Virus genome (UHGV): UHGV-0127965
Reading direction: 5' to 3' (one strand)
DNA: 37,909 bases
DNA from: a virus
Shown here: positions 1 through 37,909 of the stretch, one piece after another
How positions within the stretch are numbered: position 1 is the first letter of the stretch
How the letters are laid out: each line of letters starts with the position of its first letter
Translations under genes and position numbers: made by a program
The notes under the pieces: generated by a model
The model's database searches: none
The model's input: the letters and a program-made list of their open reading frames with translations, nothing else
What the model was told of the DNA's origin: nothing

Positions 1-21
1 AGTCTCCGCAATTACACGCAA

Positions 22-43
22 GAAAAAACCGCCATCAGGCGGC
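22..43 (-). terminator. Rho-independent terminator closing the leftward early operon
   Basis: Minus-strand hairpin GCCGCC-TGAT-GGCGG followed by a T6 run, immediately after the stop of the 50-aa ORF. Confidence 0.6.
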
Positions 44-49
44 TTGGTG

Positions 50-202
50 TTATTTCAGTTCTTCAATTCGAATATTGGTTACGTCTGCATGTGCTATCTG
101 CGCCCACAGCATCCAGTGGTCATAGCAGTCGTTGATGTTCTCCGCTTCGATAACCCTGTTGAATGGCTCTCCATTCCATTCTCCTGTGACTCGGAAGTGC
201 AT
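50..202 (-). CDS. Hypothetical small protein, 50 aa (MHFRVTGEWNGEPFNRV...)
   Basis: Not in the supplied ORF track (below its size cut-off). ATG at 200-202 preceded by GGAG; the terminator follows directly. No family recognised. Confidence 0.35.
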   Translation of the reverse strand: MHFRVTGEWNGEPFNRVIEAENINDCYDHWMLWAQIAHADVTNIRIEELK

Positions 203-309
203 TTATCATCTCCATAAAACAAAACTCGCCGTAGCGAGTTCAGATAAAAGAAATCCCCGCGAGTGCGAGGATTGTTATTCACCTTTGACGGCAAGTTGCA
301 GGTTAGCCA

Positions 310-570
310 TTACCGCACCTCCAGTCTCCATACCGCCTGACCAATCCGGCTGGCATAGGTATCTTTGGATACTGCTCCGTCTTTAGCCAGCTCCATAAGA
401 ATTTTGCGCAAATCTGCCGAACGCCATTCCTCATCAGGAAATTCCTTCTCCATTGCCAACCGCAGATTCCAGGTTGCTATCGTGAATAGATATTCCCCGC
501 CGAGAGCTTTCTCTTGCAGGGCAGAACGGGAACGCATCACCTGCAAAACCTTCTCTTTTACATCCATCAT
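310..570 (-). CDS. Hypothetical early protein, 86 aa
   Basis: Internal ATG of track ORF 310..642 preceded by AGGAGG; its ATG overlaps the TGA of the upstream gene (ATGA coupling). Confidence 0.5.
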   Translation of the reverse strand: MMDVKEKVLQVMRSRSALQEKALGGEYLFTIATWNLRLAMEKEFPDEEWRSADLRKILMELAKDGAVSKDTYASRIGQAVWRLEVR

Positions 571-1364
571 TTTGCCTCCTGCGGCGGTTCCGGTAGCGGC
601 ATCCAGTGTGATGGTATCCACGACGCACCTGGAATTATCCACCCATCATTAGCGTCAGGATGCCCCGGGATGTAAGTCGCCCATTTCATTCGCCAGTCAC
701 CTTTCCTGTCAAACTCCCTGGCAACAAGAACGGCTGTTTTGGTATCCGGCATTCGCTCACTACAGCTTATCCAACCATCCGGAGTTACCGGAGAGCTGCC
801 ACCCTGAACAGTAGGCATATCCGGACCTTTGCGAATCGCCCTGGCAAGATCGATTGGGTCGTCGTACAACCAGTCACCTGTTTGCGGATGATTGGCTTCT
901 GCCAATTGTGCCGCCCATTCAAGGCCGTCTTTGTGACCTTGCAGATAGTCCAACGGCAACTCATCACGATTACTTACGGGTTCGGCCTGAAGCATGGCGG
1001 CGCGATAGGCGTTCCAGCCGACAGCTTTTCCGTGTTCAAACGCGCTGTCAAAGTCATCATCCATTTCCATCGCATCAGGCACAGATACCGGCGCTGGCGG
1101 GGCGGTGTAAAACTTCGTGCCAAGCGGCAACCGTTTCATCTTGCTAGCTCCCTTAATAATTCGGTGAGTTGATGCTCCACCGAGATCTACCATGCCGTCC
1201 ATAACTAGCCCATCACGCTGCTCGGAAACCTCACCCACAGGCTCCGCTTCGAGCGATGCCAGCGCGATACGCGCCAGCGAAGAAGCCTCACCGCATTGAA
1301 CGTGGTCAGTTTCGATAATTTGCTGTAACTGCTCTTTGGTTAATTCTTTGGTAATAGTGCTCAT
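567..1364 (-). CDS. Early-left protein with a DUF551-like C-terminal Trp-rich domain
   Basis: 265-aa ORF with GAGGG RBS; C-terminal W/GW/P-rich segment resembles DUF551 domains of enterobacterial prophages (from memory). Confidence 0.55.
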   Translation of the reverse strand: MSTITKELTKEQLQQIIETDHVQCGEASSLARIALASLEAEPVGEVSEQRDGLVMDGMVDLGGASTHRIIKGASKMKRLPLGTKFYTAPPAPVSVPDAMEMDDDFDSAFEHGKAVGWNAYRAAMLQAEPVSNRDELPLDYLQGHKDGLEWAAQLAEANHPQTGDWLYDDPIDLARAIRKGPDMPTVQGGSSPVTPDGWISCSERMPDTKTAVLVAREFDRKGDWRMKWATYIPGHPDANDGWIIPGASWIPSHWMPLPEPPQEAK

Positions 1365-1366
1365 GG

Positions 1367-1648
1367 TTATCCCTCACCCTGGATGGAATTCTTGCGGTTT
1401 GAACGACACACCAGCGCCCAAAAATTCATTTCGCAAATCAGCGCCGCCGTAGTTTCTGCCCGGCGACGAAATCCTAATTTGTTAGACTTTCCAACAGAGC
1501 GCTTACGCTGGCGCATTACCTTTCTCGTGTGCGCCGCCTGGACTTCCTGTTGTCGCTGCTTTGATGCGTAAACTCCCTTAGGCGGTACTTTTCGGGCCTG
1601 TTTTTGATAAGCAGTTAACAGGTCGTGTACGTCTGTAAATTTAGCCAT
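1367..1648 (-). CDS. Hypothetical basic protein, 93 aa
   Basis: ATG preceded by AGGAGAG; K/R-rich; tightly packed in the operon. Confidence 0.5.
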   Translation of the reverse strand: MAKFTDVHDLLTAYQKQARKVPPKGVYASKQRQQEVQAAHTRKVMRQRKRSVGKSNKLGFRRRAETTAALICEMNFWALVCRSNRKNSIQGEG

Positions 1649-1649
1649 T

Positions 1650-2189
1650 TCACTCTCCTTTACCGGCTACGGCGGCGCGCTCAGCCTCACTCTGCTCCCA
1701 GAACCACCGGTGAAGATTCATGAGTTCTTCGTCGAGAGGAGCATATTTACGGTCGAAATAGGCCTGCGCGTCCTTTTCGTCTTCGCTTGGCAACTCACCT
1801 GGTCCAAACAGTGTGTTATAAATCCATGCCAGCCCCTTTCTGGCTTCGCCAGTTCCTTGCCATTCGATTATTGCGGCCTGCATTACCAGAATGTTTTTAC
1901 CGATTAACAGGTCCAGTTCTTTGTGGCGGTTTCTGATGTATGCATTATCGCCTTCCAGTTCTGCAATGCGCTTCTCTGCGGCTTCCAGCGATGCCAGCAG
2001 CGCCAGCACGGTAGTGGGGTTTGCTGCGGAGTTCAGCGCGTTCAAGGCAGTGATATCTGCATCAAGCTGAGTTCCTTCTGCCAGTGAGATATCGAAAATG
2101 TCATCAGGCGGCATAACACTAAGGCGCTCATGTGCGCCAACTGCTGCCGCTGCGATTTCACGCAGCGCCTGTTTGTCGATGTTGCTCAT
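1650..2189 (-). CDS. Ead/Ea22-like protein
   Basis: N-terminal IDKQALREIAAAA motif typical of Ea22-like early proteins; AGGAGG RBS; ATGA overlap with the upstream gene. Confidence 0.6.
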   Translation of the reverse strand: MSNIDKQALREIAAAAVGAHERLSVMPPDDIFDISLAEGTQLDADITALNALNSAANPTTVLALLASLEAAEKRIAELEGDNAYIRNRHKELDLLIGKNILVMQAAIIEWQGTGEARKGLAWIYNTLFGPGELPSEDEKDAQAYFDRKYAPLDEELMNLHRWFWEQSEAERAAVAGKGE

Positions 2190-2830
2190 TGGGCGGCCTC
2201 CTTGCGAATCTGCTCCCTGAACAAGCGGGCTGAGACGATGATGTCTCTGATGCGTACTGATTTTTCGTCGAACTGCTCACCACTGTTTTTAATATGCGCA
2301 TCCAGTTCTGCACTGTGATGCTGGATGAAAGCGTTGAGGCACTGCGCACGCACTTCAGCCAGGAAAGCGTCGGTGGCTGGGGTTTTGTTATCTGACTCCA
2401 GCCACTGGTTGTAGTAATAATCGAACATGCCAGTAGGATAACCACATCCGCTGTGCACGTGGTCTTTCATAGCAGAACCACACATGCAGTAGTCATTGTC
2501 AGTATTACTAATGATGTCGATAAGTTGCTGTGTCCGTTGCTTCAACATCGCATTCTCCGCCGCCAGCGCCGAAAACTTCTCGTGTGCCAACTTAACAGCT
2601 GCATCAGCCTGCTTAATTGACTCAGTCGCTTTCTGGTGGTCTTCGGTCAGCCCTGCTAAATCAGCCTCCAGTTCGGCTAGGCGTTCATTTAATGCATCTC
2701 GTTCATCCAGTAGAGCCAGCACAACCTGAGGTGTGACTTTCATACGAAATGCCAGCAATTTTTGAGGCGTTGCTACTGTTTCAATTGCTACTGCTGCCTC
2801 ACGCAGTACCTGATAGTCAATCTTGCTCAC
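2186..2830 (-). CDS. Ead/Ea22-like protein (GTG start, about 214 aa)
   Basis: Track ORF 2186..2851 begins at a GTG with no RBS; the in-frame GTG at 2828-2830 has an AAGGAGG RBS and gives an [13 protein letters not shown]-terminus. Confidence 0.55.
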
Positions 2831-2994
2831 TGGTTGCCTCCTTTGCGCCACATAGCATTCAGATATTTGTTTTGATTCACTGATGGAAAAGAATTTATCT
2901 TAAGCAATTCCTCTCTCGATGGCATTGGCTTTACGCGTTGGCGAATAATCATTTCTGCCGGAAGAATGCCGGGATTGTATGCAATTCCTCTCAT
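2827..2994 (-). CDS. Hypothetical small protein, 55 aa
   Basis: Internal ATG of track ORF 2827..3027 with a GAGGAA RBS; the upstream ATGs lack an RBS. Confidence 0.4.
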
Positions 2995-3004
2995 TGTAAA
3001 TTCC

Positions 3005-3301
3005 TCAGTCATTACTGATAGCGCCATAGCGTGAGCGGTAATTACGCAGGCGCGGGTCGATATATTCAGGGAAGTGGGTATATGTGGCTTTGCGTAATGG
3101 TCGGATTGATGTTTCGTTTATTCGGTCTTTTTCCTGTTTTTCTGCGAGTTGTATATCGCGTCGGTACTTCCGTTCTGCTTTTGTTTCTGGTGGCAGAGCA
3201 AGAAACGCGCCGAGATTATTCTTGATACTTTCCAGCACCTCCGATACGGAATTGCCGGAACAGCGGCGCGGGTCATCCGCACCATACAGAGGCGCTGGCA
3301 T
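3005..3301 (-). CDS. Hypothetical protein, 98 aa
   Basis: ATG with AGGAG RBS; in the early operon. Confidence 0.5.
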
Positions 3302-3314
3302 GATTTTCTCCTGA

Positions 3315-3794
3315 TTAAATTGCGTGAATAGCGTGACGAGGGAAGGGGAGAGTTACTGGCTCCTCGTCTGGGTAGATAGGTTTGTTATGTTTGTGCCACT
3401 CGACATGACATGACTTGCAGAGCCACATCACATCGGTTGGTTTACTGTAGTCGCAGTGGTGCGCCTGTGGTTTACATTCTGATCCGCAGCACTCACATTG
3501 TGGTGGTCGGATTAGCTTACCGTCGCGCAAAAAATTACCCACAATGATGTGGGCTTTTCTTTTCCATGGGTTGCTCTGAATGAACCGATTTTTGGCTGCG
3601 TTACACCGTTCTCTTCCGCGTTCCGATGATTGATATTCTCTCCTTGCTGATACTCGATGTGGCAATCCAGCGCGTTCTTTGTCGTATTCAGCCAGGCAAG
3701 CCCGGCAAGCGGCAGTTAATCCATCTCTGGATGCTCTTCTGATTTGAAAGTCCCTTTCTTCCTTCTGTTGATGGCATCTTGAGCAGATTTTCAT
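3315..3794 (-). CDS. HNH endonuclease with N-terminal CxxC zinc finger
   Basis: C-terminal CECCG...AHHCDY...WLCKSCHVEWH fits the HNH motif (C-X2-C, HH, C-X2-C-H); AGGAG RBS. Confidence 0.7.
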   Translation of the reverse strand: MKICSRCHQQKEERDFQIRRASRDGLTAACRACLAEYDKERAGLPHRVSARREYQSSERGRERCNAAKNRFIQSNPWKRKAHIIVGNFLRDGKLIRPPQCECCGSECKPQAHHCDYSKPTDVMWLCKSCHVEWHKHNKPIYPDEEPVTLPFPRHAIHAI

Positions 3795-3803
3795 ATTCAG
3801 CTC

Positions 3804-4277
3804 CTAGAACGGAATATCCGAATCGTCGAAGTTCATAGGTGGTTCGCTGTGATCCCCCTGCTGCTGAGGTTGCTGTCTTTGTTGCTGACCGCTATTTCGC
3901 TGAGGAGAAGACTGTTCATTGCCTCCTTGCTTGCCACCAAGCATTTGCATGGTTCCACCAACGCCCACGATGACTTCGGTAGTGAACCGATCCTGTCCGC
4001 TTTGATCCTGCCATTTTCTTGTCCGCAATTTGCCTTCAAGATAAACCTCAGAGCCTTTTCGCAGATATTCGCTGGCAATTTCTGCCAGTTTCCCGCTCAT
4101 TACCACACGGTGCCACTCCGTCTGCTCCTTTTGCTCTCCAGTTTGCTTATCACGCCATTGTTCTGACGTAGCAACTGTAAGGTTTGCAAATGCCGTTCCT
4201 GATGGTGAATATCTGATTTCTGGATCATGCCCAAGGCGACCAATAATGATCACCTTATTTATCCCGCGAGAACTCAT
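3804..4277 (-). CDS. ssb: Single-stranded DNA-binding protein
   Basis: [18 protein letters not shown]-fold N-terminus, Gln/Gly-rich linker and acidic DDSDIPF tail; start taken at the ATG with a GAGGTGGAG RBS rather than the track's upstream GTG. Confidence 0.9.
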
Positions 4278-4741
4278 TTGCTCCACCTCTTGCCAGTTTT
4301 TATGTTGCTTATAATTGATTGAGATACACCCATGTCTTTTGCTATCTTGTACTGACTCTCTTTTTCAGAGAGTCTTTTCCTAATTTCTATAACCTGCCAC
4401 TCTGTTAATTTTGCACCATGATGAGCATGACCTTTTTTGGCTCCACGATGCCTTCCTTTTGCTATCTTGTCGTCCATGTTTTCTTGCGCGCTACCTAAAA
4501 AGAGATGTTCAGGATTAACGCAGCATGGGTTATCGCATTTGTGGCAAACCATCTTCCCAGATGGGATGGGGGAGTGATAAAGCTCAAAAGCAACCCGATG
4601 AGAAAGCATTGTTACGCCAAAGGCTACAAATTTTGTGTATCCTCCTTTGTTTTTTGAATAGGTAGACTCCCAGCAACCTGTTGTTTCATTAACTTTGTAG
4701 CTGGACTCGAATCTTTTAATAATTCCGTCCAAGTGAGACAT
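4274..4741 (-). CDS. HNH homing-type endonuclease (HNH_3-like with C-terminal HTH)
   Basis: [18 protein letters not shown]...N HNH core; abuts the recombinase stop and the ssb start with no intergenic spacer. Confidence 0.75.
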
Positions 4742-5449
4742 TTATGCCGCCTGTTTTAGTTCGTTAACTCTGATGCTCATTACCTGAACGCATTTAGCCT
4801 GCGCCTCCTCGTTGCCAGCCATTAATTGCCAGTCACGCTGATAACGCTCGATGAGTTTTTTCTTGTCAGTTTCTGTTGACGCATAATCGCTGAAGTCTTT
4901 CAGGATTTGTTCGCAGTCAACCGATGGAGATTTCTGGTTGATATTTTCTGGTGATGGTTTGTTATCTGATGCTGGGATTGCCCATCCCGGAAGCGATGGA
5001 GGGAGCCAGTAAAATCCTGTTCCATCTTTCAGTTTTGCCCTGTGCCATCCCTGCTTTTTATCGAGAGATGTTTGTGCGAAACCTTCCTCAAGGTTATACA
5101 GATACCGACCGATTCCCCACTGAACGGCAGCGCGCTTCATTGCACCGGAACGACCACCTTTGACGGCTTCTACCTGCGTGTTTTCAGCAGCATCCCATTT
5201 GGTTACCCATTCGGAATCAATCTTGATTGATATGCCGCATTCAACTCCGCCGTTGTTGGGAATATCGCGGTATTCATTGCGCCATCCTGCTTTGCCGCAA
5301 ACATCGTCCAGGCGTTTCATGATTGCCCGGTTCGTGACATAAGCCAGCACCATAGCCCACACCTTGCCATCGCGTGTTTTACCGCTTTGCTGTATTCGCC
5401 ATTCGATATCTTCAGGGCTGAATGGCTCATCGAATTTATTCAAATCCAT
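4742..5449 (-). CDS. Rad52/22-family single-strand annealing protein (Sak-like recombinase)
   Basis: 235 aa; resembles Rad52-like recombinases of enterobacterial prophages (from memory); sits where lambda bet or P22 erf would be; GAGGTG RBS. Confidence 0.65.
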   Translation of the reverse strand: MDLNKFDEPFSPEDIEWRIQQSGKTRDGKVWAMVLAYVTNRAIMKRLDDVCGKAGWRNEYRDIPNNGGVECGISIKIDSEWVTKWDAAENTQVEAVKGGRSGAMKRAAVQWGIGRYLYNLEEGFAQTSLDKKQGWHRAKLKDGTGFYWLPPSLPGWAIPASDNKPSPENINQKSPSVDCEQILKDFSDYASTETDKKKLIERYQRDWQLMAGNEEAQAKCVQVMSIRVNELKQAA

Positions 5450-5457
5450 AATTCACC

Positions 5458-5646
5458 TCAGAATGGTAATTCGGATGGGGAGGAAAGAAATTCGCGCTCA
5501 TTCATGCGCTCTCTTTGTGCTTGCCATAAACAAAGTTGTTTCTTTGATTTATCTCCCGCTTTACGCCAGTAACGAGCCTCAGCAATGTGATATTCTCTTT
5601 TTAATCGACTTAACTCTGGAGTTTTCGCCAGCTCTACCGGAATCAT
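5458..5646 (-). CDS. Hypothetical small protein, 62 aa
   Basis: ORF whose ATG overlaps the stop of the Kil-like gene; function unknown (positional analogue of P22 arf). Confidence 0.4.
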   Translation of the reverse strand: MIPVELAKTPELSRLKREYHIAEARYWRKAGDKSKKQLCLWQAQRERMNEREFLSSPSELPF

Positions 5647-5756
5647 TTAGACCTCCATTTTCTGTAGGCTTCGACGGCCTCACGAAACATCTTTTCATCG
5701 CCAATAAAAGTGGCGATAGTGAATTTAGTCTGAATAGCCATAAGTGTTTTATCCAT
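5643..5756 (-). CDS. kil: Kil-like host-killing peptide, 37 aa
   Basis: Not in the ORF track. MDKTLMAIQTKFTIATFIGDEKMFREAVEAYRKW matches my memory of lambda Kil; AGGAG RBS. Confidence 0.65.
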   Translation of the reverse strand: MDKTLMAIQTKFTIATFIGDEKMFREAVEAYRKWRSK

Positions 5757-5895
5757 TTTTTGGAACTCCTAGCTGATTAAGTACGTCGATGAGTCGTTTC
5801 CATCCGTCACGTAATTTACGGGTGATTCGTTCAAGTAAAGATTCATTTAATTGGAAGGCACCCATGCGAGCGCCTCCCGCGATTGCGTAAATCAT
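5749..5895 (-). CDS. cIII: cIII-like protease inhibitor, 48 aa
   Basis: Not in the ORF track. Core ESLLERITRKLRDGWKRLIDVLNQLGVPKNG closely matches lambda CIII. Confidence 0.8.
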   Translation of the reverse strand: MIYAIAGGARMGAFQLNESLLERITRKLRDGWKRLIDVLNQLGVPKNG

Positions 5896-5919
5896 GGGTG
5901 GTTCCTTATGTTGGTTTTA

Positions 5920-6888
5920 TTAGTAGGTTATTTTTGTTGCGAATACTTCGCCTTTTACGATGGCTATTATGATATTTTTAGCAACATCTTCTGATGCGCC
6001 AACCTTGATAAGGTCAGCAAGTATTTTGTTATTTACTTCTTTCCGGTGAGCTTTATCCTTTGCTCTACACTCTTCTTCTTCCTTGATTCTTTTTTCTTCT
6101 GCTATTCTGGCTTGCTCTTTTGCTTCAGCCTCGCGCCGGATTCGTTCAGCCTCCTCCTGTGCTTTTCGGCGTTCTGCTTCAATTGCCGCCTGCTTTTCTC
6201 TTTCAGCTCGTTCTGCTGCCTCTTTTGCTTCGCGCTGTGCTCGTTGCTCGGCTTCAATGCGTTCACGCTCTGCACGTTCCGCTGCGGCCTTAGCTTCTGC
6301 TTCTCGCCTTGCTGCTGCTTCAATTTCGGCTTTTGCCTTTGCTTCGGCTTCAGCTCTGGCTTTCTCTTCAGCTTCTCTTTTTAAGCGTTCTTCATGCTCT
6401 CGCTTTTCCTGCTCAGCTTTGAGTCTTGCCTCTTCTCTTTGGCGGTCAAATTCGCGATCCATCAAAATCGCTATTTCATGGTCAGACTCAATTTGCTTTG
6501 CGAGAGCTTCAGCTGCTGCCTTAGCTTCTTCTTCGGCTTTAATCCGCGCCTGTTCTTCCTCATAATCAGTAAGAGGCTGGCGCGCCTTGGCTTTCAGTTC
6601 ATCAAGGCGATCACGCACTGTCTTGCGGTTGGCATCAATTAGCTTTGGAATTTCCTTAAGTTCAGCAACAAGGTCTTTGCCAAGACCATCGAGATATGTT
6701 TTCGTCTGCGCAACTTTATACGCCAGAGAAGCGATCTCCTTTCTGCCCTTTGCCGTTGTGATATCAGGCACAAAGGACATAACTTCACGTTCAACCTTTT
6801 GAAGGATTTCTTCAATCTGGTCGGCAGACTGAAATACAGTCATTGCATTTGCTTTTTCAATAACAACTAAATCTGTTACTTCACTCAT
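5920..6888 (-). CDS. Coiled-coil protein with long E/A/K/R low-complexity repeat, 322 aa
   Basis: GGAGG RBS; structured N-terminal 100 aa then about 180 aa of AEAKA/EEKAR repeats; function unknown. Confidence 0.6.
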   Translation of the reverse strand: MSEVTDLVVIEKANAMTVFQSADQIEEILQKVEREVMSFVPDITTAKGRKEIASLAYKVAQTKTYLDGLGKDLVAELKEIPKLIDANRKTVRDRLDELKAKARQPLTDYEEEQARIKAEEEAKAAAEALAKQIESDHEIAILMDREFDRQREEARLKAEQEKREHEERLKREAEEKARAEAEAKAKAEIEAAARREAEAKAAAERAERERIEAEQRAQREAKEAAERAEREKQAAIEAERRKAQEEAERIRREAEAKEQARIAEEKRIKEEEECRAKDKAHRKEVNNKILADLIKVGASEDVAKNIIIAIVKGEVFATKITY

Positions 6889-6900
6889 ATATCCTCCATC

Positions 6901-6927
6901 AAAAAAATTGCCCTCACATTAGAGGGC
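6901..6927 (-). terminator. tL1-like intrinsic terminator inside the pL operon
   Basis: Minus-strand hairpin GCCCTC-N6-GAGGGC followed by AAT7; lies after the first post-N gene and before the rest of the operon, consistent with N-dependent readthrough. Confidence 0.6.
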
Positions 6928-7031
6928 AAAGAAGATTTCCAATAATCAGAACAAGTCGGCTCCTGTTTAGTTACGAGCGACATTGCTCCGTGTATTCACT
7001 CGTTGGAATGAATACACAGTGCTTATTTGTA

Positions 7032-7502
7032 CTAATAAAATACCCAATTTTCTGTTTCTTGGTTGTGTCCAAAGTTATATTCAATATCTGGTGTTGATGT
7101 ATCAATATTCTTCATCCCATCAACAAGAGTTGATACAACAGCCAAATCTTGTTTGATTCTCATTAAATGGTATTTCTTCCGGCGCAATAAACTTTCAATG
7201 GCAAGTTTCTTCGTTGGGAATGCAAAAGATCTTTCTGCATTTTTTGCTACTTTCTTAATTGCATATCTATTTCTCTTTTGTTTCCATTCCTGTAACCACT
7301 GATTTGGTGCTGGTTTAAAATTAACAATCCAATGCGCAGGAACCAACCATGCATAATGCTCTGTCTGATGAAAAGCTATATATTGAAGTGCGAATATTTT
7401 GATTCCATCTTCTTCAACTGTCGCCTGGAATCTCCAGAAAACAGGCATTCCATCATGTTCAGTTTCTGATTCAGGAAAAGGTACGCTCCATGATTTTGTC
7501 AT
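7032..7502 (-). CDS. Hypothetical AT-rich cargo protein, 156 aa
   Basis: GAGGTGAG RBS; markedly AT-rich compared with neighbours; sits where lambda ral/sieB lie; no family recognised. Confidence 0.55.
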   Translation of the reverse strand: MTKSWSVPFPESETEHDGMPVFWRFQATVEEDGIKIFALQYIAFHQTEHYAWLVPAHWIVNFKPAPNQWLQEWKQKRNRYAIKKVAKNAERSFAFPTKKLAIESLLRRKKYHLMRIKQDLAVVSTLVDGMKNIDTSTPDIEYNFGHNQETENWVFY

Positions 7503-7510
7503 ATCTCACC

Positions 7511-7837
7511 TCAAATAAGTGGCTTGCTGCCTAATTTCATTTTCTGGCGACCAACACAAGTCACACCCATTTCACTGCGTGGCTTGCTGTACCATGTGCG
7601 CTGATTCTTGCGCTCAATACGTTGCAGGTTGCTTTCAATCTGTTCGTGGTATTCAGCCAGCACCGTAAGGTCTATCGGATTCAGTGCGCTTTCTACTCGT
7701 GATTTCGGTTTGTGATTCAGCGAGAGAATAGGGCGGTTAACTGGTTTTGCGCTTACCCCAACCAACAGGGGATTTGCTGCTTTCCATTGAGCCTGTTTCT
7801 CTGCGCGACGTTCGCGGCGGCGTGTTTGTGCATCCAT
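7511..7837 (-). CDS. N: Antitermination protein N (lambda type)
   Basis: MDAQTRRRERRAEKQAQWKAANPLLVGVSAKPVNRPILSL... is essentially lambda N, including the arginine-rich boxB-binding motif. Confidence 0.95.
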   Translation of the reverse strand: MDAQTRRRERRAEKQAQWKAANPLLVGVSAKPVNRPILSLNHKPKSRVESALNPIDLTVLAEYHEQIESNLQRIERKNQRTWYSKPRSEMGVTCVGRQKMKLGSKPLI

Positions 7838-8105
7838 CTGGATTCTCCTGTCAGTTAGCTTTGGTGGTGTGGTGGCTGGTAGTCTAGCTCCAGCTTGTTG
7901 AGTCTCATTCGGAGGGGTATAACCGGCACCCCAGCGATTTTTCCATGCGACAACGTGCGCGTTATGGCGGCCTTATCGCCCGCGGCTCCCCATCTCGTCC
8001 ACGCTATTGCTAGCGTTGGGAGCGCTTCACCGCTCAACAGTAGGTAAGCACTTGCCAGTGACTAGCTGGCTTCACCACACCCCAAAGCCTTCTGCTTTGA
8101 ATGCT

Positions 8106-8136
8106 GCCCTTCTTCAGGGCTAAATTTTTAAGAGCC
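8106..8136 (-). promoter_or_regulatory. nutL (boxB plus boxA-like)
   Basis: Reverse complement gives GCCCTGAAGAAGGGC (lambda nutL boxB) and GGCTCTTAA, one mismatch from boxA CGCTCTTA; flanking sequence matches the lambda N leader. Confidence 0.85.
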
Positions 8137-8174
8137 TCACCTTCATGGTGGTTAGTGCGTCCTGCTGATGGCTT

Positions 8175-8250
8175 AAAATTACAAGAAAGATTGTATGTTG
8201 TAAACAAGAAAAATTGTAAAAAGAGGCGTGAAAAACAAACTCCGTTGTTT
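8175..8250 (-). promoter_or_regulatory. pL promoter with 434-type oL operators
   Basis: Three ACAA-N6-TTGT sites (8181-8194, 8204-8217, 8235-8248); minus-strand -35 TTTACA and -10 TAATTT overlap them. Confidence 0.6.
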
Positions 8251-8298
8251 TTAAACGGAAAATAGTTTGTTTTTTGGTTATCGAGATTGAGGTGGGGA

Positions 8299-9651
<1,353 letters not shown>

Positions 9652-9659
9652 GACATTCC

Positions 9660-9691
9660 CGCTCTTACACATCCCAGCCCTGAAAAAGGGC
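9660..9691 (+). promoter_or_regulatory. nutR (boxA and boxB)
   Basis: CGCTCTTA (9660-9667) and GCCCTGAAAAAGGGC (9677-9691), as in lambda nutR. Confidence 0.85.
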
Positions 9692-9770
9692 ATCAAATTA
9701 AACCACACCTATGGTGTATGCATTTATTTGCATACATTCAATCAATTGTTATCTAAGGAAATACTTACAT

Positions 9771-10049
9771 ATGCAACTTACAAGTACTCGCAAGAAAGCG
9801 AATGCAATTACAAGCAACATCCTGAATCGAATTGCTGTACGTGGTCAGCGAAAGGTTGCCGACGCGTTAGGGATTAATGAATCGCAAATTTCGCGATGGA
9901 AAGACAGCTTTATCCCAAAGATGGCCATGCTTCTGGCTGTTCTTGAATGGGGAGTTGTTGATGATGAGATGGCGAGACTTGCTCAGCAGGTGGCATCGAT
10001 TCTCACAAAAGAAAAACGCCCAGCTGTTGGTAGCAGTCTGGACGCTTAA
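9771..10049 (+). CDS. cII: CII-like transcriptional activator, 92 aa
   Basis: ...ESQISRWKDSFIPKMAMLLAVLEWGVVDDEMARLA resembles lambda CII; internal ATG of track ORF 9711..10049. Confidence 0.8.
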   Translation: MQLTSTRKKANAITSNILNRIAVRGQRKVADALGINESQISRWKDSFIPKMAMLLAVLEWGVVDDEMARLAQQVASILTKEKRPAVGSSLDA

Positions 10050-10083
10050 GCACACTGTGTTACGCCAAGTAACAGGAGTAATT

Positions 10084-10488
10084 ATGCCAGGACAAACCAA
10101 GCAAGTAAACACCGGCATAAAGGCCGGTGACAAGTTCGAAACCGTATATCCATTTATCTTCGTATGCACAGATTATCAGTCTTATGACGGCAACGTGCAT
10201 ACCGATGAGCGCTGGATTGGCGGTTGTCACAAAAATTATGAGCCAGCCGATTGTGGTTATGGTGATCAGTGTTTTTACACCGCTGATGCTGAAGGAAAGA
10301 GAATTCTTGAGGTTCTGGCAGTGGTGGAAATGCCAGGCAACTGGCAGCGCAGAATCATTTATTCGTGCCACCTCATAGAGCCTGAAGGCAAGGAGAGGAA
10401 AGGAAGGAAGGCTTACACAGTCACCGAATCAAGGTTTTTAAAAATGTCTACTGGTTACTTCGCTGATTACGAAGTAGAGGAGGCTTAA
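10084..10488 (+). CDS. Hypothetical Cys-rich protein, 134 aa
   Basis: Internal ATG of track ORF 9877..10488 with an AGGAG RBS; lies between cII and the replication genes; no family recognised. Confidence 0.5.
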
Positions 10489-10634
10489 TGACAAAACCAC
10501 TCAGTCCTTACCAGGACAAAATTCACAAACACATACTACGTGATCGCTTCCTGTCCAGCTTCAAGCAGCCTGGTCGATTCCGGGCTGAGTTGGAAAAAGT
10601 GAAGCTGATGCAGAAGGAGAAAGGTCATGAGTAA
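10488..10634 (+). CDS. Hypothetical small protein, 48 aa
   Basis: Not in the ORF track. ATG with GAGGAGG RBS overlaps the upstream stop; its 3' end overlaps the O-like start. Confidence 0.4.
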
Positions 10635-11526
10635 CATATCTAATCTAGCCGAAGCCAGAGAGGCCAGAAGGCTACAACAACCGCATCAAAGCAGCGGTAA
10701 GGGGTATGCCTTGCTGCACCGTAAAATTATGGATGTGCCGTTTTACAAGGACGCAGAAGCTGCGCATCTGTGGGTTCACTTAATCCTCAAAGCAAAGCAT
10801 ACGCCTGAGTATGTAATGACTGACGCAGGAGAAATTCTGGTAGGCAGAGGGAAGCTACTTGGCGGTAGAAACTCTCTGGCGTTTGAAACAGGACTCAAAC
10901 CAGATCGCGTTCAGTACCTGCTTAGAAAGTTCAAAAAACTCGGCATGATTGACTGGGTTTCACACGGTAAATTCTCAGTTTTCTCGGTAGAGAAATATGA
11001 CGATTATCAGTCAAATTTTGTACCAGCAGATTACCAGCAAATTACCACCTCAAAGCCAGCAATACCAATGCCTGCAAGCAATACTGTACCAGCAGATTAC
11101 CAGCAAATTACCACAGATAAAGAATATAATAATATTATCTCTAATACTGACGTATTAGAGAGTACCGCAGCAGACAAAAAGTCTGACAAGAAAAAACCTT
11201 CCGTTAGCTGTCAGGATGTTGTCGATGCTTACCACGAAATCCTTCCTGAAGCGCCAAGAATCCGCGCACTGAATGACAAGCGTAAAAACCAGATCCGAAC
11301 GTTCTGGCGCAAAGCCGGAGTGATAACCCGCCAGCTTGACGGGCATGGTTTCACGATGCAGGACTGGAGAAATTATTTGAGCTACGTAGGCGAAAATTGC
11401 CGATGGATGTTCGAAGAGCGCCCAAACCATCAACGCGGAACCGTCTGGCACAAAAAGGGATTTGATTTCCTGCTTAACGATAATACCTACCTGAAAGTTC
11501 GTGAGGGTGAACACGATGACCGATAA
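10627..11526 (+). CDS. Replication initiator (O-like / P22 gene 18-like) with internal origin
   Basis: Positional O analogue directly upstream of the helicase; contains iterons and an AT-rich segment, as lambda O contains ori. Confidence 0.65.
11020..11114 (+). repeat. Origin-like iterons inside the O-like gene
   Basis: Exact 29-bp direct repeat GTACCAGCAGATTACCAGCAAATTACCAC at 11020-11048 and 11086-11114, each with TTACCA sub-repeats, followed by an AT-rich stretch near 11120-11150. Confidence 0.6.
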
Positions 11527-12952
11527 TTTTTATGCGCCGCCCCATAGCATCGAGGCAGAGCAGGCGGTGATTGGTGGATTGCTTCTGGATGATGACAGCA
11601 GTGAGCGCGTCCAGAAAGTTCTGGCGATGCTGAAGCCTGATTCATTTTACAGCCGACCACACAAAATCCTTTTCGAAGAGATAACCAGAATGCACCGGGA
11701 GCAAAAGCCAGTAGATGGCCTGACGCTTTTCGATGAACTGGAGCGTAAATCGTTAACGGCGTCTGTTGGCGGTTTTGCTTATATCGCTGAGATCGCAAAG
11801 AACACGCCAAGCGCAGCAAACATCGTTGCCTATGCAATGCAGGTTCGTGAAACCGCAATGGAACGCTACGCCATCAACCGCATGACTGAAGCGACGGAAT
11901 TGCTCTATTCCCGCAATGGAATGACTGCAACGCAGAAGTACGAAGCTATTCAGGCGATTTTCACGCAACTGACAGACCATGCAAAAACCGGATCGCGTCG
12001 CGGCCTTCGTTCATTTGGTGAGGTCATGGAAGACTGGGTTAGCGACCTTGAGAAGCGATTTGACCCATCAGGCGAACAACGGGGAATGAGCACAGGGATC
12101 CCATCGCTGGACAGGATGCTGTCACCGAAAGGTCTGGTGAAAGGCTCTCTGTTTGTCATTGGCGCTCGCCCTAAGATGGGGAAAACGACGCTATACAGCC
12201 AGATGGCAATCAACTGCGCAGTGCATGAGAAAAAGCCCGCTCTGATGTTCAGCCTTGAAATGCCAGGTGATCAGATACTGGAAAAACTGGTAGGGCAGAA
12301 GTCTGGTGTTAACCCGAATATTTTTTACCTTCCGGCGACAAATGACGCTGATGACGGCTATCAGGGTGATTACGATGGTGACTTCAACATGGCGATCGAA
12401 ACAGCCAATCGCTTGAGTGAAATCGACCTGCTTTACATCGACGACACGCCGGGATTATCTCTGGCTCAAATCGTCAGCGAAAGCCGTCGAATCAAGCGAG
12501 AAAAAGGATGTGTTGGCATGATTCTGGTCGATTACCTGACACTAATGACCGCTGAGAAGGCCGATCGCAACGACCTTGCTTACGGCATGATCACCAAAGG
12601 ACTGAAGAACCTTGCCAAAGAGCTTGATTGCGTTGTTGTGCTTCTGACACAACTTAACCGCGCACTGGAAAGCCGAACCAATAAACGCCCGTTACCAAGT
12701 GACTCACGAGATACAGGGCAGATTGAACAGGATTGCGATTATTGGGTTGGGATCCATCGGGAAGGTGCTTTTGATGACAGCATTCCTCCTGGTGAAACCG
12801 AACTAATCCTTCGTCTCAATCGTCATGGCAATACCGGCACGGTGTATTGCATTCAGGCAAATGGAGCTATTTATGACACAGACCAACAGTCTGCTGAAAT
12901 GCGCCGCCGTGAACGCGAGGAACCGCAGTCCAAGAAGAAAGGAGGATTCTGA
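11516..12952 (+). CDS. DnaB-family replicative helicase (P22 gene 12-like)
   Basis: DnaB-like N-terminal domain and Walker A GARPKMGKTT; start taken at the ATG within track ORF 11501..12952. Confidence 0.9.
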   Translation: MTDNFYAPPHSIEAEQAVIGGLLLDDDSSERVQKVLAMLKPDSFYSRPHKILFEEITRMHREQKPVDGLTLFDELERKSLTASVGGFAYIAEIAKNTPSAANIVAYAMQVRETAMERYAINRMTEATELLYSRNGMTATQKYEAIQAIFTQLTDHAKTGSRRGLRSFGEVMEDWVSDLEKRFDPSGEQRGMSTGIPSLDRMLSPKGLVKGSLFVIGARPKMGKTTLYSQMAINCAVHEKKPALMFSLEMPGDQILEKLVGQKSGVNPNIFYLPATNDADDGYQGDYDGDFNMAIETANRLSEIDLLYIDDTPGLSLAQIVSESRRIKREKGCVGMILVDYLTLMTAEKADRNDLAYGMITKGLKNLAKELDCVVVLLTQLNRALESRTNKRPLPSDSRDTGQIEQDCDYWVGIHREGAFDDSIPPGETELILRLNRHGNTGTVYCIQANGAIYDTDQQSAEMRRREREEPQSKKKGGF

Positions 12953-12981
12953 TGACCATCTACATCACTGAGCTTGTAACA

Positions 12982-13012
12982 GGCCTGCTGGTAATCGCAG
13001 GCCTTTTTATTT
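12982..13012 (+). terminator. Intrinsic terminator after the replication genes
   Basis: GGCCTGC-N8-GCAGGCC hairpin followed by TTTTTATTT. Confidence 0.6.
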
Positions 13013-13041
13013 GGGGGAGAGGGAATTGGAGGCTTTAAGAA

Positions 13042-13257
13042 ATGAGTACGATAGCTGAGCTTGTCAGGGCTAATTTTCGTGAAGAGTTGGTGCGTTCGTA
13101 TCGGTATCGTTCATCGTCCAGTTTGCCGATTGATGAGTTGTATGAGCATTCACCTGCTGCACGACGCTATCCGCGTGACCGTGTTCTTCGACGGTTGTCC
13201 AAACTCAACAATGAGTTTCAGCGCAACAGAATTATTCGGAGTCTGGATTTAAAGTAA
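13042..13257 (+). CDS. Hypothetical nin-region protein, 71 aa
   Basis: ATG with GGAGG RBS. Confidence 0.45.
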   Translation: MSTIAELVRANFREELVRSYRYRSSSSLPIDELYEHSPAARRYPRDRVLRRLSKLNNEFQRNRIIRSLDLK

Positions 13258-13267
13258 AGGAGTGAGC

Positions 13268-13474
13268 ATGACAAATCAGCAGCAAATAGAGTTCATCCTT
13301 GAGCAGATTCGAAAAATGCGAGAAAAGAACCAGCCAGACATGATGGAAATATGGAGACGCCAGCAGGAAGAATACCGCAAGCATATTTTTGGTGAGAGAA
13401 AACAGGATGACTGGAGCCTATATGGCTATGGCACCAGGACAAATAAAAACGGATATAGCCTTTACACATATTGA
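13268..13474 (+). CDS. Hypothetical nin-region protein, 68 aa
   Basis: ATG with AGGAG RBS (the track starts at an upstream GTG). Confidence 0.45.
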   Translation: MTNQQQIEFILEQIRKMREKNQPDMMEIWRRQQEEYRKHIFGERKQDDWSLYGYGTRTNKNGYSLYTY

Positions 13475-13482
13475 GGAATTCC

Positions 13483-13893
13483 ATGAAACAGACAATTTTC
13501 CTCAGGAGTAAGCAACAACAGCAAGCCGCAATCACCGCCATCCTCGCAACACCACTCGATAAAGACAAGCCAGTTACCATCCGCATTACTGACTACAAGC
13601 GCAACCTTGACCAGAACGCAAAATTTCACGCGATGCTGGCGGATATCGCAAGTCAGGTTCAATGGTGCGGCAAATGGTTAAAACCAGAACAATGGAAGGT
13701 TTTGTTGATAAGCGGTCATGCAGTGGCAACAAAGCAGGAAGCTGATGTTTTGCCCGGCCTTGAAGGCGAATACGTCAACATTCGCGAAAGCAGCGCGCAG
13801 ATGAGCGTGAAGCGTATGGCAAGTCTGATCGAGTACACAACAGCATGGGCTATTGGTCAGGGTGTCAGATTTACCGACAGGAGGTACGAATGA
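13483..13893 (+). CDS. ninB: NinB (Orf-family recombination mediator)
   Basis: ...[27 protein letters not shown]... resembles lambda NinB; GAGG RBS. Confidence 0.8.
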
Positions 13894-14066
13894 GACGACA
13901 GCGACGAAGTATCACCGACATAATCTGCGAAAACTGCAAATACCTTCCAACGAAACGCTCCAGAAATAAACGCAAGCCAATCCCAAAAGAATCTGACGTA
14001 AAAACCTTCAACTACACGGCTCACCTGTGGGATATCCGGTGGCTAAGACATCGTGCGAGGAAATGA
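13890..14066 (+). CDS. ninE: NinE-like protein, 58 aa
   Basis: [32 protein letters not shown] matches my memory of lambda NinE; ATGA coupling with ninB. Confidence 0.6.
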
Positions 14067-14470
14067 CAATGCTTTTAATTCAACCTGGATTTGGCCTTAG
14101 CATCAAAAAAGGGCACATGTTTGGCGAGAAAGAGTCACAACGAAAAATGGTGTCTATCCGGTTGCCATTTATCAGTATTTATTGGCTAAACAGGGAGGCA
14201 ACAAATTATTGGTATACATGCGCCAGAGCAGCATTTAACGACCCTGACTGGTTTGTGAAAAACCACCACGCAGTTCGTCAGGCAAAGAGAAAGGCCAATA
14301 CGACATACATGAAGGCGTATCGAAAAGCATGGAAAGAACACCGCGATCGATACCAACAAGACATGGAAAAGCTTGAATCAGAAAACATGGAATTAAGACG
14401 AAAGCTTGGTGAAGCAAAACGAGACATTGATGCTTACAAGCGACTTTTTAATGGTGAAAGCCATGCTTAG
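14063..14470 (+). CDS. Hypothetical nin-region protein (about 134 aa)
   Basis: ATG at 14063 or 14069 after GAGG; C-terminal coiled coil; no family recognised. Confidence 0.45.
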
Positions 14471-14639
14471 CCCATCCCAATCCCTCCAATACCAGAAAGA
14501 AAGCGTCGAGCGGGCTTTAACGTGCGCTAACTGCGGTCAGAAGCTGCATGTGCTGGAAGTTCACGTGTGCGCCGATTGCTGCGCAGAACTGATGAGCGAT
14601 CCGAATAGCTCAATGTACGAGGAAGAAGACGATGAGTGA
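14463..14639 (+). CDS. ninF: NinF, 58 aa
   Basis: [36 protein letters not shown]... resembles lambda NinF. Confidence 0.8.
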   Translation: MLSPSQSLQYQKESVERALTCANCGQKLHVLEVHVCADCCAELMSDPNSSMYEEEDDE

Positions 14640-14844
14640 TTACCTGAAATGGTATCTCTGTTACCGCTGGTTAATTAAGTTTGCTGTAAAAGACTGGATG
14701 ACAGCGGATGCCAACAAGCTTAAACAACGAAAGGACTATTACTACGCCAGAATGAAGGAAAACTACTGCTCAATCCGCACTCGCATATTTATTAAAAAAG
14801 ACCTTCAGTCAATTCTTCAATTGCGAGGGAAGGTAAATGGCTAA
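14632..14844 (+). CDS. Hypothetical protein, 70 aa
   Basis: ATGA-coupled ORF between ninF and the YbcO-like gene. Confidence 0.4.
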   Translation: MSDYLKWYLCYRWLIKFAVKDWMTADANKLKQRKDYYYARMKENYCSIRTRIFIKKDLQSILQLRGKVNG

Positions 14845-15127
14845 TCTACGCAAAGAAGCGCGCGGCAGAGAATGCCAGGTACGTATTTACGGCATATGCA
14901 ATGGCAATCCTGAAACTACAGTTCTGGCACATTACCGGATGGCTGGAATTTGCGGAACGGGAATGAAACCTGACGACATGATCGGCGCATGGGCTTGTAG
15001 CGCGTGTCACGATGAAATCGACCGACGCACCCATAATCTCGACAACAAAGACGCCAGACTTTACCACCTCGAAGGCGTGATCAGGACGCAGGCGATACTG
15101 CTGAAGGAGGGGAAGATTAAGTCATGA
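14837..15127 (+). CDS. DUF1364 / YbcO-like protein (putative nuclease)
   Basis: MANLRKEARGRECQVRIYGICNGNPETTVLAHYR... resembles E. coli YbcO of prophage nin regions (from memory). Confidence 0.6.
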   Translation: MANLRKEARGRECQVRIYGICNGNPETTVLAHYRMAGICGTGMKPDDMIGAWACSACHDEIDRRTHNLDNKDARLYHLEGVIRTQAILLKEGKIKS

Positions 15128-15486
15128 ACGAATATCAGTTTGTGCTTCCGTACCCGCCGTCGGTGAACACCTACTGGCGAAGACGGGAAAGCCAATACTA
15201 CATCAGCGATAAAGGCCAGAAATACCGAAAAGACGTTCAGCAAATCATTCGCCAACTCAAGTTAGACATTTTCACCAAATCACGACTCCGCATCAAAGTC
15301 ATCGCAGACGTTCCAGATTCCCGCCGCCGCGACCTCGACAACATCCTGAAAGGTTTACTCGACTCCCTTATCCACGCCGGATTTGCGGAAGACGACGAGC
15401 AATTCGATGACATTCGCGTAATTCGTGGTGTGAAAGTACCAGGCGGACGGCTTGGAATAAAAATCACCGAACTGGAGAACGTATGA
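15124..15486 (+). CDS. rusA: RusA Holliday-junction resolvase
   Basis: 120 aa with the RRRDLDN catalytic motif and overall similarity to RusA. Confidence 0.85.
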   Translation: MNEYQFVLPYPPSVNTYWRRRESQYYISDKGQKYRKDVQQIIRQLKLDIFTKSRLRIKVIADVPDSRRRDLDNILKGLLDSLIHAGFAEDDEQFDDIRVIRGVKVPGGRLGIKITELENV

Positions 15487-15671
15487 ACGCCACAATTCAA
15501 ACGATACCAGAGCTTCTTATCCAGACACGAGGCAATCAGACCGAAGTGGCAAGGATGCTTTCCTGCGCAAGAGGAACAGTGCTCAAGTACAACCGAGACA
15601 GCAAAGGCGAGCGCCACGTAATAGTTAACGGCGTCCTGATGGTCAAACAGGGCAAGAGGGGAAGACGATGA
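15483..15671 (+). CDS. ninH: NinH-like protein
   Basis: TIPELLIQTRGNQTEVARMLSCARGTVLKY resembles lambda NinH. Confidence 0.7.
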   Translation: MNATIQTIPELLIQTRGNQTEVARMLSCARGTVLKYNRDSKGERHVIVNGVLMVKQGKRGRR

Positions 15672-16156
15672 GCATAAGAGAAATAAACCTCACCAAAGAA
15701 CAGCACGATTGGCTGAATGGCTGGCTTGAACTGTGGGGCGCATGGGTTTATTCAGGTCGTCTGGAAAAGCGCATGAGCAGCGTAATAGCTAAGTTCATGG
15801 AGAGCGTAGAGCCGGGAAGAGTTATGACAAGGCCAATGTGTAATGATGATGATGGAATGTTGATTTCTCAGGTCGTCGATTCCGTCATGTACATTGACAA
15901 GAAAGCCTTTGGCATCCTCCTCAGCTACTACGCTCATGGATCTTCCAAGCATGCCATTGCATCTTACTATCATCGTGTCGCAAGACCTCGCAAGATGTTA
16001 TGCCGGGGCGGCGGGCGTATTCAAAAACCATCGCTCGCAACCTGTCGCCGGGAAGTTGACGAAATCCTCAATGCCTCGTTGTTTATGATTTACCAGGTTC
16101 TGGATAGTGCGTTTAAAAATCGGAAACGTGTAGAGAAAATTAAACATGTAGCATAG
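15668..16156 (+). CDS. Q: Late antiterminator Q-like protein, 162 aa
   Basis: Last gene before the lysis cassette; reminiscent of short phage-21-type Q proteins; assignment is positional plus weak recollection. Confidence 0.55.
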   Translation: MSIREINLTKEQHDWLNGWLELWGAWVYSGRLEKRMSSVIAKFMESVEPGRVMTRPMCNDDDGMLISQVVDSVMYIDKKAFGILLSYYAHGSSKHAIASYYHRVARPRKMLCRGGGRIQKPSLATCRREVDEILNASLFMIYQVLDSAFKNRKRVEKIKHVA

Positions 16157-16200
16157 AACGTGTTGACATCATTGAGCAAATGAGCAACACTATTCGCATA

Positions 16201-16243
16201 AGCTGCCGTTAGTGACTCTTAAGTTGCAACGGTGGCTTTTTTT
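16201..16243 (+). terminator. tR'-like intrinsic terminator downstream of Q
   Basis: 10-bp stem AGCTGCCGTT / AACGGTGGCT (two G-U pairs) then T7; a TTGACA -35-like hexamer lies just upstream at 16163-16168. Confidence 0.55.
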
Positions 16244-16247
16244 ATTT

Positions 16248-16322
16248 GGGTCAGTCGTATAAAGGTCATTACGGAAGGCTGTTAACCTTCTTATCGTGGT
16301 TCGAGTCCACGCTGTCCCGCCA
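16248..16322 (+). tRNA. tRNA-Asn (anticodon GUU)-like gene
   Basis: Hand-folded cloverleaf: acceptor GGGTCAG/CTGTCCC (6 of 7 pairs), U8, D-loop with GG, anticodon stem GAAGG/CCTTC with loop CTGTTAA, T-arm CGTGG-TTCGAGT-CCACG, discriminator G, encoded CCA. Confidence 0.55.
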
Positions 16323-16603
16323 AACATGCTGGTTTAGCTCCAATGGTAGAGGTGGTAAATGCCGAGCAAAGATTACTATCTTAATCGAAGGGCTAGGCTT
16401 GCTAAGGCCGTGGAAAAGTTGGGTGGTCGTTGCGCGAGTTGCGGATCCGAATACTAATGGTCTAGTTATTTCAGACATATTCATCAATTTCAGGCTCACG
16501 GGAATCATCCGCTACGTGCTTTGTTGATAAATCCAGCCCGTGAAGCCTGACCCTTTTCAAACACACACACACAGCGCCATCCGAAAAATCGGAGGTGAGG
16601 CCT

Positions 16604-16927
16604 ATGAAAATGCCATACAAACAAGATTTCATCGCTGCGCTACTTGCCGCCAAGGAGCAGGGTATTGGTGCAATGCTGGCTTTTATCATGGCGTATCTGC
16701 GTGGTCGCTATAACGGCGGCGCGGTAACAAAAACGCTAATTGATGCGCTGATGTGCGCGATGATTGCCTGGTTCGTTCGTGACCTTCTGGACTTTATCGG
16801 CCTGAGCAGCAACCTCGCCTACATAGCCAGCGTCTTTATTGGATACATCGGCACCGATTCGATCGGCAATCTTATTAAAAAACTTGCAGCAAAAAAGGCG
16901 GGAGTTGACGATGCAAACCAGTCCTGA
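16604..16927 (+). CDS. S: Class I holin (lambda S-like) with dual-start MKM motif
   Basis: [39 protein letters not shown]... closely resembles lambda S; GGAGGTGAGG RBS; the track's GTG start lies upstream. Confidence 0.9.
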
Positions 16928-17360
16928 CGGAATTGCTCTGATAAAAAAATTTGAAGGTTGTCGGCTGACTGCTTACCCCGACCCCGGAACGGGAGATGCG
17001 CCGTGGACCATCGGCTATGGCTGGACCCATCCGGTTGACGGAAAGCCAGTAAAGCGCGGTATGACTATCGACCAGCAAACCGCTGACAGGCTTCTGAAAA
17101 CAGGGCTTGTTGGTTATGAGAATGACGTGCTGAAAGTTGTCAGGGTGAAGCTGACACAAGGCCAGTTCGACGCACTGGTGTCGTTCGCTTACAACGTTGG
17201 GTCGCGTGCTCTTTCCACATCTACACTGCTGAAAAAGCTGAATGCTGGCGATATAAAAGGCGCGGCAGATGAATTTCTGCGCTGGAATAAATCAGGCGGA
17301 AAGGTGATGCCGGGGCTCACGAATCGCCGCAAGGCAGAGCGAGCTCTGTTCCTGTCATGA
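16911..17360 (+). CDS. Endolysin (GH24 lysozyme, P22 gp19 type)
   Basis: [18 protein letters not shown]...GYG...[11 protein letters not shown] is a T4/P22-type lysozyme; ATG inside track ORF 16839..17360, overlapping the holin end. Confidence 0.9.
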
Positions 17361-17824
17361 TTAGCGCACTGGTTAAGCGTTACTGGCTGCAGTTGCTGGT
17401 GCTGGCGTTAATCGGCGCACTGGCTTTCTTCGTGAACCACTACCGCGACAACGCCATCACTTACAGAGACCAGCGCGATAAGGCCACTGAGAAACTCCTC
17501 CTGGCGACCGCCACCATTAAAGACATGCAGACCCGCCAGCGTGATGTCGCTGCACTGGATGCCAAATACACCGGAGAACTGGCTGATGCGAAAGAAACCA
17601 TTGAGCGTCTGCATAGCGATGTCATTGCTGGCCGTAAGCGGCTGCAAGTCGCCGCCACCTGTGCAAAGTCAACGACCGGAGCCAGCAGCATGGGCGATGG
17701 AGAAAGCCCAAGACTTACAGCAGATGCTGAACTCAATTATTACCGTCTCCGAAGTGGAATCGACAGGATGACCGCGCAGGTTAACTACCTGCAGGAGTAC
17801 ATCAGGACGCAATGCCTGAAATAA
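17357..17824 (+). CDS. Rz: Rz i-spanin
   Basis: N-terminal TM helix then coiled-coil periplasmic domain; ATGA-coupled to the lysozyme. Confidence 0.8.
17586..17771 (+). CDS. Rz1: Rz1 o-spanin lipoprotein, embedded in Rz in the +1 frame
   Basis: [20 protein letters not shown] lipobox and Pro-rich mature region, wholly inside Rz. Confidence 0.75.
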
Positions 17825-17860
17825 TCTGGCGATGAAAAACAAAAAAAACAGGAGCAATAC

Positions 17861-18136
17861 ATGACTAAGCTTTATCACCGCATCTCAACTTTTCTCTCTG
17901 GTTGCTGGGCGTTTATCACGTCTATTTCGTTCGCCGTCTTTAGTTTCGGTAGCACAGCGTTCTCGCTTAGTCGGGGTCTGTGGCGTGCTATTTCAGCACT
18001 AGCGCCGAAATTTTTACCTGAAAAGGCTGTTTGGCGAATTGTAGAGCGAATGTGTAGTGAGAGCGTTCGCGAGAAGATTAACGTATTTGGACGTCATCCT
18101 CGAAATACAGGCGCATTGTGCAGTCCGTTACTGTAG
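17861..18136 (+). CDS. Hypothetical membrane protein, 91 aa
   Basis: Strong AGGAG RBS; hydrophobic N-terminal segment; between lysis and packaging genes. Confidence 0.5.
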   Translation: MTKLYHRISTFLSGCWAFITSISFAVFSFGSTAFSLSRGLWRAISALAPKFLPEKAVWRIVERMCSESVREKINVFGRHPRNTGALCSPLL

Positions 18137-18430
18137 TCATTACAAAGCCCATCTACGGGTGGGCTTGATAATGAAACCGGAATTTATTCTGGGAAACCAG
18201 TTACGGAAGTACCGCGAAACAACCCAAGCCAGTAAGTGGGGAAATAACACTGGCAGCCACTGAAAGATGAACCTCCTGCCTTATGGCAAAAAAGATTCTT
18301 TGTGGTGGCGGACTGATGGAAAGACATCGGTTATTGCAGAGACCATTCAATGAGTGGTCTCGACAATGGCTTATACCCTACACGGGATAACTTAACTGAT
18401 ATCCCTTTTAACGGATAAACGGAGCCAACA

Positions 18431-18673
18431 ATGGCAGAGATTATTCCCATGACTGAAGAACAGAAATTCCAGTTAGAGATTTACAAACTGGTCATGAACC
18501 AGAACGCAGCCGCAGAAGAAGCATTTCAGTTCATTGGCACTGACGAGCTGAAGCTTGAGTTATTCAAAATTCACTTCCAGTCAGGCGGCGCTAATTCAGA
18601 TATCACGACCCGCACTATCGAAGCGGTACGTAAATCGAAGGAAGCGTTAGACCTGTTCACCACCGGAGCATGA
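18431..18673 (+). CDS. Hypothetical protein, 80 aa
   Basis: ATG with GGAG RBS; upstream of the small terminase gene. Confidence 0.45.
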   Translation: MAEIIPMTEEQKFQLEIYKLVMNQNAAAEEAFQFIGTDELKLELFKIHFQSGGANSDITTRTIEAVRKSKEALDLFTTGA

Positions 18674-18702
18674 TGCTCAACCTGAAATAACAAATAAGTG
18701 AG

Positions 18703-19197
18703 ATGGATATGGCAGCACCAAAGGGCAACCGATTTTGGGAGGCCCGCAGTAGTCATGGGCGAAACCCTAAATTCGAATCGCCTGAGGCGCTGTGGGCTGC
18801 TTGTTGTGAATACTTCGAGTGGGCTGATGATAACCCGCTATGGGAGGGCAAGGTATTTTCATATCAGGGAGAAATAATTAAGGCTAATGTCCCTAAGATG
18901 CGAGCCATGACTATTTCAGGATTGTGTACCTTCCTTGATATCACCAGGCAAACATGGGGAACCTTCCGGTCAATGGAAGGTTTTTCTGACGTCACATCAC
19001 GAGCGGAAGACATCATCTACGATCAGAAATTCTCTGGCGCAGCCGCTGACCTTCTCAACGCTAACATCATCGCCCGTGATTTGGGCCTCAAAGAGCAGTC
19101 GCAAGTTGAAGACGTGACACCTGATAAGGGAGATCGCGATAAGCGGCGCTCTCGTATCAAGGAGCTATTCAACCGTGGAACTGGACGCGATTCTTGA
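18703..19197 (+). CDS. Terminase small subunit (P22 gp3-like)
   Basis: 164 aa directly upstream of and overlapping the large terminase; the KGNRFWE N-terminus resembles small terminases (from memory). Confidence 0.7.
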
Positions 19198-20674
19198 TAA
19201 CTTGAGCGACGAAGAGCAAATCGAGTTGCTCGAGCTACTCGAAGAAGAAGAGAACTACCGGAACACACACCTGCTATATGAATTTACGCCATACAGCAAA
19301 CAGCGTGAGTTCATCGACGCCGGACATGACTATCCAGAGCGATGTTTTATGGCTGGTAACCAGCTTGGTAAGTCATTTACTGGTGCTGCTGAAGTCGCGT
19401 TTCACCTTACAGGGCGTTATCCGGGCACAAAAGGCTATCCTGCTGATGGTAAATATGGTGGGGAGTGGAAAGGTAAGCGTTTCTATGAGCCTGTTGTCTT
19501 CTGGATTGGTGGCGAGACAAACGAGACTGTAACCAAAACGACTCAACGCATCCTGTGCGGTCGTATCGAAGAGAATGATGAGCCTGGCTACGGTTCCATA
19601 CCGAAAGAAGACATTATTAGCTGGAAGAAGTCTCCTTTCTTTCCGAACCTTGTTGATCACCTTCTGGTTAAGCATCACACGGCTGATGGCGTTGAAGATG
19701 GCATTTCAATCTGCTACTTCAAACCATACTCGCAAGGCCGCGCTCGCTGGCAGGGTGACACAATCCACGGCGTGTGGTTTGACGAAGAGCCACCATACAG
19801 CATTTATGGTGAAGGCCTTACCCGTACCAACAAATACGGGCAATTCTCAATTCTGACGTTTACCCCGCTGATGGGGATGTCTGACGTTGTTACCAAGTTC
19901 CTGAAGAATCCCAGCAAGTCTCAGAAAGTGGTCAACATGACCATCTATGACGCTGAGCACTACACCGACGAACAGAAAGAGCAAATCATCGCATCTTATC
20001 CTGAGCATGAGAGAGAGGCGCGTGCTCGCGGTATTCCTACGATGGGTAGTGGTCGAATCTTCCAGATACCGGAAGAGACTATTAAGTGTCAGCCGTTCGA
20101 GTGTCCTGATCACTTCTACGTAATTGGCGGGATGGATTTCGGATGGGATCACCCACAGGCCCAGGTTCAGCTTTGGTGGGATAAGGACGCAGACACAATC
20201 TACGTTTCACGCGTGTGGAAGGCGAAAGAAAAAACAGCTGTTCAGGCATGGGGAGCTGTTAAATCATGGGCGCATAAAGTGCCAACCGCATGGCCTCATG
20301 ACGGAAACCAGCATGAGAAGGGCGGCGGTGAGCAGCTCAAAGGGCAGTATGCAGATGCTGGATTTATGATGTTGCAGGAGCATGCGACATGGCCTGATGG
20401 CGGTAACGCTGTTGAGCCAGGCATCACTGAATTGCGCGACATGATGCTTGATGGTCGCTTCAAAGTATTCAACACATGTGAGCCATTCTTTGAGGAGTTC
20501 CGCCTCTATCACCGTGATGAAAACGGGAAAATCGTCAAGCTTAACGACGACGTTCTCTCAGCCGTTCGCTATGCATACATGATGCGCCGCTTCGCCAAAA
20601 TGATGCGCGACATCAAAAAACCAAAAGAGAAAAAGATACCAGCCCCAATCAGGCCCATCGCACGGAGAACTTAA
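19175..20674 (+). CDS. Terminase large subunit (P22 gp2-like, GTG start)
   Basis: 499 aa; Walker A GNQLGKS; AGGAG RBS upstream of the GTG; followed directly by portal. Confidence 0.9.
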
Positions 20675-22840
20675 ATGGCCGACGAAAACAGACTCAATTC
20701 CATTCTGTGTAAGTTTGACGCAGACTGGATGGCGAGCGATGAAGCCAGAACCGAGGCGACAAATGACCTGTATTTTAGCCGAGTGTCGCAATGGGATGAC
20801 TGGCTATCAAACTACACCACCCTGCAATATCGAGGACAATTCGATGTTGTCCGCCCGGTGGTCAGGAAACTGGTCGCAGAGATGCGCCGGAACCCTATCG
20901 ACGTTCTCTTCCGACCCAAAGACGGCGCTAATCCTGATGCTGCCGATGTGCTGATGGGGATGTATCGTACTGATATGCGCCATAACACGGCAAAAATTGC
21001 CGTTAACGTTGGCGTTCGTGAGCAGATAGAGTCCGGCGTTGGTGCATGGCGTCTGGTCACCCAGTACGAAGACAACGACCCAACAAGCAACAATCAGGTA
21101 ATCCGACGCCTGCCAATCCATGAAGCCTGCTCACACGTCATATGGGACGCCAACAGCAAGCAGATGGATAAGAGCGACGCTAAGCACTGCACGGTGATTA
21201 ACGCTTTGTCACGCAATGGCTGGAAAGAGTTCGCAGAGGATTACGGTATTGATCCTGACACCTTGCCATCTTTCCAGAATCCGAACGATACATGGCTGTT
21301 TCCGTGGGTATCGAATGATGTCGTCTACGTCGCTGAGTATTACGAGGTCGAAGAGAAGAAAGAGAAAGTCTTCATCTACCGCGACCCGCTGACAGGTGAG
21401 CCGGTCAGCTATTACCAGCAGGATATCAAAGACGTCATCGACGACCTGGCTAATCGTGGATTCATTAAGGTAGCAGAGCGCAAGGTGAAGCGTCGGCGTG
21501 TGTATAAGTCGATCATCACCTGCACGCAGATACTGAAAGACCGCGAGAAGATAGCCGGAGAGCATATTCCAATCGTTCCAGTGTATGGCGAATGGTCATT
21601 CGCTGGTGACAAGGAGTGCTACGAAGGAGTGGTAAGGCTGACGAAAGACGGTCAACGCCTTCGTAACATGATCATGTCGTTCAACGCCGATATTGTTGCT
21701 CGTTCACCGAAGAAGAAACCGACCTTCTTCCCTGAGCAAATCGAAGGCTACGAATACATGTACGGTGGAAATGATGACTATCCGTACTATCTGCAGAACA
21801 GGACCGATGAAAACGGTAACGACCTGCCGATTGGTCCAATCTCCTACATGGAAAACCCTGAAGTGCCGCAAGCCAACGCTTACATGCTTGAGGCTGCCAC
21901 CAACGCAGTGAAAGAGGTGGCTAGTCTTGGCGTGGATGCGCAGGCGGCAAATGGTCAGGTCGCTTTCGATACCGTCAATCAACTGAACATGCGGGCAGAC
22001 CTTGAGACATACGTGTTTCAGGATAACCTGGCTACCGCAATGAGACGTGATGGCGAGATTTATGCCTCAATGGTCAACGATATTTATGACGTTCCTCGTC
22101 ATGTAACGCTGACACTTGAAGATGGAAGCGAGAAAGACGTTCAACTCTATGCGCAAGTTGTCGATTACCAGTCCGGCAATGTGGTCACACTCAACGACAT
22201 TCGTGGTCGCTATGAGTGCTATACGGACGTTGGGCCATCCTTCCAGAGCATGAAGGAACAGAACCGCGCAGAGATTCAGGAGTTACTCACCAAGGTTCCG
22301 CAAGGTACTCCAGAGTTCCAGATGCTGATGCTGCAATACTTCACGCTGCTTGACGGTAAAGGCGTCGAGATGATGCGAGAGTACGCGAACAAGCAACTGG
22401 TGATGATGGGGCTGAAGAAACCAGAAACACCTGAAGAGATGGAGATGGTACAGCAGGCTCAACAGCAGCCGCAGCAGCCATCAGCAGAGCAAATTCAGGC
22501 GCAGGGTATCCTTCTGCAAGGTCAGGCTGAATTGCTCAAGGCAGAGAACCAACAGGCGCAGATTCAGGTTGAAGCTGCCAAGGTTGAAGCCCAAAACCAA
22601 CTCAACGCCGCGAAGATTGCAGAAATCTTCAACAATATGGACCTCGACAAGCAGGCAGAACTGCGTGAGTACCTCAAGCTCGTAGGTCAATTCCAGCAAC
22701 AGCGCAGCAAAGATGCTCGTGCTAACGCTGAGCTGCTTCTTAAAGATGCAGACCAGACTCATTCACAACGCATAGATTTCGCGAATCTTATGCGTCAAGT
22801 TCAAATCCCCTCCGGCGGAGTAGCCGAGACACCTCAATAA
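20675..22840 (+). CDS. Portal protein (P22 gp1-like)
   Basis: 721 aa with extensive similarity to P22 portal (e.g. [25 protein letters not shown]) and a Gln-rich C-terminal barrel. Confidence 0.95.
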
Positions 22841-22853
22841 GAGAGAGTTAATC

Positions 22854-23765
22854 ATGGACCAAACCACCGACATTCAGGCTTCTGAAGAATTAACCCTGCC
22901 CGGCAATCATGCAGCGGCATCTGCTGATGGCTTAGTTGTCGATAATGCCAACGACAACGCAGGTCAGGAAGAAGGCTTCGAGATTGTCCTGAAAGACGAT
23001 GAGAAACCGAAACAAGACCCGGCAACTAATGCTGAATTTGCCCGTCGCCGCATCGAACGCAAACGCCAGCGTGAGCTTGAGCAGCAGATGGAAGCGGTTA
23101 AGCGTGGAGAGTTGCCGGAGCACCTGCGGGTGAGCCCTGAGTTACCAAAACAACCAGACCCTAACGATTATCTTTCCGAAGATGCACTGGCTAAGTACGA
23201 CTATGACCAGAGCCGCGCACTGGCTGCCTTCCAGCAGGCAAACAGTGAATGGCAGATCAAGGCTATGGACGCACGAAGCCAGGCTGTCGCCGAGCAGGGT
23301 CGCAAAACTCAGGAGTTCACCCAGCAATCAGCGCAATACGTCGAGGCAGCCCGTAAGCACTACGACGCAGCGGAAAAGCTCAATATCCCTGACTATCAGG
23401 AGAAAGAGGATGCATTCATGCAACTGGTGCAGCCAGCAGTCGGTGCCGACATCATGCGCCTCTTCCCGGAGAAATCCGCCGCTCTCATGTATCACCTTGG
23501 TGCTAATCCTGAGAAAACACGCCAGTTGCTGGCGATGGACGGGCAATCCGCGCTGATTGAACTCACTCGACTGTCAGAACGTTTAACTCTCAAGCCTCGA
23601 GCCAAGCCTGTTTCAGAAGCCCCGTTACCTGATGAACCCATTCAGGGACATGCTGTTGCTGCAAATATCTCTGTGATTGAAAAGCAGATGGAGGCGGCAG
23701 CAAACAAAGGGGATGTAGAGACGTACCGCAAGCTCAAGGCGCAACTGAATAAAGGAATTCGATAA
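22854..23765 (+). CDS. Scaffolding protein (P22 gp8-like)
   Basis: 303 aa; ...[11 protein letters not shown]...[21 protein letters not shown]...[11 protein letters not shown] matches P22 scaffold. Confidence 0.9.
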
Positions 23766-25060
23766 TGGCATTAAATGAAGGTCAACTGGTCACGTATGCT
23801 CTGGATGAAATCATCGAAACCGTCCAGAACCTGACGCCAATGGCGTCCAAAGTGACAAAATACACCCCTCCGGCAGAATCCATGCAACGTTCAAGCAACA
23901 CCGTGTGGATGCCTGTTGAGCAGGAAGCGCCAACTCAGACTGGCTGGGATTTAACTGGCAACGCTACCGGTATTCTGGAACTCTCCGTGAAATGCAACAT
24001 GGGCGATCCGGATAACGATTTCTTCGAGCTTCGTGCAGATGACCTGCGTGATGAGCGTTCTTACCGTCGCCGCATCCAGGCATCCGCCAAAAAACTGGCG
24101 AATAACATTGAGTCAGCAATTGCCAAACAGGCAACCGAAATGGGCTCGCTTGTTGTTCACGATACCCGCGCAATTGGTCCATCTACTGGCCTGTCTGGCT
24201 GGGATTTTGTGTCTGATGCAGAGCGCCTGATGTTCTCCCGCGAACTCAACCGCGACATGGGCATCAGCTACTTCCTGAACCCTGACGATTACCGCAAAGC
24301 AGGCCGCAACCTGGTAGATGGTGACATCTTCGGGCGCGTTCCTGAAGAAGCGTATCGCAACGGTACTATTCAGCGTCAGATTGCTGGCTTTGATGAAATT
24401 CTTCGCTCACCGAAACTTCCGGCAGTTACCAAGTCAACCGCGACTGGTGTAACTGTTTCTGGTGCGCAGAAGTTTAAGCCGCAGGCATACACCCTTGATA
24501 CCGATGGTAACAAAGAGAACGTCGACAACCGTGTTGCAACGGTGACTGTATCCTCCACCACCGGGTTTAAGCGCGGCGACAAAATCAGCTTCACTGGTGT
24601 GAAATTCCTGTCTCAGATGGCGAAGAACGTGCTAACTGATGATGCGACTTTCTCAATCACCCGTGTGATCGATGGTACTCACATCGAAATCACGCCGAAA
24701 CCGATTGCACTGGATGACGCGTCACTGACAAAAGAAGAGAAGGCTTACGCTAACGTAAACACCTCTCTTGCTGATACCACTCCGGTAAACGTTCTGAACG
24801 TGGCAACAACCACCGCTAACGTGTTCTGGGCTGATGACTCAATCCGCCTGCTGTCTCAGCCGATCCCGGTAACCCATGAACTGTTTGCTGGCATGAAAAC
24901 GTCTTCCTTCAGCATTCCTGGTATTGGTGTTAACGGCATCTTCGCAACGCAGGGTGATATCAACACTCTGTCTGGTAAGTGCCGTATTGCTGTGTGGTAT
25001 TCAGCATGTGCTGTACGACCAGAGGCAATTGGTGTTGGTCTGCCTAACCAGACCGCGTGA
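23765..25060 (+). CDS. Major coat protein (P22 gp5-like)
   Basis: 431 aa; MALNEGQ...[15 protein letters not shown]...FAGMKT.SFSIP...GLPGQTA-type similarity to P22 coat. Confidence 0.95.
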
Positions 25061-25068
25061 TAACCAGA

Positions 25069-25091
25069 GGGAGCTCCGGCTCCCTTTTTTA
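25069..25091 (+). terminator. Intrinsic terminator or attenuator after coat
   Basis: GGGAGC-TCCG-GCTCCC hairpin followed by T6. Confidence 0.6.
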
Positions 25092-25104
25092 TCTGGAGAC
25101 AAGC

Positions 25105-25353
25105 ATGACACACATGATCTTTCGTCATGGCGACATGAAGAAGTGGAAAGGCGTTGGCTACGACTTTGAAATCGTGAAAGCCGAAGAGATTCAGGAATAT
25201 CTGGATGCTGGTTGGTTTGCACATCCCGATGACCTTCTGAAGGATGTTGCAGAGCCAGAGCCAGAGCCAGAGCCAGAGCCAGAAGAAAAACAGCGTAAAA
25301 AGCCTGGTCGAAAACCTAAGGAGGCAGCAGATGAACCTGACAACGAAGGGTGA
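25105..25353 (+). CDS. Small acidic protein with an (EP)n repeat, 82 aa
   Basis: ATG with GGAG RBS inside track ORF 25057..25353; carries [11 protein letters not shown] from the GAGCCA tandem repeat. Confidence 0.5.
25252..25281 (+). repeat. (GAGCCA)5 perfect tandem hexanucleotide repeat
   Basis: Read directly: five exact GAGCCA units inside the small ORF after coat. Confidence 0.9.
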
Positions 25354-25831
25354 TTTAGTTCTTGCGGCATTACGTAAGCTCGGTGTGGCATCAAATGCCA
25401 CGTTAACCGATGTCGAACCGCAGTCTATGGAAGACGGCGTTAACGACCTTGAAATGATGATGGCTGAATGGCTTGGCGGTGATGCGTCACCAGGCATCAA
25501 CGTTGGCTACATTTTCGCTGATGCAGATGTCGCTCCAGATCCTGGCGATGAACACGGTTTATCAAATAACGCTATCAATGCCGTCATTTTCAACCTTGCC
25601 TGCCGCATTGCTCCGGATTATGCGCTGGAAGCGTCTGCAAAACTTATAACCACTGCCAGATACGGGAAAGAGCGACTCGTCAAACTGTCTGCAATGGACA
25701 GAGCAAAAGCCGCAAAATGTAAGTCCGGTTATCCAAACCGTATGCCTGTTGGCAGTGGAAACCAGTTGGCGAAGTGGAACGGTTGGAATTACTTCCACCG
25801 AAAGGAACCTTGCGATAACGGGAGCGAATAA
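25331..25831 (+). CDS. Head completion / tail-hub protein (P22 gp4-like)
   Basis: 166 aa starting [33 protein letters not shown], matching P22 gp4; AGGAGG RBS. Confidence 0.85.
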
Positions 25832-27249
25832 TGCCGATTCAGCAACTTCAGCTTATGAAAGGTGTCGGCAAAGACTTTCGAAACGCCGACTATATCGACT
25901 ATCTGCCAGTGAATATGTTGGCTACACCCAAAGAAATCCTGAACAGCAGCGGATATCTTCGCTCATTCCCGGGCATTGCCAAACGTTCTGATGTGAACGG
26001 CGTATCGCGCGGAGTTGAGTACAACATGGCGCAGAGTGCTGTTTATCGCGTGTGTGGCGGCAAGCTGTACAAAGGAGAAAGTGAAGTCGGTGATGTTGCC
26101 GGAAGTGGTCGTGTATCAATGGCGCATGGTCGGACATCTCAGGCTGTAGGCGTTAATGGCCAACTGGTCGAGTATCGTTATGATGGCACGGTTAAAACAG
26201 TCTCAAACTGGCCTACAGACAGCGGATTCACGCAGTATGAGTTAGGTTCTGTTCGTGACATTACGCGCTTACGCGGGCGTTATGCGTGGTCAAAAGACGG
26301 CACTGATTCATGGTTTATCACTGACCTTGAAGACGAATCGCATCCTGACCGCTACAGCGCACAATATCGCGCAGAATCGCAGCCTGACGGCATCATCGGC
26401 ATCGGAACATGGCGAGACTTCATCGTCTGCTTTGGTTCATCGACGATTGAATATTTTTCCCTGACAGGTGCAACAACTGTTGGTGCTGCTTTGTATGTCG
26501 CACAGCCATCACTGATGGTGCAAAAAGGCATCGCCGGGACTTACTGCAAAACGCCATTCGCTGATTCTTATGCGTTCATCAGCAATCCGGCAACAGGTGC
26601 GCCGTCTGTATACATCATCGGCTCCGGTCAGGTATCACCAATCGCCAGCGCGAGCATTGAGAAAATCCTTCGTTCCTACACTGCTGATGAACTGGCTGAT
26701 GGTGTGATGGAATCGCTGCGATTTGATGCTCATGAGTTGCTGATTATCCATCTTCCGCGTCACGTCCTCGTGTACGACGCATCTTCAAGCGCCAATGGTC
26801 CGCAATGGTGTGTGCTGAAAACAGGACTGTATGATGATGTGTACCGCGCTATCGACTTCATTTACGAAGGCAATCAGATAACGTGCGGCGATAAACTGGA
26901 GTCCGTGACCGGGAAATTGCAATTCGATATATCTTCACAATACGAAAAACAACAAGAGCATATTTTATATTCCCCTCTAATAAAGGCAGATAACGCTTTA
27001 ATAAATGACCTTGAATTAGAAACATCTGGCGGCGTGTGTGATAGAATAGATAAAATATTTATATCAGCCACTACAGATGGAATTAGTTACGGTCGTGAGC
27101 AAATGGTCGTATTACAAAAACCATTTGTATATGACAATCGCGTTTTATGGCGAAAGGTTGGTCGAGTTAGACGCCTCATTGGATTTAAATTCAGAGTTAT
27201 TGCAAAAGGTCCTGTCACATTATCAGGCCTTTCTATTCGTGTAACATAA
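25831..27249 (+). CDS. Tail accessory / head completion protein (P22 gp10-like)
   Basis: 472 aa in the P22 order after gp4; the final 110 codons or so are AT-rich, unlike the rest. Confidence 0.8.
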   Translation: MPIQQLQLMKGVGKDFRNADYIDYLPVNMLATPKEILNSSGYLRSFPGIAKRSDVNGVSRGVEYNMAQSAVYRVCGGKLYKGESEVGDVAGSGRVSMAHGRTSQAVGVNGQLVEYRYDGTVKTVSNWPTDSGFTQYELGSVRDITRLRGRYAWSKDGTDSWFITDLEDESHPDRYSAQYRAESQPDGIIGIGTWRDFIVCFGSSTIEYFSLTGATTVGAALYVAQPSLMVQKGIAGTYCKTPFADSYAFISNPATGAPSVYIIGSGQVSPIASASIEKILRSYTADELADGVMESLRFDAHELLIIHLPRHVLVYDASSSANGPQWCVLKTGLYDDVYRAIDFIYEGNQITCGDKLESVTGKLQFDISSQYEKQQEHILYSPLIKADNALINDLELETSGGVCDRIDKIFISATTDGISYGREQMVVLQKPFVYDNRVLWRKVGRVRRLIGFKFRVIAKGPVTLSGLSIRVT

Positions 27250-27270
27250 ATCGAAACTCAAGGAGTAGAT

Positions 27271-27804
27271 ATGTTAAGTGAAAACGCAAAAGATATCGAA
27301 GGATATGAAGGACTGTACGCCATCACTAATGATGGTAGAGTTTACTCGCATTCAAGAGTAAATTTGAGGGGGCGTCTTATTAAGGGGAGGTGGCTGAAGC
27401 ATAATCATAACGTAAATGGATATAAGTATGTGTGTTTATATAAGGATGGCGTAAAAAAGAACATACTAATACATAAGCTTGTTGCATCTCACTTTGTTGG
27501 TGGATTTGCTGAAGGGTTACAGGTAAATCATATAGATGGTGATAAATATAATAATAACTATCTAAATCTTGAATGGGTTACTCCATCAGGAAACATCTCA
27601 CACTCATATGGATTGGAATCGAGAGGTAATGTAAAAGGAGAAAGGAATGGTAATTCTAAAATATCTAATGATGATGTCATAAAGATAAAAGAAATGGTTG
27701 CCAATGGATTTCCTCAGTGTGAAGTTGCTAAATTATTTGGAATTCACAATTCAAAGGTTAGTAGAATTGTAAATGGCAAGGCATGGAGGCATGTTAATGG
27801 CTGA
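27271..27804 (+). CDS. Free-standing HNH homing endonuclease (NUMOD4-like plus HNH plus C-terminal HTH)
   Basis: [16 protein letters not shown] (NUMOD4-like), HKLVASHF...[24 protein letters not shown] (HNH) and a C-terminal HTH; AT-rich island; AGGAG RBS. Confidence 0.8.
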
Positions 27805-28498
27805 TTCGAATCTCAACACCCCTGTTATTGTGCAGGCTACACGACTCGATACATCAATCCTTCCACGCAATATATTCAGCCAGTCTTACCTGCTGTATGT
27901 CATAAATCAGGGTGCTGATGTTGGCGCAATTGCCGGGAAGGCAAATCAGGCTGGTCAGGGCGCTTACGATGCTCAGGTAAAAAACGATGAACAGGACGTC
28001 GAACTGGCAGATCATGACGCAAGAATCACCGCAAACACAAAAGCGATAAATCTCCTTGAGGTCAGGTTAACAACCGCCGAAGGGAAGATAGTCGTACTGC
28101 GTAGCGATGTTGATTACTTGCTGGATGAGGTTATCGCTATTCAGGCGCATCTGGTCACTGTTGACCAAAGACTGGATGTCATAGAAAGCGATGTATCTGA
28201 CATTAAGAGTGATTACGTATCGAAAACCGTAACCGAATCGCAGTCTCTTGCGTCACCGCTGGATGTAAAAACATCATATTCAGTTGATGGAATTCAGGTC
28301 GTTGGAGCAAGGCAGACCGGATGGACTGCAGCCACAGGTACACCTCTTCTTGGCTCATTCAACGCTAACCAGTCATACACGGTCGGCACTACGTACACAC
28401 AATCCGAAGTCGCGGCTCTCGCTACAGGTTTGCAGCAGGCTCGGCAGCGTATTCTGGCGCTTGAAACGGCACTTAGATTACATGGGCTGATTGACTGA
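27797..28498 (+). CDS. Tail needle protein (P22 gp26-like)
   Basis: N-terminus [28 protein letters not shown] and a trimeric coiled coil as in P22 gp26; GGAGG RBS; start overlaps the HNH gene end. Confidence 0.85.
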
Positions 28499-28953
28499 TG
28501 ATTACATTCAAACCAACGCGAAACATCGACCTGATCGAAGCTGTCGGAAATCACCCTGACATTATTGCCGGGAGCAACAACGGTGATGGATACGACTACA
28601 AGCCTGAATGCCGTTACTTTGAGGTGAACGTGCACGGGCAGTTCGGCGGCATTGTTTACTATCAGGAGATTCAGCCGCTGACATTCGATTGCCACGCCAT
28701 GTACCTGCCAGAGATTCGCGGCTTCAGCAAGGAAATCGGGCTGGCGTTCTGGCGATACATTCTGACTAACACCACCGTTCAGTGCGTCACATCGTTCGCT
28801 GCGCGCAAATTCCGCCACGGGCAGATGTACTGCGCAATGATTGGCCTTAATCGTGTAGGAACCATCAAGAAATACTTCAAAGGCGTGGATGACGTGACAT
28901 TTTACAGTGCTACACGCGAAGAACTAATCGAATTCCTGAATCACAGGAGATAG
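28498..28953 (+). CDS. gp14-like ejection/assembly protein (positional assignment)
   Basis: 151 aa between gp26-like and gp7-like genes, where P22 gene 14 lies; sequence not confidently recognised. Confidence 0.5.
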   Translation: MITFKPTRNIDLIEAVGNHPDIIAGSNNGDGYDYKPECRYFEVNVHGQFGGIVYYQEIQPLTFDCHAMYLPEIRGFSKEIGLAFWRYILTNTTVQCVTSFAARKFRHGQMYCAMIGLNRVGTIKKYFKGVDDVTFYSATREELIEFLNHRR

Positions 28954-28955
28954 CC

Positions 28956-29648
28956 ATGTTATATGCATTTAAGCTGGGCAGAAAACTGCGTGGCGAGGAA
29001 CCTTATTGCCCTGAAAAAGGCGGGAAAGGTGGCAGTTCTGATAAAAGCGCAAAGTATGCAGCAGAAGCTCAGAAGTATGCCGCAGACCTGCAAAATCAGC
29101 AGTTCAACACCATCATGAATAACCTGAAGCCGTTTACTCCTCTGGCTGAGAAGTATGTCGGCAGCCTCGAGAACTTATCGTCTCTGGAGGGGCAAGGTCA
29201 GGCACTTAACCAGTATTACAACTCTCAGCAGTATAAAGACCTTGCAGGTCAGGCTCGCTATCAGAGTCTGGCTGCAGCGGAAGCAACAGGTGGATTGGGT
29301 TCCACCGCAACCAGTAATCAGTTAGCAACAATCGCACCAACGCTTGGTCAGCAATGGCTATCTGGACAAATGAACAATTACAACAACCTGGCAAATATCG
29401 GTCTTGGCGCTCTTCAGGGGCAGGCAAACGCCGGGCAAACATATGCCAACAACATGAGTCAGATTTCACAGCAAAGCGCGGCGCTGGCGGCGGCAAACGC
29501 CAACCGACCGTCAGCATTGCAACAGGGGGTTAGTGGTGCTGCATCCGGTGCGCTTTTGGGGGGTGGCATAGCCAGTGCTCTCGAGCTATCAACTCCGTGG
29601 GGTGCTGGTATCGGTGCTGGTCTTGGTCTGCTTGGTTCACTGTTTTAA
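28956..29648 (+). CDS. Ejection (E) protein, P22 gp7-like
   Basis: 230 aa; Gln/Ala/Gly-rich with a glycine-rich hydrophobic C-terminus; P22 order position. Confidence 0.75.
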   Translation: MLYAFKLGRKLRGEEPYCPEKGGKGGSSDKSAKYAAEAQKYAADLQNQQFNTIMNNLKPFTPLAEKYVGSLENLSSLEGQGQALNQYYNSQQYKDLAGQARYQSLAAAEATGGLGSTATSNQLATIAPTLGQQWLSGQMNNYNNLANIGLGALQGQANAGQTYANNMSQISQQSAALAAANANRPSALQQGVSGAASGALLGGGIASALELSTPWGAGIGAGLGLLGSLF

Positions 29649-29658
29649 GGGGTAATCA

Positions 29659-31134
29659 ATGGCTACGTGGCAACAGGGTATTAATTCTGGTGGGTTTCTT
29701 GCTGGCATCGGTGCGCAAAATGAGAATGCGCCAAAGGCAAACGACATTAACGCAACGCTTGGTCTGATCCGCGAAAACAATGAACTGGCTCGCTCAGGTG
29801 CAAATAACGTTGGCCTGACCGCGTTACGTGGTCTGGCTGGAGTTGCTGATATTTATAAGCAGGAACAGCAACAGAAAGCGATTAATGCGTTCAATAAGGT
29901 TCATGCTGATGCATGGGCTTCTGGTGATCCATCGGGACTATTTAAGTTTGCCAAGGAAAATCCAGCGTTTGTTGCGCAGGCACAACAGGCGTTTTCCGGT
30001 CTTAATGAGCAGCAACGCAACGATATGGGCGATTTAGCCATGAGGGCTAACGTCGCTCTTTCTCAGGGACCGGAAGCCTACAGTAAATTCATTACTGACA
30101 ACAAGGACAGGTTAAATCGCGTTGGGGCTAATGCTGACTGGATGATTCAGACAGGTATCCAGAATCCAGAGCAGCTATCACACATGCTGACTACTATGTC
30201 TCTCGGTGCACTTGGGCCAGAAAAGGCGTTTGCTGTTCAGGACAAGATGGCTGGTCGTGAAATTGACCGAGGCAGGCTGGCAGAGACAATCCGCAGCAAT
30301 CAGGCTGGAGAGGCGCTTCAGGCGAGAGGGCAGGATATTAGCCGAGCAAATGCGTTAACGTCAGCATATGCACCAACAGCCGCAATGCAGAATTACAATC
30401 AGTACGCGCAAATGTTAAAGGCAGATCCAGATGGTGCAGCGGCATTTGCGGCAGCGGCGGGAATTAATCCCAATGCTAAGAAATTACTTAAGGTTGAAAC
30501 CAATCCTGATGGCTCGGTAACTAAGTATTACACCGATGGCAGCGAGGAAGCCGGAAAACTAAACCAACCTATATCTGGTGATGGCATTAAACCAATTAGT
30601 TTGCCACAAGCGCAAAGCATCATAGATAAGGCTAATGAGGGTTCCAAGAAGGCGGCAGGATTTGCTTTGCGATTAAAAGATTCAATGGACTCAATGAATC
30701 AGCTTAGTAAAAGCATTGACCCTAAGCGAGTTGCATTAATAAATCGCTCTCTTGGTGATGGGACTATTGCAAATTTAAGCCTATCACCAGCGGAGCAGCA
30801 ATATATGGTAAATGCGAGAGACGCCTTGTATGCAATTTTGCGCCCAGAAACAGGTGCAGCAATTACTCTGCCAGAGATGCAGGAGTATTCCAAAATGTAC
30901 CTGCCTCAGCCCGGTGATTCCAAGGCTGCTACTGAAACAAAAATGCGAAAAATGCAGGGCCAATATAACTCATTACGTGGTCAGTCTGGTCGCGTTTATG
31001 ATGCTTTGGTGGTTTCAAGTGCTGCAAATAGTCAACAACAGAGCAATAGCCAACAACCGACAAATACCCAACAGCAGCAGAGTCAATCCGGATCATATAC
31101 CTCAAAATCAGGCATTCAATTTACGGTGGAATGA
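29659..31134 (+). CDS. Ejection (E) protein, P22 gp20-like
   Basis: 491 aa between the gp7-like and gp16-like genes; Gln/Ala-rich. Confidence 0.7.
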
Positions 31135-33137
31135 TGAAAGTAACTGCAAACGGTAAGACATTTACCTTCCCTGATGGTACGAGCACGGAAGATATTGGCA
31201 CCGCCATTGATGAGTATTTTGCTGGACAGTCAGCGCCAACACAACAAGGTGTTCAGCAATCGCCAGCAGACAACTCACTTGCATCAGGATATGCACAGCT
31301 TGCCACTCAGCAGAAGGAAGGACTAGATCGCTCTGCTGAGCAAGGGGCTGTTTTAGGTGCTGCAATGCGCGATGCCGTTACCGGTGAAAGCCGAATGACA
31401 CCAGAAATGGAGAGACTGCAAAATGTTGGGTCTGCTCCAGAGCTTAATAGCTTAAGCACTGATGCGCTGCGTGCTGGATTGGGGCAGCTATTTGGTTCCG
31501 ACGCTTCACAGGAGAAAATACTGCAAAGTATTGGCGGGAAAATCCGGAAGGATGAGAAGGGAAATTCCATAGTCACCCTTCCTTCAGGGGAATATGCACT
31601 TAACAAGCCTGGTTTGTCACCGCAGGATATAACGTCATTCTTGGCAAATGCTCTTGCATTCACTCCAGCAGGTAGAGCTGCGTCTGTTGTAGGTGCAACA
31701 CTAAAATCAGGCGCTACTGATTTAGCTTTACAGGGTGCCACTAAGATCGCTGGCGGTGAGAATGTTAATCCAGTTCAAACTGCAATTTCTGCTGGACTTG
31801 GTGGGGTACTGAAGGGTGTAGAAAACACCGCAAGCGCAGTGTCTCGCTCTGCTATGGGTAAGATTGCTCCTGAAAAACAAGCTCAGATTGACTTTGCCAA
31901 GCAGAACAACTTGCCACTGATGACAACAGATCTTGTGGAACCGGGAACAAATATTGGTAAGCAAGCACGAGCTATGGCTGAGCGAATCCCAATAGCCGGA
32001 ACAGGTGGGATAAGAAATGCACAGCAAAAGGCCAGGGAAGATTTAGTTAGAACATTTAGCGATAATGTTGGCGGAATATCTGACGCACAACTTTACCAAT
32101 CAGCTACTCGTGGTCAGCAGCAATTTATTCAGGCTGCTGGCAAGAGGTACGACAGGATCATCAGTTTGATGGGGGATACTCCTGTTGACATCACTGGAAC
32201 AGTGAAAGCAATTGATGATCAGATTTCCAAGTTAACTCGCCCAGGAGTATCGCAAGACCGCTCAGCTGTTTCTGTCCTTCAACAGTTTAGAAATGACATC
32301 ACCAGCGGTCCAAATAACCTGCAATTAGCTAGAGAAAACCGCACAAACTTACGTAAGCGCTTTATGGCAGCACCTGACGAGGTCGATAGAGATACGCTGG
32401 AGAAAGCTGCGCAGTCTGTTTATAACGCATACACAACAGACATGAAAAAAGCGGTTGGCGCAAAACTAGGTGCGAAGGAAGCGCAAAACATGTCGCGTGT
32501 TGATCGTTCTTGGGCAAAGTTCAACGACATGATGAGCAATACACGTGTCCAAAAAGCTATTCAGAGTGGTAAAACAACGCCAGAAGATGTCACTAAACTA
32601 GTATTCAGCCAAAGCCCAGCGGAAAGGGCGCAACTTTATAGATTGCTTGATGATAGTGGGCGTCAAAATGCTAGAGCAGCACTTGTTCAGCGTGCAATGG
32701 ATAAGGCGACAAGCGATTCAGGAAAGCTTAGCGTTGAGAAGTTTATTAATGAAATGAAAAGGAATCGGAAGCAGGCTGAGACGTTCTTCAGAGGAGAGCA
32801 TGGGAAACAGCTTGATGGGATAATGAAATATCTTGATTCCACTAGACAGGCAGCTACTGCTGCCGCAAGCCCACTGACAGGGCAAATGGTAGCTGGTCCA
32901 GCAGCGCTGATAACAGCTCTTGCGTCTGTTACAAATCCAATGTTTGCAAAAGTTGCGGCAGTTGGAGCTGGTATCGGTATGGCTGGCAGGGGCTATGAGT
33001 CACGCGCGATGAGGAACGCATTACTAAAGTTAGCAAACACGCCAAAAGGAAGTACTGCTTATGATAGAGCGATCAGACGGGTATCTGAAACTCTTACACC
33101 TCTAATTCAGGCTTCAAGTGAGAAAGCCCAGCAGTAA
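31131..33137 (+). CDS. Ejection (E) protein, P22 gp16-like
   Basis: 668 aa; last gene of the ejection-protein block; ATGATG coupling to the previous gene. Confidence 0.7.
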
Positions 33138-33145
33138 AAAGTTGG

Positions 33146-33490
33146 TTAGCGGTTGATGGTTGCTTTTTTCGGGTCATACCATCTCGGCCATTCTTTCAGG
33201 AATGGGAATGAGTCAGGTGCGTGGTTCTTTTTGTACGATTTAAGCAGCCTTAACCGCTCAATCGCACACTCATAAACCTCTTGTTGCCCTGTAGTCATCT
33301 CGGTCCATGAAAGGTGATCCATTGATAAGACAACGTTTTCAGCTTCTTTTATGAGGGCGTTTTTATTTCTCACCGCAGCAGCATGGCTGACAGAGCAATC
33401 CTGCCATATTCTTAAAAGCCAAATAGCCAAGCAGATGAAAAAAATGGTAGATAGCGATATATACACACCAACCTCCTTAGTTTTGAGCAT
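33146..33490 (-). CDS. Hypothetical membrane-anchored protein, 114 aa
   Basis: N-terminal hydrophobic helix (ISLSTIFFICLAIWLL); convergent with gp16; AT-rich; weak RBS. Confidence 0.45.
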   Translation of the reverse strand: MLKTKEVGVYISLSTIFFICLAIWLLRIWQDCSVSHAAAVRNKNALIKEAENVVLSMDHLSWTEMTTGQQEVYECAIERLRLLKSYKKNHAPDSFPFLKEWPRWYDPKKATINR

Positions 33491-33519
33491 GACGAAATTA
33501 ACCAGCCATCAGGCTGGTA

Positions 33520-33702
33520 TTAGTCACATTCTATTTCTTTTGTCGAGGTCCATACATAAGGGTCTGAGCAAACAACCTCACCATTTATCATGACGTCATA
33601 GCCCATTAGATATGAGTTACCACCAACAATCTGAGCGGCTATGACGCTAATGCTGGCGGCGCAGGCTGCACCAAAAACGAAACCAATTAATATATTTTTC
33701 AT
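33520..33702 (-). CDS. Hypothetical small secreted or membrane protein, 60 aa
   Basis: [24 protein letters not shown] hydrophobic N-terminus and two Cys; AT-rich; no clear SD. Confidence 0.4.
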
Positions 33703-33733
33703 TTTAATTACAAATAGTTATAGGATGAAAGTT

Positions 33734-33919
33734 ATGACCATAGAAGAACGTCTGAACAACATTGAGTTAAACCAAACCCTGCTTGACCAGCGCCTTTCAG
33801 ATCTTGAGCTTAAAGATCTTGATGCGCAAATATCAGAAGCAGAAGCCAAGCTCTCCAGCTTAAACCACCGTAAGAAGCAAATCCGCAATAGAATTACTCA
33901 GGGACGCGGAAGTTGTTGA
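33734..33919 (+). CDS. Hypothetical coiled-coil protein, about 61 aa
   Basis: ATG at 33734 (AGGA RBS) or 33725; opposite orientation to its neighbours. Confidence 0.35.
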   Translation: MTIEERLNNIELNQTLLDQRLSDLELKDLDAQISEAEAKLSSLNHRKKQIRNRITQGRGSC

Positions 33920-33928
33920 AATCATAGT

Positions 33929-34246
33929 CTATTTTTTCTCAGAGCTCATATTGTAATAGGTGGTATAAATAGAGATTGATTTCTGACATGCTTCAAGAAA
34001 TTGCTGCGGAGTCATCCCAAGCCTTGCTTGCTCTGTAGTAAGGAATCTCTGTAAGAATTCATTCCCACCCGGCATGTTTGTAGATTCTTGGAATATTGCC
34101 ATTTGTTTGATTGCACCACACATACCAGCCATTTTCGAAGCTATCATGAGGCCTTGTATTTCATCAAAACTGCTATCGTCTGATTTTGTTTCTGCGTTAG
34201 CTATGCTCGAGAGACACAGGAGCAATAGGATAGCGATACGTTTCAT
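33929..34246 (-). CDS. Secreted periplasmic protein, 105 aa
   Basis: Signal peptide MKRIAILLLLCLSSIANA; its ATG overlaps the TGA of the Mnt-like gene (ATGA coupling); AT-rich. Confidence 0.5.
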   Translation of the reverse strand: MKRIAILLLLCLSSIANAETKSDDSSFDEIQGLMIASKMAGMCGAIKQMAIFQESTNMPGGNEFLQRFLTTEQARLGMTPQQFLEACQKSISIYTTYYNMSSEKK

Positions 34247-34494
34247 TTTTCACCATTGCCATGCATACATTTTAACTTCTCAACATCATGCTCAAGCTCT
34301 ATCAGTCGCGATGCTATAGTTGCAAGATCTAGTGCTTGAATGTGTTTGTTTTTTTCGGTCCATGCTTCAAGTGCTGCGACCATCTCAGCATTTAATGAAC
34401 GAGAATTAGCCTCAGCCAGTTCAATAAGACGTTCCTTTATCTCTACAGGAAGCCTCAGATTCACTTGAGGGTTTTTGTACTTACGATCAGACAT
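34243..34494 (-). CDS. mnt: Mnt-like ribbon-helix-helix repressor
   Basis: N-terminal NPQVNLRLPVEIKERLIELAEANSRSLNAEMVAALE is an Arc/Mnt-type RHH motif; divergent from the Arc-like gene as in P22 immI. Confidence 0.65.
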   Translation of the reverse strand: MSDRKYKNPQVNLRLPVEIKERLIELAEANSRSLNAEMVAALEAWTEKNKHIQALDLATIASRLIELEHDVEKLKCMHGNGEK

Positions 34495-34598
34495 CGGCGC
34501 ATCCTGAATAATTTTTTACCACAGGATATGTAGGTATCTATTGACTATCAATGCGTACCTAAATACTATGTATGCGTACCACATACAAAGGAGCAAAA
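34495..34598. promoter_or_regulatory. Divergent Pant-like and Pmnt-like promoters with a partly palindromic operator
   Basis: Plus strand TTGACT (34541-46), 17 bp, TACTAT (34564-69), then an AGGAG RBS; minus strand TTGATA, 17 bp, TATCCT, with overlapping -35 hexamers; AGGTA...TTGActaTCAA...TACCT symmetry. Confidence 0.6.
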
Positions 34599-34745
34599 AT
34601 GAAAGTTAAGACATTAAGGATGCCAGAATGGCTGGAAAAGGCTTTGGAGCAGTCCGCGAAAAAGGATGATCGGTCGTTCAGTAATGAGGTATTGAGGAGA
34701 CTAAAGGAGTCAGTAGCTAAGGATGGAATTGTTTGTCCAGAATGA
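34599..34745 (+). CDS. arc: Arc-like ribbon-helix-helix repressor, 48 aa
   Basis: Not in the ORF track. MKVKTLRMPEWLEKALEQSAKKDDRSFSNEVLRRLKES is an Arc-type RHH fold; AGGAG RBS. Confidence 0.65.
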   Translation: MKVKTLRMPEWLEKALEQSAKKDDRSFSNEVLRRLKESVAKDGIVCPE

Positions 34746-34811
34746 GTAAAGCCCAAGCTATTGCGAGTAGCTCGGGCTTAAATCGCCAGTAAATTTTGAG
34801 GAAAAACTGAC

Positions 34812-35741
34812 ATGAAAAGTATAGCAACAGCAGTATCTACTATCAACGTGCCATTCCACGGCGAAGAGCTTTATGTCGTCAATCACAACGGTGAGCCGTA
34901 CACCCCAATGAAACCTATCGTTGAAGGTATGGGTATGGATTGGGCTTCACAGTTTACGAAAATAAAGCAACGGTTTAAAACCTCCATTGTGAAAATCACA
35001 ATGCAGCTTCCTGGTGATGAACAGTGCCGTGAGATTATTTGTTTGGCACTTCGCAAACTTGCTGGCTGGCTGCAAACCATCAGCCCTAACAAAGTCCGCC
35101 CTGAAATCCGCGACAAGGTAATCCAGTATCAGGAAGAGTGTGACGATGTGCTCTACGAGTACTGGACTAAAGGCCATGTAGTTAACCCACGCAAAGCTAA
35201 AAAGGCGTTGCCTGGTAAAATCACCACTGAACAGCAGGAAGCCATTAAACAACTCGTCATGAGTCGCGGTCAGTCTCTGCCAAAGGAAAAACAGGCTAAG
35301 GCGATGATCACCATGTGGTCGTCACTGAAATCCCATTTTGGATGTTCATACAAAGAAATCAGTGAGGGGCAGTTTACCGAAGCACTGTCACTTGCAGCTC
35401 GAGTTCCGCTTGAAGGTGAGTTCATTGGCAAACAAGAGAAGAAAACCAACGAGCTTTCTGCAAAAGAAGCAAACAGCCTTGTATGGTTATGGGATTATGC
35501 CAACCGCTCACAGGCATTATTCCGCGAACTGTATCCGGCGCTAAAACAAATTCAATCGAACTATTCAGGCAGATGCTACGACTACGGTCATGAGTTCTCG
35601 TATGTTATCGGAATGGCGAGAGACGTTTTAATAAACCACACACGAGATGTTGATATTAATGAACCAGACGGACCAACGAATCTTTCCGCATGGATGAGAC
35701 TTAAGAATAAAGAATTACCTCCTTCAGTACATAACTACTGA
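34812..35741 (+). CDS. ant: Antirepressor (P22 Ant-type)
   Basis: 309 aa after the Arc-like gene; N-terminus [11 protein letters not shown]...[18 protein letters not shown] resembles the P22-type antirepressor N-domain (from memory). Confidence 0.6.
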
Positions 35742-35757
35742 CAGATAACCAACGCAA

Positions 35758-35784
35758 CGACCCAGCTTCGGCTGGGTTTTTTTA
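35758..35784 (+). terminator. Intrinsic terminator after ant
   Basis: CCCAGC-TTCG-GCTGGG hairpin followed by T7. Confidence 0.75.
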
Positions 35785-35841
35785 TGCCCAAAATTCACCG
35801 TAGCCATGCTGCGGCGATTCCTTGTATCTGGAGCAAATTAA

Positions 35842-37611
35842 ATGACAGACATTACAGCCAATGTGATCGTATCGATGCCTTCGCAACTCTTCACTATGGC
35901 GCGTTCTTTTAAAGCCGTAGCCAATGGCAAAATTTATATCGGTAAAATTGACACTGACCCGGTAAATCCTGAAAACCAGATTCAGGTTTATGTGGAAAAT
36001 GAAGACGGCTCTCACATTCCCGTTTCGCAACCAATCATCATTAACGCTGCTGGTTACCCGGTATATAACGGACAGATTGCCAAATTCGTAACTGTGCAAG
36101 GCCATTCTATGGCTGTATACGATGCGTATGGAGCGCAGCAATTCTATTTTCCTAATGTGCTGAAGTATGACCCTGATCAAGCATACCCAAGATTGATTGA
36201 TGATCTGAAAAACATAGATGGAATATCTATGATAGGTGGTGGTTTATACAATGATATTAGGGAATACGCTGGTAACGGAATGGAAATAAATTGTACTGGT
36301 GGAATAGAATTTAATGATGGTTGCAGTGGTTTATTTATTCTTGATGAACGCGATAATAAAAGTGTAGACGATGGCGGAACTGTATTAGTTGATCGCTTAG
36401 GGCGTCGATGGAAACGTCAATTTGACGGAACCGCTCAACGTAGATGGTTTGGTCTGCCTGACAATGAAGGATTAACATCTGGGTGGGATTCATATGCACC
36501 ACCTCAAGAAAAGTCGCTAAAAGATGCGGTGCAAGACATAGCTGTAACTCCTGATGACGTATGTGTTAAGCATCGTGCCATAAAAGCATTCCGCAAATCA
36601 GTAGGAATTAAGGATAGTGCTGTAGCTGGAGCATTTATAGTTGGTGAGTTCCCAGAAGATTCAGATGTTGAACCCTCTGCTTCTGTTACAGGGTTTGAAT
36701 CATATGATGACATAGGAAAGTATCCAGGCAGGGATTCTGTCGCCTTATTCGCTCAGGCTGAATCTGCGCTCCCCATTGAGTTTTCTGATGGGGTGTTTAC
36801 CACGTCATCTGTAACGTCGCCCACTGTTCTAAGTGTTATCGGTAAAGTGCAGCCGGGAATGATTCTTGATGTTAACTTTGGAACCGGAGGATGGGTAGGC
36901 ACTGTCATAACGGCGGTAAACACTTCAACCGGAGAGTTAGCAATAAGTGGCTGGAGAAAAATTGACGGGACATCTTCTGCGGCAACAACGCCAGCGAATA
37001 GCACCCCGGCAGTAATAAACAGGCATAACAATTTATGGGCAGCTAACTTTAATGCCTTAACTACCCAAAATGGGGGCGCCAATCAAGCCATCGGTATTGA
37101 AACGGGGTTAAGTCTACTGAAAACAGGTACCGGCACCGGCTCAAAAGCATACTACGCGGTTAACCTTAGCAGTGGTGTTGGTGAAGACCCTCAGTATGGA
37201 TTTATGAATGGTGGAAAATTCCAGAAGATATTTTTTGCCCAACTTGCAACAGACTGTTCTTTCGAAAGCACCGCATTGGCTAGCACAACGGCTAAACATT
37301 GTAACTTCCACTCAACAGATGGTACGTCACTTTTCCGTGTCGGCTACACTGGATTGGAGGTGCAAGCTCTAGCAATTGAGTATATGACGTCAACGGGAAC
37401 TGTTAGTGAGGCTTCGGCTATTACTATAGCGACAGCGGCTGGCATTAATATCAACCTTGATGTCGCGTCACGTTATCCAGGAAGGTTGCGGAAAGTTAAA
37501 AACGCGTCAGGTGGTGCTATAACTGTTAACGGCGGAGTCGCATTGACGGACGGTATGTACGCCGAATTTATCAGCGACGGCTCCTCATGGGTAACGCTGT
37601 TTACTAAATGA
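35842..37611 (+). CDS. Tailspike: P22 gp9-like N-terminal head-binding domain fused to a different receptor-binding domain
   Basis: First 115 aa or so ([11 protein letters not shown]...[30 protein letters not shown]...[15 protein letters not shown]...LKYDPDQ) match the P22 tailspike N-domain; the remaining 470 aa do not and begin in an AT-rich stretch. Confidence 0.8.
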
Positions 37612-37616
37612 TAAAA

Positions 37617-37643
37617 GTTGACGCATATATAATATGCGTCAAC
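37617..37643. terminator. Perfect 27-bp palindrome, likely bidirectional terminator
   Basis: GTTGACGCATAT-ATA-ATATGCGTCAAC between the converging tailspike and the 68-aa gene; a U-tract follows only in the minus-strand direction. Confidence 0.5.
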
Positions 37644-37652
37644 AACTAAATA

Positions 37653-37859
37653 TTATCTTATCTCATTACCGTCGCCATCAATAAACTCAATGGCTGGGAA
37701 AGCTCTGTTATCAATAACAGTAATGTTGCATTTATGGCATATATATGCGTATTCAACTCCATTCGCATTTAGTAGAGTTTTTTCGCGAAACATCTCTAAA
37801 CCACAGTCGCAAAAAAGACGGCGATAAATAACTTTTACATCGCATTCTTTAACTTTCAT
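37653..37859 (-). CDS. Hypothetical Cys-rich (zinc-ribbon-like) protein, 68 aa
   Basis: AGGAG RBS; CDC...CHKC cysteine pairs; convergent with the tailspike. Confidence 0.5.
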   Translation of the reverse strand: MKVKECDVKVIYRRLFCDCGLEMFREKTLLNANGVEYAYICHKCNITVIDNRAFPAIEFIDGDGNEIR

Positions 37860-37909
37860 TGTTAACTCCTGAGTGCCGTGTTACCTGTGTAACACCTGAT
37901 TATTGTTTA

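Follow-up and report, generated by a model that had tools for sequence, protein, structure and literature searches.

A mosaic tailspike in a P22-like temperate Escherichia coli phage joins a gp9-type anchor to a putative depolymerase module related to Solidus gp83

Introduction

In phages P22, Sf6, and HK620, the PF09008 head-binding domain attaches the tailspike trimer to the tail hub, and swapping of the receptor-binding domain is the main way in which phages of this kind change their host surface specificity. P22 gp9, Sf6 gp14, HK620 gp9, and the CUS-3 endosialidase carry the same head-binding domain, and their genes share a position between ant and int as well as a KYDPDQ hinge that serves as a recombination boundary and is annotated "boundary sequence" in CUS-3. 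The exchange of tailspike receptor-binding domains across genera of E. coli phages, involving serogroup-specific domains, has been documented (Pas et al. 2023, PMC10408124), and for lytic E. coli phages it has been suggested that a conserved terminator-like motif downstream of these domains is a hotspot of recombination (PMC10408124).

Here, we describe a tailspike gene in the virus genome UHGV-0127965, a stretch of 37,909 nucleotides that was analyzed as a whole and that we call the window. The gene has the position, the KYDPDQ hinge, and the head-binding domain of the P22-like tailspikes (87 to 95% identical in DNA to that of the representatives from E. coli and Shigella phages), but its receptor-binding part has no detectable similarity to their endorhamnosidase, endo-N-acetylglucosaminidase, and endosialidase modules. 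As in the exchanges of PMC10408124, the same receptor-binding domain occurs behind different anchors and a terminator-like element lies just 3' of the gene. The conserved flanking motifs of that study are reported for lytic genera and not for Lederbergviruses; neither O154 nor the C-terminal module that we term module B is listed there, and the block exchanged here, unlike those cases, also carries a small open reading frame (ORF).

Results

The window represents the genome of a temperate E. coli phage of the P22-like kind. Its initial 25 kb resemble E. coli P22-like phages such as CurroJimenez_Bas106 and IME10, with ∼97% identity over at least half of their length. A close relative is found as an integrated prophage adjoining tRNA-Arg/yfdC in E. 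coli strains 0H15 to 0H26, where the gene order is ejection proteins, arc/mnt, ant, tailspike, small ORF, and intS. Since the 0H26 assembly holds both the prophage integrated in the chromosome and a complete circular copy of 39,448 bp, this relative appears to be active, which suggests that it excises spontaneously or is induced. The circular copy was deposited as "plasmid unnamed 4" (NZ_CP081786.1), and 0H24 and 0H25 show the same pairing of prophage and circular copy. The window itself is a mosaic relative of the 0H26 phage, with several nonmatching blocks in between. ARAGORN detected a single tRNA in the window, a tRNA-Asn (GTT; positions 16248 to 16322, plus strand), and in the related 0H26 phage a tRNA-Asn and a tRNA-Thr follow the antiterminator Q gene. 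A 105-aa protein with a signal-peptide-like N terminus is encoded on the minus strand of the immI region (33929 to 34246), upstream of arc/mnt; it matches phrog_19844, a family of unknown function, from end to end.

The tailspike ORF (35842 to 37611, plus strand) is intact and encodes 589 aa, also the length found in most related E. coli prophage clusters; its homologue in strain 0H26 is annotated "phage head-binding domain-containing protein." The gene is rare: among 5,426 complete E. coli genomes, only 7 carry it, and these belong to two lineages. Such rarity would fit a decaying prophage remnant in which the gene no longer has a function, but the reading frame is intact and conserved at 93 to 100% over ∼20 clusters, the assemblies of 0H24 and 0H26 contain excised circular phage copies, and the same module is kept in contigs of lytic-type phages (see below), so we give hardly any credence to this explanation.

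We then analyzed the domains of the protein from its N terminus. Residues 1 to 113 (35842 to 36180, plus strand) form a head-binding (virion anchor) domain of the P22 gp9 type, which ends in the KYDPDQ linker (aa 108 to 113; positions 36163 to 36180). The Pfam profile Head_binding (PF09008) matched aa 1 to 113 over profile positions 1 to 113 of 113 (E value of 1.2e-66), the DNA of the anchor is ∼95% identical to that of E. coli P22-like phages, and HK620-type N termini in the PDB are also matched. The alignment to the solved full-length P22 tailspike (8tvr_A, 2xc1_A) stops at aa 114 and that to the solved Sf6 gp14 tailspike (7sg7_A) covers aa 1 to 123, with nothing significant against solved full-length tailspikes beyond these residues. 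The conservation with P22 gp9 thus does not run the length of the protein, and the preliminary description of this DNA was right in recognizing a P22 gp9-like N-terminal domain followed by a part unrelated to the P22 endorhamnosidase.

The same boundary was found at the DNA level. In a megablast search of 50,697 phage records, 28 P22-like phages (N7, CUS-3, HK620, Sf6, epsilon34, and others) matched at 87 to 95% identity, all of them within the anchor, with ends at nucleotides 335 to 343 of the ORF (36176 to 36184), and no record covered more than 19% of the tailspike gene. The comparison with Sf6, HK620, and CUS-3 that had been proposed from the sequence therefore gave a uniform answer, similarity to all three ending right after KYDPDQ. 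The breakpoint had been placed correctly, but its coordinate needs a small revision, as position 36180 still belongs to the Q113 codon, being its final base, and the new part begins in frame at 36181. The AT-rich stretch noted after the linker is real, with a GC content of 0.33 at positions 36200 to 36349 and of 0.35 over positions 36181 to 36305, versus 0.47 for the whole window. Past aa 113, a Pfam-A release that lacks PF27114 gave no match at an E value of ≤1, and the tailspike has no Pfam match of the PhageP22-tail or pectate-lyase type. The best PHROG match, phrog_8280 ("colanic acid degradation"), is due to the anchor (aa 1 to 133), and we rejected it as a functional clue.

The anchor is followed by a neck, module A (aa 114 to 204; 36181 to 36453, plus strand), the first ∼125 nucleotides of which make up the AT-rich stretch (GC of 0.35) and which ends in RRWKR...WFG. 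It corresponds to PF27114 ("Phage_tail_beta"), a label taken from a precomputed Pfam match on a 100%-identical protein. The neck contains DG..IG, RWKR, and WFG motifs and has the expected residue in 15 of the 15 invariant columns of an alignment of 27 diverse copies, in which identity per column is 55% and RWKR and WFG are invariant. It is common to hundreds of tailspikes: when 1.84 billion representatives were searched exhaustively, 1,024 matched at an E value of ≤0.001, and most of the best 150 of them were confined to the ∼90-aa neck stretch. The PF27114 neck normally precedes beta-helix depolymerases. In agreement, our neck profile matched the region before the helix in solved depolymerases, namely, 5W5P, an Acinetobacter phage tail fiber protein (E value of 9e-18), 9K4A, the S2-4 protein of Klebsiella phage K64-1 (E value of 8e-11), and the K2 tailspikes 8IQ5 and 8IQ9, all of which have module A, including RWKR and WFG, in common with our protein. 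In these depolymerases, WFG is followed by xxGDGxTDD, where the right-handed beta-helix starts, whereas in our tailspike it is followed by module B. The sequence of our tailspike, together with that of one further protein (P0038), leaves its relatives directly after W202-F-G204, which reveals a second module junction within the protein.

Module B comprises aa 205 to 589 (36454 to 37608, plus strand). Single-sequence searches with the C-terminal part retrieved no Pfam-A, NCBIfam, or PHROG family, and a Pfam scan of 24 members of the module B family gave stray subdomain matches only. Module B was present in only a few dozen representatives (at 50% identity) among the 150 matches listed, and a second search with the family profile, of the word-indexed type, contributed hardly any further sequences. 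A profile built from the 24 sequences matched exactly one PDB sequence, 24qj_A (E value of 3.3e-73; profile positions 27 to 391 versus chain residues 96 to 479). The entry, released on 2026-03-25, is the "tailspike depolymerase (Solidus_gp83)" of Acinetobacter phage Solidus, and its title is the source of the name depolymerase for the module B family. Judged by this profile match, module B is homologous to 24QJ over its full length, at 15 to 22% identity in structure-based alignments to a predicted model of our protein, and we annotate it as a Solidus gp83-like putative depolymerase or receptor-binding module. The domain after KYDPDQ, which could not be recognized in the preliminary description, is thereby placed as a PF27114 neck plus a module homologous to Solidus gp83.

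Solidus gp83 serves an Acinetobacter phage behind another anchor, whereas our tailspike has a P22-type anchor and belongs to an E. coli phage; the neck profile did not detect a PF27114 neck in 24QJ. A tblastn search with the 24QJ sequence in a 2025 phage collection did not retrieve phage Solidus itself; the relatives that it did retrieve, from phages of Klebsiella, Vibrio, Pantoea, and Escherichia, did not exceed 42% identity. Literature searches on 24QJ, PF27114, Solidus, and O154 tailspikes returned nothing relevant. By Pfam, our tailspike lacks a C-terminal Peptidase_S74 domain (an intramolecular chaperone). Such a domain was called in three relatives (P0042, P0046, and P0194) that have just the core of module B in common with our tailspike, and in the group P0040 to P0046 the C-terminal beta-sandwich described below is replaced by a longer C-terminal extension. 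Since these relatives retain the core and swap the C-terminal domain, module B is itself modular. In these distant relatives (P0040 to P0046 and P0194), the core is kept to about aa 470 in the numbering of our protein, and the long extension carries an SDER.K motif.

Two AlphaFold (AF2) runs, with alignments of 21 and 24 sequences, gave mean pLDDT values of 58.8 and 66.8. As the conserved core was poorly modeled, we assign neither a fold nor an active-site geometry to it. Two parts were predicted with confidence, a small inserted beta-barrel domain (aa ∼315 to 395; 36784 to 37026, plus strand; pLDDT of ∼90) and a C-terminal beta-sandwich domain (aa ∼505 to 589; 37354 to 37608, plus strand; pLDDT of ∼87 to 95) with the motif KN.S.G..TV.G...Y.EF.SDGS.W..L, which aligns to residues ∼400 to 479 of 24QJ. 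The whole model had matches at the subdomain level to the StcE beta-sandwich and to V/A-ATPase and HerA chains, and a fold search in BFVD returned unnamed phage proteins only. A 95%-identical variant from an E. coli prophage (P0005) is identical to our protein over aa 114 to 320, and the differences concentrate in the beta-barrel and the C-terminal domain; these two domains could be the specificity-determining surfaces.

We then evaluated residue conservation over 44 family members filtered at 80% identity, 24QJ included. D258, Y294, R297, D298, D343, W371, W399, N402, N404, and E420 are 86 to 100% conserved; W371, P384, N402, and E420 are invariant, D298 is 98% conserved, and no Ser or His is among the residues conserved family-wide. 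The span that holds the family-conserved polar residues (36613 to 37101, plus strand) is the candidate substrate and catalytic site. A carboxylate pair ringed by Arg, Tyr, Asn, and Trp is expected for a carbohydrate-active site, and the conservation pattern points to D298 (codon at 36733 to 36735, plus strand) and E420 (codon at 37099 to 37101, plus strand), with R297, Y294, N402, N404, W371, and W399 around them, as the best candidates for the active site.

This pattern bears on what module B may do. A binding-only adhesin, which would recognize a surface glycan or protein without cleaving it, would explain why Pfam-A, NCBIfam, and PHROGs hold no catalytic family signature for the module, and the confidently predicted beta-barrel and beta-sandwich are of kinds often used for binding. 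Nevertheless, invariant or near-invariant D298 and E420 surrounded by Arg, Tyr, Asn, and Trp, across members that are only 24 to 37% identical to our protein, are more typical of an active site. In addition, the characterized P22-like tailspikes are enzymes, and 24QJ, the sole characterized relative, was deposited as a depolymerase; we regard an adhesin as unlikely. The title of 24QJ also argues against an enzyme that modifies the polysaccharide and leaves the chain uncleaved, a deacetylase or esterase like G7C gp63.1 or the Moo19-type tailspikes. Esterase tailspikes are reported in E. coli podophages (PMC11654681), but Pfam scans of our protein and of 24 family members gave no match to SGNH or any other esterase family, and the family lacks the conserved Ser or His; such an activity appears very improbable.

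Downstream of the tailspike gene, a hairpin with a near-perfect 12-bp stem and T-runs (37617 to 37643), terminator-like in character, separates it from a convergent ORF (37653 to 37859, minus strand). The encoded Cys-rich protein of 68 aa has Cys at positions 6, 17, 19, 41, and 44, in a CxC...CxxC pattern (C17xC19...C41xxC44). It has only 6 related clusters in 5.8 billion proteins and is without match in PHROGs or in the phage GenBank collection. In 3 of the 3 other contigs carrying the ORF that were inspected, it lies convergent and immediately 3' of a module B tailspike (L004, 7836 to 8042; L008, 3755 to 3961; L009, 5001 to 5204). A block of 91% DNA identity shared with the 48-kb phage contig L004 spans the tailspike stop codon, the hairpin, and the entire ORF; the SU10-like contigs lack the ORF. 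The 68-aa ORF may be functionally tied to the tailspike or may simply lie within the usual crossover interval.

We then looked into the occurrence of the module in other phages. Attached to other anchors, the same module, with 86 to 89% amino acid identity over the C-terminal 476 aa, is found in four further phage backbones: an SU10-like podophage contig of 72.6 kb with SU10 portal and adaptor, the 48-kb contig L004, which is siphophage-like and encodes a tape-measure protein, a 58-kb phage, and a 45-kb phage with a DNA polymerase A. Some of these proteins have a PF18668 (Tail_spike_N) anchor and others have no recognized N-terminal family, while more distant relatives (35 to 61% identical) have PF03906 (T7 tail-fiber N terminus) or PF18454 (Mtd_N) anchors. 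Hence, the domain exchange suggested in the preliminary description is supported by a P22-like anchor joined to a downstream part that is 88 to 91% identical in DNA to tailspike genes of unrelated backbones on metagenomic contigs. Identity to the SU10-like contig (88.5%) begins at position 36306 and that to the 48-kb phage (91.2%) at position 36366, so the AT-rich ∼125 to 185 nucleotides after the hinge have another history. The gene consists of at least three segments of different ancestry, with AT-rich positions 36181 to 36365 lying outside these matches. Toward the 3' end, other P22-like phages do not match again until the int stop codon, ∼60 bp past the end of the window, and the phage-specific segment therefore extends from 36181 to the window end.

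That the acquired part confers a surface receptor different from that of P22, as the preliminary description concluded, is a sound inference. To narrow down the receptor, we compared the O-antigen loci of the lysogens. The cluster of strain 0H26 contains rfbBDAC, wecB, and wzx/wzy annotated "O154 family." Among complete genomes, the gene is otherwise confined to the lineage of CAVP773, a blood isolate (L006, 3505001 to 3555000), whose tailspike segment is 95.5% identical in DNA and whose O cluster differs from that of 0H26. In this cluster, an IS3 is inserted behind a truncated glycosyltransferase gene, and wzzB is interrupted by an internal stop; CAVP773 may therefore be rough or have an altered O-antigen chain length. 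With two lineages among 5,426 genomes, O-type and tailspike cannot be correlated, and the O-type of a lysogen does not fix the receptor; as the two lineages have two different clusters, we rejected the lysogen O-antigen loci as proof of the receptor. For this variant alone, serogroup O154 is a candidate receptor, albeit a doubtful one. The related 0H26 prophage contains no seroconversion genes of the gtr or oac type between tailspike and int.

Discussion

The locus probably encodes a functional mosaic tailspike with a glycan-directed module, in a temperate E. coli phage of the P22-like (Lederbergvirus) type. We propose that aa 1 to 113 fix the tailspike trimer on the tail hub, as the corresponding domains of P22, Sf6, and HK620 do, and that recombination right after KYDPDQ exchanged the ancestral receptor-binding part for a cassette that reaches past the end of the gene. 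This cassette would consist of the PF27114 neck (aa 114 to 204), the Solidus gp83-like module (aa 205 to 589), the hairpin terminator, and the convergent 68-aa ORF.

In our model, the new module would recognize a surface polysaccharide of the Wzy type (O-antigen or capsule) on E. coli cells of one particular surface type and would most likely depolymerize it, thereby bringing the virion to the outer membrane. For actual cleavage of the polysaccharide by module B, we put the chances slightly above even. A bolder version holds that module B is a structurally and mechanistically new class of depolymerase, without a beta-helix and with a catalytic arrangement around D298 and E420, and that the 68-aa ORF encodes a dedicated partner, for example one that aids folding or assembly or that acts as a regulator; we consider this combination quite improbable.

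The swap event itself is ordinary and of textbook kind, but the acquired module is of a rare and uncurated kind that is also found in unrelated E. coli phages. It represents, in E. coli, a depolymerase-like family for which Pfam-A, PHROGs, and NCBIfam offer no curated profile and of which there is only one structure, as yet unpublished, and the precise module limits together with the candidate active-site residues can be used for mutagenesis. The module moves between temperate P22-like and several lytic-type backbones, along with a tiny ORF. If its receptor is confirmed, O154 being one candidate, the module could be used for serogroup detection or for engineering host range.
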